This document shows, piece by piece, positions 1-64,000 of a stretch of DNA of 64,000 nt. Below the pieces are notes generated by a model. That model was not told the DNA's origin and searched no databases. It saw nothing but the letters and a program-made list of their open reading frames with translations. Position 1 is the stretch's first letter. Every line of letters starts with the position of its first letter. The stretch is taken from the NCBI GenBank assembly GCA_963804165.1, contig CAWDPO010000023.1, positions 64,001 through 128,000 on the forward strand, in the 5' to 3' direction. Position numbers and translations under genes: made by a program. The DNA is from an uncultured delta proteobacterium. GTDB taxonomy: Bacteria > Desulfobacterota > Binatia > UBA9968.

Positions 1-982
1 GGGTGAACAAATCATCACTGTAGGCCGCGAAATCGCTGAACGTGAGCCAGTCGTACGATGTACTGTACCGGTGCGAGCCAACAAGGTTCCAGCGGTCTCG
101 CGGAATCGTCTGATCGGCGATGGTTCGGTCCACGACGTCATCCTGCGCGTTGTGCCGCCAACCCTCGTTGAAATAGGAGCTGTTGATGACGAAATCCGAG
201 TCCCGATCGAACTTCGTGCGTAATTCACCGAGGAAACCGTAACGGGCGCGGGTCTCAAGGTCGAATTTCAGGGTGGCATCCGTGCTTTTTGAGAGGGCCC
301 AGAAAAACGGCTGCAAATACCTGAAGCCCTCTTTCGTCGAGTTCCCCAGGGTGGGAAAAAGAAATCCGGTTTGCCGCTCACTTCTGAGAGGAAAAAGGCC
401 GTAGGGCAAGTAGAATACAGGCACGTCCAAAATATAGAAATAGGCATTCTTGACCGTGCCCACCCCGTCGAGCGCCAGATCCATCTGTTCAACCGAAATT
501 TTCCACTCCGGCCGTCCCGACTCACACAGACAGGTTGTAAAAAAGCCATCGTCGACGTGATAGGTTTGACCGCCCAGCTTTTGGAACCGACGCCCCGTCA
601 TACTGATATGCCCGTCCTCAAGGAAGAGGTCGCCGTTTTGAATCTCGCCGGTCTCTTTCTCCAAGTTGAGTTGCATCGAGGCTGCCGACTTGATCTTCCA
701 TTCCGGGTCGTCGACGGACACTTTCCCTTTCGCCTCGACATCCTGGGTTGCGCGATTGACGCGGACCTCTTCGGCTTTGAGAGTCGTTTCGCCGCGCTTG
801 ATCTCCACATTGCCCGTGGCTTCGATTTGGTTTGAGCCGTTTCCCGTAGAAAGCTTGTCCGCCGTCACGTTGATTTGTTCGCCTGAGCCGCCGGCGGTTA
901 CCTGTGCGGCTTGAGCTCGATACGTGAAGCTCAAAATCGCTGTTGCGAGTCCGAGAATGAGAAAACTGTTTTTGAGTCTCAT
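1..982 (-). CDS. lptD: LPS-assembly protein LptD, N-terminal part (runs off window start)
   Basis: Manual translation from ATG 982: signal peptide MRLKNSFLILGLATAIL..., OstA-like region (QINVTADKL, IEATGNVEI), FTTCLCE...PEWKI, DVPVFYLPY, RQTGFLFP motifs; open to base 1, so missing from the ORF track. Confidence 0.9.
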   Translation of the reverse strand, partial: MRLKNSFLILGLATAILSFTYRAQAAQVTAGGSGEQINVTADKLSTGNGSNQIEATGNVEIKRGETTLKAEEVRVNRATQDVEAKGKVSVDDPEWKIKSAASMQLNLEKETGEIQNGDLFLEDGHISMTGRRFQKLGGQTYHVDDGFFTTCLCESGRPEWKISVEQMDLALDGVGTVKNAYFYILDVPVFYLPYGLFPLRSERQTGFLFPTLGNSTKEGFRYLQPFFWALSKSTDATLKFDLETRARYGFLGELRTKFDRDSDFVINSSYFNEGWRHNAQDDVVDRTIADQTIPRDRWNLVGSHRYSTSYDWLTFSDFAAYSDDLFT

Positions 983-994
983 CGGGATTGAAAA

Positions 995-2305
995 CTAGAT
1001 GTGCGAATTCGCGTTGCCGGTCGGCGTGGTCCTCGCGGTGGCAATTTCCTCAAGCATCGGGCGCACTTCACCAAGAAGATAGAGAGAACCTGCCACCACG
1101 ATCATGTCGTCAGCGTGCGCTTCATCGAGCAGCGTGCGCAAGGCAGTCCGAGAGTTTGGAATCACCCGATGGGTAACGGGCTCAAGCATCTTTGCGGGAA
1201 ATTGTTGGGGGTCGGCGCTGCGCTCGATCTCGACCCGCGTGAAAACTACCTCATCCACTGCCTTAGTCACTGCGCGCAACATAATCTCCCATTCCTTGTC
1301 CGCCATGGTCGCGAACAGCAGTCTGATCCGGCGGCCCTGGCGTAAATCGGTCAATTCCTCGACAAGGGCTCTGATGCCTTCAGGGTTGTGGGCGCCGTCT
1401 AGGATAACCATAGGCTGCTCCAACATCACCTCGAGACGTCCGGGCCAGCGGACAGTCTCCAAACCTTGCCGTATCACGCTCTCGCCGATGGCGAAATTTT
1501 CCTGCGCCAATTCGAGAGCCGCCAGTGCCAGCGAAGCATTGGCTCGTTGGTGTCTCCCACGGAGCGCCAATTTCAGGTTTAAAAAATGGCGTTTTATACC
1601 TGTATAATCGAAAAGCCCTTCATTTTTCAAGAAAAAACTGAAATTTGTCCCTAGGGAGTAGGCCGGAGCGTGTCGTTCAAGGGCGATCCGCCCGAGCAAG
1701 GCCGAAACGTCCTGGGAAACCTTGCCACAAACGACGGGGACAGCGGGTTTAATGATCCCGCCCTTTTCGCGCGCGATCGACAACTCGTCCGGGCCTAGAT
1801 AGGCCTCGTGGTCTTTGGATATCGTTGTTATAAGAGAAACCAAGGGGGTGACCATGTTCGTTGCATCGAGCCTTCCGCCCAATCCCACTTCGACAACAGC
1901 GACATCCACTTGGCGGCGCGCAAAATAGATAAACGCCATCACAGTGACAAATTCGAAAAACGTCAACGGCACGTCGGCGGCCACCGTGCGCTGCCATATC
2001 TCATCCGCGAGTAAAACGACTTCATCCTGGCCGATCTCGCCGTCATCGATGCGGATGCGTTCGCTAAATGAAACCAAATGCGGCGAAGTATAAAGTCCGG
2101 TGCGGTAGCCCGCCAGGGACAAGATGCGGTGCAGCATCGCCGCGGTCGAACCCTTGCCATTAGTGCCGGCAATGTGAAAGGAGCGGAACTTATTTTCCGG
2201 ATGGTCGAACAAACCTAGCGCGCGATTCATTCGATCCAGTCGCAGATCGATCATTCCGCCGCGCAAGTTGTAAATTTTTAGGAGGGTGTCGGAATAATTA
2301 TCCAT
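995..2305 (-). CDS. folC: Folylpolyglutamate synthase/dihydrofolate synthase
   Basis: HIAGTNGKGS, YTSPHL, EVGLGGRLDATN, WPGRLE, LDGAHNP motifs. Confidence 0.97.
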   Translation of the reverse strand: MDNYSDTLLKIYNLRGGMIDLRLDRMNRALGLFDHPENKFRSFHIAGTNGKGSTAAMLHRILSLAGYRTGLYTSPHLVSFSERIRIDDGEIGQDEVVLLADEIWQRTVAADVPLTFFEFVTVMAFIYFARRQVDVAVVEVGLGGRLDATNMVTPLVSLITTISKDHEAYLGPDELSIAREKGGIIKPAVPVVCGKVSQDVSALLGRIALERHAPAYSLGTNFSFFLKNEGLFDYTGIKRHFLNLKLALRGRHQRANASLALAALELAQENFAIGESVIRQGLETVRWPGRLEVMLEQPMVILDGAHNPEGIRALVEELTDLRQGRRIRLLFATMADKEWEIMLRAVTKAVDEVVFTRVEIERSADPQQFPAKMLEPVTHRVIPNSRTALRTLLDEAHADDMIVVAGSLYLLGEVRPMLEEIATARTTPTGNANSHI

Positions 2306-2368
2306 GCGGCGCCTGCCGCCATCGCAAGAGCGAGTCGATTGCGGACGGGTGATTCGGTGGGCGGCGTT

Positions 2369-3187
2369 TCAATGCGCTTCTGATCTCACGACTTGCTTGA
2401 TCGCCCTCTTGAGCCGGGCGACAAAAGCTCCCGCCTGCCTGGCCTTGTTGCTGCTACCTTTGGTTTTTTCGATTTTTTCCACCAATGCGCTGCCGACGAC
2501 CGCGGCGTCTGCGAAGCCGGCGATCCACGCGGCCTGTTCGGGTGTCGAGATGCCGAAGCCGACACCGACCGGAAGAGAAGTCGCTTGACGCACGCGGGCT
2601 ACCTGCCCGCGCAGTGTATCGTCGAAGGAGCGCCGCGCGCCGGTTACGCCGGTCACCGAAACATAGTAAACGAAACCCCGGCTGGCGCGCCCGACTAATT
2701 CGACGCGGTCCACGCCGCTGGTCGGCGACAGCAGAAAAATCAAGTCCAATCCAGCACTGTCGGTCCAGCGTTTCAGCTCGCCACTTTCTTCCGGCGGTAG
2801 ATCGACGCACAGCACGCCGTCCGCACCCGATGTCGCGGCTTGGCACGCAAATTTTTCCAAACCGAAGCAAAAAAGCGGGTTGAAGTAACCGAACAAAACT
2901 ACGGGCACTTCCGAAGACTCGCGAAATTTACGCAGCAATCGAAAGATAGCGGGTAACGACACCGGTCGCTTGAGCGCGCGCTCGGACGAGCGTTGAATCG
3001 TTGGCCCGTCGGCCGTCGGATCCGAGAAGGGTATGCCGAGCTCGATACAATCAGCGCCACCCTGGTCGAGGGCTCGCATGATTTTGAGAGTCGTCTCGAG
3101 ATCGGGATCCCCCGCGGTAATAAATGGAATCAGCGCCGCTTCACCGCGTTTTTTCAATTCAGCAAAGGTTTTTTCAATTCGGCTCAT
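2369..3187 (-). CDS. trpA: Tryptophan synthase alpha chain
   Basis: IPFITAGDP, ELGIPFSDPTADGPTIQ, YYVSVTGVTG, GFGIS; start set at MSRIEK ATG. Confidence 0.97.
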   Translation of the reverse strand: MSRIEKTFAELKKRGEAALIPFITAGDPDLETTLKIMRALDQGGADCIELGIPFSDPTADGPTIQRSSERALKRPVSLPAIFRLLRKFRESSEVPVVLFGYFNPLFCFGLEKFACQAATSGADGVLCVDLPPEESGELKRWTDSAGLDLIFLLSPTSGVDRVELVGRASRGFVYYVSVTGVTGARRSFDDTLRGQVARVRQATSLPVGVGFGISTPEQAAWIAGFADAAVVGSALVEKIEKTKGSSNKARQAGAFVARLKRAIKQVVRSEAH

Positions 3188-3200
3188 GGACTGCGATCTG

Positions 3201-3289
3201 TTCAAGGTTCAAAGTTCAAGGTTGTCAAAGAGCGGACAAAATTTGAGATATTGCCTTGCGGTTTTTAACCTTGAACGTTGAACTTTGAA
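3201..3289. repeat. Inverted repeat made of TTCAA(A/G)G heptamer tandem units between trpB and trpA
   Basis: Left arm ttcaagg-ttcaaag-ttcaagg-tt (3201-3223), right arm aa-ccttgaa-cgttgaa-ctttgaa (3267-3289); 21/23 complementary. Confidence 0.85.
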
Positions 3290-3295
3290 GCGTCT

Positions 3296-4480
3296 TTAGA
3301 GTTTCACTCCGAGATAATCGCCGACAGTCAGCATGTCCTTGTCACCTCGACCGGAAAGGTTGACGATGACCACCTGGCGTTTGCTTAAGCGGCGCGCCAG
3401 CTTTGTCACCGCGGCGATCGCGTGGGCGCTTTCGAGCGCCGGAATAATTCCTTCAATCTCCGCGAGCAACTTGACTGCATCGATGGCTTCCTGATCCGTC
3501 GCCGAGTCGAATTCCGCTCTGCCGGAATCGCGCAGGTAGCTCAGCTCCGGGCCCACACCCGGATAATCGAGCCCTGCCGCGATCGAATGCGTTTCCGTAA
3601 TCTGTCCCCGTTCATTCTGCAACACGTAACTCTTGCTACCGTGCAGCACACCGACCGTCCCGCCCTGGATCGACGCCGAATGTTTGCCCGAACGAAGGCC
3701 GTGGCCAGCCGCCTCGACACCGAGCATTTTGACGGTGGGGTCGCGCACGAAGGGATAAAAAAGTCCCATCGAATTGCTGCCGCCGCCGACGCAAGCAACG
3801 AGGTAGTCCGGCAGCCTTCCCTCTTTTTTGAGAATCTGGCGACGCGCTTCACGCCCGATGACCGATTGAAAGTCGCGCACCATCGTCGGATAGGGATGGG
3901 GGCCCGCCACCGAGCCAATGAGATAATACGTGCTGCGCACGTTGGTCACCCAATCGCGCAGCGCTTCGTTCATGGCGTCTTTGAGCGTCCGGCTGCCCGC
4001 TTCCACGACACGAACCCTTGCGCCGAGAAGCTTCATGCGAAAAACATTCAACGACTGGCGCTGCACGTCCTCGCTTCCCATGAATATTTCACACTGCAGA
4101 CCGAAGCGCGCGGCCACGGTCGCCGTCGCGACGCCGTGCTGGCCTGCGCCGGTCTCGGCGATGATGCGTTGCTTGCGCATCCTGCGGGCGAGCAGGATCT
4201 GGCCGATCGTGTTGTTGATCTTGTGCGCGCCGGTGTGGCACAAGTCTTCACGCTTAAGATAGATTTTTGCGCCGCCGACTTTCTCGGTTAGCCGTTCGGC
4301 AAAATAAAGCGGCGTTTCGCGACCGGCGTAGTCGTGCAAATAGAACTGAAGTTCCTTCCGAAACGCGCTGTCCCGCCGCACTCTGGCATACGCGTGTTCC
4401 AATTCGGTGAGCGCCGGCATTAGCGTCTCGGCGACGTACCGGCCGCCAAAGGGACCGAAATGGCCGTGCCGGTCAGGCAC
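3296..4480 (-). CDS. trpB: Tryptophan synthase beta chain
   Basis: [26 protein letters not shown] (PLP lysine), [18 protein letters not shown]; start probably GTG 4480 overlapping trpF stop (alternative ATG 4516). Confidence 0.97.
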
Positions 4481-5102
4481 TTTTAGCAGCAGAGATAAAT
4501 TCTTCGAGTTTGCCATGATCTTTGATACCCGGACGAGCTTCCACACCGCTACAAACATCGACACCATAGGGCTTGATTCGGACAATCGCTTCAGCAACAT
4601 TCTCGACCCGAAGTCCGCCCGAAAGGATCAGCTTGCTCGCGTCGAACCCCTCAAGCCACTCCCACGGAAACGCCGTCCCCGAGCCGCCATATCCCGCCGA
4701 CCACGAGTCGAGCAAACAAAAATCCGCAGGAAAACCGCTCATGCCGGTGAGAGCCGCCTTGTCTTTCAGGCGAACCGCTTTGATCACTTTCATGCCCCAT
4801 CCGCGGCAAAATTCTTCGTTCTCTTCACCGTGGAACTGCAATCCACGGTAAGCTGGCCGGCCATTCGCCAATTGTCCAGCGTCAATCACTGCGCTGACTT
4901 TTGCTCTGGACTCGTTCACGAACAACGCCACATTGAAAGATTCGGCTGGCAATTGCGCGAGAATTTCGCGCGCCTCTGCCGGCGCAATGGCACGCGGACT
5001 CGGCGCATAAAAATTAAATCCAAGCATGTCGGCGCCGAGTTCCAGCGACTTTTCCGCGTCGGCCAAATTGGTAATTCCGCAAACTTTAACTTTCACAGCC
5101 AT
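4473..5102 (-). CDS. trpF: Phosphoribosylanthranilate isomerase
   Basis: [42 protein letters not shown]. Confidence 0.95.
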
Positions 5103-5152
5103 GAGTAATCAGTGGCGAGGCAGAGCCGACCCCAGGATTCCGTCCTCGCGCC

Positions 5153-5933
5153 TCAATCCTTCAACAACTCGGCCAACTTATTTCCCGGCGCCGGCGCGCG
5201 CATGAGCGACTCGCCGATCAAAAAGACATGAACGCCCAACTTTTCCACGACGACGGATCGGCGCCACGCCGTCGATGCCGCTCTCGCAGACGACCGGCGT
5301 GCCGGACGGCACGAGCGGCGCCAGTCGCTCCGTCGTGGATAGATCCACCTCAAACGTTTTGAGATCTCGATTGTTAATGCCGATCATTTGCGCGCCTGCC
5401 GCGATAGCGGATTCTAATTCAGTTTCCGTGTGCACCTCGACCAAGGCGTCCAACGACAGCGCGCTGGCCTGCTCACGCAGGTCACGCATCAACCCGGGAT
5501 CGAGCATCGCTGCGATGAACAGCACCGCGTCGGCGCCATAGCTCTTCGCTTCGACGATCTGGTACGGGTCGAGCATGAAATCTTTGCGCAGGAGCGGCAG
5601 GCTGACCGCGTCGCGGATCTGCTCCAGATGAGCCAAACTGCCCTGAAAAAAGCGTTCCTCGGTTAATACTGAAATGGCACTGGCGCCATGCGCGGCGTAG
5701 TCTTTCGCGATGGTCACGGCGTCAAAGTCGGCACGAATAAGCCCCTTTGACGGTGACGCTTTTTTCACTTCGGCGATAATTCGCCGCGTGTCTCCCGCTA
5801 AACCTCGCACGAAACCCCGGGTCGACACATGGAATAGCGGCCGGTCGTGCAGGACCTCAATTGGCGTCTCGCGCCGCCGGCCCTCGACGACTCCCCGCAC
5901 ATGCTCGGCAATAGTTGCGAGAATTTCAGCCAT
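5153..5933 (-). CDS. trpC: Indole-3-glycerol phosphate synthase (one apparent frameshift near 5250)
   Basis: IAEVKKASPSKG, LLRKDF, GINNRDL, ESGI; C-terminal FLIGESLMR continues in ORF 5153..5353. Confidence 0.92.
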
Positions 5934-5939
5934 CGGAGG

Positions 5940-6960
5940 CTACGCGGCGTTGGTCATCTCGACCAACTGATTCAGCTTTTGGCGCGCTTTTCCGGAATCG
6001 ATGGATTCGGCCGCGAGCCCGATGCCGTCCTGGATCGTCGCGGCCTCGCCACTGATGTAAAGCGCCGCACCACTATTGAGCAAAACCACATCTCGGGCGG
6101 CACCCTTCTTGCCTTCCAACACGCCCGTGACAATCGCCGCGCTTAGATCCGGGTTACCACCGTGCAATTCTTCCAGACGGCAACGTTTGAACCCAAATAG
6201 CTCCGGTTCGATGGCATACTCTTTGACTTCGCCATCGCGTAGTTCGGCGACTTTGTCGGACCGCAAAGCGAGATTTCGTCAAGCCCCTCTAAACCATGGA
6301 CGACCAGCGCTCGCGCGCTGCCGAGATTTTTGAGCACGTGAGGCGATCATCGCCACCATCTCGCCATTGTATATGCCGATCAATTGATGGGTCGCCATCG
6401 CCGGATTGGTGAGCGGACCCAAAATATTGAAGATCGTGCGAATGCCAATATCGCGGCGCGGCTGCACCGCATACTTCATCGCCTCATGGAGCATCGGGGC
6501 GAACAGAAAGCCAATACCGATTTTGGCAATGCATTGCTCAACACACGTTCCTTCGGCGCGTCGACTTTGACGCCTAACGCGCCCAAGACATCGGCGCTGC
6601 CCGACTGGCTGGAAACCGAGCGATTGCCATGTTTGGCGACGTTGATGCCGGCGCCGGCCAGAACCAACGCCGTTGTCGTCGATATATTGAACGTGCCTTT
6701 CTGATCGCCGCCCGTGCCGCAGGTATCGAGCACGGTTTTTGCGGCGACGTTGCACCCGATGGGCCTTTTCGCGCATCACGCGCGCCGCGCCGGTGATCTC
6801 CTCGACGGTTTCGCCCTTCATGCGCAACGCTGTAAGAAACGCGGCGACTTGCAACGGCGACGCTTCACCGGTCATGATCTGGTTCATCACGTCGATCGTT
6901 TCCGCTTCGGAAAGATCGACGCGATTGACCATTTTTTCGATTGCTTCGCGAATACTCATG
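5940..6960 (-). CDS. trpD: Anthranilate phosphoribosyltransferase (about four apparent frameshifts)
   Basis: Pieces in different frames: [11 protein letters not shown]; [30 protein letters not shown]; [13 protein letters not shown]; [12 protein letters not shown]; [10 protein letters not shown]; breaks near 6750, 6545, 6340 and 6250. Confidence 0.9.
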
Positions 6961-6975
6961 CTGATTGCCGCCGGC

Positions 6976-7690
6976 TCATTTGGTGGCCGCAAATGCTTTT
7001 GGATAATTTTCCTTGGTCCTCAATACGTCGACAATCTTGTCCGCTTCTTCGCGCGAGCCGTACTTACCGACGTTGACTCGAAACCAGGTTTTCCCCTTAT
7101 TCTGGACATCCGTGACATAGGCGTTGTAGCCCTTAATCTTGAGCCGATCAACTATCAGTTTCGCCGATCGTTCGTCCGGGATAAGCGTTGACCTGCGCGC
7201 GCCAGATTTTGTCGGAGTCCTTCTGCCTCAGTTACTGACCGTTTCGACCTTTTTCGCCGTATCCACCGCCGGCGCTGTCTTTTCGACTTTCTTTTCAGCG
7301 GTCTTGCTCAGGCGTGTCGGTGTTGGCGAGCGCTGCCTTTTCTTTGACGTCTGCCTTGACGATTTTCTCTAAAGGCGCACCTTTTGGCTCTTTCTTCGGC
7401 GGCGACTGCCCCGTCGCTCGCTTTGGTCGCGGATTCATTAAAGGTGATCTCGTCTTGGTGGTGTTGGTGTTGCTGGGGTGCCGCTGGTTTCCTTCGGCGA
7501 CTGGTTTGACCGGGATCTTGACCAACGGTTCTTCTTCTTGAGCGACTTTCTTTCCTCGATAGCCCTGGCCGACAAAAATCCCGAGAAAAAATATGAGGAT
7601 TGAACCAAACGTGAATGCCACGCCAAGCAAAACTAATTGGCCGCGGCTAAAGTAGAAGCGATTTTCTTTGCCCCTGCGATTTTCCGCCAT
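6976..7690 (-). CDS. SPOR-domain (FtsN/DedD-like) membrane-anchored cell division protein, frameshifted
   Basis: N-terminal TM helix (QLVLLGVAFTFGSILIFFLGIFVG), K/P/E-rich linker, C-terminal ...GKYGSREEADKIVDVLRTKENYPKAF; downstream of argS as is common. Confidence 0.75.
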
Positions 7691-7749
7691 GAAACTATTT
7701 CCTCGCGCCGCGTCGGGCGGACTCTTAACTTTCCGCATCCGCCCGGGCA

Positions 7750-9406
7750 GTCATTTTCAGAGGCGCTTGACACCCAAGATCTCCAGCCCGCAGCGAACGG
7801 TCTTCTGAACGTTTTCGATCAACAACAACCGTGCCCGGCTCAAATCAGTGTCTTCCGAGATGACGCGGATGACGGTTGTAGTAGCGATGAAATTCACCGG
7901 CCAAATCCAACAGATAAAAAACCAAACGATGGGGCTCGAGCTCGCGCACACTCTCTTCCAAGACGTCATTGAATTGGGTCATCTTGCGAATCAACTCAAG
8001 CTCTTCGGCCAACTCTAACCGTTCCACCGAAACGCGCCACGGTCGCCGAGCTCCATGCCGCTTTTGCTCGCTTGTTCAAAGATACTCGCGACTCGAGCGT
8101 GCGCGTACTGGACATAAAATACCGGATTATCGCTCGACTGTTTCTTGGCAAGATCCAAATCGAAGTCGAGATGACTGTCCGATTTGCGCATCAGAAAAAA
8201 AAACCGCGCCGCGTCGCGTCCCACCTCTTCCAAAACATCCTCGAGGGCGACGAACTCGCCCGTGCGCTTGCCCATGCGCACCGGCTCGCCGCCGCGCGTG
8301 AGCTGAACCATCTGCACCAGCACAACCTGCAAAAAGCTGGAGTCGTAGCCGAGCCCTTGAATTGCCGCTTTCAAACGCGGCACATAGCCATGATGATCCG
8401 CGCCCCAAACATTAATCAGTTTTTGAAAATGCCGCTCGAACTTGTTCCGGTGGTATGCGATATCGGCGGCGAAGTAAGTGAGCTCGCCGTCGCTTTTGAT
8501 GACCGCGCGATCCTTGTCGTCGCCAAACTGCGTCGATCTGTACCACTCGGCGCCCTCCTGCGAATAGAGCAACCCGCGCGTGCGCAATTCGTCCATCGCG
8601 CGATCGACCTCGCTGCGCCCACGCATGACCTTTTCGCTGAAGTAGGAATCGAATTCAATACCAAAATTCTTCAGCTGCGCGCGGATCGTGTTCAGTAAAG
8701 CATCACCGCCATACTCTTGAAAAAATCCTACCGCCGTTTCTTTCGGCTCGTGTAAGAATTTGTCGCCATGTTTTTGCTTCACCTCAGCGGCGATCTCGGT
8801 TACGTAATCGCCCGGATAACCGCCTTCGGGAAAATCAACTTTCTCACCGAACAATTCGCGGTAGCGCGCCATGATGGAAAGCCCGAGATTTTCCATCTGA
8901 TTGCCGGCGTCGTTGACGTAATATTCACGCTCGACGTTAAACCCCGTCGCCTCATGCAAGCGCGCCAGCACGTCGCCGATGACCGCCACTCGGCCGTGAC
9001 CGACGTGCAACGGGCCGGTGGGATTGACGCTGGCGAATTCGACCTGGACGCGCTCACCCTGTCCGAGATCGAGTCGCGCATGATTTCCGACCGCGAGCTC
9101 ACGCAGTCGAGCGTAATAGAATTTCGGCGCGAAGGTGAAATTTAAAAATCCCGGACCCGCGATTTCCTTGCGCGCCAGAATCCCGTCTGGATCCTCGATG
9201 TTTTTGAGAATCGCTTCCGCGATCGCCCGCGGCGGTTTTTTCGCGTTCTTCGCCCACAGCATGGCGAAGTTCGTCGCCAGGTCACCGAACTCGCGTTGCT
9301 TCGGCGGCTCAAGAAGCAGAGGGGGGAGCCCTGATGGATCGAGCGCTCCCCCCTCTGCCGTCTTCTCGACGGCTCGGGTCAGAAGTTCCCTAAGATGACT
9401 GCGCAT
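7750..9406 (-). CDS. argS: Arginine--tRNA ligase (about three apparent frameshifts in 3' part; exact stop uncertain)
   Basis: VEFASVNPTGPLHVGHGR (HIGH motif), WGADHHGY, MGKRTG, NPVFYVQYAHAR; anticodon-binding domain continues in ORFs 7845..8027 and 7757..7969. Confidence 0.93.
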
Positions 9407-9504
9407 TTCTTCCTAGAATCAGTTTCTTCTGCTCCGGCGCGTCGACACTTCAACACCAGCACTTTCATGGGCGATTTTTGGTAAATTACCGCTATTTCAG
9501 CAAT

Positions 9505-9777
9505 TTAACGTAATGATTTCGTATGCGCAAACCGACGAGGCAGGCGCTCACTCAAATCCGTAATGTGACCACTAATCGTGCCATTCATTTCTTGATCTGG
9601 TTGAACCGACGGTGCTTCAAACATTCCACCGTAATACACTGGTCCAACGACGGGAACGAGCAGGATCAATGTCCATACCATCTTGCGGATTTTTGATGCG
9701 CGACTACGCCAGAGGTTCACCACGCACCAGAGGGCTATCGCTTCCGACGCCGCAGCGATAACGATAAGTAAAGTCAT
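9505..9777 (-). CDS. Small membrane protein, PLDc N-terminal-like (two TM segments)
   Basis: K..WTLILLVPVVGPVYY pattern resembles the PLD nuclease N-terminal domain; AGGA upstream of ATG. Confidence 0.5.
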   Translation of the reverse strand: MTLLIVIAAASEAIALWCVVNLWRSRASKIRKMVWTLILLVPVVGPVYYGGMFEAPSVQPDQEMNGTISGHITDLSERLPRRFAHTKSLR

Positions 9778-9937
9778 CCTGCTTTGGTCGGCCTCAGCAA
9801 CCGCCGAATCTCCGGCGGAAACTTATGCCGAGGCGAATGTCCATTTAACGCCAAAGTGCGGCAGCGTTGGAACTTCTCGCGCGGCCCGGATATCGCCGGG
9901 ATCACAAAAGCTTTTATTGGGCCCAGGATCAAATCGG

Positions 9938-10480
9938 CTATCGCAAGGACAAGAACTTCGCGGGAACCATCTCGACAAGGTACAATGGACCGGAGGCGAA
10001 GAATCGAATCCCTTCGCCATGCGCCGACTGCGCGTCCACGATGAGAATAGCCGGCGCGGGATCATGCCGCCGAGCAACTGACTCGGCTTCCTCGGCGGAG
10101 ACACTCAAGTGAACGTATTGCCGGTCGCGCGGCTTGAGGCCGTTGCGCAGCATCGACTCCGCCAGGTCGCGCGCCGCCCCATAGTAAAGTTGGTCGGGAG
10201 GTTGCGCCGTCTCGTCGCCGAGCTCGACGGGGAACGAATGACCGTACGTGGCGCGCACTTTATTATCGCCTTGCAGTTCGAATCGCTGCTTTTTCGAGTC
10301 GGCGACGACAGCGCGGATGTCATCCTCGGTGACGTCATAGAAGCGCTCTTGCACCAGCTCAACTACGTCGGGCCAATCGACGAACCCGGACTTATCGAAC
10401 ACCAGCGGATACTCCTTGGGCCGATGGCGCAAAAGATAGGTGAGAAACCGGGAAATGCGTTCCGGCGGCAGTCCTGCCAT
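9938..10480 (-). CDS. kptA: RNA 2'-phosphotransferase, KptA/Tpt1 family
   Basis: SRFLTYLLRH, KQRF, VRATYGHS, GLKPRDRQYVHLS, VPAKFL. Confidence 0.9.
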   Translation of the reverse strand: MAGLPPERISRFLTYLLRHRPKEYPLVFDKSGFVDWPDVVELVQERFYDVTEDDIRAVVADSKKQRFELQGDNKVRATYGHSFPVELGDETAQPPDQLYYGAARDLAESMLRNGLKPRDRQYVHLSVSAEEAESVARRHDPAPAILIVDAQSAHGEGIRFFASGPLYLVEMVPAKFLSLR

Positions 10481-10483
10481 ACG

Positions 10484-11368
10484 TCAAACACCCCGCGTCC
10501 GCCCGGTGATCACGTCGTACACGTTGCACGCGATGCCGGTGGCTTCGTAACCGTCCATGCCGGTCGCCTGGGCGATTGAAAACATCTGATACGCCAGGGC
10601 GACGAAAGGCATCGGCACTTCCATCTCGCGCGCCATGTCCAATCCGAAGCCGACGTCTTTGGGCATCCACGATTTGCGCGGCTTATATTTACGGCTGACG
10701 ACAATTTCCATAATGCGGTCGATGGCGACGGAATCCTGCTGCGAGTTTTTCAGGATCGTGCGAAAGGTATCTTCGGTCAAGCCGCCTTTTTTAAGCCAGG
10801 AGCAAATCTCCGCCAGAGTCAAATGAGTCACCGCGGCGAACATCGCCATGGCGTTTTTCACCAGCTTGGCGTTGCCTAACTCACCGACGTAGAGCACCTT
10901 GTTTCCCATGGCATTGAACACGGTCTGATACTCGTCGAAGACTGCTTTCGATCCCGAAAGCCAGAGGGACAACGTCCCGGCCGCCGCCGCTTCTTCAACT
11001 CCGCCCGCCGAGCCATCGACGACGGTCCAGCCTTTTTTTGAAAGCTCGGCATTGACGCCGACGATCGTTTTCTTATCGATGCTGCTGAAATCGATCCAGA
11101 GCTTCGCGCCGCTCGCGGCCTCTTGTAAACCGTTTGGACCGAGACCGACCGTCCGCACCGCTTCATTGTACGGCAGCATCGAGAGCACGATCTCACAGGA
11201 CTCGGCCACTGCTTTCGGCGATTCCTTGAAAACCGCGCCCTGATTTTCGAGCCCCTTTGACTGCTCGCGGCGCAAATCGTTGACGACCAATTTGTTTCCT
11301 GCCTTAATCAAGTTGGCCGCCATGCCGCTGCCCATGCCGCCGGTGCCGATGAATCCTAAAGTTTTCAT
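10484..11368 (-). CDS. NAD(P)-dependent oxidoreductase, 3-hydroxyisobutyrate dehydrogenase family
   Basis: GFIGTGGMGSGMAANL Rossmann motif, AAAAGTL, catalytic-lysine region AKLVKN, KDVGF. Confidence 0.88.
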   Translation of the reverse strand: MKTLGFIGTGGMGSGMAANLIKAGNKLVVNDLRREQSKGLENQGAVFKESPKAVAESCEIVLSMLPYNEAVRTVGLGPNGLQEAASGAKLWIDFSSIDKKTIVGVNAELSKKGWTVVDGSAGGVEEAAAAGTLSLWLSGSKAVFDEYQTVFNAMGNKVLYVGELGNAKLVKNAMAMFAAVTHLTLAEICSWLKKGGLTEDTFRTILKNSQQDSVAIDRIMEIVVSRKYKPRKSWMPKDVGFGLDMAREMEVPMPFVALAYQMFSIAQATGMDGYEATGIACNVYDVITGRTRGV

Positions 11369-11405
11369 TTTACCCCCTGTGGCTGAACTGGAAGATTTAT
11401 TACAG

Positions 11406-11765
11406 TCAATCGACGAGACGCACTCCGGCCGGCCAAAACACTAAAACGATCGTCTCACCGATCGCCCGCGGCGTGTGTACGGAATGGGGATCCAAGAATA
11501 CAACATCGCCCTTTTCGTACTCGCCTGTCTCGTCGACAATCTTGCCCTTGAGTACTAGATAGAATTCGCCGCCGAGATGCTCATGCTTGACGAACGCGTC
11601 GGGCGAAGCATCGGCGGCGATCCGGTAAAGCACCAACTCTCGCTGCCCTTCGCGCGCGAGACGCGACATAGACAGACCATTGCCGAAGTCGCGCCACTGC
11701 AGTCGGGTGAGAGCGTCAGCGTGCAAATCGATGGTCAGCAAGTCATTGAGCGACCGGCGCAACAT
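11406..11765 (-). CDS. Cupin-domain protein (ChrR-like)
   Basis: HEH.GGE.YLVLKG...DE.G.Y..GD...P.SVHTP cupin motif. Confidence 0.8.
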   Translation of the reverse strand: MLRRSLNDLLTIDLHADALTRLQWRDFGNGLSMSRLAREGQRELVLYRIAADASPDAFVKHEHLGGEFYLVLKGKIVDETGEYEKGDVVFLDPHSVHTPRAIGETIVLVFWPAGVRLVD

Positions 11766-11971
11766 GGCTTCCCCGCGTTGATTCACCGGGCTTAATTATC
11801 ACGACTATGCGCCGAACAAAAGTGCGCACAAATGCGAGCTAATCCGCGTAGAGCTATGTCGCCGATGGACATAATTTTCAGCGAAACACTCTGGGTCGCA
11901 CCGCAACCGCGTCTCCGAAAAAATCCGAGAGGCCCTGAAGCCGCTTGCGAAGCGCCACGGTCGCCCGCGCT

Positions 11972-12559
11972 TTACTTTGGAGCGGACGCGGTTGGAGATG
12001 TTTGCGGCAAAGCCGGCAGCGGCACCTGATTTTTCACCGGCGGCAAGCTTTTGAGATATGCCCAGATGGCCTTTAAATCAGCGTCCGTTAGATCCTTCAT
12101 ACTGAACCAAGGCATCGGCGGCAGAATGTCGCGGCCGTTCGGCTGGCCCTGATGCTTGCCGGTTCGGGCCATTTGTATAAACATTTCCTCGCTCCATTCG
12201 CCAATTCCGGTGGCCTTGTCCGGGGTCAAATTGATCGCAAAGCTGACGCCCCACGGCCCCGCCCACGCCGTGAGCGAGCCGTTTGCCGCCGCCACAACGC
12301 CCTTTGTTTGCACATCCTCCGGCGACCATGACGGCGCCGGCATACTTTCCGGATGGCCGGAAAGCAGCTTCGACGTCTCAAGCGCCGGCACGCCGTTCGA
12401 ACCCGGGATCTTTGGCGTGTGGCAGTCGTGACAGCCGCCGAACGTGACTAAATATTTTCCTCGTTCAACCGGAATTTGATTAGCGGTCTGCGCTCTTGAG
12501 CACGCCATAAGCGTCAAACTCATCAGTAGAATGGCAAATGTCTTCTCACCTCGAAACAT
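11972..12559 (-). CDS. Exported c-type cytochrome (single CxxCH, resembles cytochrome c-553-like family), possible lipoprotein
   Basis: Signal peptide ending LMAC, ERGKYLV..GGCHDCHTP, NLTPD..TGIG.W, PPMPW, DLKAIWAYLKSLPP. Confidence 0.85.
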   Translation of the reverse strand: MFRGEKTFAILLMSLTLMACSRAQTANQIPVERGKYLVTFGGCHDCHTPKIPGSNGVPALETSKLLSGHPESMPAPSWSPEDVQTKGVVAAANGSLTAWAGPWGVSFAINLTPDKATGIGEWSEEMFIQMARTGKHQGQPNGRDILPPMPWFSMKDLTDADLKAIWAYLKSLPPVKNQVPLPALPQTSPTASAPK

Positions 12560-12782
12560 TCGATTTCCCCCCGGTGGAAATATTTCATTTACGATTGGAA
12601 CTGCGACGACGATTGCGGGTGATGACGTGACTACCGACGAACTCCAATGCTGCTCCGGCACCCGAACAATCAAAAAGTTTCGCTTCAGAGTCTGCACATT
12701 TGAATGCCTTCTTTCGGCATTCGTGAGAGATGTTCTCGCCTTGTTTGCTTCGAACCAGCCCCACTCCTCAGCAAAAACGGAA

Positions 12783-12821
12783 ACAGCCCGCCGGATCGTT
12801 TTTGGATCGCCGGCGGGCTGT
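12783..12821 (-). terminator. Intrinsic terminator after rplQ
   Basis: 12-bp stem acagcccgccgg/ccggcgggctgt followed on minus strand by TTCCGTTTTT. Confidence 0.75.
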
Positions 12822-12846
12822 CGAATAAGCCTCTATCAATTAAGTT

Positions 12847-13293
12847 CTATGCCGCTGCTTCTTGCGGCGCCTGTGCCTGCCTGCGGCGCGCCCGGCGGCT
12901 TTTCTTGGCGCCGCCCTTGGCCTCTTGTTTTTCGCTCTCCGCGCCGACGAGCTCGATCACGGACATCTGCGCAGCGTCGCCGCGCCGGATGCCGATCTTG
13001 ATGATCCGCGTATATCCGCCCGGACGATCCTTGAAACGCGGCCCGATCGTGTCGAACAACTTTCGCACCACGGCTTTATCCTGAACGATGCTCAATGCCT
13101 GGCGGCGCGCATGCAAACTTCCCTGCTTGCCGAGAGTAATCACACGGTCGACCCAGCGGCGCAGTTCCTTGGCTTTGGGATCCGTGGTTCGGATCTTCTC
13201 TTCGCGCAGCAGCGACGTAATGAGGTTTCGCATCAGAGCCCAGCGATGGGCCGAGTTGCGGCTGAGTTGTCTCCCCGACTTCAAATGGCGCAT
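12847..13293 (-). CDS. rplQ: 50S ribosomal protein L17
   Basis: [12 protein letters not shown]...[10 protein letters not shown]; basic C-terminal tail. Confidence 0.97.
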
Positions 13294-13296
13294 GGC

Positions 13297-14325
13297 TTAG
13301 ACCGGCTCCTTCTCGGCGGCGCGCTTGCGCGCGTCGATCTCTTCGCGCGACGGGAAATGATCGATTTTCATGCCAAGTTCGAGCCCCATCTCCTTGAGAA
13401 TTTCCTTGATCTCGTTCAGCGATTTGTGACCGAAGTTCTTGGTCCGAAGCATCTCCTGTTCGGTCTTTTGCACCAATTCGCCGATATATTTGATGTCGGC
13501 GTTTTGCAGGCAATTTTGCGAGCGCACCGAAAACTCGAGTTCGTCCACGCTGCGAAACAAATTTTCATTCAACGGGATTGCCGGACCGTCATCCTTCTTC
13601 TCGGCGCGCGGCTCCTCTTGAAAATTTACAAAAATGCTAACTTGATCCTGGAGAATCTTGGCGGCGTAAGCCATGGCGTCATCCGGCTTTACGCTGCCGT
13701 CAGTGTGAACCTCAAACACCACACGATCATAATCCGTGCGCTGCCCGACGCGCGCGTTAGCCACAGTAAAATTCACCTTTTGGATCGGCGAAAAAACCGC
13801 GTCGATAAAAATCGTATCGACGGGCGCGCCTTCTTCTTTATTCCGTTCCGCGGGAACATAACCGCGTCCCAGCTTGACCAGCAGCTCCATTTCAAGTTTG
13901 GCATCGCGCGACAACGTGGCGATTTTGTGCTCGGGATTTAAGATCTCGACACTGGGTGGCGCCAGCATGTCTTTGGCGTAAACGACGCCCGGTCCCTTGG
14001 TATCGATGCGCAGGGTTTGTTGTTCACTTTCGTTGAGTCGCAACCTAATTTCCTTCAGGTTCAGTATAATATCAGCGACATCTTCGGTGACGCCGGCGAC
14101 CGTCGAGAACTCGTGCAAGATACCTTTGATGCGTACGGCGACGATCGCGGCGCCCATCAGCGAAGAAAGCATAATGCGCCGCAGTGAGTTGCCGATGGTT
14201 TGGCCGAAGCCGCGTTCGAACGGCTCGGCGTAAAACTTGCCGTAGGTTGAGGTCAGAGTTTTCTCTTCCACCTCCAATTGTTTGGGTTTGATTAGATCCG
14301 TCCAATGCTTATACATTGTCGACAT
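13297..14325 (-). CDS. rpoA: RNA polymerase alpha subunit
   Basis: [17 protein letters not shown], alpha-[15 protein letters not shown]. Confidence 0.98.
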
Positions 14326-14345
14326 AGCGTCTCCCAAGTTCGATC

Positions 14346-14972
14346 TCACTTCGAATACAATTCGACGATTAGTTTTTCATTGATGGGCATCGTGACGTCG
14401 CCCCGCGTCGGCAATAGTTTGATTCTGCCGCTGCAAGCTTCACGGTCGACCTCGGTCCAGTCGGGAACACCACGCCGCTGGGCGCCTTCCATGGACGACT
14501 GCACGCGCACGAGTTGGCGGCTCGGCTCTTTCACTGAAACTACATCGCCCGCTCGAACGGTGTACGATGGAATGTTGATCTTTTTACCGTTAACCAGAAT
14601 ATGCCCGTGTCGAACCAAGGTTCGAGCCTCGGCGCGCGAGCTGGCAAAGCCTAGGCGGTACGCGACGTTGTCGAGCCGGCGTTCTAATAGGATCAGTAAA
14701 GTCTCACCGGTGATGCCTTTGGTGCGCGAGGCTTCGGCGAAAGTGCGGCGAAATTGTTTTTCGAGCAAGCCATACATCCGCTTCACTTTTTGCTTCTCGC
14801 GCAGCTGAATACTGTATTCAGAAAATTTGGGTCTGCCTTGACCATGCTGTCCCGGAGGATAGTTTCGTCGTTCGATGGCGCACTTGTCCGTATAGCAGCG
14901 CTCTCCCTTGAGAAAGAGCTTCATATTTTCGCGCCTGCAAAGCCGGCACACAGAGTCGGTATATCTAGCCAA
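14346..14972 (-). CDS. rpsD: 30S ribosomal protein S4
   Basis: TTG start after GAGG; [29 protein letters not shown]. Confidence 0.97.
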
Positions 14973-14992
14973 TCGTATTCCTCCTCTAATCG

Positions 14993-15433
14993 TCAAACCC
15001 GTCGTCGTTTTGGCGGACGACACCCGTTATGGGGGATCGGCGTAACGTCTTTGATCAAACTGATGTTAATCCCCGCGGACTGGAGCGCGCGCAACGCCGA
15101 TTCTCGCCCCGCCCCCGGACCCCGGACAAAAATCTGCACGCTTCGTAAGCCATGATCCATGGCCTTTTTCGCCGCGCTGTCGGCCGCTTGCTGGGCCGCG
15201 AAGGGCGTTCCTTTGCGCGATCCCTTGAACCCCATTGCACCAGCGCTCGACCAGGAAATGACGTTGCCTTGGTAATCCGTGATCGTTACGATCGTGTTGT
15301 TAAACGTCGAGTGAATATGCACCACGCCTTCGGCGATGTTTTTTCGTCCACGTTTTTTCCGCGCAGCGCGCTCGCTCGCTTTTTGGTCCGCCTGTCCTTC
15401 AGTTTTCTGCTTTTCGTCCGTGGCATCCGCCAT
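14993..15433 (-). CDS. rpsK: 30S ribosomal protein S11
   Basis: [25 protein letters not shown]. Confidence 0.97.
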
Positions 15434-15450
15434 AATCAACTCCTATTCAC

Positions 15451-15834
15451 TTAACCTTTGGATGGTGCTGTTTTCTTGCCCGCGACCGTCTTGCGCGGTC
15501 CCTTACGGGTGCGCGCATTCGTATGGGTGCGCTGGCCGTGCACCGGTAAATTTTTACGATGGCGCTGGCCACGATAGGACCCCATATCAAGGTGGCGCTT
15601 GATATTCGCAGTGACATCGCGCCGAAGATCCCCTTCGACCTTGTAACCCTGTTCGAGAACTTGGCGAATCTTCGCCACATCATCATCGCTCAGGTCGTCG
15701 CTCTTCAGATCCAATGAAATGCCGGCCTTTGTTAGAATCTCTCGCGACGAGCTTCGCCCGATGCCGTAAACATACGTCAACGCGATTTCCATTCTTTTGC
15801 TCTTCGGTAGATCTACACCCGCGACACGTGCCAT
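15451..15834 (-). CDS. rpsM: 30S ribosomal protein S13
   Basis: [23 protein letters not shown]. Confidence 0.97.
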
Positions 15835-15904
15835 ATTCTCACTCCCTTCGGAATCTCAAAAGCTTAAAACTCGCGGACAAATCACAACGTTGCGCTAAGT
15901 ACGA

Positions 15905-16018
15905 TTAGCCCTGTCGTTGCTTATGCTTGGTATTCTCGCACTGGATTCGTACCACGCCCTTGCGGCGAATCACTTTGCATTTACTGCAGATTTTCTTAAC
16001 CGATGCCCTGACCTTCAC
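15905..16018 (-). CDS. rpmJ: 50S ribosomal protein L36 (zinc-ribbon type; below ORF-track size)
   Basis: Manual translation [37 protein letters not shown]. Confidence 0.96.
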
Positions 16019-16033
16019 GATTTCTCCTATGTT

Positions 16034-16252
16034 TTAACGTTCCCGGAAAATGATCCGTCCCCTGGCCAAGTCATAGGGAGAAAGCTCGATCTTCACTTTG
16101 TCGCCGGGAAGTATTTTGATGTAGTGCATACGCATCTTGCCGGAAATATGAGCCAACACTTTATGGCCATTGTCCAACTCGACCCGAAACATCGCGTTGG
16201 GCAGCGTTTCCAAAACTGTTCCTGTGACTTCAATGGCATCTTCTTTTGGCAT
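16034..16252 (-). CDS. infA: Translation initiation factor IF-1
   Basis: [11 protein letters not shown]...LAHISGKMR. Confidence 0.98.
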
Positions 16253-16284
16253 AGGAAATTCGACCGCAGCGCTTCTCCTTACGG

Positions 16285-17043
16285 CTAGAGTTGACTCAAA
16301 ATATACGGCCCGTTTTTTGTTATCGCTACCGAATGCTCGAAATGGGCGGCTAAACTACCATCTTTCGTTACCGCGGTCCAACCGTCCTCCTTTATCTCAA
16401 CTTCGTAGCTTCCGGCGTTCACCATCGGTTCGATCGCCAGGACCATACCTTCTCTTAGACGGAGGCCACGGTCGGGTTCGCCGTAATTTGGCACCGGCGG
16501 TTCCTCATGCAATTTCTTGCCGATCCCATGCCCAACGAACGCTCGCACCACCGAATAGCCCGCGTTTTCGGCGATCCGTTGAACCACTGCTCCCAAATCG
16601 CCTAATCGCTTGCCGTCGACAAGTTCCTCAATTCCCCGGTACAACGATTGCTCCGTGACATCCATCAGCCGCTGCGCTTCCTCGCTCACCTTACCCACCC
16701 CGACGGTAATCGCCGAGTCACCGTAGAAACCTTCGTAAATGACTCCGTAATCCAGACCGATAATGTCGCCTTCGCTAAGCGCCCGGTTCGAGGGAATCCC
16801 GTGAACAATCTCATTATTGACCGACGCGCATAAACAACGGGGATAAATCCGACCCGCCACGTTATAGCCCTTGAAGGCGGGAACCGCGTTTTTTTTGAGC
16901 GTGAATTCTTCGGCAATGGCATCCAACTCCAAGGTCGTCACACCGGGGGCAACGTGTCTTTTTAGCTCCTGCAGGACTTCCGCGACGATGACGTTAGCTC
17001 GTCTCATGATCTCGATTTCTCGAGCCGACTTGAGCGAAATCAC
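16285..17043 (-). CDS. map: Methionine aminopeptidase type I
   Basis: VHGIP, GHGIG..LHEEP, AIEPM, AHFEHSV. Confidence 0.97.
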
Positions 17044-17047
17044 GTCG

Positions 17048-17704
17048 CTACACCTTCAAGGCCTGGATGATCCGCGCGCGGATCTCGTCAACGTCCCCGA
17101 CTCCGTCGATTTCCCGCAACACCCCTTGCCCCTGATAATAATCGACCAAAGGAGCAGTTTGATCTTCATAGACCTTGAGGCGGTTTGCGATCGTCTCCTC
17201 GCGGTCATCGTCGCGCTGGTAAAGCGCGCCACCGCAGCGGTCGCACACGCCCTCTTTCTTAGGAGGTGTGAATACCACATGAGAGAGAGCGCCGCATTCT
17301 CGACAAGTCCGGCGGCCAGCGAGTCTTTCAATTATAACGTTATGGGGTACCCGGACCGACAACACGGCGCTGAGGCGGATCCCACTTTGATTGAGAATCG
17401 CATCGAGGCTTGCCGCTTGGGGGATTGTTCTCGGAAATCCGTCTAGGATAAATCCCTTTTCGCAGTCCTTCTCCTTTAACCGCTCCGCGACCAAGTCGAC
17501 GATCACGCTGTCCGGCACTAAAGCGCCGCGATTGATATATTCCGACGCCTCCCTGCCCAGTGGCGTCCGCTCCGCCACGGCCTTACGTAAGATATCACCG
17601 GTCGAAATCTGGCATGCAGAAAATTCTTCCTCCAGAAGTTTTGCCTGAGTCCCCTTCCCTGCTCCCGGCGGACCCAGCAATACGACGCGCGTACCTGCGG
17701 CCAC
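17048..17704 (-). CDS. adk: Adenylate kinase (Zn-LID type)
   Basis: GPPGAGKGTQA, LDGFPRT, CRECG...CDRCG. Confidence 0.97.
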   Translation of the reverse strand: MAAGTRVVLLGPPGAGKGTQAKLLEEEFSACQISTGDILRKAVAERTPLGREASEYINRGALVPDSVIVDLVAERLKEKDCEKGFILDGFPRTIPQAASLDAILNQSGIRLSAVLSVRVPHNVIIERLAGRRTCRECGALSHVVFTPPKKEGVCDRCGGALYQRDDDREETIANRLKVYEDQTAPLVDYYQGQGVLREIDGVGDVDEIRARIIQALKV

Positions 17705-17706
17705 GC

Positions 17707-19017
17707 TTAGCCTCTTCTTCCGCGCAACCGCCCCCGCTTCATAAATCCTTCGTAATTGCGGGTGATCAAATGAGTTTCCATTTGCGCCACGGTATCCAAC
17801 GCTACACCGACGACGATCAACAGCGCCGTGCCGCCGAAATAGAAAGGCACATTAAACTGTCTGACCAACAGGGTTGGCAGAAGTGAGACGATACACAGGT
17901 AAATCGCCCCGCTCAAAGTGATCCGTGACAACACTCGCTCAATGTATTCGGCGGTCTTTTGCCCAGGCCGAATACCAGGAATATATCCCCCCGCCTTTTT
18001 CATATTCTCCGCGACGTCGCTCGGATTGAACACCACGGCCGTGTAGAAGAAAGCGAAAAAGATGATCAGAATAATGTAGACCAAATCATGCAGCCAAGTG
18101 CCTGGCGCCAGCGCCCCGGAAGCCGTTTGTACCCACGGGTGATTGGCAAATTGCGCCAATGTCGCCGGAAAAATCAGGATCGACGACGCAAAAATTGGCG
18201 GTATCACGTTAGCGGTGTTGATCTTCAGAGGCAGGTGTGAAGTCATGCCGCCGTACATTTTGCGGCCCACGACGCGCTTGGCATATTGCACCGGGATGCG
18301 TCGTTGGCCCCGTTCCACAAAAATAATCGAGCCGACGACGAGTACGCTCAAAACGAGAATCAGCAAAGCCACCAAAGGTCCTAGCTCACCTTCACGCATG
18401 AACTGCAAAGTCGTGGTCACCGCCGATGGCAGCCGTGCGACAATGCCGGCAAAAATGATCAACGAGATTCCGTTGCCGATACCGCGCTCGGTGATCTGTT
18501 CTCCGAGCCACATGATAAAGGCGGTGCCTGAGGTCAACGTGATCACGGTCATCAACCGGAATGACCAGCCGGGAGTCAACACCAAACTATGGCCACCTGA
18601 AATTTGCGTGCCTTCCAACCCGACGCTGATCATAATCCCCTGAATGATCGACAACACCACGGTGCCATAACGAGTGTATTGGGTGATCTTGCGCCGCCCG
18701 ATTTCGCCTTCCTTGGATAGTCTTTCCAAATAGGGAAAAACCACCGTCAGTAGCTGCAAAATAATCGACGCGCTGATATAGGGCATGATGCCCAGCGAAA
18801 ATACCGAAAACTGCTCCAGCGCACCGCCGGAAAACAGATTCAGAAACCCGAACAAGGTGTTTTTTTGCTGATCGAAAAACGCCGCCATCGCTTGTCGGTC
18901 GATGCCCGGCGTCGGCACGTGCACGCCCAGGCGATACACCGCCAGCATGCCCAACGTGAATAACAGGCGGCGGCGCAGCTCGGGAATGCGCGAGGCGTTT
19001 TGAAAACCGTTAAGCAT
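17707..19017 (-). CDS. secY: Preprotein translocase SecY
   Basis: [33 protein letters not shown]. Confidence 0.98.
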
Positions 19018-19465
19018 GAACTGCGATCAATTCCGCTTTGCCGCCCGCCGCTTCGATTTTCTCTTTGGCCGACGCCGAAAAGCCATGGGCCTTGACCGTC
19101 AATGCGCGCGACAGCGAACCTTCGCCGAGAATTTTTACCCGCCGGTTTTTACCGGCGATCAAGCCATGCGCCGCCAAGTTTTCCGGGCCGATCTCGCTGG
19201 CTTCGGCGAGCGCTTCGAGTTGACTTAAATTAACCACCGCCATTTGCACGCGGAAAATATTGTGAAAACCTCGCTTCGGCAAGCGGCGTTGCAACGGCAT
19301 CTGACCGCCTTCGAATCCCGGCTGGACGTTGCCCCCCGAGCGCGCGCCTTGGCCCTTGTGGCCGCGGCACGAGGTCTTGCCGTGTCCGGAGCCGTCGCCG
19401 CGTCCGACGCGCTTGCGTTTCTTGTTCGAGCCGGGCGCCGGCTTTAAATCTTCGAGTCTCATCAT
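19010..19465 (-). CDS. rplO: 50S ribosomal protein L15
   Basis: [21 protein letters not shown]. Confidence 0.97.
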
Positions 19466-19968
19466 TAACGAATCTCCGCCAATACTTTGCCGCGCCGGTC
19501 GGCAATTTCCTCCGGAGCGCGCAGTTCGCGCAAGGCTTCGATTGTGGCCTTGACCATGTTATGCGGGTTGTTGGAGCCGATGCATTTCGTCAATACGTTT
19601 TGAATCCCGGATGCCTCCACGACGGCGCGAACCCCGCCTCCGGCAATCACGCCGGTGCCGTCCGACGCCGGCTTGAGAATCACATATCCCGCGCCGTATC
19701 GACCCGTCACTTCGAACGGAATGGTGCCGTCCATAACCGGTACTCGTATCAAATTCTTCTTGGCTTGCTCTAAGCCTTTGCGGATCGCCTCCGGCACTTC
19801 ATTCGCCTTGCCCATACCGTAACCGACCAGCGAGCGGCTGTCACCGACGACGACGAGAGCGCTGAAACTGAAGCGGCGCCCGCCTTTGACAACTTTAGCC
19901 ACTCGGCTGATGTGAACTACTTTTTCCTTGAGATCCAATCCTTGCGCATCAATCCGTTCCAAAGGCAC
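19465..19968 (-). CDS. rpsE: 30S ribosomal protein S5
   Basis: [22 protein letters not shown]. Confidence 0.97.
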
Positions 19969-19989
19969 CTCTCGTTTCGCGAGTTGACG

Positions 19990-20352
19990 TCAAAATTCCA
20001 ATCCGCCTTCACGGGCGCCATCGGCCAAGGCCTTCACCCGTCCGTGGAAAAGAAAACCGTTGCGGTCGAATACGACTTTGCTGATATTTTTTTGCTTGCA
20101 AACTTTCGCCAGCGCGAGACCGACCTGCTTGGCCACTTCGACACCTTTGCTCTTTTCAGCGGCGCTCGCGAGCTCGCCCGCGAGCGTAGATACCGCCGCC
20201 AAAGTTTTTCCCTGAGTGTCGGATATGACTTGGGCATAAATATGCTTGTTGCTGCGAAATACGCACACCCGTGGACGTGCATCCGTGCCAACGACTTTGC
20301 GGCGAACGCGCACCTTGCGGCGCAGCCTTGCGATATCTCCCCGTCTATTCAT
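19990..20352 (-). CDS. rplR: 50S ribosomal protein L18
   Basis: [25 protein letters not shown]. Confidence 0.97.
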
Positions 20353-20373
20353 GATCTCGGATTCCTCAACGCT

Positions 20374-20925
20374 CTATTTTCCACTCGCCGAACCCACTGC
20401 CTTGCCCGCTTTGCGCTTAATAAACTCTTCGCGATATTTAATTCCCTTTCCCTTGTACGGCTCCGGCGGCCTGAGGTCGCGGATCTTTGCGGCCGTTTCG
20501 CCGAGCAACTGGCGATCGGCGCTGCTGAGCGTGATGATGATCTGGCGTTCCACTGATGCCGTCACCCCCTGCGGCAGCGGAAAAACCACCGGATGGGAAT
20601 AGCCCAAAGTCATGTGGACCTCTTGACCCTTAACTTCGGCCCGATAGCCGACGCCGTTGATATCCAGCACACGGTTAAATCCCTGACTCACTCCCTGGGC
20701 CATGTTCGCGATGAGCTTTCGGGTAAGCCCGTGCAGCGCGCGGATCTTGCGATCATCGAGCTGGCGCTCGACGCGCACGACATTGCCGTCGACTCTCACT
20801 TCCACGCCCACAGGAATCGCCGTTTGAAGTTTTCCCTTGGGACCCTCCAAGCGAACACCACTTGGGTCGACCGCGACCTTCACGCCTGCGGGAATGGTTA
20901 CCGGTAATTTTCCAATACGTGACAC
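20374..20925 (-). CDS. rplF: 50S ribosomal protein L6
   Basis: MSRIGKLP, RPPEPYKGKGI. Confidence 0.97.
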   Translation of the reverse strand: MSRIGKLPVTIPAGVKVAVDPSGVRLEGPKGKLQTAIPVGVEVRVDGNVVRVERQLDDRKIRALHGLTRKLIANMAQGVSQGFNRVLDINGVGYRAEVKGQEVHMTLGYSHPVVFPLPQGVTASVERQIIITLSSADRQLLGETAAKIRDLRPPEPYKGKGIKYREEFIKRKAGKAVGSASGK

Positions 20926-20943
20926 CTGACACCTCGACTCGAA

Positions 20944-21348
20944 CTACCACACCGAGCAAATAAGTTCTCCGCCGACCTTGGCTTTTTGAGCTTCCCGGTC
21001 GACCAGTATTCCTTTGGGGGTCGAAAGAACATGAATCCCCAAACCCTTGCGAACGGGCGCCAAGGCCTTTGCGCCGACGTAAACCCGGCGGCCCGGCGAG
21101 CTCACGCGTTTCATTCCCACAATGATCGGCCGACTCTCGCGGTCGAACTTGAGTTGAATGACTATTTCGTCGCCGCCGCCGAGCGCTGCCTTAACCTTCT
21201 TCTGGTCTTTCAGATAGCCTTCTTGAATTAGAATTTTTACAATGTTCTCTTTCAAGCGCGACCATGGAACGGCGACTCTCTGGTGCCGTGCTCGTGACGC
21301 GTTTCGTATCCGCGTTAGCAAGTCCGCAATCGGATCCGTCATTCCCAT
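20944..21348 (-). CDS. rpsH: 30S ribosomal protein S8
   Basis: DPIADLLTRIRNA, STPKG, GGELICSVW. Confidence 0.97.
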   Translation of the reverse strand: MGMTDPIADLLTRIRNASRARHQRVAVPWSRLKENIVKILIQEGYLKDQKKVKAALGGGDEIVIQLKFDRESRPIIVGMKRVSSPGRRVYVGAKALAPVRKGLGIHVLSTPKGILVDREAQKAKVGGELICSVW

Positions 21349-21363
21349 GATTCTCTCCGTAGC

Positions 21364-21549
21364 CTACCAACTGGCCTTAATGAGTCCGGGGATATGGCCT
21401 TTACGCGCGTGATCGCGCAGGCAAAGCCGGCACATGCGAAAGCGCCGGTAAAAAGCTCGCGCCCGACCGCAAAGGGGGCAGCGATTGTACTCTCGCACCT
21501 TAAATTTGTTCGGCCTTTCAGCCTTGATTCGAAGACAGGTCTTGGCCAA
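21364..21549 (-). CDS. rpsN: 30S ribosomal protein S14, short zinc-binding type Z
   Basis: 61 aa, CPLCGR...CRLC, IPGLIKASW. Confidence 0.96.
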   Translation of the reverse strand: MAKTCLRIKAERPNKFKVREYNRCPLCGRARAFYRRFRMCRLCLRDHARKGHIPGLIKASW

Positions 21550-21569
21550 TGGAAGTCTCCCTCTCTCGA

Positions 21570-22109
21570 CTAACTGGCGAACGGCATGCCCATCAGTTTG
21601 AGCAGCGCACGACCTTCCTGGTCCGTTTTCGCCGTGGTTGCTATCGTAACCGTCATGCCGCGCGATTTTTCAACTTTATCAGCGTGAATTTCCGGAAAAA
21701 TGATCTGCTCGCGCAAACCCAAGGAGTAATTGCCCCGGCCATCAAACGAGCGATCCGACACTCCCTTGAAATCGCGCACCCGCGGCAACGCCACGTGAAT
21801 CAAGCGGTCCAAGAATTCATACATGCGCTCTTGGCGCAATGTCACCATGCAGCCGATCGGCACGCCCTCGCGCAGTTTGAAATTCGCGATGGCCTTTTTC
21901 GCGTGCGTGACTACGGGTTTTTGCCCGGTGATCAAGGTAATCTCGGCGACCGCCGCGTCGACAACTTTGACATTCTGCGTCGCCTCGCCCAAACCGACAT
22001 TCAATGTGATCTTCGACAGGCGCGGCACTTGCATGGAGTTCTTATAGCTGAACTCCTTCATCATGGCCGGGACAACATCACTCTTATATTTGGTTTTCAA
22101 TCGTGCCAT
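21570..22109 (-). CDS. rplE: 50S ribosomal protein L5
   Basis: [21 protein letters not shown]; start at MARLK. Confidence 0.97.
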
Positions 22110-22119
22110 GGTCGCACCA

Positions 22120-22437
22120 CTAATCCAAAGCCTCTTTGCAGCGGCGGCAGATTCTGATCTTTTTCCCATCGCCGAGAATCTTCCGACCGATCCTTACCGG
22201 CGCGTTACATTTGTCGCACAGGATCATGATATTGGAGGCATGAATCGATGCCTCTTTTTCGATGATCCCGCCGGGCTGTTGCGGACCGCGCGGCTTGGTA
22301 TGCCGCTTGACCATATTGAGTCTTTCGACGATGACCGCATCTTCGTCCGGCAGAACTCGGAGCACCTTGCCGGTTTTGCCGCGTTCCCTACCGCCGATCA
22401 CCATCACGCTGTCGTTCTTACGAATCTGCACGAGCAA
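22120..22437 (-). CDS. rplX: 50S ribosomal protein L24
   Basis: KOW motif [24 protein letters not shown]. Confidence 0.96.
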
Positions 22438-22455
22438 CTTCTCCTCGATGTCCGA

Positions 22456-22824
22456 TCAGAGCACTTCGGGCGCGAGGGAAATAATTTTCATGAACTTCTT
22501 CGCCCTCAGCTCTCGCGCCACCGGTCCAAAGATACGCGTTCCGATGGGCTCTTTTTGATTATCAATCAATACCGCCGAATTGTTGTCGAAGCGAATGTAA
22601 GTACCGTCGGGCCGGCCCAATTCCTTAGCCGTGCGCACAACAACGGCTTTCATGACCTCGCCTTTTTTAACTTTGCCGTTGGGGATAGCTTCCTTGACGG
22701 AGACCACGATAATATCGCCAATTGAGGCGTATTTGCGTTTGCTCCCTCCCAGAACTTTTATGCACTGCACACGCCGTGCGCCGGAATTGTCGGCCACATC
22801 TAATGTCGTTCGCATCTGAATCAT
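22456..22824 (-). CDS. rplN: 50S ribosomal protein L14
   Basis: [20 protein letters not shown]. Confidence 0.98.
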
Positions 22825-22862
22825 GGATCAACCTCGACGTCCTTGCTACCTACGAGCGACAC

Positions 22863-23159
22863 CTAAGCGTCGGCCCCTTTTGACTCTTCCTGGGTTGCAT
22901 GGCCCCGTTCCAGGACTTTGCTGACACGCCAACGCTTGTCCCGGCTAAGCGGACGACACTCCACGATCAGTACGCGATCACCGATGCGACATTGATTGCT
23001 CTCGTCGTGCGCCTTCACTTTGGAGCGGCGTCGCAGGATTTTTTTATACCGCGGATGCATGACCGTCCGTTCGATGGAAATCACCACGGTCTTTTGCATG
23101 CGGTCACTGACCACCAGTCCCGTTCGTTCTTTTCTCAACCCTGGGGTGCTCATGCTCAT
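22863..23159 (-). CDS. rpsQ: 30S ribosomal protein S17
   Basis: G.VVSDRMQKT, ECRPLSRDKRW. Confidence 0.96.
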   Translation of the reverse strand: MSMSTPGLRKERTGLVVSDRMQKTVVISIERTVMHPRYKKILRRRSKVKAHDESNQCRIGDRVLIVECRPLSRDKRWRVSKVLERGHATQEESKGADA

Positions 23160-23359
23160 CCTCTTTGCCCTCGGAGGACTCGTTCACGCAGAATGGTTTC
23201 GACGCGGGCAAGGTTGCGCTTGGTTTCTTTGAGCTTCATGGGATTCTCTAACCGGCTGGTGGCGCGCTTTAGTTTCAGATTGCCGATTTCCTCGTGTAAC
23301 GAGAGACGTTTTTGTGCTAAATCCTCGACGCTCATCTCCCGCAGTTCTTTAGCCTCCAT
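23156..23359 (-). CDS. rpmC: 50S ribosomal protein L29
   Basis: MEAKELRE...LENP...ARVETIL; position in S10 operon. Confidence 0.94.
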
Positions 23360-23774
23360 GAGCCACACTCCTGCGCTGTACGGTGATCGTTGGGATGGAT
23401 AGTTTGTGCGCCGCTAAGCGGAAGGCCTCCTTGGCGAGCGGGCCTTCAACACCTTCCATTTCGAATAAGATTCGGCCCGGTTGGACGACGGCAACCCACA
23501 TTTCGGGAGCTCCCTTTCCCTTTCCCATCCGGGTTTCTAGAGGCTTTTTGGTCAGCGGCTTGTCAGGAAAAATCCGAATCCAGACCTTGCCGCCGCGCTT
23601 AAGGTAACGCGTTAAAGCGACTCGCGCCGCCTCGATCTCACGCGCGCTCATCCAGCCGCGCCCGACCGCCTTGAGACCAAAATCTCCAAAGGCTAAGGTC
23701 GAACCGCGATGGGCCGTCCCCCGGCGACGTCCCTTCTGCAGTTTGCGATATTTAACTTTTTTTGGTTCGAGCAT
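23349..23774 (-). CDS. rplP: 50S ribosomal protein L16
   Basis: IEAARVA, RIFPD, RMGKGKG. Confidence 0.97.
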
Positions 23775-23821
23775 TTTGATTACGTATTTTTGCTAGATTC
23801 GTCGCGATTCAGCCAATTTCT

Positions 23822-24484
23822 TCATCCACCCAACATCGCCTTCTGTTGCTCTTCTTCCTCGGTCAAAACCTCGCCGCGAAAAATCCAAACTTTGACACCG
23901 ATCACGCCGTAGGTGGTGCGCGCCTCGGCGAAACCATAACTGATGTCCGCACGCAGCGTGTGCAGCGGTACGCGCCCTTCACGGTACCACTCGGTGCGCG
24001 CAATTTCGGAACCGCCCAAGCGACCGGCCGATTGAATTCTTACGCCCTGCGCGCCCATGCGCATGGCTCGGGAAACGCTTTCCTTCATGGCACGGCGAAA
24101 AGCGACGCGGCGCTCCAACTGCAAAGCGACATTCTCCGCGGCAAGCTGGCCATCGAGGTCCGGTCTACGAACCTCATGAATATTGATGTAAGTTTCCCGA
24201 TGAGTCAGTTTGGTGATTTCCTCTTTGAGTTTTTCGATCTCGGCGCCCTTTTTACCGATCACGATTCCGGGCCGCGCCGTGTGAATATTGATCTTTGCTT
24301 TATTGGCCGCTCTTTCGATTTCAATGCGCGAGATTCCCGCGTGATAGAGCCGGCTTTTTAAAAATTTTGTTATGCGAAAATCTTCATGGAGCAGTTTGGG
24401 GTAATCGTGACGCGCGAACCACTTCGAGTCCCAGGACTCGATCACGCCGAGACGAAATAATTTCGGATGCGTTTTCTGACCCAT
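23822..24484 (-). CDS. rpsC: 30S ribosomal protein S3
   Basis: [27 protein letters not shown]. Confidence 0.97.
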
Positions 24485-24490
24485 GAGGCT

Positions 24491-24835
24491 CTAACTCCTC
24501 TCCTGCGCTTCGTCGAGGACGATGGTCACGTGGCTGAGCCGTTTACGCACCCGCGTCGCCCGTCCTTGAGCGCGGGAAGTAAAGCGCTTCCACATGCCGG
24601 CTTCGTCCACCTTGGCCTGCTTGATGAACAAACGATCGACGTCAACGCTCTGAGTGTTTTCCGCATTCGCCACCGCTGTCCGCACAGTCTTTGCTACAAT
24701 ACCCGCAGAGCGCTTGGGAGTGAATTTGAGTATGTTCAACGCTTCTTCGACGCCCTTGCCGCGAATTTGGTCGACCACTAATCGAACTTTTCTCGGCGAG
24801 ATTCGGATAAACTTTGTGATCGCGCGTGCTTCCAT
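24491..24835 (-). CDS. rplV: 50S ribosomal protein L22
   Basis: RISPRKVRLV.D.IRGK, RAQGRA. Confidence 0.97.
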   Translation of the reverse strand: MEARAITKFIRISPRKVRLVVDQIRGKGVEEALNILKFTPKRSAGIVAKTVRTAVANAENTQSVDVDRLFIKQAKVDEAGMWKRFTSRAQGRATRVRKRLSHVTIVLDEAQERS

Positions 24836-24904
24836 AATTTCGTTAACTTACGAACAAAGTCATCGGACGCTAGCAACCTTTCGTCATAAAACGGTCAACC
24901 CACC

Positions 24905-25255
24905 CTATGGTTTCGCCGCCAGCGCTGCTGCTGGAGCCGGCGCTCTTGGTGCCGCCGCGGGTGGTGCACCCGTCGTTTCTTTGGCTTCGGCTTTCCGATC
25001 GCCCGAATGTGCGAAGAAAGTCCTCGTTGGAGCGAATTCACCGAGCTTATGGCCAACCATGTTTTCGCTGACAAATACCGGAATAAACTTCCTGCCGTTA
25101 TGCACGCCGATCGTGAGTCCGACCATCTCGGGAGTCACCGTCGATCGCCGCGACCACGTGCGAATGACCTGCCTTTGCCGCGATTCGCTGATCGCGGCAA
25201 TTTTTTTCAAAAGATGCTGGTCGACAAAAGGCCCTTTTTTAACCGAACGCGCCAT
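24905..25255 (-). CDS. rpsS: 30S ribosomal protein S19 with Ala/Pro-rich C-terminal extension
   Basis: [27 protein letters not shown]. Confidence 0.97.
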
Positions 25256-25257
25256 CG

Positions 25258-26085
25258 CTACCTACCTTTTCTCCGCTGCACGATATACTTGTCGGATGCA
25301 TGGTTCTTTCGCGTCTTATAACCCTTGGTTGGCTTGCCCCATGGCGTCATCGGATGATTACCCTTCGATCTTCCTTCGCCGCCTCCGTGCGGGTGATCGA
25401 CCGGGTTCTTGGCGATACCGCGCGTCGTCGGCCGAAACCCTAGCCAGCGTATCCTCCCCGCTTTCCCCCAGGAAACATTCTCTTGGTCGGCATTTCCGAC
25501 TTGACCCACCGTGGCACGGCAGTCAGCCAGGACGTAGCGCAGCTCGCCCGAAGGAAGTTTGATCAAAGCATAGGAGCCTTCCTTGGCCATCAGCTGGGCG
25601 CCCAATCCAGCGCTCCGTACCAATTGTCCACCCTTGCCGATCTTCAGTTCGATATTATGCACCACGGTGCCAACCGGAATAAACTTGAGCGGCAAGGAAT
25701 TGCCAGGCTGAATATCGACATTGTCGTCGCCGGCGAGCACTGAGGCGCCTACCTGCAAGCGTTCTGGCGCGAGAATATAGCGCCGTTCGCCGTCGGCATA
25801 GCAGAGTAATGCGATGCGCGCCGAACGGTTCGGATCGTATTCGATCGCTTCGACCTTCGCAGGGACATTGAATTTGTTGCGTTTGAAATCAATCACGCGA
25901 TACAGCCGCTTGTGCCCACCGCCGCGATGATCCGCGGTGACACGGCCGGTGTTGTTACGCCCGCCGCTATGGTTGAGCCGCTCGCGCAAACCCTTCTCCG
26001 GTCTCGCCTTGGTCACCTCATCAAAACTGAGCCCGGTGCGAAAACGCATGCCTGCGGAGGTGGGTTGATAAGTCTTAATGGCCAT
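25258..26085 (-). CDS. rplB: 50S ribosomal protein L2
   Basis: [21 protein letters not shown]. Confidence 0.98.
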
Positions 26086-26104
26086 GGGCTAATCTCTTTT
26101 TATT

Positions 26105-26395
26105 TTATGCTCCACCAAAAAAGTCGATTTTATCGCCGTCTTTGAGCGTTACGTAAGCTTTCTTCCAATCAGAGCGTCGCCCGATGTTTTTCCCGATGCG
26201 ACGCATCTTGCCTAGATAGCGTGCCATGCGGACTTGCGTGACTTTGACCTTGAAAAGCGTTTCGACCGCGTGTTTGACTTCGATCTTGTTAGCGTCAGGG
26301 CGAACCTTGAACAAAACCTGATTGGCGCTTTCGGTTAATAGCGTGCCTTTTTCCGAGACCAGCGGCGCTTTGATCACATCGTGCGGGCTCTTCAT
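26105..26395 (-). CDS. rplW: 50S ribosomal protein L23
   Basis: P.VSEK, ANKIEVK.AVE.LF.VKV, WKKAYVTL. Confidence 0.97.
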   Translation of the reverse strand: MKSPHDVIKAPLVSEKGTLLTESANQVLFKVRPDANKIEVKHAVETLFKVKVTQVRMARYLGKMRRIGKNIGRRSDWKKAYVTLKDGDKIDFFGGA

Positions 26396-26988
26396 GCGGC
26401 CAACCTCTCTTCCAGCCGCTTAAGCGCTTGCTCGGTCAGGATCAGGTGCTCGTGATACAAGATATCGTAAACGTTCAAACCTTCCACTCGCAGCACTTTG
26501 ACTTTGGGCAGGTTGCGCGCCGAACGCTCGATCTTTGCATCCGGTTGTGCGATCACGATCAACGCGCTTTCGACTTTCAACTCGGCCAACGCCTGGGCCA
26601 TGATCCTTGTCTTCGCCGCCTCGAGCTCGAGCTTGTCAACCACGACAAGCTTGCCGTCACGCTTCTTGAGGCTTAGGGCGGACAGCAACGCCTCCCGTCG
26701 GGCCGTCCTCGGTATTCGATAAGAATAGTCGCGCGGCTGAGGACCGAAGACTGTACCACCGCCGACCCAGATCGGCGAGCGGATACTACCCGCGCGCGCG
26801 CGTCCCGTACCTTTTTGCCGCCAGGGCTTTTTGCCGCCACCCTTGACGAACCCTTTGGACTTAGTCGCAGCGCTGCCAGCGCGCCGATTGGCAAGCTGCA
26901 TGACCACGGCTTGATGGAGTAAGTGAGAACGCGTCTTTGCGCCAAAAATCGACTCGTTAAGATGCGGCTCTATCACGTGGACTTCCAT
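26392..26988 (-). CDS. rplD: 50S ribosomal protein L4
   Basis: [25 protein letters not shown]. Confidence 0.97.
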
Positions 26989-26993
26989 TGAAT

Positions 26994-27626
26994 TTACCCT
27001 TTGGTCGCCGGGCGCAATATGACGACACCGTGCTTTGCGCCGGGCACTGCGCCGCGGACCAGCATCAAATTCTCCTCGGCGCGAATATCCACAACCTCAA
27101 GATTCTGCGTCGAAACTTGCTCGTTACCCCAGTGGCCCGCCATTTTCTTGCCTTTGCGCACGCGTCCGGGATAGGACCGATTGCCGATCGAACCGCCATG
27201 ACGAAAGTATTCGTGGGTGCCGTGCGAACCTGGAAAACCGGCGAAAGACCAGCGCTTGATGACACCTGAAAAGCCATGTCCTTTGGAGACGCCGGACACA
27301 TCGATGCGATCACCGACCTTGAAAAGATCGCTCGCCTTGATCTCTTGGCCGACTTCGTATGGTGACACGTCGTCGACGCGAAACTCCCTCAGGACTTCAA
27401 AAGCGCCCTTGCCGGCCTTTGCCATATGACCCTGTGCGGCTTTGTTCACGCGCTGCGCCTTCCGAGTGCCGAAACCAACTTGCAACGCGTTGTAGCCATC
27501 CGTCGATGTTTGCTTTTTTTGCACCACGACGCACGGGCGGGTCTCAACGATCGTGACCGGCACCACGTTTCCCTCGGCGTTGTAGAATTGCATCATGCCG
27601 ATTTTTCTGGCGATGAGTCCTGTCAT
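26994..27626 (-). CDS. rplC: 50S ribosomal protein L3
   Basis: DGYNALQ, SKGHGF.G.IKR, GKKMAGH.G. Confidence 0.97.
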   Translation of the reverse strand: MTGLIARKIGMMQFYNAEGNVVPVTIVETRPCVVVQKKQTSTDGYNALQVGFGTRKAQRVNKAAQGHMAKAGKGAFEVLREFRVDDVSPYEVGQEIKASDLFKVGDRIDVSGVSKGHGFSGVIKRWSFAGFPGSHGTHEYFRHGGSIGNRSYPGRVRKGKKMAGHWGNEQVSTQNLEVVDIRAEENLMLVRGAVPGAKHGVVILRPATKG

Positions 27627-27673
27627 ATTCACGTTCCAATTAGCGCGACGTGCGAGCTAAAGTTTCCCCCGTC

Positions 27674-27982
27674 TCACTGCAACTTGATCTCAACATCGAC
27701 CCCGGCCGCAATATCAAGCTTGCCCAGCGCGTCAATGGTTTGTTGCGTCGGCTCGAGAATATCGAGAAGCCGTTTGTGCGTACGGATTTCGTACTGATCC
27801 CGCGACTTTTTATCGACATGAGGCGAGCGGTTGACGGTGAACCTTTCAATCCTGGTCGGCAACGGAATCGGACCCGCTACCCGACCGCCGGTGCGCCTTA
27901 CGGTCTCGACAATCTCCCCCACCGACTGATCCAGCACGCGGTGGTCGTAGGCTTTTAGCCGAATCCTAATCTTCTCGTTCAT
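27674..27982 (-). CDS. rpsJ: 30S ribosomal protein S10
   Basis: [26 protein letters not shown]. Confidence 0.98.
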
Positions 27983-30075
27983 ACTTCATCATCCGACTTG
28001 TCATCAAACTTGGCGATAATTCCCTCGGCGACCGCCGCTGGAACAGGTTCATAATGAGCAAACTGCATTGTGTAAGTCGCTCTCCCTTGAGTCATCGACC
28101 GCAAATCGGTCGCATATCCGAACATTTCCGCCAGCGGCACGCGCGCATCGATCGCCTGCGCGGCGGGCCGCGTGTCCATGCCCAAAACCTTGCCGCGTCT
28201 CGAACTGATATCACCGATCACATCGCCCATAAACTCTTCCGGCACGACCACTTCGACCGACATAATCGGCTCGAGCAGCACTGGATTGGCTTTGCGCATG
28301 GCGGCCTTAAAGGCCATCGAGCCGGCAATCTTGAAAGCGATCTCCGAAGAATCGACGTCATGATAACTGCCATCGAAAAGAGTGGCTTTGACGTCGACCA
28401 CAGGATAGCCGGCAAGCGCGCCATTTTCGGTCGCTTCCCTAATTCCTTTTTCTACGGCAGGGATGTATTCACGAGGAATAGAGCCACCTTTAATGGCATC
28501 GACAAATTCAAACCCGGCGCCGGGTGGCTGCGGCTCGAGGGTGATCCAAACATCGCCGTACTGGCCGCGGCCGCCGGTTTGGCGGACGAAACGGCCTTGC
28601 TGTTCAACTTTTTTACGAACGGTCTCTTTATAGGCAACCTGAGGCTTGCCGACGTTGGCGCCGACATTGAACTCGCGCAGTAGGCGATCGACGATAATTT
28701 CGAGATGAAGCTCGCCCATGCCGGAGATAATCGTCTGGCCGGTTTCTTCATCGGTGCGGACTTTGAAGGAAGGATCTTCCGTCGCCAGCTTTTGGAGAGA
28801 TAGGCCTAGCCTTTCTTGGTCCGCCTTGCTTTTCGGTTCGATCGCGATCGATATAACTGGATCGGGAAAATCAATCGACTCGAGCATGATCGGCTCTTCT
28901 TCATCGCATAACGTATCGCCGGTCGTCGCGGTTTTCAGTCCGACTGCGGCGGCGATATCACCGGCATAAACTTCCTTGATCTCTTCACGCTTGTTCGCGT
29001 GCATTTTGAGCAAGCGACCGATGCGCTCTCTTTTGCTTTTTGTCGAATTATAAATGCTGGAGCCAGACGTGATCGATCCGGAATAGACGCGGAAGAACGT
29101 CAGGGTACCGACGAATGGATCCGTCATTATTTTGAACGCCAGCGCCGAAAAGGGCGCATCATCTTTCGCCGGCCGTTCGGCCGGAGTGGTCGTTCCCGCT
29201 TCGACACCCTTGACCGGCGGAATATCTTGAGGCGATGGGAGATAATCCACGACCGCGTCCAACATCGGCTGCACGCCTTTGTTGCGAAACGCTGAACCAC
29301 ACAGTGCCGGCACGATCTTGAGAGAAAGAGTCCCCTTACGAATCGCCGCGCGAAGTTCACTTTCAGAAATATCTTTGCCTTCGAGATATTTCTCCATGAT
29401 CGCTTCGTCGCTGTCAGCGACCGTTTCGATTAACTTCTCGCGATATTCCTGAGCCTGTGTCTTAAGATCAGCCGGGATGGGTTCCTCATGGAATTTAGCG
29501 CCGAGGCTTTCCTCTTCCCACACAACCGCCTTCATTCCCACTAAATCGACGACCCCGGTAAACTTCTCTTCAGCGCCGATCGGAAGCTGTACGACGGCCG
29601 GGCGCGCGCCCAGTCGATCCTCGATCATTTTAACGACGTGAAAAAAATCCGCGCCCAGCCTGTCCATTTTATTGACAAATGCCAAACGCGGCACGCCATA
29701 TTTGTCGGCCTGCCGCCACACGGTCTCCGTCTGCGGTTCGACGCCGCCGACTGAACAAAAAACCGCTACGGCACCGTCGAGTACCCGCAGCGAGCGCTCA
29801 ACTTCGATAGTAAAGTCAACGTGGCCAGGAGTATCGATAATATTCACTCTGTGATCGCGCCACAGGCAAGTGGTTGCTGCCGAGGTTATCGTAATTCCAC
29901 GCTCTTGTTCCTGAACCATCCAGTCCATCGTCGCGGTACCCTCGTGTACCTCGCCGATCTTGTAGTTGATCCCGGTGTAATAAAGGATGCGCTCGGTGGT
30001 CGTGGTTTTGCCCGCATCGATGTGCGCCATAATCCCGATATTGCGGGTCTTCTCTAACGGAACAGTTCGTGCCAT
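27979..30075 (-). CDS. fusA: Elongation factor G
   Basis: [30 protein letters not shown]. Confidence 0.98.
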
Positions 30076-30088
30076 TTGACTTTGCGCG

Positions 30089-30123
30089 GAAAAAAAGGAG
30101 GCGGTCAGCCCGCCTCCTTTTCC
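30089..30123 (-). terminator. Intrinsic terminator-like hairpin between rpsG and fusA
   Basis: Minus strand AAAAGGAGGCGG-gctga-CCGCCTCC-TTTTTTT. Confidence 0.65.
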
Positions 30124-30144
30124 AACGTCACTGACGTTGCAATA

Positions 30145-30621
<477 letters not shown>

Positions 30622-30993
30622 CTACTTCGGTCTCTTCGCCCCATATTTGGAGCGACCCTGTCGGCGTTCCTGGACACCAATGGAATCCAAGGTTCCTCGG
30701 ATAATGTGATAACGCACCCCGGGCAGGTCTTTGACGCGACCACCGCGAATCAAAACCACCGAGTGTTCTTGCAAGTTGTGTCCCACTCCGGGAATGTAGG
30801 AAGTCACTTCAATCCCATTGGTGAGCCGAACGCGCGCAACTTTTCGTAACGCCGAGTTAGGCTTCTTTGGCGTTGATGTGTAAACGCGAGTGCACACCCC
30901 CCGCTTCTGGGGGCAACTCTGCAGCGCTGGCGCGGTGTTCTTTCGGCGCTGTTTTTCGCGGCTTTCACGCACTAATTGACTAATCGTCGGCAT
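30622..30993 (-). CDS. rpsL: 30S ribosomal protein S12
   Basis: [22 protein letters not shown]. Confidence 0.98.
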
Positions 30994-31067
30994 ATTTTCT
31001 CATTCACACTATGATTTGGATTCTGGGGAGTAGTTTGTTACTTGAAATCCCCCCTGGAGAAATCCTG

Positions 31068-31096
31068 TTATTAGCAAATTACCCTATCATTGTCAA
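31068..31096 (-). promoter_or_regulatory. Putative sigma70 promoter for rpsL
   Basis: TTGACA-17 nt-TAATAA with TG extended -10, immediately after rpoC stop. Confidence 0.5.
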
Positions 31097-31099
31097 AGC

Positions 31100-35227
<4,128 letters not shown>

Positions 35228-35272
35228 AATCAGATCCCCTCCGATTCAAGCAACAGAACTCTATTGAGTCAG

Positions 35273-38200
35273 CTACTTCTCTTCCACCAAATCAACGTCG
35301 AGGCCTAAACTTTGCAGCTCTTTAACCATGACGTTGAAAGATTCAGGCAAGCCCGGTTCGAGCAAATTATCACCCTTGACGATCGCTTCGTACATACGCG
35401 TTCGACCAACGACGTCATCGGACTTGACCGTGAGCATTTCCTGCAGCGTATAGGCCGCCCCGTAGGCTTCCAAAGCCCAGACTTCCATCTCTCCCAATCG
35501 CTGACCACCAAATTGCGCCTTTCCCCCAAGCGGTTGCTGCGTAACAAGGGAATAGGGGCCCGTCGAACGGGCATGGATTTTGTCATCGACCAAATGATGC
35601 AGCTTCATGATGTACATGACACCGACCGTCACTTTCCCGTCAAACGATTGCCCAGATCGCCCGTCGTAGAGGGTGACCTGACCCGTCGCCGGCAATCCGG
35701 CTTTCCTCAGCAAGTTGAAAATTTCTTCTTCCGCGGCGCCGTCAAACACCGGCGAAGCGATGTGAACGCCTTCGCGGTATTTTTCCGCAAGCTTTAAAAC
35801 TTCGGGATCCTTCGCACCTTCGATCAATTCGCTCGCTTCTTTGGTGTTGAGGAAGTCTTTTAAACGTCGCCGCAACGTATCGCCGTCCTCACGATGCAGG
35901 CGCAGCATCTCATCGATTTGATGGCCGAGGCTCCGCGCGGCCCAGCCCAAATGAGCTTCGAGAATCTGGCCGACATTCATGCGCGAGGGAACACCGAGCG
36001 GATTAAGCACGACGTCAACGGGAGTTCCGTCCTCAAGATAAGGCATATCTTCTTCGGGCAAAATTCGAGAAATAACACCTTTGTTGCCATGACGGCCGGC
36101 CATCTTGTCACCGACTTGGAGCTTGCGCTTAATGGCGACGAAGACCTTGACCATCTTGATGACGCCCGGCGGCAGCTCATCGCCACCCTTAAGCTTCTCG
36201 ATCTTGTCGTCGAAGGCATGCTTGATCAGATTGACTTGGCTGGTGGTGCTGTCGATGATGCGGCTGAGTTCGTTTTCAACTGATTCGTTATCGACGCGGA
36301 TTTCGCTCCAGTACGACATCGGAAGTTGATCAAGATCTTCCTCGGTGAGCTCTTGACCCTTGTTGAGCAGCACTTTCCGGCTGTCGTCGCTGATTCGCCC
36401 AGCGAGTCGGCGGCCGATGAGCAATCTTTTCAATCGCCTGAGAGCGCCGTCCTGAAGAATGCGAACCTCGTCGTGCTGGTCCTTCCTCAAGCGAACGACC
36501 TCCTCGTCCTCGATCGCTTTGCTCCGCTCATCTTTGCCCAAACCTTTACGCGAGAAAATCCGCACGTTAATAACCGTACCCTCGACCCCGGGCGGCACCC
36601 GCAAGGACGTATCGCGCACTTCACCGGCTTTTTCACCAAAAATCGCCCGTAACAATTTTTCTTCCGGCGATAGTTGCGTTTCCCCTTTCGGCGTGATTTT
36701 GCCAACTAAAATATTGCCGGGCTTCACTTCTGCCCCGATGCGAATAATTCCACTCTCATCAAGGTCCATCAGGGCTTCATCACCGACGTTGGGTATGTCG
36801 CGGGTAATCTCTTCGGGGCCCAGCTTGGTGTCGCGTGAGACGCATTCGAATTCTTCGATGTGGATCGAGGTGTAAATATCTTCCTTGACCACCCGCTCAC
36901 TAATTAGAATTGAGTCCTCGAAGTTATAACCGCCCCATGGCATCAACGCGACTACTACGTTGCGACCCAGAGCGAGCTCGCCCATTTCTGTCGATGGTCC
37001 ATCTGCAATCACTTCACCTGCTTTAACTTGGTCGCCAACCAACACGATGGGCCTCTGGTTCATACACGTGTTTTGGTTGGACCTTTGATATTTGACCAAA
37101 TTGTAAATATCGACCCCGGTATCCCGCGGACCTGATGTCTTATCGGCTTTAATCACGATCCGGGTCGAATCCACACTTTCCACCACACCATCGCGCCGCA
37201 CTACGACCGTGACACCGGAATCGCGGGCCACGGTTTTTTCCATGCCGGTGCCGACGAGGGGCGCCTCAGTTCTAAGGAGCGGCACCGCCTGGCGTTGCAT
37301 ATTGGAACCCATGAGCGCGCGGTTGGCGTCGTCGTTTTCCAAAAAGGGAATCAACGAAGCTGCCACGCTCACCAGTTGGTTCGGTGAGACGTCCATGAAG
37401 TTGATCTCTTCGGGACGCGCCATGACAAACTCACCGCCCTTGCGGGCCGAAATCAAGTCCACGGTGAAATTTCCGCGGCCGTCGATGGGCGCATTGGCCT
37501 GAGCGATCACATGGTCTTCCTCTTCCAGAGCGGATAGATAGCGAATGCGATCCGTCACCCGGCCGCTTTCTACTTCACGGTAAGGGGTCTCGATAAAGCC
37601 GAAATCATTGACGCGAGCATACGTCGTGAGAGAGGCGATCAATCCGATGTTCGGACCTTCCGGCGTCTCGATCGGACAAACTCGACCATAATGCGTCGGA
37701 TGCACGTCGCGGACTTCAAACCCCGCCCGTTCACGGGTCAAACCGCCTGGGCCCAAAGCAGAGAGCCTCCGCTTGTGCGTGATTTCCGATAGCGGGTTGG
37801 TTTGGTCCATAAATTGAGAAAGCTGGCTAGAACCGAAAAACTCCTTGAGGGCCGCCGAAACGGGTTTGTAGTTGATCAGCTCCTGCGGCATCAAGGTTTC
37901 AATATCCTGCAGGCTCATCTTTTCTTTAATCGCCCGCTCCATGCGCACCAAGCCGACACGGAAGTGGTTCTCCACGAGCTCACCAACGGCGCGCACCCTG
38001 CGGTTGCCGAGATGATCGATATCGTCCACCGATCCATTGCCGTTCTTGAGTTCCATCAAGTAACGCACGACTTCGAGAATATCCTCCTTGCGCAACGTCC
38101 CCTGCTCGAGGGGCACGTTGAGCCTCAGCCGGTGATTGAGTTTGAGCCGACCCACTTTGGAAAGATCATAGCGGTCTGGGTTAAAAAACAAATTGTTAAA

Positions 38201-39376
38201 GAAATTCGTCGCCGACTCGACCGTCGGTGGATCCCCCGGCCGCAAGCGGCGATAGATCTCAAGGATCGCATCTTGGGGAGATTTAATGCGATCTTGGAGC
38301 AAAGTGTTACGCAAATATGGGCCGACGCTGGACTCGTCGATGAACAACACATCGACTTGATGGATTCCCTTGTCCCGAATGAGGTCGAGTTTTTCCTGGG
38401 TAATTTCGTGATTGCACTCGACCAACACTTCCTTGGTCTGCGGGTCGACAATATCGTGAGCCGCGACTCGTCCTAGAATATCTTCCCAAACCACAGGAAC
38501 CTGCTTCAATTTAGCAGTTTCCATTTGGCGCAGGATCGGGCGCGTAAATTTCTTGCCTTCTTTAACGATCATGTCGTTAGTTTTCGGGTCGCGGACATCC
38601 GCGCTCACTTTAGCGTTCAACAAGTGACTCGCATTGAAAACCAGCGCCGGCTTGCGTCCGTCAAACACCACGGTATCGCTCTTGTAATAGTAGTTCAGCA
38701 GGTCTTCCGTGGTCATGCCGAGCGCACGCAACAGCACCGTGGCGTGAAACTTACGCCGCCGGTCGATACGCACGTAGAGAATATCACGAGGATCAAATTC
38801 GAGATCCACCCATGAGCCCCTGTACGGGATGACGCGCGCCGAATATAGCAGCTTCCCGCTGGCATGCGTTTTCCCTTTGTCGTGCTCGAAGAAAACTCCG
38901 GGAGAGCGGTGCAGCTGACTGACGATCACCCGCTCAGTGCCGTTGATCATGAACGTCCCGTTGATGGTCATCAGCGGAATTTCACCAAAATAGACTTCCT
39001 GCTCCTTGACATTTTTGATACTGCGCGAGCCGGTCTGCTGATCGACGTCCCACAGCACCAGCTGCACGGTGACCTTCAAAGGCGCGGCGTACGTCATGCC
39101 GCGTTGGTGGCACTCTTCCACATCGTATTTGGGTTCGCCCAACGAAAAGCTGACAAACTCCAGAGATGCGGTCTCGTTAAAGTCCTTGATCGGAAAAACG
39201 GATTTAAAAACTTCCTGCAAACCCATGTTCTGACGCTCCATCGGAGCTGCGTCTTTTTGCAGGAACAGCTCGTAAGAGTTCTTTTGAATCTCAATCAAAT
39301 AAGGAAGATCGATAATTTTTCGGATCCTCCCGAAGGTACGGCGAAATCGTAAATTATTGGCAACTTGAAATGCCAT
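35273..39376 (-). CDS. rpoB: RNA polymerase beta subunit
   Basis: [24 protein letters not shown]. Confidence 0.99.
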
Positions 39377-39450
39377 GGACTCTCCTCTGTCGAACTTGCG
39401 GTCAACAATCCATCAGAACAAATTCACCGGTAAGCACAGCCTGAAGCGGT

Positions 39451-39828
39451 CTACTTGATTTCAACTTTTGCACCCTGCTCTTCGAGTTTCTTCTTGATGG
39501 TTTCGGCTTCCGCTTTGGCCACTGCTTCCTTTACTGTTTTTGGTGCGCCATCGACGAGATCTTTGGCTTCCTTGAGGCCTAATCCAGTGAGCTCACGTAC
39601 GACTTTGATGACCTGAATCTTTTTCTCGCCGGTTTCGGCAAGTATGACGTTGAATTCAGTCTTCTCTTCCGCTGCCGCCGCCGGTCCCCCAGCTGCTGCT
39701 GCGACAGCCACCGGAGCCGCCGCGCTCACGCCCAGCTCCTCCTCCAATTCCTTGACTAGAGCCGCCGCGTCCATCAAAGTCATGTTCTTGATGAAATCCT
39801 TAACCTGCTCTCTCGATACACCTTCCAT
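39451..39828 (-). CDS. rplL: 50S ribosomal protein L7/L12
   Basis: [19 protein letters not shown]. Confidence 0.97.
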
Positions 39829-39868
39829 AAAGACTTCCCCCTTTGCTTATTGCCGCTTAAAATTAATT

Positions 39869-40411
39869 TTATTCAAATTTTGCTTTGCGCAATGATTCAA
39901 TAACTCGGACCATTCTCGCTCCGGGTTCTTGAATGAGCCGGAGCAGATGTGTTGCGGGAGCATTGATCATCGCCAAGAGCTTTGCCTGAAGCTCGGGCTT
40001 GCTCGGCATCTGCGACAACACCTTAACTCCGGTCGGATCCATGAAGCGCCCTTCAAAGACACCGCCTTTAATCTTCAGCTTGTCATGATCGTCCCCAAAC
40101 TTGACCAGCGCCTTGGACAAAACCACTGGATCGTCGTAGGCAAACACCCAGCCGTTTGGCCCTTCCAGGAGTTTCTCCAGATCACCGAACGCGGTACCGT
40201 CGAGCGCGCGCCGCACGAGTGTATTCTTGATCACTTGGTATTCGCCTGAGGCGTCACGAATCTCCCGGCGCAGCCGAGTCATCTGAGCAACGCTCAGTCC
40301 GCGATATTCGGTAACTATTGCCATCTTCGCCGTCTTAAGCCTTTGATGGACGGCGTCGACAGTTTCACCTTTTTCGCTATGGCCAGCGCGGACAACTTGC
40401 GGTTCCGACAT
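39869..40411 (-). CDS. rplJ: 50S ribosomal protein L10
   Basis: EYRGLSV, VIKNTL, position between rplA and rplL. Confidence 0.95.
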   Translation of the reverse strand: MSEPQVVRAGHSEKGETVDAVHQRLKTAKMAIVTEYRGLSVAQMTRLRREIRDASGEYQVIKNTLVRRALDGTAFGDLEKLLEGPNGWVFAYDDPVVLSKALVKFGDDHDKLKIKGGVFEGRFMDPTGVKVLSQMPSKPELQAKLLAMINAPATHLLRLIQEPGARMVRVIESLRKAKFE

Positions 40412-40471
40412 TCTATTCTCCCTAAGGTCGATGCACGATCATGCAATTATCGATTATTCTCCAAGCGCGGG

Positions 40472-41176
40472 CTACGCGGCCATGGCGCGAATTTGCGCTA
40501 GATCGATTTTGATTCCGGGACCCATCGTGGTAGCAACCGTCACACCTTTGACGTAGTTACCTTTGGCGGACGCGGGCTTCGCGCGCAGAATTGAATTCAG
40601 CACTGCTTGGGCGTTGTCGATCAATTGCTCGGCGCCGAAGGAAGCTTTGCCAACCGGCACATGAACGATGCCGGCTTTATCGACTCGGAATTCCAGCTTG
40701 CCGGCTTTGATTTCTTTCACAGCTTTGCCGATATCGATGGCGACCGTGCCGGTTTTTGGGTTTGGCATTAGACCACGCGGACCGAGGATCTTACCAATGC
40801 GCCCGACCGCGCCCATCATATCCGGCGTGGCGACCGCTTTATCAAAGTCCAGCCAGCCTTCGCTGATCTTTTTGATCAGCTCGTCACTGCCGACGAAATC
40901 AGCGCCCGCATCTTGAGCTTCCTTTTCTTTGTCCCCCTTAGCGAAGGCCAGGACACGCACGCTTTTTCCCATGCCGTGCGGCAACGTCACGGTGCCGCGG
41001 ATGTTCTGATCGGCCTGACGGGGATCAACACCCAAGCGGATCGCCATTTCGACAGTCTCATCAAACTTGGCACGGGCAGTTTCCTTCGCTAGACGCAGGC
41101 TATCTTCCAGTAGATAACGCTGGCTGCGATCTATTTTTTCCAGTGCCGCGCGATAAGTCTTGCCGGGTCCACTCAT
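40472..41176 (-). CDS. rplA: 50S ribosomal protein L1
   Basis: [26 protein letters not shown]. Confidence 0.98.
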
Positions 41177-41246
41177 AGTTTTCTCCTAAACCGGGGGCGC
41201 TTGTAATATTCTTCGCACGATGGGCCGCTCAAATGGTCCAAAACCT

Positions 41247-41672
41247 TTAGCCGTCGACTTCCAAACCGATACTTCGCGCTGTACCCTCGATGGACTTCTC
41301 CGCGGCGGCCAAATCTTTGGCGGTTAGATCCTTGAATTTCAGTTCGGCAATCTGTCTGACCTGTGCTCGAGTGACTTTCCCTACTGCGGTTTTCCCGGTT
41401 TCGGACGAACCCTTTTCAAGGCCAGCGGCTTTTTTGAGCAACACCGAAGCCGGAGGAGTCTTGGTGATAAATGTAAACGAACGGTCCGCGTAAACGGTGA
41501 TAATGACAGGAGTTATCATTCCTTGCTGGGCCTGAGTTGCGGCATTGAACGATTTGCAGAACTCCATGATGTTGACGCCACGCTGACCCAGTGCTGGACC
41601 CACCGGCGGACTCGGGTTAGCTTGTCCCGCCGGGATCTGCAGTTTGACCTCGCCGATGACTTTCTTCGCCAT
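41247..41672 (-). CDS. rplK: 50S ribosomal protein L11
   Basis: [19 protein letters not shown]. Confidence 0.98.
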
Positions 41673-41689
41673 GTAAACGACCCCTCTGA

Positions 41690-42220
41690 CTAATTACGTT
41701 CCACCTGGACGAACTCAAGTTCGACAGGTGTTGCCCGTCCAAATATGCTAATCAATACTCTGAGCTTACCCTTGTCCGGTTTGACCTCTTCTACAACGCC
41801 GTTGAAATCGGCGAAGGGTCCGTCGATCACCTTCACGTTCTCGCCCACTGAAAATAAAACTCGAGGTTTTGGCTTGATCGCCCCTTCTTCCATTTGCTGG
41901 GTAATCGCTCTCACCTCTTCGTCACTTACCGGGGGAGGATTCGTGCTGCCACCGACAAATCCAGTAACCTTGGGAGTTTCTTTTACGACGTGCCATGTCT
42001 CATCGTTCAATTCCATTTGAACGAGAATATAGCCGGGAAAAAATTTGCGCGAAGAAGTTTTCTTCTTACCCTTGACCAACTCGACAACCTTTTCGACCGG
42101 CACCATAATCTCGCCGAAATAATCCTGCTTCCCCAGGGATCGAATACGCTCCTCAAGTGCCGCCTTGGCCTTTTGTTCATAGCCCGAAAACGTGTGCACG
42201 ATGTACCACTGTTTCGCCAT
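41690..42220 (-). CDS. nusG: Transcription termination/antitermination factor NusG
   Basis: [28 protein letters not shown]. Confidence 0.98.
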
Positions 42221-42238
42221 ACGTAAGCGCCTATGAAT

Positions 42239-42454
42239 TCACCCGATGATCGCCTGAATTGCTTTCGTCAACGCCAAATCAATCGCGGCCAGATACACCG
42301 AGATGAGCACCACGACGATAATCACAACCAGGGTCGCCGCATAAGTTTCCTTACGCGTAGGCCAATAAACTTTTTTTAGCTCCTGCCACGACTCCTTGAA
42401 AAACTCGGCGGCGTGCCTAGCGCCGTCCTGGATTTTTTGAATCCAATCCCCCAT
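42239..42454 (-). CDS. secE: Preprotein translocase SecE
   Basis: ELKKVYWPTRKE plus one TM helix; start at MGDWIQ. Confidence 0.93.
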   Translation of the reverse strand: MGDWIQKIQDGARHAAEFFKESWQELKKVYWPTRKETYAATLVVIIVVVLISVYLAAIDLALTKAIQAIIG

Positions 42455-42475
42455 GAGATACAAAATCCAATGAGA

Positions 42476-42552
42476 TGGCGGGTCAGGCAGGACTCGAACC
42501 TGCAACAACCGGATTTGGAGTCCGGCGCTCTACCAATTGGAGCTACTGACCC
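42476..42552 (-). tRNA. tRNA-Trp (CCA)
   Basis: Acceptor GGGTCAG/CTGACCC, anticodon arm ccgga-ctCCAaa-tccgg, TTCGAGT T-loop, encoded CCA. Confidence 0.95.
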
Positions 42553-42564
42553 CCTGTATCTCCG

Positions 42565-42717
42565 TTAGACTTTAACCTCACGATGCAGGGTGTGGACGCG
42601 GCAAGAAGCACAAAACTTCTTGAGTGACAATTTGTCCGTGGTTTTCTTCCGGTTTTTTGTTGACGTGTAATTTTTACGCTTGCATTGGTCGCAAGCAAAC
42701 CCGACGAGTTCACGCAT
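42565..42717 (-). CDS. rpmG: 50S ribosomal protein L33 (zinc-binding type; below ORF-track size)
   Basis: Manual translation MRELVGFACDQCKRKNYTSTKNRKKTTDKLSLKKFCASCRVHTLHREVKV; GGAGG RBS. Confidence 0.95.
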   Translation of the reverse strand: MRELVGFACDQCKRKNYTSTKNRKKTTDKLSLKKFCASCRVHTLHREVKV

Positions 42718-42751
42718 AGCCCCAACCTCCCTTGGCCGCCATCAAGTTATT

Positions 42752-43942
42752 TTATTGAATGATTTTTGTAACCACTCCCGCGCCGACGGTCCGGCCACCT
42801 TCACGAATAGCGAACTTTAATCCATCATCCATGGCGACAGGTGTGATCAATTCGATTTCCACGTTGATGTTATCACCCGGCATAACCATTTCAGTACCCT
42901 CAGGCAACTTCACGACCCCCGTCACGTCCGTCGTGCGGAAAAAGAATTGCGGCCGATAACCATTGAAAAAAGGTGTATGCCGGCCACCTTCTTCTTTGGT
43001 CAGAACGTAAGCCTCTGCGTTAAATCTATTGTGCGGCGTAATGCTGCCTGGCTTAGCCAAAACCTGGCCACGCTCCACTTCCTCTCGCTTGGTACCCCGG
43101 AGTAGGACACCGATATTGTCACCAGCTTGCCCCTCGTCCAGCAGTTTTCGGAACATTTCCACACCCGTGGCCACGGTTTTTAGAGTTGCTTTGAAGCCGA
43201 CAATTTCGATTTCCTCACCAACTTTTACAATACCGCGCTCCACACGTCCCGTAACAACTGTGCCGCGTCCACTGATCGTAAACACGTCCTCGACCGGCAT
43301 CAGAAAAGGCCTGTCGATATCGCGTATGGGTTCTTGAATGAATGAATCCACTGCTTCCATGAGTTTTAAGATCGCGCCTTCCCCCATTTCAGATGTATCA
43401 CCTTCAAGCGCCTTCAATGCACTGCCGATGACGATAGGAGTATCGTCACCCGGAAACTTGTATTTTGAGAGCAGTTCGCGGACTTCAAGTTCGACAAGTT
43501 CCAAGAGTTCTTTGTCATCCACCATATCTGCTTTGTTAAGAAAGACGACGATCGCGGGTACTCCGACTTGGCGCGCCAATAAGATATGTTCGCGTGTCTG
43601 AGGCATCGGTCCGTCAGCCGCCGAGACAACCAGAATCGCTCCGTCCATCTGCGCCGCGCCGGTAATCATATTTTTGACATAGTCAGCGTGGCCTGGACAG
43701 TCGACATGAGCGTAATGACGTTTATCGGTCTCGTACTCGACGTGGGCGATATTGATCGTGACGCCGCGCTCTCTTTCTTCAGGCGCTTTGTCGATCTGAT
43801 CGTAGGCAAGAAACTTGGCCTTACCCGACTTCTCCAAAACTTTTGTGATCGCTGCGGTTAAAGTCGTCTTACCGTGATCGACGTGACCAATCGTGCCGAT
43901 ATTAAGGTGCGGCTTTTTACGCTCAAACTTCTGCTTGCTCAT
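42752..43942 (-). CDS. tuf: Elongation factor Tu
   Basis: [27 protein letters not shown]. Confidence 0.99.
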
Positions 43943-44021
43943 CTCATCCTCCTATTGATTAACAGTGCATCAATTCGTAAAATTCAAGATTTCTAACCGG
44001 CGTATTTCACGATCTGGGCAA

Positions 44022-44094
44022 AGCCCAGGAGCGGGATCGAACCGCCGACCTCGTCCTTACCAAGGACGTGCTCTACCGACTGAGCTACCTGGGC
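44022..44094 (-). tRNA. tRNA-Thr (GGT), CCA not encoded
   Basis: GCCCAGG/CCTGGGC acceptor, cgtcc-ttGGTaa-ggacg. Confidence 0.95.
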
Positions 44095-44184
44095 ATAACA
44101 CTCGACCACTTGCAGAATGTGGCTTTCTCGCATCCGAACGGCAGCTCTGAGCTCTGGCCACATAGTTACCATCGATAAGCAAAA

Positions 44185-44260
44185 TGGAGCGGGAAACGGG
44201 ACTCGAACCCGCGACCCCAAGCTTGGAAGGCTTGCGCTCTACCAACTGAGCTATTCCCGC
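44185..44260 (-). tRNA. tRNA-Gly (TCC)
   Basis: caagc-ctTCCaa-gcttg, CCA end. Confidence 0.96.
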
Positions 44261-44270
44261 TTACGAAATA

Positions 44271-44355
<85 letters not shown>

Positions 44356-44410
44356 CTATTTCCCTTCACCCCACTTAAACCATTACCTTTTTTCAGAAAA
44401 TGTGCTGTAC

Positions 44411-44485
44411 TGGAGCTGGCGATAGGATTTGAACCTACAACCTGCTGATTACAAATCAGCTGCTCTACCGTTGAGCTACGCCAGC
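44411..44485 (-). tRNA. tRNA-Thr (TGT)
   Basis: gctga-ttTGTaa-tcagc, CCA end. Confidence 0.96.
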
Positions 44486-44754
44486 TTGGCTCACGCTAAC
44501 GCAAACTAGCGGCAGCCCAAATCGCCAAAAAATAACGACATAGAGGCTGCTTGAAATAACATTTTCAGTTATAAACCCGATCGTCAGACCAAACACCAAT
44601 TAAAGCCCAGACAAACGAAGCCCCCAAGGTGACGTTCCCCTTTTGTAACCGGGTATTTAAAGCACCTTCACTTATCCATGTCAACAGCCAGGGATGCCAA
44701 TTCGCATAAATTCTTAGCATCTACCCTATTTTCGTCCTTTAGTTCAGCCAAGTC

Positions 44755-45507
44755 CTATTTTGTGGTTAGGCCTTGACGGAGAAGTTCGTACAAAAAAACC
44801 GCTCCCGCCGCCCCTACATTCAGAGACGTAACCTTTCCAAGCATTGGAATCGATACCAAAAAATCACACTCCCGTAGAATCACCGGGCGAACCCCCTTAC
44901 CTTCACTCCCTAGAACGATCGCCAGACGCGACGGATACCTCGTATCATAAATACTTTGCCGGCTATCTGCATCGAGACCAGTAATCCAAAACCCACGCCC
45001 CTTTAGCTCCACTAGAACTCGGCGAAGATTGGTAACTCTAGCTATCTCCAAGTGGTAGATTGCTCCCGCCGATGCTTTTACTGCCAACGGTGTGACCTCA
45101 GCGGATCGATCTTTGGGAATTACAACATAGTGAATTCCGACGGCCTCCGCAGTTCGTAACAGCGCGCCAAAATTCCGTGGATCAGTCAAACCATCGAGAA
45201 TCAAAATCCATTCCGGATTCAATGGCTCGGAGGTTCGTTCTAGTAAGACTTCGAACGGCAAGTATCGGTACGCCTTAACCTTCGCAATGACCCCTTGGTG
45301 TCGTTGGCCACCAACAAGTCGGTCTAGAATCTGACGCCTCTCCGTGACGACCTGCAGGCCCCGTCCCATGGCTTCTTGCCTGATCAAGCGTAACGCAGAA
45401 CGATCGGGACCGTCAGAAATTAGTATCTCCAAAATATCATCGGCGGAGGCCTGGAGTTTTTCCAGAACCGGGTTCACGCCGAACACGATGTTTTGGTTTT
45501 TTGACAT
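44755..45507 (-). CDS. rlmB: 23S rRNA (guanosine-2251-2'-O)-methyltransferase, SpoU family
   Basis: HQGV.A, LDGLTDPRNFGALLRTA, GSEGKG, IPMLG...SLNV. Confidence 0.92.
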   Translation of the reverse strand: MSKNQNIVFGVNPVLEKLQASADDILEILISDGPDRSALRLIRQEAMGRGLQVVTERRQILDRLVGGQRHQGVIAKVKAYRYLPFEVLLERTSEPLNPEWILILDGLTDPRNFGALLRTAEAVGIHYVVIPKDRSAEVTPLAVKASAGAIYHLEIARVTNLRRVLVELKGRGFWITGLDADSRQSIYDTRYPSRLAIVLGSEGKGVRPVILRECDFLVSIPMLGKVTSLNVGAAGAVFLYELLRQGLTTK

Positions 45508-45544
45508 CAGCGGATGCTAACTTGACAGGGGCAATTTACAAAGC

Positions 45545-46771
45545 ATGCTTCACCGGTTAACATGCCCGCACGTGAAGCGAAAAATCCTATTTCGATATCT
45601 TGTTTCCGAAATTGTTCCGCCTTTTTTTCTCGGCCTATTGGCATTTACTTCGGTGCTATTGATCGCGCGAATCTTGAAGCTGATCGAATTGGTGGTCACG
45701 CGCGGTGTTCCCTTTATCCAGATCGGCAAACTCTTTTCCTTGATTCTGCCAACCTTTTTAGAGATGACCGTGCCGATGGCGTTTTTGCTCGCGATACTAT
45801 TGGGATTGGGACGCATGTCGAATGACCAAGAGCTCCTCGCGATGAAAGCGTCGGGAGTGAGTCCGAATCAAATTCTTTGGCCCATCGCATCTCTGGCTTT
45901 GGTCATCGCGGCGGCAACGCTGTTCTTAACGATGTTTGCCCGTCCGGCTGCGAACTTTGCACTAAAAAGGGAACTTTACAATATCGCGAAGAATCGCGTT
46001 GGAACCGCTCTCAAGGAAAAAGTATTCAACGACGACTTTCCCAAAATCTTGATCTACGTAGAGGAAATCGTCCCTCCAGGAAACACCGCCCAGGGCGTGT
46101 TGATTGTCGACAGGCGAGATAAGGCGCGCGAAGACATCATACTCGGAAAGGTTGCCCGCATCTCCACTGACGAAGAAACCAATACACTCGGCCTCAGACT
46201 TTTCGACGGTTCCATCTACGAGCGTGAAAAGACCCGCCCCGGATTCAGCCAAACCCGTTTCAATATTTATGATTTCAAACTTGACCTCGATGACCTCATC
46301 GGCCCGGTTCGGCAGAAAGAATCGGGACCTAAAGAAATGCAGGTGTCGGAATTACTCAATGCAATGGAAGCCAAGCGAGTCCGCGGCGTCAAAACAATCG
46401 CCGAAAGAATGGAGTTGCACCAAAGGATCTCGTTTGGCTTCGCCCCGCTGGTATTTTGCTTACTCGGAGTGTCGCTGGCTCTAATCCCCCGAACTTCCCG
46501 CACCAATAGATCGTGGGGTTTCATGCTTTGCCTTTTTTGGCTCGTGACTTATTACGCGCTTTTGTCTCTCGGAAAAGCACTTGGTGATAAGACGATACTC
46601 CATCCCATTCCCGCGGTTTGGTTACCGAATGTTGTGGTCGGTGGCATTGGATTGCAATTCTTCAGGCATGCACTTCGGGAATCGCCGCTCATGTTACCTC
46701 CAGCGCTGGAACGCGCCACCGCCTCCGCTGGCCGGCTTTTGCGAGATCTCAAGCCGAAGAAACGCAGCTGA
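45545..46771 (+). CDS. lptF: LPS export ABC transporter permease LptF (start may be GTG 45572)
   Basis: ILFRYL..EI..PF, GLGRMSNDQELLAMKASGVS, ELHQRIS, WLPN. Confidence 0.9.
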   Translation: MLHRLTCPHVKRKILFRYLVSEIVPPFFLGLLAFTSVLLIARILKLIELVVTRGVPFIQIGKLFSLILPTFLEMTVPMAFLLAILLGLGRMSNDQELLAMKASGVSPNQILWPIASLALVIAAATLFLTMFARPAANFALKRELYNIAKNRVGTALKEKVFNDDFPKILIYVEEIVPPGNTAQGVLIVDRRDKAREDIILGKVARISTDEETNTLGLRLFDGSIYEREKTRPGFSQTRFNIYDFKLDLDDLIGPVRQKESGPKEMQVSELLNAMEAKRVRGVKTIAERMELHQRISFGFAPLVFCLLGVSLALIPRTSRTNRSWGFMLCLFWLVTYYALLSLGKALGDKTILHPIPAVWLPNVVVGGIGLQFFRHALRESPLMLPPALERATASAGRLLRDLKPKKRS

Positions 46772-46779
46772 AAGCGCCC

Positions 46780-47889
46780 ATGACAAACAGGATCTCATTC
46801 AAGTTCCTCCCTGTTGCCGGAATCTTAGACCGATATGTAGCCGCTGGCTTCCTGCGAATATTTTTCACTAGCCTAATGGTGGTGACTTTACTCTACGTCA
46901 CGGTTGATTTTTTTGAGCGAATTGGAACGCTGCTCGATACCGGGGCAACCCTCTCAAGCATCGCACGCTATTTTCTATTTAAAGCGCCTCTCTTGATCTC
47001 GCGCGTCGTGGGGTTCGCGACTCTATTTTCGACTCTATTTTGCTTCAGCACGCTAGCCCGTTCCCGAGAGCTCACCGCGATCCGTGCTAGTGGCATCACC
47101 GTGCAACGAATTGCCTTACCGCTGCTGATCCTTTCTATAATCATTTGCGGCTTCACTTTTGTCTGGAATGAGACTCTCGTGCCTGCATTCACTCACAGCG
47201 CTCAAAATATTTACAAGACCGAAATCAAGAATAAACAACAACAAAGTCTTTTGGGAACCCACGATATTTGGATCCGCGGAGAAGGCAGCTTTATCAACGT
47301 GGACTATTTCGACACTCGAACCGCCACTCTTGAGAATGTCACCGTCTTTCTTCTCAACCGTGACTTCAGTTTGCGCGGGCTCGTGGAAATACCGAAGGTC
47401 CAATGGACAAAAGACGGTTGGAAGGCCGCCGCCGCGACGGAGTGGAGTTTATTAGCGGACGGTAAGATGACTCGACGGGAGACGGAGGCGGCTCTGCCCA
47501 TTTCTGAAACGCCAGAAGACCTCAAGCTGTTAGCACGCGACGTTGAAGAATTTACGTTCTTTGATTTACAAAAACAGATTGCGGATATGAAAAGTAAAGG
47601 GATTGATACCACTTACTATGAAGTCGATCTCCAGACGAAGTTGGCACTTCCGTTTATCTCGCCGTTGATGGTTCTGCTCGCGATTCCCTTCGCACTTAAA
47701 AGGCAACTGAGCGGCGGTCTTTCACTTAGCTTCGGACTCGCCATGATCATAGGCTTTGGATACTGGGTTTTAACCGCTTTTTGCGTGTCCCTCGGCCATA
47801 GCGGCGCGATGCCATCATGGATATCTGCTTGGACACCTAACGCGATATTTGCACTGATTGGTCTGTTTTTTTTCACGGCGGAGGAGTGA
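46780..47889 (+). CDS. lptG: LPS export ABC transporter permease LptG
   Basis: ILDRYV, ELTAIRASGI, KLALPF, SAWTPN; tandem with lptF. Confidence 0.9.
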   Translation: MTNRISFKFLPVAGILDRYVAAGFLRIFFTSLMVVTLLYVTVDFFERIGTLLDTGATLSSIARYFLFKAPLLISRVVGFATLFSTLFCFSTLARSRELTAIRASGITVQRIALPLLILSIIICGFTFVWNETLVPAFTHSAQNIYKTEIKNKQQQSLLGTHDIWIRGEGSFINVDYFDTRTATLENVTVFLLNRDFSLRGLVEIPKVQWTKDGWKAAAATEWSLLADGKMTRRETEAALPISETPEDLKLLARDVEEFTFFDLQKQIADMKSKGIDTTYYEVDLQTKLALPFISPLMVLLAIPFALKRQLSGGLSLSFGLAMIIGFGYWVLTAFCVSLGHSGAMPSWISAWTPNAIFALIGLFFFTAEE

Positions 47890-48038
47890 AAAGCACTACG
47901 GAATGCGCGGTGATATTTTTGCTTGTACGTCGACCCAGACTTCCCTGGAATCTTTTTGGAAAATCTAGCAGTGGGGGTTCGAGCGTGAGCCGAAACAGGT
48001 TAAATTTTAGCTACGGCAAGAAGTAACGATCTGAATTC

Positions 48039-48431
48039 TTACCGTTTTGAGTATTGTGGCCGTTTGCGCGCTTTATGGCGACCATACTTCTTGCGCTCCA
48101 CGGCGCGCGGATCGCGGGTAACAAAGCCAGCTTTTTTTAGCGGCGAACGGAGATCAGCATTGACTTGCATTAGGGCTCGAGTAATCCCGTGGCGAATCGC
48201 CCCCGCTTGCCCTGAGATTCCGCCACCGACGACGTTCACGTCGATGTCGAAACTTCCTCCAGTTTGCGTCACGTCGAAGGGCTGGAGCACAATCATGCGA
48301 GCCGTTTCGCGGCCGAAATACTCCTGCAACGACCTTTCATTGATCTTGATATTGCCTTTGCCAGGTTTCAAGAACACCCGTGCAACAGAGGTCTTTCTGC
48401 GCCCGGTCGCTGTAAAGACTTTTTCCGCCAT
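48039..48431 (-). CDS. rpsI: 30S ribosomal protein S9
   Basis: [28 protein letters not shown]. Confidence 0.98.
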
Positions 48432-48444
48432 CGCTATAGTACTC

Positions 48445-48870
48445 CTATGCTACGATTGCCAGAGGTTGTGGTTTTTGTGCATCGTGCGGGTGTTCGGACC
48501 CCGCATAAATCTTCAGCTTGGTCACCAATTTCCGGCTCAAACGGTTTTTCGGCAACATTCCTTTCACGGCAAGCCTAACCAGATCCTCAGGTTTTTCTTC
48601 CAGCATTTGCGCCGCAGTTCTCTCCCTGATACCGCCGGGAAATTCAGTATGCCGATAGTAAACCTTCTTAGCGAGTTTGGCACCTGTCAATTTCACCCCC
48701 CGTGCATTGACGACGATTACGAAGTCTCCGGCATCCTGATTCGGCGTGAAAATGGGCTTATGTTTACCGCGGAGGACCTTGGCAATCTCAGTCGCCATCC
48801 GCCCAAGGATTTTTCCCTGAGCGTCAACAATGTACCAGCGCCGCTGGGACAGAGCCTCTTTCCTATTCAT
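48445..48870 (-). CDS. rplM: 50S ribosomal protein L13
   Basis: WYIVDA.G..LGR.A, LRGKHKP.FTP, GMLPKN. Confidence 0.97.
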
Positions 48871-48920
48871 ACGGTAAACTCCAGAAGATCAAATTTTCGA
48901 ACCGCATTCACAAGCGGTAG

Positions 48921-48997
48921 TGGCGGGGCCGACGAGACTCGAACTCGCGACCTCCGGCGTGACAGGCCGGCGTTCTAACCAGCTGAACTACGACCCC
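48921..48997 (-). tRNA. tRNA-Asp (GTC)
   Basis: ccggc-ctGTCac-gccgg, CCA end. Confidence 0.96.
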
Positions 48998-49022
48998 GAC
49001 ATTTAGCTTCATGATCACCCTT

Positions 49023-49097
49023 TGGTGGGCGGTACAGGATTTGAACCTGTGACCCCCGGCTTGTAAGGCCGATGCTCTCCCGCTGAGCTAACCGCCC
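49023..49097 (-). tRNA. tRNA-Val (TAC)
   Basis: tcggc-ctTACaa-gccgg, CCA end. Confidence 0.96.
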
Positions 49098-49254
49098 TCC
49101 GCTATCGACACCGCCTTGAGGCAGCCGAGGATTCCTTACTACGATTAACGCGACCTAATCATGCGCCGCTCCGACATCCAGAAAAAATGCAACGCATCCA
49201 TGAAAAAAACGCGCTACGTCCCTACTGACATTCGGGTCAACAGCGCAAAGCGGT

Positions 49255-49283
49255 TTTATAACAGCAGCGATGCCGGGTGTCAA
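49255..49283 (-). promoter_or_regulatory. Putative sigma70 promoter for tRNA-Val/tRNA-Asp/rplM-rpsI
   Basis: TTGACA-17 nt-TATAAA followed by GC-rich discriminator (accgc). Confidence 0.65.
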
Positions 49284-49300
49284 ACCACCCGGCATCGCTG
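49265..49300 (-). terminator. Perfect 15-bp hairpin after lon (terminator-like)
   Basis: cagcgatgccgggtg-tcaaac-cacccggcatcgctg, 16 nt after lon stop; weak U-tract. Confidence 0.7.
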
Positions 49301-49316
49301 TCAATAAATCAAGGAT

Positions 49317-51788
49317 TCACTGCGGCAAAATTTCCGGAGCAGGGGCGTCGTCGACTTTTTCTGCGTAGGACGGGGGCTCATCCTTGGCTTGAGTTTCAAC
49401 AGGGATCCTTCTGAACAAGCTATCGGGATCATTGATCACCAGAGCCTTTTTCAGAACTTGATCCATATGCGATACCAGCTCCAGCTCAACGGTCTTGAGT
49501 ACGGTTGCCGGGATTTCTTCGATGTCCTTTTCATTTTCGGCTGGAATCAAGACCTTCTTAATTCCCGCCCGGTGAGCTGCCAAAATCTTTTCCTTCAGTC
49601 CACCGATCGGCAACACGGTTCCTCTTAACGTGATTTCCCCGGTCATTGCTAAATCGTTATGCACGGGGATTTTCATCAATGCTGAAACCAACGAAGTCGC
49701 CATAGTGATCCCGGCGGAGGGGCCGTCTTTTGGAATCGCGCCCTCGGGCACATGAATATGCACGTCGAGCTTCTGATAGAAATCCTTTTCCAAGCCCAAT
49801 TCGCCGCCGCGCGAGCGCACGTAACTCATCGCTGCTTGCGCCGACTCTTGCATGACATCGCCAAGTTTCCCAGTGATAATCAGCTGGCCTTTGCCCGGCA
49901 TGATTGTGACCTCAGTGGCCAGGAGTTCGCCGCCGAGTTCGGTCCAAGCCAATCCGGTCGTAACACCGACTTTGACCTCATTCTCCGCTTTGCCGTAGCG
50001 AAACTTGACCGGACCGAGGTACTTGTGCAGACTTTTCGAGCCGACCTGCATGTGCGCATTACGATCCTTGCGCACGACTTCCACAGCGACCTTGCGACAA
50101 ATTGAAGCGATCTCCCGCTCAAGATTGCGAACACCCGCTTCCTTTGTATAGTGACGAATCACACCAAGGATGGCGTTGTCGGTGAACGCCAGATTCTCCG
50201 TTGTGAGCCCATTTGACTCCTTTTGTTTTTCAACAAGATATTTTTTCGCGATACTAAGCTTTTCGAGCTCGGTGTAACCGGCGATACGGATGATCTCCAT
50301 CCGATCTTGTAACGGACGGGGAATCCGATCCAGCGTATTCGCCGTCGTAATAAACATGACCTTTGACAGATCGTAGTCGAGATCAAGATAATGATCGTTA
50401 AACGAAGTGTTTTGCTCAGGATCTAACACCTCGAGGAGCGCGGACGATGGATCACCGCGAAAATCGGTCGACATCTTGTCGATTTCGTCCATCAAGAATA
50501 CCGGATTGCTCGAACCGGCCTTTTTCATCGACTGAACGATTTTTCCCGGCAACGCACCGATATAGGTGCGCCGGTGGCCGCGAATTTCAGCCTCGTCACG
50601 GACCCCGCCGAGCGACACTCTGACAAACTTGCGTCCCGTCGCGCGCGCAATCGACCGGCCTAACGACGTCTTACCGACTCCCGGAGGGCCGACGAGACAG
50701 AGAATCGGGCCTTTAATTTTTCCAACTAGGCTCTGGACAGCAAGGTATTCAAGAATACGCTCCTTTACTTTCTCCAATCCAAAATGGTCCTCTTCCAGCA
50801 CACGCTCTGCCTCGTTGATATCGAGTTTGTCATCAGTAAACTCGTTCCACGGCAGGCTAAGTATCCAATCTATATAATTACGCACGACGGTTGCTTCGGC
50901 CGACATCGGCGACATCATTTTGAGTTTTTTGAGCTCTTTTTCTACCTTGTCCTTGGCCTCAGCGGAGAGCTTCTTCTGCTTTAGTTTTTCTTCAATTTCC
51001 TGAACTTCGTTCTTAAACTCATCCTTCTCGCCCAACTCTTTCTGGATCGCTCTCATTTGTTCATTTAAATAGTATTCCTTCTGCGAGCGCTCCATCTGCT
51101 TCTTCACGCGGGAACGAATTCGCCGCTCAACCTCAAGAATTTCAATTTCGGCGCGCATATGACCGAGCACCTTTTCCAGACGTTCAGCCGCATTGAAGGT
51201 TTCGAGAAGATTCTGCCGATCTTCGAGTTTAATACCGAGATGCGCGACGATCGTGTCCGCCAACCTTCCCGGGTCGTCAATCGACGACACTGACATGACC
51301 ATTTCGGGCGGAATTTTTTTCTTAAGTTTGACGTAATTCTCAAACGTGGTGTGAACTTCCCGAACCAGCGCGTCGACCTCGGTATTCCGTTCGACGAGCT
51401 CCGGAGCATCCTCCACATCCACTAAAAAAAATTCCGGATTTGAAACGAATCGTGTGACTTTTGCCCGCTTTTTACCCTCTATTAACACTTTGACGGTGCC
51501 GTCGGGAAGCTTGAGCATTTGGACCACGGATCCCAAAGTTCCGATTTTGTAAATATCTTCTTCACTCGGATCATTGGTTTTAGCGTCCTTCTGCGAGGAC
51601 AGAAAAATTAGGCTTTGCTTTTGGGTCGCTTCCTCCAGCGCCTTGATGGATCGCTGTCGGCCGACAAAAAGCGGAACAACCATATGCGGAAATACAATGA
51701 TGTCCCTTAGGGGAAGCAACGGAACCCGCGCGGGTCCACCGGCTTGTTCTTTGTCATCTTTTTTGTCTTTTTCGTTTCGAAATAGCAT
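49317..51788 (-). CDS. lon: ATP-dependent protease La
   Basis: GPPGVGKTS Walker A, PKDGPSAG catalytic serine, IGGLKEK. Confidence 0.98.
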
Positions 51789-51797
51789 TTAACCCTC

Positions 51798-53051
51798 CTA
51801 AGCGCTCTCTGCAGCCTTGGTGTATACGACGATCGGAGGTTCATGTCTTTCCACGACGTCCTCCGAAATAACCACTTCTTTGATGTTTGGCTGGGAGGGC
51901 ATGTCGTACATGATTTCCAACATGATATTTTCCATGATCGCTCGCAGTCCCCGCGCACCCGATTTCCTTTTCGTCGCGTTGCGAGCGATCGCTCGCAACG
52001 CCTCTTCCGTAAACTTTAGATGGACGGACTCCATTTCAAATAGCTTCGAGTATTGTTTGGTTAAAGCGTTTCTTGGTTCTTTCAAAATTCGTACCAACGC
52101 GGATTCATCCAGCTCGTCCAAGGTGGCTATCACCGGTAGGCGGCCGATAAACTCCGGGATGAGTCCAAACTTCAATAGGTCTTCGGTTTGCACATCGTGC
52201 AATAGATCGGTTGAGCGCCGACCGTCTTTGTCTTCCAAATGGCCACCGAATCCCATGCGCTTGCGGCCGGTGCGTTTACGGATAATGTCATCTAAACCCA
52301 CAAATGCGCCACCGCATATAAAAAGAATATTGGTGGTATCCACCTGAAGAAACTCTTGTTGGGGATGTTTGCGCCCGCCCTTCGGCGGGACGCTCGCCAT
52401 GGTTCCCTCGATAATCTTTAGCAATGCTTGCTGTACGCCTTCCCCAGACACGTCCCGAGTGATCGACGGATTATCCGACTTGCGCGAGATTTTATCGATC
52501 TCATCTATATAGACGATGCCGCGTTGCGCCTTTTCGACGTCGTAGTCGGCGGCTTGAAGCAGGTTGAGAATTATATTCTCAACGTCTTCTCCCACATAAC
52601 CTGCCTCGGTCAAACTCGTCGCATCTGCGATCGTGAAGGGAACCTGCAGAAACCGGGCAAGCGTTTGCGCTAAAAGAGTCTTTCCCGATCCGGTTGGACC
52701 GAGCAAAAGGATGTTGCTTTTCTGTAACTCGACGTCACCGGTCACTAACTGACTATCAATTCTCTTATAGTGGTTATGGACGGCCACAGCGAGAATCTTC
52801 TTAGCCCGCTCCTGGCCTATCACGTACTGGTCGAGCACCCGTTTGATTTCAGCGGGTTTCGGCACGTTTGAAGAAGAACTGATATTTTCGTCGTGATCGC
52901 ATTCCTCGGCAATAATGTCGTTACACAGATCAATGCATTCGTCGCAGATGTAAACAGTCGGACCGGCAATTAGCTTGCGGACCTCATCTTGGCTCTTTCC
53001 GCAGAAAGAGCAGACAAGATTTCCCGACCCGTGTTCACCATGCTTCGCCAT
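51798..53051 (-). CDS. clpX: ATP-dependent Clp protease ATP-binding subunit
   Basis: CSFCGK...ICDEC zinc finger, [18 protein letters not shown]. Confidence 0.98.
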
Positions 53052-53074
53052 AGAACCCCCGGTTAAACTTACGG

Positions 53075-53677
53075 CTACTTTTTTATGAGTCCTTCGGGCC
53101 GAGTCGCGATTACCTCGTCAACCAGGCCATACTCTTGCGCCTGTTTGCCCGTCATAAACATATCGCGATCGGTGTCCTTTTCAATTTTTTTCAGACTCTG
53201 TCCCGTGTGCTTCATTAATATATTGTTCAATTCCTCGCGCATACGGAGAATTTCACGAGCTTGAATATCCACATCAGCGGCCTGTCCTTGGAACCCGCCC
53301 AAAGGCTGATGGATCATAATGCGCGAATGAGGCAAGGCGAAACGCTTTGCCTTCGTGCCAGCCGCTAACAAAACTGCGGCCATACTGGCAGCTTGTCCAA
53401 CACATACCGTTGAAATCTGTGGCCGAATGTATTGCATGGTGTCGTAGATCGCTAATCCTGCCGTCACCGAACCACCGGGACTATTAATGTAGAAGAAAAT
53501 ATCGCGTTCGGGATCTTCCGATTCAAGAAAGAGCAGTTGTGCAGTAATAACGTTGGCGACTTCGTCAGTTACGACGGTACCGAGAAAAACGATTCGATCT
53601 TTAAGGAGACGGGAATAAATGTCATAAGCGCGTTCACCACGGCCTGTTTGCTCAACGACAATGGGGATGAAGTTCAT
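53075..53677 (-). CDS. clpP: ATP-dependent Clp protease proteolytic subunit
   Basis: [29 protein letters not shown]. Confidence 0.98.
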
Positions 53678-53692
53678 ATGTAGCTAAACCCC

Positions 53693-53736
53693 TTATCCAC
53701 AGTCAGCATTCTATCTTTTTTCAGCCTGCTCATCAA
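53693..53736 (-). promoter_or_regulatory. Putative clpP promoter with a DnaA box at the predicted start site
   Basis: TTGATG (53736-53731)-17 nt-TAGAAT (53713-53708, using the tig TAG stop); TTATCCACA on plus strand at 53693-53701. Confidence 0.55.
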
Positions 53737-55036
53737 CCTTAGAAATAGGCGGATCGACTTCTTTGATCGTCGCGCGTTCGAGCAAAGATCCCAGGGTGCG
53801 ATCGAATACCATTTGCGACCGCAAATCATCGCGAGCGTCAGCTCGCGAGTAGAACTCGCGCACGTTTTTGGCGCGGTCCCCCGCCGCGCGCGCGAGGCTG
53901 TCCACCCGATCCTGTACGTCCTTATCCGTGATCTCGATCTGTTCGAGCTGGGCAATCTTTTCTACGAGCAGCGTCGCATGGACTTGGCGCGTGGCTCTGG
54001 CCTCGATGTTTTTTCTCACCTCCTCCAACGGCGCCGGCGCGCCGGCGCCCGAGTCGCGTTGCGCGGCGATCTGATTTTGGTAGCGCTCCATCAAGTATCT
54101 TGTTTGCCGCTCCACCATCGAGGGCGGAATTGTGAACGAGTGCGCTTCGATCAACCGGCCGACCAGCTTTTCTTTAAGCTCTTCGTTTTGGTATTGTCCG
54201 AGTTCCTCTTCCAATCGCCCACGAATGCGCGTTTTCAACTCTTCGAGGGTAGCGCATTCCCCATGGTCTTTGGCGAATTCATCATCAAGCGTGGGCAACA
54301 CCTTTTGCTTAATTTCGCGTACGATGAGGGAAAAATCCACCGCCTTGCTGGCGATTTCTTTATTCGGATAATTTTCGGGGTAATTTACCGTCACGGTTTG
54401 ACGCTCGCCCAACGTTAGCCCGGCAACGGCATCTTCGAATTGGGGTAACGCATGCCCGGAGCCGACTTCGAGCGCATAATTCTCCCCCTTGCTGCCCGAA
54501 AACGGTTTCCCGGTGATGGTGCCCTCGAAATCCAACAAAACAAAATCGCCCTGCTGGACCACTTCACGGCCTTCGACCGGCTCCAGACGAGCATGTCCCT
54601 CCTGCAACCGACGCAGCGCGTCCTCGACTTGAGGTTCCGTGATCGTGATTTTTACCTTCTCGACTTCCATACCCAGGTAGTCTTTGACTTCGAAGTCGGG
54701 CTTCACTTCAAAAACTGCAGAAAAAGAAAAAGGGCCGCTTTCATTAAACTCGGCTGTTTCCACCTCCGGCCGAGAAACGATCTGCAAGCCGCGTTCCTTT
54801 ACGATTTCCTCTAAGGATTCCTCCACAAGATGAGATCTGACTTCGCCTTTAACCTCATCGCCATAGATTCCCTGCAAGACGCTCCGGGGAATCTTTCCAC
54901 TGCGAAAACCCTTGACGCGAACGCGCTGACCAAGATTCTTATACGCGCGTGAAAACTCACCGGCGACGGTTTCGGCGGGAAGTTCGACTCGGACTTTTCG
55001 CTGGACGGGACTCAATTCATCAATATCAATTTTCAT
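53711..55036 (-). CDS. tig: Trigger factor
   Basis: GFRSGKIP ribosome-binding motif, FKBP-like domain, upstream of clpPX. Confidence 0.96.
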   Translation of the reverse strand: MKIDIDELSPVQRKVRVELPAETVAGEFSRAYKNLGQRVRVKGFRSGKIPRSVLQGIYGDEVKGEVRSHLVEESLEEIVKERGLQIVSRPEVETAEFNESGPFSFSAVFEVKPDFEVKDYLGMEVEKVKITITEPQVEDALRRLQEGHARLEPVEGREVVQQGDFVLLDFEGTITGKPFSGSKGENYALEVGSGHALPQFEDAVAGLTLGERQTVTVNYPENYPNKEIASKAVDFSLIVREIKQKVLPTLDDEFAKDHGECATLEELKTRIRGRLEEELGQYQNEELKEKLVGRLIEAHSFTIPPSMVERQTRYLMERYQNQIAAQRDSGAGAPAPLEEVRKNIEARATRQVHATLLVEKIAQLEQIEITDKDVQDRVDSLARAAGDRAKNVREFYSRADARDDLRSQMVFDRTLGSLLERATIKEVDPPISKVDEQAEKR

Positions 55037-55163
55037 GGTGAATTCTTATGAGACTCTTCGCGTGTGGCGAAAAGTCGATTTCAACCAATGTATGATCGCC
55101 ACGGCGTCCCTGTACCAACCTTTCTTTCCAGATGCCTTCAAAAACTAATTCGCAAATAACCGA

Positions 55164-55246
55164 TGGTGCGAGAGGGGGGACTCGAACCCCCACGGTTACC
55201 CGCTAGATCCTAAGTCTAGTGCGTCTGCCAGTTCCGCCACTCTCGC
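55164..55246 (-). tRNA. tRNA-Leu (TAG)
   Basis: ctaga-ctTAGga-tctag, variable arm, CCA end. Confidence 0.95.
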
Positions 55247-55297
55247 GAAAACCGGATTCGACAATGAACTCACCATTCGCATTCTGACTCGAATTGC

Positions 55298-55326
55298 AGA
55301 GTAAAAATAACCTGTCGGTATGTCAA
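55298..55326 (-). promoter_or_regulatory. Putative sigma70 promoter for tRNA-Leu-tig
   Basis: TTGACA-17 nt-TACTCT. Confidence 0.6.
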
Positions 55327-55609
55327 GCGCCGTTGAACCCAGGATTCAGATCTCAGTGTTATACCGCGTGCGAATAGCGCCGTTTGCGCCGGCGTTTTTC
55401 AATTCGGGACTCTGCGTGAATAGTTTAGCTGCACGGAATTACTGGCAGAGCGAATATCTGGAACAACATCGCCCGCCAAATCGGAGCCGAAGAATCAGCG
55501 CTGAGCTCTGGGCGGAGATCAGGATAACCGCCAGCGTTGCAACCCGCGATGATAGTCGTCAAGAGAATTGAGATTGACAGAGCTTAACCCTCCCGGATCA
55601 ATGGCGTGC

Positions 55610-56090
55610 GTTTCTTCTTCGGCAACAATTCGAGTCGCAGCCTCCGTACAAAAATGTCGGCCTAAGTTTTCCTTCTTCAAGTTATCGCTTCAACAGCGCC
55701 ACTACTGACTTTCGGTAGACGGCATGAGAGGTCGGAGCCAGCCCTGCCAAAACGGTACGGCAACCTCCGCGTCGCCGAGCCTGGCGATGACAAACCGCAC
55801 TAGCTCAGTGCTTAGAAAACGGTGCGTCGGAGAAACTTACAAAACAAATCTCCGTCCGCAGCTTGCAAACCGTGGACGATGCCACTGGCCGGCCCTTGAA
55901 AGGGCGGCTCGTCGCGTACGACTATGACGGGTAAGCCCGGGAATCTAAATCCCGGCGCGGTCACGACGACGACTTCATCAAAGTCCTACGTTAACTTCCG
56001 CGCCATGTGAGAGATCAACGGCTCGCCGTCGAACTGTAGGAAGGAATTTTGGAGTTGCCGCCCGCGAGGATGATCGCGGAGACATTGTCC
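55610..56090 (+). ncRNA. Candidate large structured non-coding RNA, family unassigned
   Basis: No credible ORF; many hairpins with G-U pairs and A-rich loops on the plus strand; 5'/3' end pairing cggcaac 55620-55626 with gttgccg 56054-56060; TTGACA at 55574 upstream. Confidence 0.45.
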
Positions 56091-56171
56091 TGTCGCACTC
56101 ACACGTTCATGATTTGACAACAGCACCAATGATGAAAAATTTCAAAAAGGCCGGTGTCAAATGCCTTTCTA

Positions 56172-56486
56172 TCACTTCATCTGGCACTGGCTGCAAGGGC
56201 AGAGGGTTCTTAAATAATCGTACGTGTAAATACCCGTACTGTGACCGTCATTCCAGCGCATTTCGATGGCATAATTCCCGACTGGACTGATCGCCCCCAA
56301 CTTCGCATCGGGAACATCAATAAATCGCCGCTGAGCGCCGTGTCCCTGACAAAGCGCGCAGGGGCAGTGACCGCGGAGATACGCTTCGGCATATTCGCCC
56401 ACATGCCCGTCGTCCCAGGTCATACGTACAACGCCGCGCGCTCTAATATGGTTAATTTCGGTAGGGATGGGCATGGACATCGACAC
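56172..56486 (-). CDS. DUF971 / gamma-butyrobetaine hydroxylase N-terminal-like zinc-binding protein
   Basis: W.DGH...Y...YLR..CPCA.C, VGNYAI...WNDGHSTGIYTYDYLR.LC. Confidence 0.9.
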   Translation of the reverse strand: MSMSMPIPTEINHIRARGVVRMTWDDGHVGEYAEAYLRGHCPCALCQGHGAQRRFIDVPDAKLGAISPVGNYAIEMRWNDGHSTGIYTYDYLRTLCPCSQCQMK

Positions 56487-56488
56487 GC

Positions 56489-57028
56489 CTATAATTCAAC
56501 GAGACCGTCGCCGATCGCGGTCATAAAGCCGATCCGGTCACGATTGATCAAATAGGTTCGCGGCCCAACAACCGGTCGGTCCACCAGTGTCGCATCAGTC
56601 ACTGGAAAAAACTGGCTCTTCTCCATGAGTAACTCGTGAAGCGCGCTTCCGGGCAACAAATGAACGCTTCCTTGCAGCAAGTATGGTCCGACGCTGAACA
56701 ACGCTCTGCTCGGATCCTTTTTAACGTACAAATGGTCTATTCCCGACCGCTGCATCCGTGCTTCTGAGCTTAAGTCGGCGATCAGAAATACTTCGTGCAT
56801 ATAGATCAGATACTCATCGGCGCCGACCGATACAGGTTTTCGGTTATATTGCTCTAGAGTGGCATCCTTGAGAGAGAATACCGTGTCGCCTTGCCGGACA
56901 AACAAATAATTGCTCAATCGATCTTGATTCGTCGCGAGCACGCCGCGCACCACGGCTGCATGGAGATAAACCTCCAGGTACATCGTGTACGTGAAATTGT
57001 CCTCGCCAGCCATCTGCTTTTGAACCAC
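56489..57028 (-). CDS. Hypothetical protein with internal tandem duplication (DUF6812-like)
   Basis: Two similar halves: FSLKDATL...YLIYMHEV and FFPVTDATL...YLINRDRI; 2 nt from the DUF971 start (alternative start ATG 57013). Confidence 0.7.
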   Translation of the reverse strand: MVQKQMAGEDNFTYTMYLEVYLHAAVVRGVLATNQDRLSNYLFVRQGDTVFSLKDATLEQYNRKPVSVGADEYLIYMHEVFLIADLSSEARMQRSGIDHLYVKKDPSRALFSVGPYLLQGSVHLLPGSALHELLMEKSQFFPVTDATLVDRPVVGPRTYLINRDRIGFMTAIGDGLVEL

Positions 57029-57168
57029 TTCCGATCACAGCGTTGATAAGTATCTTAAAACTCCTAAGACGATTATCTCATCACGCCCCTGCTTTAACAA
57101 CAAAGCTCATTGCCAAGTCGAGGCATGAAAGCGTGCGGGTTTCAAAATTTCGCAGCGAAGGGAGGAAA

Positions 57169-57244
<76 letters not shown>

Positions 57245-57257
57245 GACACAAAGAAAG

Positions 57258-57313
57258 GGACGAAGGCGGAAGGCAAAGGGATAAAACGGAAAGTCATCCT
57301 TCATCCTTTGTAT
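57258..57313. repeat. Degenerate GGATGAA/TTCATCC heptamer inverted repeat in tRNA spacer
   Basis: ggacgaa-ggcggaa-ggcaaag-ggataaa ... gtcatcc-ttcatcc-tttgtat. Confidence 0.6.
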
Positions 57314-57321
57314 TTTCAAAC

Positions 57322-57399
57322 TGGGGTGAGTGAAGGGACTTGAACCCTCAACCCCTGGGACCACAACCCAGTGCTCTAACCAGTTGAGCTACACTCACC
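57322..57399 (-). tRNA. tRNA-His (GTG)
   Basis: ctggg-ttGTGgt-cccag, encoded G-1 and C discriminator, CCA end. Confidence 0.96.
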
Positions 57400-57414
57400 G
57401 CAAACAAGCGATTC

Positions 57415-57491
57415 TGGCGCGCCAGAAGGGATTCGAACCCCTGACCTACGGCTTAGAAGGCCGTTGCTCTATCCAACTGAGCTACTGGCGC
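57415..57491 (-). tRNA. tRNA-Arg (TCT)
   Basis: acggc-ctTCTaa-gccgt, CCA end. Confidence 0.96.
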
Positions 57492-57507
57492 CGAACATCA
57501 TCACGGT

Positions 57508-57573
57508 TGCTGAGTATTGAGCGACACCTTTCCGCTCCGCATTTTCTCAATACTCAACACTCACAACTCAGTA
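57508..57573. repeat. CTCANNA heptamer inverted repeat in tRNA spacer
   Basis: tgctgag-tattgag ... ctcaata-ctcaaca-ctcacaa-ctcagta. Confidence 0.7.
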
Positions 57574-57581
57574 CTGTTTTT

Positions 57582-57658
57582 TGGTCGGGGCGAGAAGATT
57601 CGAACTTCCGACCCCCTGCGCCCAAGGCAGGTGCGCTACCAGGCTGCGCTACGCCCCG
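57582..57658 (-). tRNA. tRNA-Pro (TGG)
   Basis: cctgc-ctTGGgc-gcagg, CCA end. Confidence 0.96.
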
Positions 57659-57675
57659 TCAATTGACCAGGGGTC

Positions 57676-57703
57676 ATTCTACACAGAGACTTCGTGAAAT
57701 CAA
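57676..57703 (-). promoter_or_regulatory. Putative promoter for tRNA Pro-Arg-His-Lys cluster
   Basis: TTGATT-16 nt-TAGAAT overlapping the rdgB stop. Confidence 0.45.
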
Positions 57704-58320
57704 GGTGTTACGGCCAAATCGACTAGCGATGGCATGATCTCGGCAACTTTCTTGAGCGCCCTGCCGCGATGACTCACATTCGCCTTAACTTCGCGCTCGA
57801 TCTCGCCGAAGGTCCTGCCGAAGGGCGGATAGAAAAACAGCGGATCGTAACCGAATCCATGGGAGCCTTTTAGCGCAAATGCGATGCGCCCTTCGCAAGA
57901 TTCACGCACGGTCCATACTCTTTTGCAGTGAGATTTAGGCGCGCACAACGCCAGAGCGCAGACAAAACGCGCCGTCCGCTGCTCCTCTGGAATGGCCTCC
58001 AGTTCACGCAGAAGTTTTTCATTATTCTTCTCGTCGTTGCCATTTTCACCCGCATACCGGGCCGAATAGATCCCCGGCGCGCCGTTCAAAGCATCGACTT
58101 CCAAACCCGAGTCATCGGCCAGCGTCAGCAGACCCGAATGCTCCGCCAGAATCCGCGCTTTTTTTAGCGCGTTCGCTTCAAAGGTCGCGCCGTCTTCAAC
58201 GACCGCGGGTGGATCGCGCAGATCGCTCAGGGGAACAATGCGCAGCGGAAGCTTGCTTAAGAAGGCTCGCACCTCTGCAAATTTGCCCGCATTGGTCGTC
58301 GCGACCAGAAGGTCGATCAT
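57700..58320 (-). CDS. rdgB: dITP/XTP pyrophosphatase, RdgB/HAM1 family
   Basis: [44 protein letters not shown]. Confidence 0.96.
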
Positions 58321-58332
58321 TTTCGCATCGAA

Positions 58333-59055
58333 TCAGGCGAGAGACGCTATTACTCTCTTTTGCGCTTTTAGCAGCTCTTTGATCCCCTGCTGGGCAATCT
58401 CGGTCATGCGCTCCAGCTGCTTTTTTGTGAATGGAGAGCTTTCCGCGGTCCCCTGTACTTCAATGAATTTCCCGGCGCCGGTCATGACGAAGTTCATGTC
58501 GACGTCTGCCCGGCTATCTTCCTCATAACAAAGATCCAGATGAATCTTGCCGTCGATGACCCCGATGCTCACTGCGGCGACGGAATCCTTGATCGGGTCG
58601 GCGCTGATGAAGCCACGGCCGAGCCAGCCGCGCACGGCTTCCACCAGGGCGACATAAGCGCCGGTGATCGACGCCGTTCTCGTTCCGCCGTCGGCTTGGA
58701 TCACATCGCAATCAACCCATATCGTGCGCTCACCCAGGCTTTTCAGATCGGCAATTGCACGCAAGCTCCGACCAATGAGCCGTTGTATCTCGTGCGTGCG
58801 ACCGCCCACTCTGCCGCGCGAGGACTCGCGACCGACGCGTTGTTGTGACGAACCCGGCAGCATGCCGTATTCGGCGGTGATCCAGCCCTTGCCGCTGTTG
58901 CGCAGAAACGGCGGCACGCGCTCTTCGAGCTTCGCTGTGCAAATAACTTTGGTATCACCCATTTCAATCAATACCGAGCCTTCGGCCGTCTTGATATAGC
59001 TCGGCGTAATCTTCAGCGGTCGCAACTGTGTCGCTTGTCGTCCGTCTGATCTCAT
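58333..59055 (-). CDS. rph: Ribonuclease PH
   Basis: [47 protein letters not shown]. Confidence 0.98.
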
Positions 59056-59071
59056 TCTTAGTCCGATCTTC

Positions 59072-59110
59072 CGTTCTAACTGTTCAAGCCGTTCAAATCG
59101 CTCAAACCGT
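59072..59110. repeat. Four degenerate 9-mer tandem repeats upstream of rph
   Basis: cgttctaac-tgttcaagc-cgttcaaat-cgctcaaac-cgt. Confidence 0.6.
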
Positions 59111-59176
59111 CTATCTCGGTTTAATTTTGCCCTTTTACCGTTGCTTTTTTTAGTATTGCCGATTTCTGGTCGCTTC

Positions 59177-60596
59177 TTAGCTATTCAAATGAAATACCAC
59201 CATCTTCAATTCGCTCATCTCCTGCACGGCATACTTCGGCCCCTCTTTGCCGAAGCCGGAATCTTTGAGACCGCCATAGGGCATCAAATCGACGCGCCAT
59301 TGCGATCCCCAGTTGACGTGCAGATTGCCGGCTTCCGCCTCGCGCGCGAACTTCATCGCCCATTCGACATTGTCGGTGAAAATGCCGGCGGAAAGACCGT
59401 AAACGCTATCGTTCGCCAGCGCGATCGCTTCTTCGATCGTCTCAAAGGGCGTCATCGCCACCGCCGGCCCGAATAATTCGTCGCGCGAGATGCGCATGTC
59501 CGGGTGCACATCCGCCACCACCGCCGGCAGATAAATCGCGCCGCGTCTGCCGCCGCCGGCGACCAGGCGCGCGCCACCGCTGACGGCTTCGCTGATCCAA
59601 TTGTCGACTCGAATCGCTTCACTCTCTTTTACCATCGGTCCGACTTTGGATTTTTCGTCAAGCTGATTACCTGTGGTTAGGGCTTCGACCTTTGGTTTCA
59701 TCGAGCTCAACAGATCGCCGTAAACCTTTTTTGCCGCCAAAACCCGTTGTGTCGATATACAAGTTTGGCCGGCATTGCCGTATCCGGTCATCGCCAAGAC
59801 GGTCGAAACTTTGTCCAAGTCCGCGTCGGGCATGACGATCACCGGACTATTCGAACCGAGCTCCATGGTTACTTTTTTAATTCCCGCCGTACGACAAATG
59901 CGCTCGCCGATCTCCCGGCTGCCGGTAAATGTGACCTTGCGCACGCGCCGGTCGGCGACCAACGCATCACCGATCTCGCCCCCCGAGCCGGTAAGGCATT
60001 GGATGCCTTCGGCAGGCAGACCGGCTTCGAGTAAAATCTCCGTCAGCTTCAGCGCCGACAACGGCGTATCCGAAGCCGGCTTTATGATAACGGAATTGCC
60101 GGCAGCCAGTGCCGGGTCCTACCTTATGGGCGACTAGGTTCAATGGAAAATTGAACGGCGCGATCGCCGCCACCACGCCGCAAGGGATGCGCAGGGTGAA
60201 ACCAAATTTTTTCGCGCCGGTCGGATCGGCATCCAACGGCACGGTTTCGCCGTACAAACGCTTGGCTTCTTCCGCCGAGCCCATGATGGTCTCGACCGCG
60301 CGGTTCGCCTCGCCGCGGCCTTCGGCGATGATTTTTCCTTCTTCTTTAGAAATAAGCTGACCCAATTCCTCGTTGCGGGCCGCCATCATGTCCGCCGCTT
60401 TGCGCAATATCTTCCAACGCTCATAGCTCGAGAGTTTGGCCATGACCTTGGCGCCGCGCTCGGCGTAGGCGAGCGCTTTCTCCAAGTCTTGGGCGTCGGC
60501 GCGCGGCACAGTATCGATCACCGAATTATCGAACGGGTTGGTCACTTCGATTTTTTTCGGCTTTTCGACCCAGTTACCGGCAAGAAATATTTTCAT
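59177..60596 (-). CDS. Aldehyde dehydrogenase family protein (single +1 frameshift near 60115)
   Basis: [15 protein letters not shown] joins [14 protein letters not shown] if one base of the ggg run at 60114-60116 is removed; [32 protein letters not shown]. Confidence 0.92.
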
Positions 60597-60629
60597 GTTT
60601 CACCCCCTTCGAAACGCTCGTTTCGCGGC

Positions 60630-61595
60630 TCACTGATTATCCTCATCTCGACCCGCAGTGGCTCGATAAAAGCTCCGGCCGTAGGCGCGATGGAATGCGG
60701 TCCATTTTGACCCGGGCTCTTTTTCCGGCAGATTTTGAATCGCTTGAATTTTGCCGTCGAGGTCGTCCAGCGAATGTAGAATTACGGCTTCCACCGTCTG
60801 CGGCAACTTTGGCGAACCGAACTCGTAGGCGCCATGATGGCTGACCAGCATGTGCTTAACCAGCATTGCCAATTCTTCCGGGAAGTCCGGAATCGTTGCG
60901 ATCTTTTGGTTCACCAACTCGACTTCCATGACCAGGTGACCCAGAAGCTGACCGGCATCGGTGTATTCCACCGCTCGGTCAAAGGAAAACTCATAAACCT
61001 TGCCGATGTCGTGGAGAAAACCGCCGATGAGTAGGATGTCGACGTCGATATCGCGATAGTTCTCTACGACTTTGTGAATGAGCTTCAGCAAAGACAGAGT
61101 ATGCTCCAGCAACCCGCTCAAGTAAGGATGGTGAATCGTTTTGGCGCCGGGCGCGTGCTTCAGTAGATGCATCAAGTCCGCGTCGGCAAAGCAGGCTTCT
61201 GCGAGCGCGAGGAGATGCGGATTTTTGATGCCGCGGAGAATCGTTTGAAGCTCTTCCAGCATGGTTTCCGGATCGAAGACGCTCTTCGGCAAAAAATCTT
61301 CCGGCGCGACTTTAGCTTCATCGACGCGCATAACATCCTGTACCCGTATTTGCATTTTTCCTTGATACAGCGTCGCTTGGCCGCGCACGCGGACAAAATC
61401 ATTCTTGTCAAATCCCCGGCCCAGGTCATCGGCACGGTCCCACACCCGAGCTTCGATCTCGCCGCTGCGGTCGATCAGCTTGAGCGTTAAATAACTGCTC
61501 CCGCCTTTAGTGACGCCATGATTCTTCGACGCAACCAGAAACAGAGCGTCCACCAACTGATTGTCGCGAATATCAGCGGCGTACAGAGACTTCAT
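60630..61595 (-). CDS. YhaM/Cbf1-like 3'-5' exoribonuclease (OB fold + HD domain)
   Basis: YLTLKLIDRSGEIEARVW OB fold, HHPYLSGLLEHT, LHDIGK, SHHG..EFGSP. Confidence 0.9.
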   Translation of the reverse strand: MKSLYAADIRDNQLVDALFLVASKNHGVTKGGSSYLTLKLIDRSGEIEARVWDRADDLGRGFDKNDFVRVRGQATLYQGKMQIRVQDVMRVDEAKVAPEDFLPKSVFDPETMLEELQTILRGIKNPHLLALAEACFADADLMHLLKHAPGAKTIHHPYLSGLLEHTLSLLKLIHKVVENYRDIDVDILLIGGFLHDIGKVYEFSFDRAVEYTDAGQLLGHLVMEVELVNQKIATIPDFPEELAMLVKHMLVSHHGAYEFGSPKLPQTVEAVILHSLDDLDGKIQAIQNLPEKEPGSKWTAFHRAYGRSFYRATAGRDEDNQ

Positions 61596-61612
61596 GCGAA
61601 TACCCTCCGGCC

Positions 61613-61912
61613 TTATTTTAACGCCTGCGCCAACTCATAGAGCGAACGAACCAAAAAGCGCTGCAAAAAAACGATAGCGATCCACACCACGACCGGCGAA
61701 AAATCGAAGCCCCCGGCCAAAACTGGCAACCTCTGGCGCACTCGCTCCAGCACGGGCTCCGTCGCCCCGTAGAGGAACCGGACGATCGGATTGTTATTGT
61801 CGACATCGACGAAGGAAATAATGAACCGGCCGATCAAAATCCAAATATAGGCCCACAAGACATAGTCGAGCACTTGTGCTACGGCGACCAGCAGGTTCGC
61901 GAGAATAAACAT
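61613..61912 (-). CDS. yggT: YggT family membrane protein
   Basis: NPIVRFLY.ATEPVL..VR..LP...G.DFSP. Confidence 0.92.
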   Translation of the reverse strand: MFILANLLVAVAQVLDYVLWAYIWILIGRFIISFVDVDNNNPIVRFLYGATEPVLERVRQRLPVLAGGFDFSPVVVWIAIVFLQRFLVRSLYELAQALK

Positions 61913-61916
61913 CAGG

Positions 61917-62609
61917 TCACGCGTTTCTAGGGCCAAAAAGCGCCGTGCCAATGCGCACGATCGTCGCGCCCTCTTCGACGGCGACGGCGTAATCGTGTGT
62001 CATACCCATGGACAATTCTTGCAGATCCACATTCAAATATCGCGACTCGTTTAGCTCTTCGCGCAGCTCCCGGAGCTTGCGAAAATAAGGCCGCACCTTT
62101 TCGGGATCGTCTCGAAAGGGCGGCACCGTCATCAACCCCTCGATGCGCAAGTTTGACAGCTTGGCGATCTCCTCGAGCAGCCTTGCAACGCCGTTTCGGT
62201 CGATGCCGCTCTTGCTTTCTTCCCCGCCGAGATTGACTTCGACAAGAGCGCGAATGTTCTTTCCGCGCCTACGTCCTTCCTTATCGAGCTCGCGCGCCAA
62301 TGCAACATTGTCCAGCGATTCGATCATGTCGAAGATCTCTACGGCCATTTTGGCTTTGTTGCGCTGCAAGCGGCCGATCATGTGCCACTCGACCCGGGCG
62401 GTAATTTGCTTTTTCTTTTCCTTCGCCTCCTGAACATAATTCTCGCCGACCAGGGTCACCCCGGCCGCGACGGCCATGCGCAGGGCGTCAATGCTCTGCG
62501 ATTTCGCCGCCGCGAGCAGTTTGATTTCACTCCCATCGCGCCCTGTTTTCGCCGCAGCTTCGCGTATATGATCGACAATGTTTCGGTAATTCGCTGCGAC
62601 ATCGACCAT
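61917..62609 (-). CDS. yggS: PLP homeostasis protein YggS
   Basis: GENYVQE, WHMIGRLQRNK, GLMTVPP, LSMGMTHDY..AVEEGAT.VRIGTALFG. Confidence 0.95.
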   Translation of the reverse strand: MVDVAANYRNIVDHIREAAAKTGRDGSEIKLLAAAKSQSIDALRMAVAAGVTLVGENYVQEAKEKKKQITARVEWHMIGRLQRNKAKMAVEIFDMIESLDNVALARELDKEGRRRGKNIRALVEVNLGGEESKSGIDRNGVARLLEEIAKLSNLRIEGLMTVPPFRDDPEKVRPYFRKLRELREELNESRYLNVDLQELSMGMTHDYAVAVEEGATIVRIGTALFGPRNA

Positions 62610-62719
62610 GAGGGCAATTGCTTACCATATTAAGAATGATAATTCACTCTCGCTGGCCGCGTGGCTTGATTACCGCGAGGGAGTACAGTAGGTGTTTCCG
62701 CGACGGAGGAAAAATCGGC

Positions 62720-63511
62720 ATGCCGTTTGACTACCTTCCGATTATGGCGCAGAACTCGGCGCCCAAGCCGCCGCGCGAATTGGCATCACCGTCGAAACCA
62801 ATGTGGTGCTCGCTTAAAAAACCGCTTAGCGAATCGCGCGTCGCCCTGCTGAGCAGCGCGGCGCTGCGGCTGGCGAACCAGGAGCCATTCATCCCACGCG
62901 AAGATCTGAGTTACCGACGTGTAGCGTCGGATCCAGGGGCCGGCGTGATTGTCGTCGATCACCATTCAGGGATCGGCAGAGTTCCGAAAGAGGATCCTGA
63001 GATTGTGTTCCCGCGCACGGCGTTGGCAGAGTTGGTTGACCAACGAATCGTCGGAATGCTCTCACCCTTTCACTTGTCCTTCATGGGCGGCGTGCGGCGG
63101 CACCGTGAGATCGAGAATGATCTCGCCCCTGCCCTTGCCCAAGAGCTAATGCAGGCCGAAGTCGATCTCGCCCTCCTCGTCCCCTATTGACCCTTTTGCC
63201 ACGAGACCGTCGGTCTCATCGCTCACGTTATCGAAGGCCAAGGCATTCCCACGTTGGTGATTGGCACGGCACTCGACATCATGAGTAAAGTCACCCCTCC
63301 GCGCGCGGTTTTTGTCGACCACCCCGTGGGTCGCACTTTCGGCCCGCCCCATGACCGGCCACGGAATGAAACCGTTCTTGCCAGAGTGTTGGCGGAATTG
63401 CCGCGCTGCACGCCATCCGGTGAGATTCGCGACCTTCGCTGCGAGTGGATACCTGGAGGCAGCCGCGCTTGGGAGGCGGAATTGCGCGCGGAAATGGTGC
63501 ACGACCGTTGA
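62720..63511 (+). CDS. PrdB/GrdB-family reductase selenoprotein B-like protein, 263 aa, Sec encoded by TGA 63188-63190
   Basis: ORFs 62618..63190 and 63254..63511 are in the same frame with only the TGA between them; reads LALLVPY-U-PFCHETVGLIAHVIEGQGIPT; GGAGGA RBS before ATG 62720; family-like segments KPLSESRVALLSS, D.EIVFP, SFMG, PPRAVFV..P.G..FG.P.D. Confidence 0.85.
63203..63217 (+). promoter_or_regulatory. Putative bacterial SECIS hairpin
   Basis: GAGACC-GTC-GGTCTC; apical loop starts with GU, 18 nt after the UGA. Confidence 0.7.
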
Positions 63512-63575
63512 CACTCGCAAAATTTTCATAGTTAATTGCCTGCGAGAAAAAACCCCGAAGGGACCGAAGACAGAT

Positions 63576-64000
63576 TTGATATCCACGAATTTTGTAAGAC
63601 TATTACTGGGCGTGGCCTGGACCCTGACGTTGGTTCTATCGGCCCAAGCCGCGCAGTTCTATGAAGGTAAGTCGATCAAGCTCATCGTTGGCTTCTCAGC
63701 CGGCGGCGGCTTCGACACCTATTCACGCCTGATCGCGCGCCATTTGGGCAGGCACATTCCAGGCAATCCGTCTATCGTCGTCGAGAACATGACCGGCGCC
63801 GCCAGCCTGGTTGCCGCCAATCATGTATATAAGGTAGCGAAACCCGACGGACTGACGATTCTCAACTTTCATGGCAATCAAGTGATCAATCAGGTGATCG
63901 GCAAACCAGGCATCGAGTTCGACGCCCGTAGGTTTGAATACATCGGCATCCCGACTCAGGATAACGTTGCCTGCGCGTTTACCAAAGCGAGCGGCATCAC
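63576..64000 (+). CDS. Tripartite tricarboxylate transporter substrate-binding protein (TctC/Bug family), partial
   Basis: Manual translation: signal peptide then FYEGKSIKLIVGFSAGGGFDTYSRLIARHLGRHIPGNPSIVVENMTGA...AKPDGLT; runs off window end; TTG start uncertain. Confidence 0.9.
   Translation, partial: MISTNFVRLLLGVAWTLTLVLSAQAAQFYEGKSIKLIVGFSAGGGFDTYSRLIARHLGRHIPGNPSIVVENMTGAASLVAANHVYKVAKPDGLTILNFHGNQVINQVIGKPGIEFDARRFEYIGIPTQDNVACAFTKASGI

Follow-up and report, generated by a model that had tools for sequence, protein, structure and literature searches.

The locus and the evidence for selenocysteine decoding

The window analysed here, a 64,000-nucleotide stretch of a contig from an uncultured deltaproteobacterium, carries near its end two forward-strand open reading frames that share one frame and are parted by a single TGA, the first (62618..63190) stopping at this TGA and the second (63254..63511) lying beyond it. 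With the TGA (63188..63190, + strand) translated as selenocysteine (Sec), they form one coding sequence of 263 codons at 62720..63511 on the forward strand, which ends in a TGA of its own at 63509-63511 and which we refer to as the PrdB-like gene for its match to the PrdB profile TIGR04483. A Shine-Dalgarno-like GGAGG (62705..62709, + strand) lies 10 nt upstream of the ATG at 62720 by direct reading of the sequence, a start at MPF(D/E)YLP is common to the orthologs, and those of 65-90% identity align over the whole of residues 1-263. The gene is flanked by yggS, on the reverse strand at 61917..62609 (PF01168, E 2.2e-22; a PLP-binding protein of the Ala_racemase_N fold), and by the start of a gene for a TctC-type (tripartite tricarboxylate transporter) binding protein, SBP1, on the forward strand at 63576..64000 (PF03401, phmmer and orthology), which is the position that the initial annotation had given for it.

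Across the junction the protein reads LLVPY-U157-PF-C160-HETVGLIAHVIEGQGIPT, with LLVPY-U-PFCHETVGLIAHVIEGQGIPTLVIGTALDIMSK as the residues around Sec; Cys160, encoded by TGC at 63197..63199 (+ strand), is likely the resolving cysteine of a UxxC pair. We thus recovered the two frames, the single TGA and the U157-PF-C160 junction just as first described. The initial annotation had further called the gene hidden and expected gene callers to split it, and 118 of the 120 best database relatives do stop exactly at the TGA; the truncated pieces are, however, already named 'D-proline reductase (dithiol) PrdB' by JGI, so that the gene is truncated in the databases but its family is not hidden there.

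Downstream of the TGA lies a hairpin at 63203..63217 (+ strand), GAGACC-GUC-GGUCUC, in which 63203-63208 pair with 63212-63217 to give a 6-bp stem closed by a GUC loop at 63209-63211. The hairpin and its GU-starting loop had been noted before at a distance of 18 nt; this is the distance from the UGA to the loop, the stem itself starting after 12 nt. Folding energy alone does not set the hairpin beyond chance (z = -1.14, with 30 of 200 shuffles of a 63-nt piece folding as well), whereas the comparative evidence sets it far beyond chance. Its register is kept in 98.3% of 600 pair cells as against 4.5-44% for slid controls, three of the six pairs have undergone compensatory changes (5 rows with CG replaced by GC, 2 with GC replaced by AU, and 7 with UA replaced by AU or GC), and none of 500 shuffles reached its covariation score. 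Third-codon positions of the 76 orthologs vary in 0-3 sequences inside the hairpin compared to 13-43 in the flanks. The bSECIS model as quoted in PMC13188914 (Fig. 2 legend) has a loop of 3-9 nt, a stem of 4-16 bp, an energy of at most -7.5 kcal/mol, and a G first in the loop followed by U (or a G within the first two loop positions) at 16-37 nt from the UGA. With its 3-nt loop, 6-bp stem, GU at 18 nt and energy of -8.5 kcal/mol within a 48-nt context, the hairpin falls inside every one of these ranges, as a bacterial selenocysteine insertion element should.

The TGA is itself conserved. It stands at the Sec column in all 76 metagenome ortholog loci that cover this column (among 80 fetched), in 79 of 80 genome loci of more distant relatives, and, again at the aligned position, in every one of the 31 loci that a scan of the phylum gave. 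In the sole Cys form among the 80 relatives (L090, TGC), the hairpin has been lost and the peptide motif is altered. The best 150 cluster representatives have Cys at this position in 82 cases, some of which could be library 'C' letters standing for U, while 40 end just before it, 4 have Trp and 24 have Ser, Gly or Asp; homologs with Cys and homologs with TGA, both of which the initial annotation had proposed to look for, therefore exist. Cys160 is invariant in a 9-sequence alignment (A2), and one subfamily has Asp in its place (UPLD). Together with the Ser, Gly and Asp forms, the UPLD members indicate that a UxxC mechanism is not universal in the family.

Genes for selenocysteine synthesis and insertion were likewise sought as a check, and selA (610.3 bits), selB (357.2), selD (384.7) and tRNA-Sec (76) are all present in the source genome with scores above their curated cut-offs. 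The selD gene of this genome itself carries a TGA. A genetic code that assigns an amino acid to TGA throughout was considered and rejected because the PrdB-like gene and many other reading frames of the window terminate in TGA. Among the public sequencing runs searched for the locus, none held more than 0.19 of its words, and no RNA run was listed among those that contain them.

It could be argued that translation really stops at the TGA, or that this codon stems from a sequencing error or from the decay of a pseudogene, leaving two separate or dead reading frames, given that public gene calls end the protein at residue 156 and that the assembly holds other broken genes, such as an aldehyde dehydrogenase at 59177-60596 of the window. 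This explanation is highly improbable in light of a TGA that recurs at one alignment column within an otherwise open frame in independent loci (76 of 76 orthologs and 79 of 80 relatives), of uninterrupted Cys-containing homologues, of a conserved and co-varying hairpin, and of a full set of Sec machinery in the genome. Taken with the NCBIfam match described below, the conserved TGA and the covarying hairpin show Sec decoding and bear out the earlier description of a genuine PrdB/GrdB-superfamily gene with UxxC and a SECIS element; by sequence comparison, 62720-63511 almost certainly encodes a real selenoprotein.

A distant relative of PrdB and of the GrdB C-terminal half

TIGR04483, the NCBIfam model for PrdB, matches the read-through protein over profile positions 17-234 of 238 with an E-value of 1.1e-29. 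The score of 103.5 bits lies below the curated cut-off of 300, as do those of 13 other family members tested (111-208 bits), and TIGR01918 gives 21.1 bits against a cut-off of 65.45 over model positions 279-413 only. A Pfam scan of the read-through protein returned no family at E <= 1, PF07355 included, so that the Pfam GRDB match anticipated by the initial annotation did not materialize and the homology is visible only with the NCBIfam models. No PDB sequence was matched by phmmer at E <= 1, the copy of the PDB searched containing no PrdB or GrdB chain. By these profile matches the predicted protein is a full-length, very distant homologue of PrdB, and also of the C-terminal half of GrdB. A TIGR04483 score this far under the cut-off marks it as a member of the PrdB/GrdB superfamily rather than a bona fide D-proline reductase subunit, and we consider it likely that it is not a canonical subunit of this kind.

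PrdB is encoded together with the pyruvoyl proprotein PrdA in the prd operon of C. sticklandii and C. difficile. The PrdB-like protein resembles PrdB of the Clostridium sticklandii type (TIGR04483) in its similar length, its homology over the whole protein, and a Sec at the equivalent place in a UxxC motif, encoded by a UGA that is followed by a SECIS element within the coding region; UxxC is also the motif given for PrdB among the families listed in PMC13188914. It differs in having no adjoining prdA or other prd gene, in adjoining a dedicated TctC-type binding-protein gene, and in its host, which belongs to a soil Binatia-like/deltaproteobacterial lineage rather than being a Stickland-fermenting clostridium. 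With GrdB, GrdF and GrdH, the proteins modelled by PF07355 and TIGR01917/01918, the protein shares homology to the GrdB C-terminal half (~215-431) and a Sec at the equivalent column; it lacks their N-terminal half, being 263 aa long compared to ~430 aa, and its gene is not adjacent to grdE or grdA. In a quick tree, the C-terminal halves of three GrdB-like proteins from the source genome fall on a long separate branch. The PrdB-like protein probably does a different job from the B subunits of proline and glycine reductases.

The source genome holds a paralogue at C6:112370-113128 on the reverse strand, which is 32% identical, has a TGA at the same column and a hairpin in the same register, and represents a sister clade of the PrdB-like gene in the quick tree (SH-aLRT 98). 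The paralogue differs in that its C-terminus is extended and closes with a CxC tail (RCNC), as also found in the Cys forms P0018, P0021, P0031 and P0039, and it is surrounded by two GST genes, an NMT1-type binding-protein gene and an amidohydrolase gene.

Proteins termed proline reductase PrdB, with a UxxC motif, have been listed in metagenomic surveys since 2005, where they rank with the most abundant selenoprotein families; the Sargasso Sea survey (PMC1088965) counted 42 Sec forms and 1 Cys form, and the GOS survey (PMC2398784) counted 235 Sec forms and 110 Cys forms. In their passages on PrdB, both surveys describe its function as the clostridial reaction from D-proline to 5-aminovalerate, and we found no mention of an absence of PrdA in these passages. 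As the surveys describe it, their family shares with ours the UxxC motif, a predominance of Sec forms and an origin in environmental DNA; the present ortholog group differs in coming from soil-type metagenomes and in having a binding-protein partner. The PrdB-like family, found widely among soil bacteria, most likely falls within the 'PrdB' that these surveys counted or forms a sister group to it. In the main texts of the open-access literature searched, we found no statement that environmental PrdB homologues lack PrdA.

Genomic context: pyruvoyl subunits and a paired binding protein

Pfam searches of 15 open reading frames, from ~5 kb upstream to ~10 kb downstream of the gene, found no prdA/grdE, grdA or thioredoxin gene, in agreement with the initial annotation. 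Across relatives the picture is the same: PF09338, the pyruvoyl-subunit family, is missing from the neighbour clusters of 80 relatives, and an HMM built from the source genome's own GrdE had no match in 112 related loci (1.24 Mb), its positive control being matched. These searches show that no partner is linked to the gene. Genome-wide, PF09338 is absent from 26 of the 28 genomes in which distant members of the family match best, at only 32-40% identity, and the same 26 are without GRDA; it is also absent from all five Binatia MAGs with complete chromosomes, which may overlap the set of 28.

The source genome itself presents a different case, with three intact pairs of grdE-like and Sec-grdB-like genes, a broken fourth pair, grdA and grdC, all elsewhere in the genome. 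PF09338 has 5 matches at 4 loci, each of the 4 genes being followed by its own GRDB gene; the GRDB-type genes are terminated by a TGA where the model reaches positions 345-349, GrdA carries a TGA, and GrdC-beta scores 451.5 bits against a cut-off of 450. Moreover, all four genomes with true orthologs (72-77% identity) carry PF09338, with 2-9 matches each. The initial annotation had read the gene as an orphan and had named a complete cluster elsewhere as a finding that would count against this; the unlinked grdE/grdB pairs, grdA and grdC in the source genome weaken the orphan reading accordingly, and with PF09338 in the source and in all four ortholog genomes, a pyruvoyl partner supplied in trans is possible for the ortholog group.

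The protein might on these grounds be a B-type subunit with a substrate specificity of its own that joins, in trans, one of the source genome's GrdE-like pyruvoyl proteins, GrdA and GrdC, as a dispersed part of a reductase of the glycine, sarcosine, betaine or proline type. Besides the co-occurrence of these genes, the alignment to PrdB over the whole protein and the PrdB name given to fragments by JGI speak for such a role. However, each PF09338 gene of the source genome already has a GRDB-type gene of its own next to it, the nearest one is on another contig, the TIGR04483 and TIGR01918 scores stay far below their cut-offs, and both PF09338 and GRDA are missing from 26 of the 28 genomes in which distant members were found. 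The co-occurrence in five of five genomes may in turn reflect the common ancestry of closely related large genomes. We thus regard a subunit acting in trans as quite unlikely, and we infer that the PrdB-like protein is independent of the GrdE-like proteins in the source genome.

The second element of context is the binding-protein gene. SBP1 extends past the end of the window to G000:C23:128598 and is followed, outside the window, by a tandem copy, SBP2; PF03401 (cut-off 27 bits) scores SBP1 at 23 bits, below the cut-off, and SBP2 at 29.9 bits, above it, and phmmer relates SBP1, in which a signal peptide can be read by eye, to solved TTT binding proteins with an E-value of 4.8e-9. Among the 53 ortholog loci with at least 400 nt of downstream sequence, a TctC-type gene is the first same-strand downstream reading frame in 40, mostly across gaps of 23-70 nt. 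SBP1 has a median identity of 84% to the downstream neighbours in other loci (n=35); its identity does not exceed 53% with its tandem copy or 37% with other copies in the source genome. We found no terminator-like site on the + strand between the PrdB-like gene and SBP1. Loci preceded by yggS keep the pairing in 13 of 15 cases, and those preceded by other genes in 12 of 17; yggS itself, found in this position at just 24 of 51 ortholog loci, is a divergent neighbour outside the PrdB-like gene unit. These data show a conserved gene pair, and the initial annotation's guess of a tie to the downstream binding protein gains support from the orthologous same-strand gene in 40 of 53 loci. As a clue to function the neighbour is nonetheless weak, since 73 TctC-like matches, along with at least 18 TctA matches of full length, occur in the source genome, since no TctA or TctB was found beside the gene pair, and since the binding protein is periplasmic whereas the enzyme is cytoplasmic.

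Proposed function and its implications

In an AlphaFold2 model of the protein (pLDDT 92.1, pTM 0.92), a strand (150-154) leads into a loop holding U157 and a helix (158-173) follows. Foldseek found no match in the PDB at E <= 0.001, and a wide VIA-align search gave a best Z of 7.8, to LacI/periplasmic-binding-type and SDR Rossmann folds, which is within the range common for VIA-align and permits no functional inference. Charged residues far from the UxxC motif, namely D62, R66, H81, D92 and R195, are invariant (alignment A4).

With moderate confidence, we favor a stand-alone Sec redox enzyme paired with a TctC-type binding protein as the explanation for the locus as a whole. In this proposal, SelB and tRNA-Sec read UGA157 as Sec, guided by the hairpin with its GUC triloop, to yield a cytoplasmic selenoprotein of 263 residues that belongs to a large stand-alone family with no pyruvoyl (PrdA/GrdE) subunit encoded alongside. 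In the Rossmann-like alpha/beta fold of the model, Sec157 and Cys160 lie where an alpha-helix begins, and they would most likely act as a selenol/thiol redox pair: Sec157 would attack an electrophilic centre of the substrate, Cys160 would resolve the adduct to leave a selenenylsulfide, and a thiol system would re-reduce the latter. Given the conserved pairing with a dedicated TctC-type binding protein, the substrate would probably be a small carboxylate that enters via a tripartite tricarboxylate transporter; that the enzyme acts on a carboxylate so delivered is a tentative suggestion, and one that we hold with considerable doubt.

A different possibility is a general selenol/thiol oxidoreductase for antioxidant defence or for the detoxification of disulfides or electrophiles, whose targets would be proteins or reactive small molecules and whose binding-protein gene would merely be a conserved neighbour with no substrate in common. 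The location of UxxC at a helix N-terminus in the model is in keeping with such an activity, as is Table 3 of PMC1088965, where PrdB is classed with thiol-dependent redox UxxC families. The neighbours of the wider family, which include SDR (27 loci), luciferase-like protein (16), GST (8), peroxiredoxin (8) and nitroreductase (7) genes, point the same way in their GST, peroxiredoxin and nitroreductase members, and GST genes also lie beside the paralogue in the source genome. The invariant D62, R66, H81, D92 and R195, however, suggest a defined small-molecule site, and the pairing with one binding-protein subfamily, specific to the orthologs, is kept across differing gene neighbourhoods. A general oxidoreductase is on balance unlikely, and a stand-alone Sec redox enzyme remains our preferred reading.

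PrdB selenoproteins have been known from metagenomes since 2005, and truncated pieces carry the PrdB name at JGI. Since gene callers routinely truncate the family, annotation of the locus should merge the two 'hypothetical' frames into one gene with Sec at codon 157. As most of the tested genomes with distant members are without PrdA/GrdE and GrdA, the name given to a large group of Sec proteins may be wrong. More speculatively, and with considerable doubt, the 'PrdB' proteins of soil, and perhaps of the ocean, could be autonomous selenoenzymes without a pyruvoyl partner, the one described here reductively converting a carboxylate that a dedicated TctC-type binding protein has captured for it. 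If true, this would represent a Sec-dependent catabolic or detoxifying reaction without a characterised counterpart, and the dedicated, co-oriented binding protein, with a ligand that can be screened for, offers a handle on the real substrate of the ortholog group.

A selenoprotein gene divided at an in-frame TGA

Two open reading frames on the plus strand, at 62618..63190 and 63254..63511, share one frame and are separated by a single TGA (63188-63190, codon 157), as the initial annotation had described. When this TGA is read as selenocysteine from the ATG at 62720, which is preceded by a GGAGG at 62705-62709, translation yields a single 263-residue protein that carries the claimed UxxC motif at the junction (...ALLVPY-U157-P-F-C160-HETVGLIAHVIEGQGIPTL...).

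A six-frame scan of 401 same-phylum genomes gave a match at E <= 1e-10 in 112 of them; among the matches listed, all 150 rows had the in-frame TGA, and in the 31 phylum-scan loci that we inspected closely it stood at one identical motif in every case. The aligned column is TGA in 79 of 80 loci from named genome records and TGC in the other (L090), and is TGA in all 76 metagenome ortholog loci that cover it (80 fetched; 65-90% identity). Among the best 120 relatives in protein collections, 116 are exactly 156 residues long and two more share the same ...LLVPY end; the remaining two comprise a frameshifted sequence and one with Trp at this column, its gene having been called with TGA=W. In a profile search, the best 150 cluster representatives at 50% identity have Cys at the Sec column in 82 cases, end just before it in 40, and have Trp in four and Ser, Gly, Asp, Thr, Glu or Asn in 24. 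A passage of one review (PMC13188914) gives Cys/Sec pairing as a criterion for recognising selenoproteins, and the 82 Cys representatives constitute such a pairing. Judged by these comparisons, the TGA reads as a conserved sense codon and the target as a genuine selenoprotein gene cut in two by standard annotation. The expectation that annotation would leave two hypothetical proteins stood insofar as relatives end at the TGA; the hypothetical label is used by NCBI (hypothetical proteins of Candidatus Binatia), and JGI names many of the truncated orthologs "D-proline reductase (dithiol) PrdB".

Elsewhere in the window, an aldehyde dehydrogenase gene (59177-60596, minus strand) is divided between overlapping ORFs of 294 and 209 aa. 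The syntenic locus L068 has a single 479-aa ORF; this second split is a frameshift or assembly error.

The hairpin downstream of the TGA

The perfect 6-bp hairpin with a GU-starting loop that had been placed 18 nt downstream is present (GAGACC-GUC-GGUCUC, 63203-63217, plus strand); its stem begins 15 nt after the first TGA base, and 18 nt is the distance from UGA to the 3-nt loop. The folding energy of a 63-nt piece is unremarkable (z = -1.14; 30 of 200 shuffles fold equally well), so the case for a function rests on comparison with relatives. Across 111 aligned sequences (100 distinct), taken from the TGA onwards, the hairpin register is constant and standard pairs fill 98.3% of 600 pair cells. 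Three of the six pairs show changes on both sides: CG to GC in all five target-clade sequences, GC to AU in two sequences, and UA to AU or GC in seven. None of 500 shuffles matched the observed covariation score, and a control in which the 3' partner was slid left only 4.5-44% paired. Compensation falls partly on synonymous third positions, with the Gly codon tracking its hairpin partner (GGA/GGG with U, GGU with A, GGC with G), and among 76 orthologs third codon positions inside the hairpin have 0-3 sequences off the majority compared to 13-43 on either side.

In loop, stem, UGA-to-loop spacing and energy in context (-8.5 kcal/mol), the hairpin fits the bacterial SECIS model as set out in a review (PMC13188914, Fig. 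2 legend). Of the 80 genome loci only L090 8001-8762, from a Desulfobacterales MAG, is a Cys form; it has lost the hairpin and reads QATAIV in place of QSVGLI 3' of the motif, which suggests that conservation of the SVGL peptide in Sec forms is owed in part to the RNA structure. By all these comparisons the hairpin behaves as a SECIS element. The genome of the window (G000) encodes selA, selB, selD and tRNA-Sec, all above curated cut-offs, with selD, selB and selA side by side outside the window (contig C16:139949-144339, minus strand), and the comparative evidence together with this machinery indicates that SelB would decode UGA157 via the hairpin. The selD gene itself has an in-frame TGA.

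Family placement and pyruvoyl partner genes

Earlier surveys, reviews and the JGI naming establish that selenoproteins of this kind are already known, and their existence is not new. "Proline reductase PrdB" is among the most abundant selenoprotein families in the relevant passages of the Sargasso Sea (PMC1088965; UxxC, 42 Sec and 1 Cys) and GOS (PMC2398784; 235 Sec and 110 Cys) surveys, and passages of two reviews (PMC9312934, PMC13188914) include D-proline reductase (TIGR04483, UxxC) among the selenoproteins known from experiment; the review passage on this enzyme gives the overall reaction only. A Pfam scan of the read-through protein found no family at E <= 1, including GRDB, the selenoprotein B family to which the initial annotation had pointed. 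The NCBIfam PrdB model TIGR04483 matched at positions 17-234 of 238 (E 1.1e-29) with 103.5 bits, its cut-off of 300 lying far above; 13 further members scored 111-208 bits, none reaching the cut-off, and GrdB-type models matched weakly, through their C-terminal part only. These sub-cut-off and partial scores mark the target as a member of the PrdB/GrdB superfamily and not a PrdB equivalog.

At E <= 0.001 a 35-member profile drew in 4069 clusters, of which 310 remained at E <= 1e-30. In a tree from a quick search only, the target and four genome orthologs form one clade with a long stem (SH-aLRT 100), whose sister clade (SH-aLRT 98) includes a paralogue from the same genome; the GrdB-like proteins of the genome, represented by their C-terminal halves, fall far outside both. 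This paralogue (contig C6:112370-113128, minus strand, outside the window; L038 8371-9129) is 32% identical to the target, has a TGA at the same column (FPF-U-PACHRSVGL) with a hairpin in the same register, and is extended at the C-terminus by a segment that ends in a CxC tail (RCNC), which Cys-containing relatives also have. Two GST genes, an NMT1-type binding protein and an amidohydrolase flank it. A phylum-scan subfamily (L050, L053-L059, L062) has U-P-L-D for U-P-V-C, keeping the TGA and hairpin and lacking the resolving cysteine after Sec. The AlphaFold2 model of the target is confident (pLDDT 92.1, pTM 0.92): U157 falls after strand 150-154 and before helix 158-173, whose first turn contains C160. 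No solved structure is related to the target by sequence, and fold searches with the model returned generic Rossmann-like matches only (Z below 8).

The view of the gene as an orphan proved only partly right for G000. Locally it holds: upstream, on the opposite strand, come yggS, yggT and an HD/OB protein; downstream, a pair of TctC-type binding proteins is followed by a transposase; no gene of the pyruvoyl PrdA/GrdE family PF09338 occurs among neighbour clusters of 80 relatives, and an HMM from the genome's own GrdE proteins found no match in 112 loci (1.24 Mb), its positive control matching. Elsewhere, however, four loci in the genome carry PF09338 genes, a GRDB-type gene comes after each of these, and grdA and grdC are present too (C11:51244-53586, C11:83933-86404, C45:201640-204035, C10:43551-46093 and C24:33480-33917, outside the window). 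Three of these pairs, grdE/G-like plus grdB/F/H-like, are intact, with B genes that end in a TGA occupying the Sec position; a TGA and a TAA disrupt the fourth. The grdA gene carries a TGA and adjoins grdC-beta, and the GrdB-like proteins, with motifs U-G-T-G, U-G-T-C and U-G-T-S, reach 284-397 bits where the equivalog cut-offs are 602-800. A pyruvoyl partner acting in trans on this ortholog group would be in keeping with these loci and with the 2-9 PF09338 matches in all four genomes holding orthologs of 72-77% identity (one of them, G409, flagged unpublished), but every PF09338 gene of G000 has its own B gene adjacent, and we consider such a partner unlikely. Among the 28 genomes holding the best phylum-scan matches, the same 26 gave no match to PF09338 or to GRDA (for PF09338, 19 of the 21 high-quality ones), and so the family as a whole needs no pyruvoyl partner. 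Five complete-chromosome Binatia MAGs, a set that may overlap the 28, likewise had no PF09338 match.

A paired TctC-type binding protein and a putative function

The claimed position between yggS and a TctC-type binding protein holds in G000. Across 81 ortholog loci (76 metagenome, four genome and G000), the first downstream ORF is a same-strand TctC-type gene in 40 of the 53 with at least 400 nt downstream, mostly after a gap of 23-70 nt; yggS lies upstream in only 24 of 51. Where both flanks are available (32 loci), the binding-protein gene comes next in 13 of the 15 that have yggS upstream and in 12 of the 17 that have other genes there, counts limited by the fact that related loci are not mutually independent. 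The first binding protein beside the target, SBP1 (from 63576, plus strand), has a median identity of 84% to the orthologs' downstream neighbours (n=35), compared to 53% with the tandem copy beside it and no more than 37% with further copies encoded by G000. With 23 bits on PF03401 and a phmmer E of 4.8e-9 against solved binding proteins of the tripartite tricarboxylate transporter (TTT), SBP1 appears to be a distant TTT-family member. No plus-strand terminator-like site lies between target and SBP1; in their spacer a terminator-like hairpin with a T run (63551-63569) scored on the minus strand only. The pairing calls for caution, since neither TctA nor TctB lies beside the pair and the TTT system is greatly expanded in this 7.5-Mb genome: TctC-like matches number 73 (E <= 1e-5) and TctA matches 27, about 18 of these being of full length.

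In D-proline reductase, the Sec/Cys pair of PrdB has been proposed to act as nucleophile and resolving thiol. By the same logic, Sec157 would be the nucleophile and Cys160 the resolving thiol, paired at the helix N-terminus, and a thiol system would re-reduce the oxidised Se-S form; the substrate may be a small carboxylate that the paired binding protein supplies. A mechanism uniform across the family is disfavoured by the U-P-L-D subfamily and by the 24 of the best 150 representatives with neither Cys nor Sec. The target's function is probably not D-proline reduction.

Subscription journals and supplements aside, we found no literature statement on the absence of PrdA/GrdE and GrdA from most genomes with distant members, on the soil ortholog group as a separate long-branch clade, or on the pairing with a dedicated TctC-type binding protein. 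Through this binding-protein partner, the function of environmental PrdB becomes testable.
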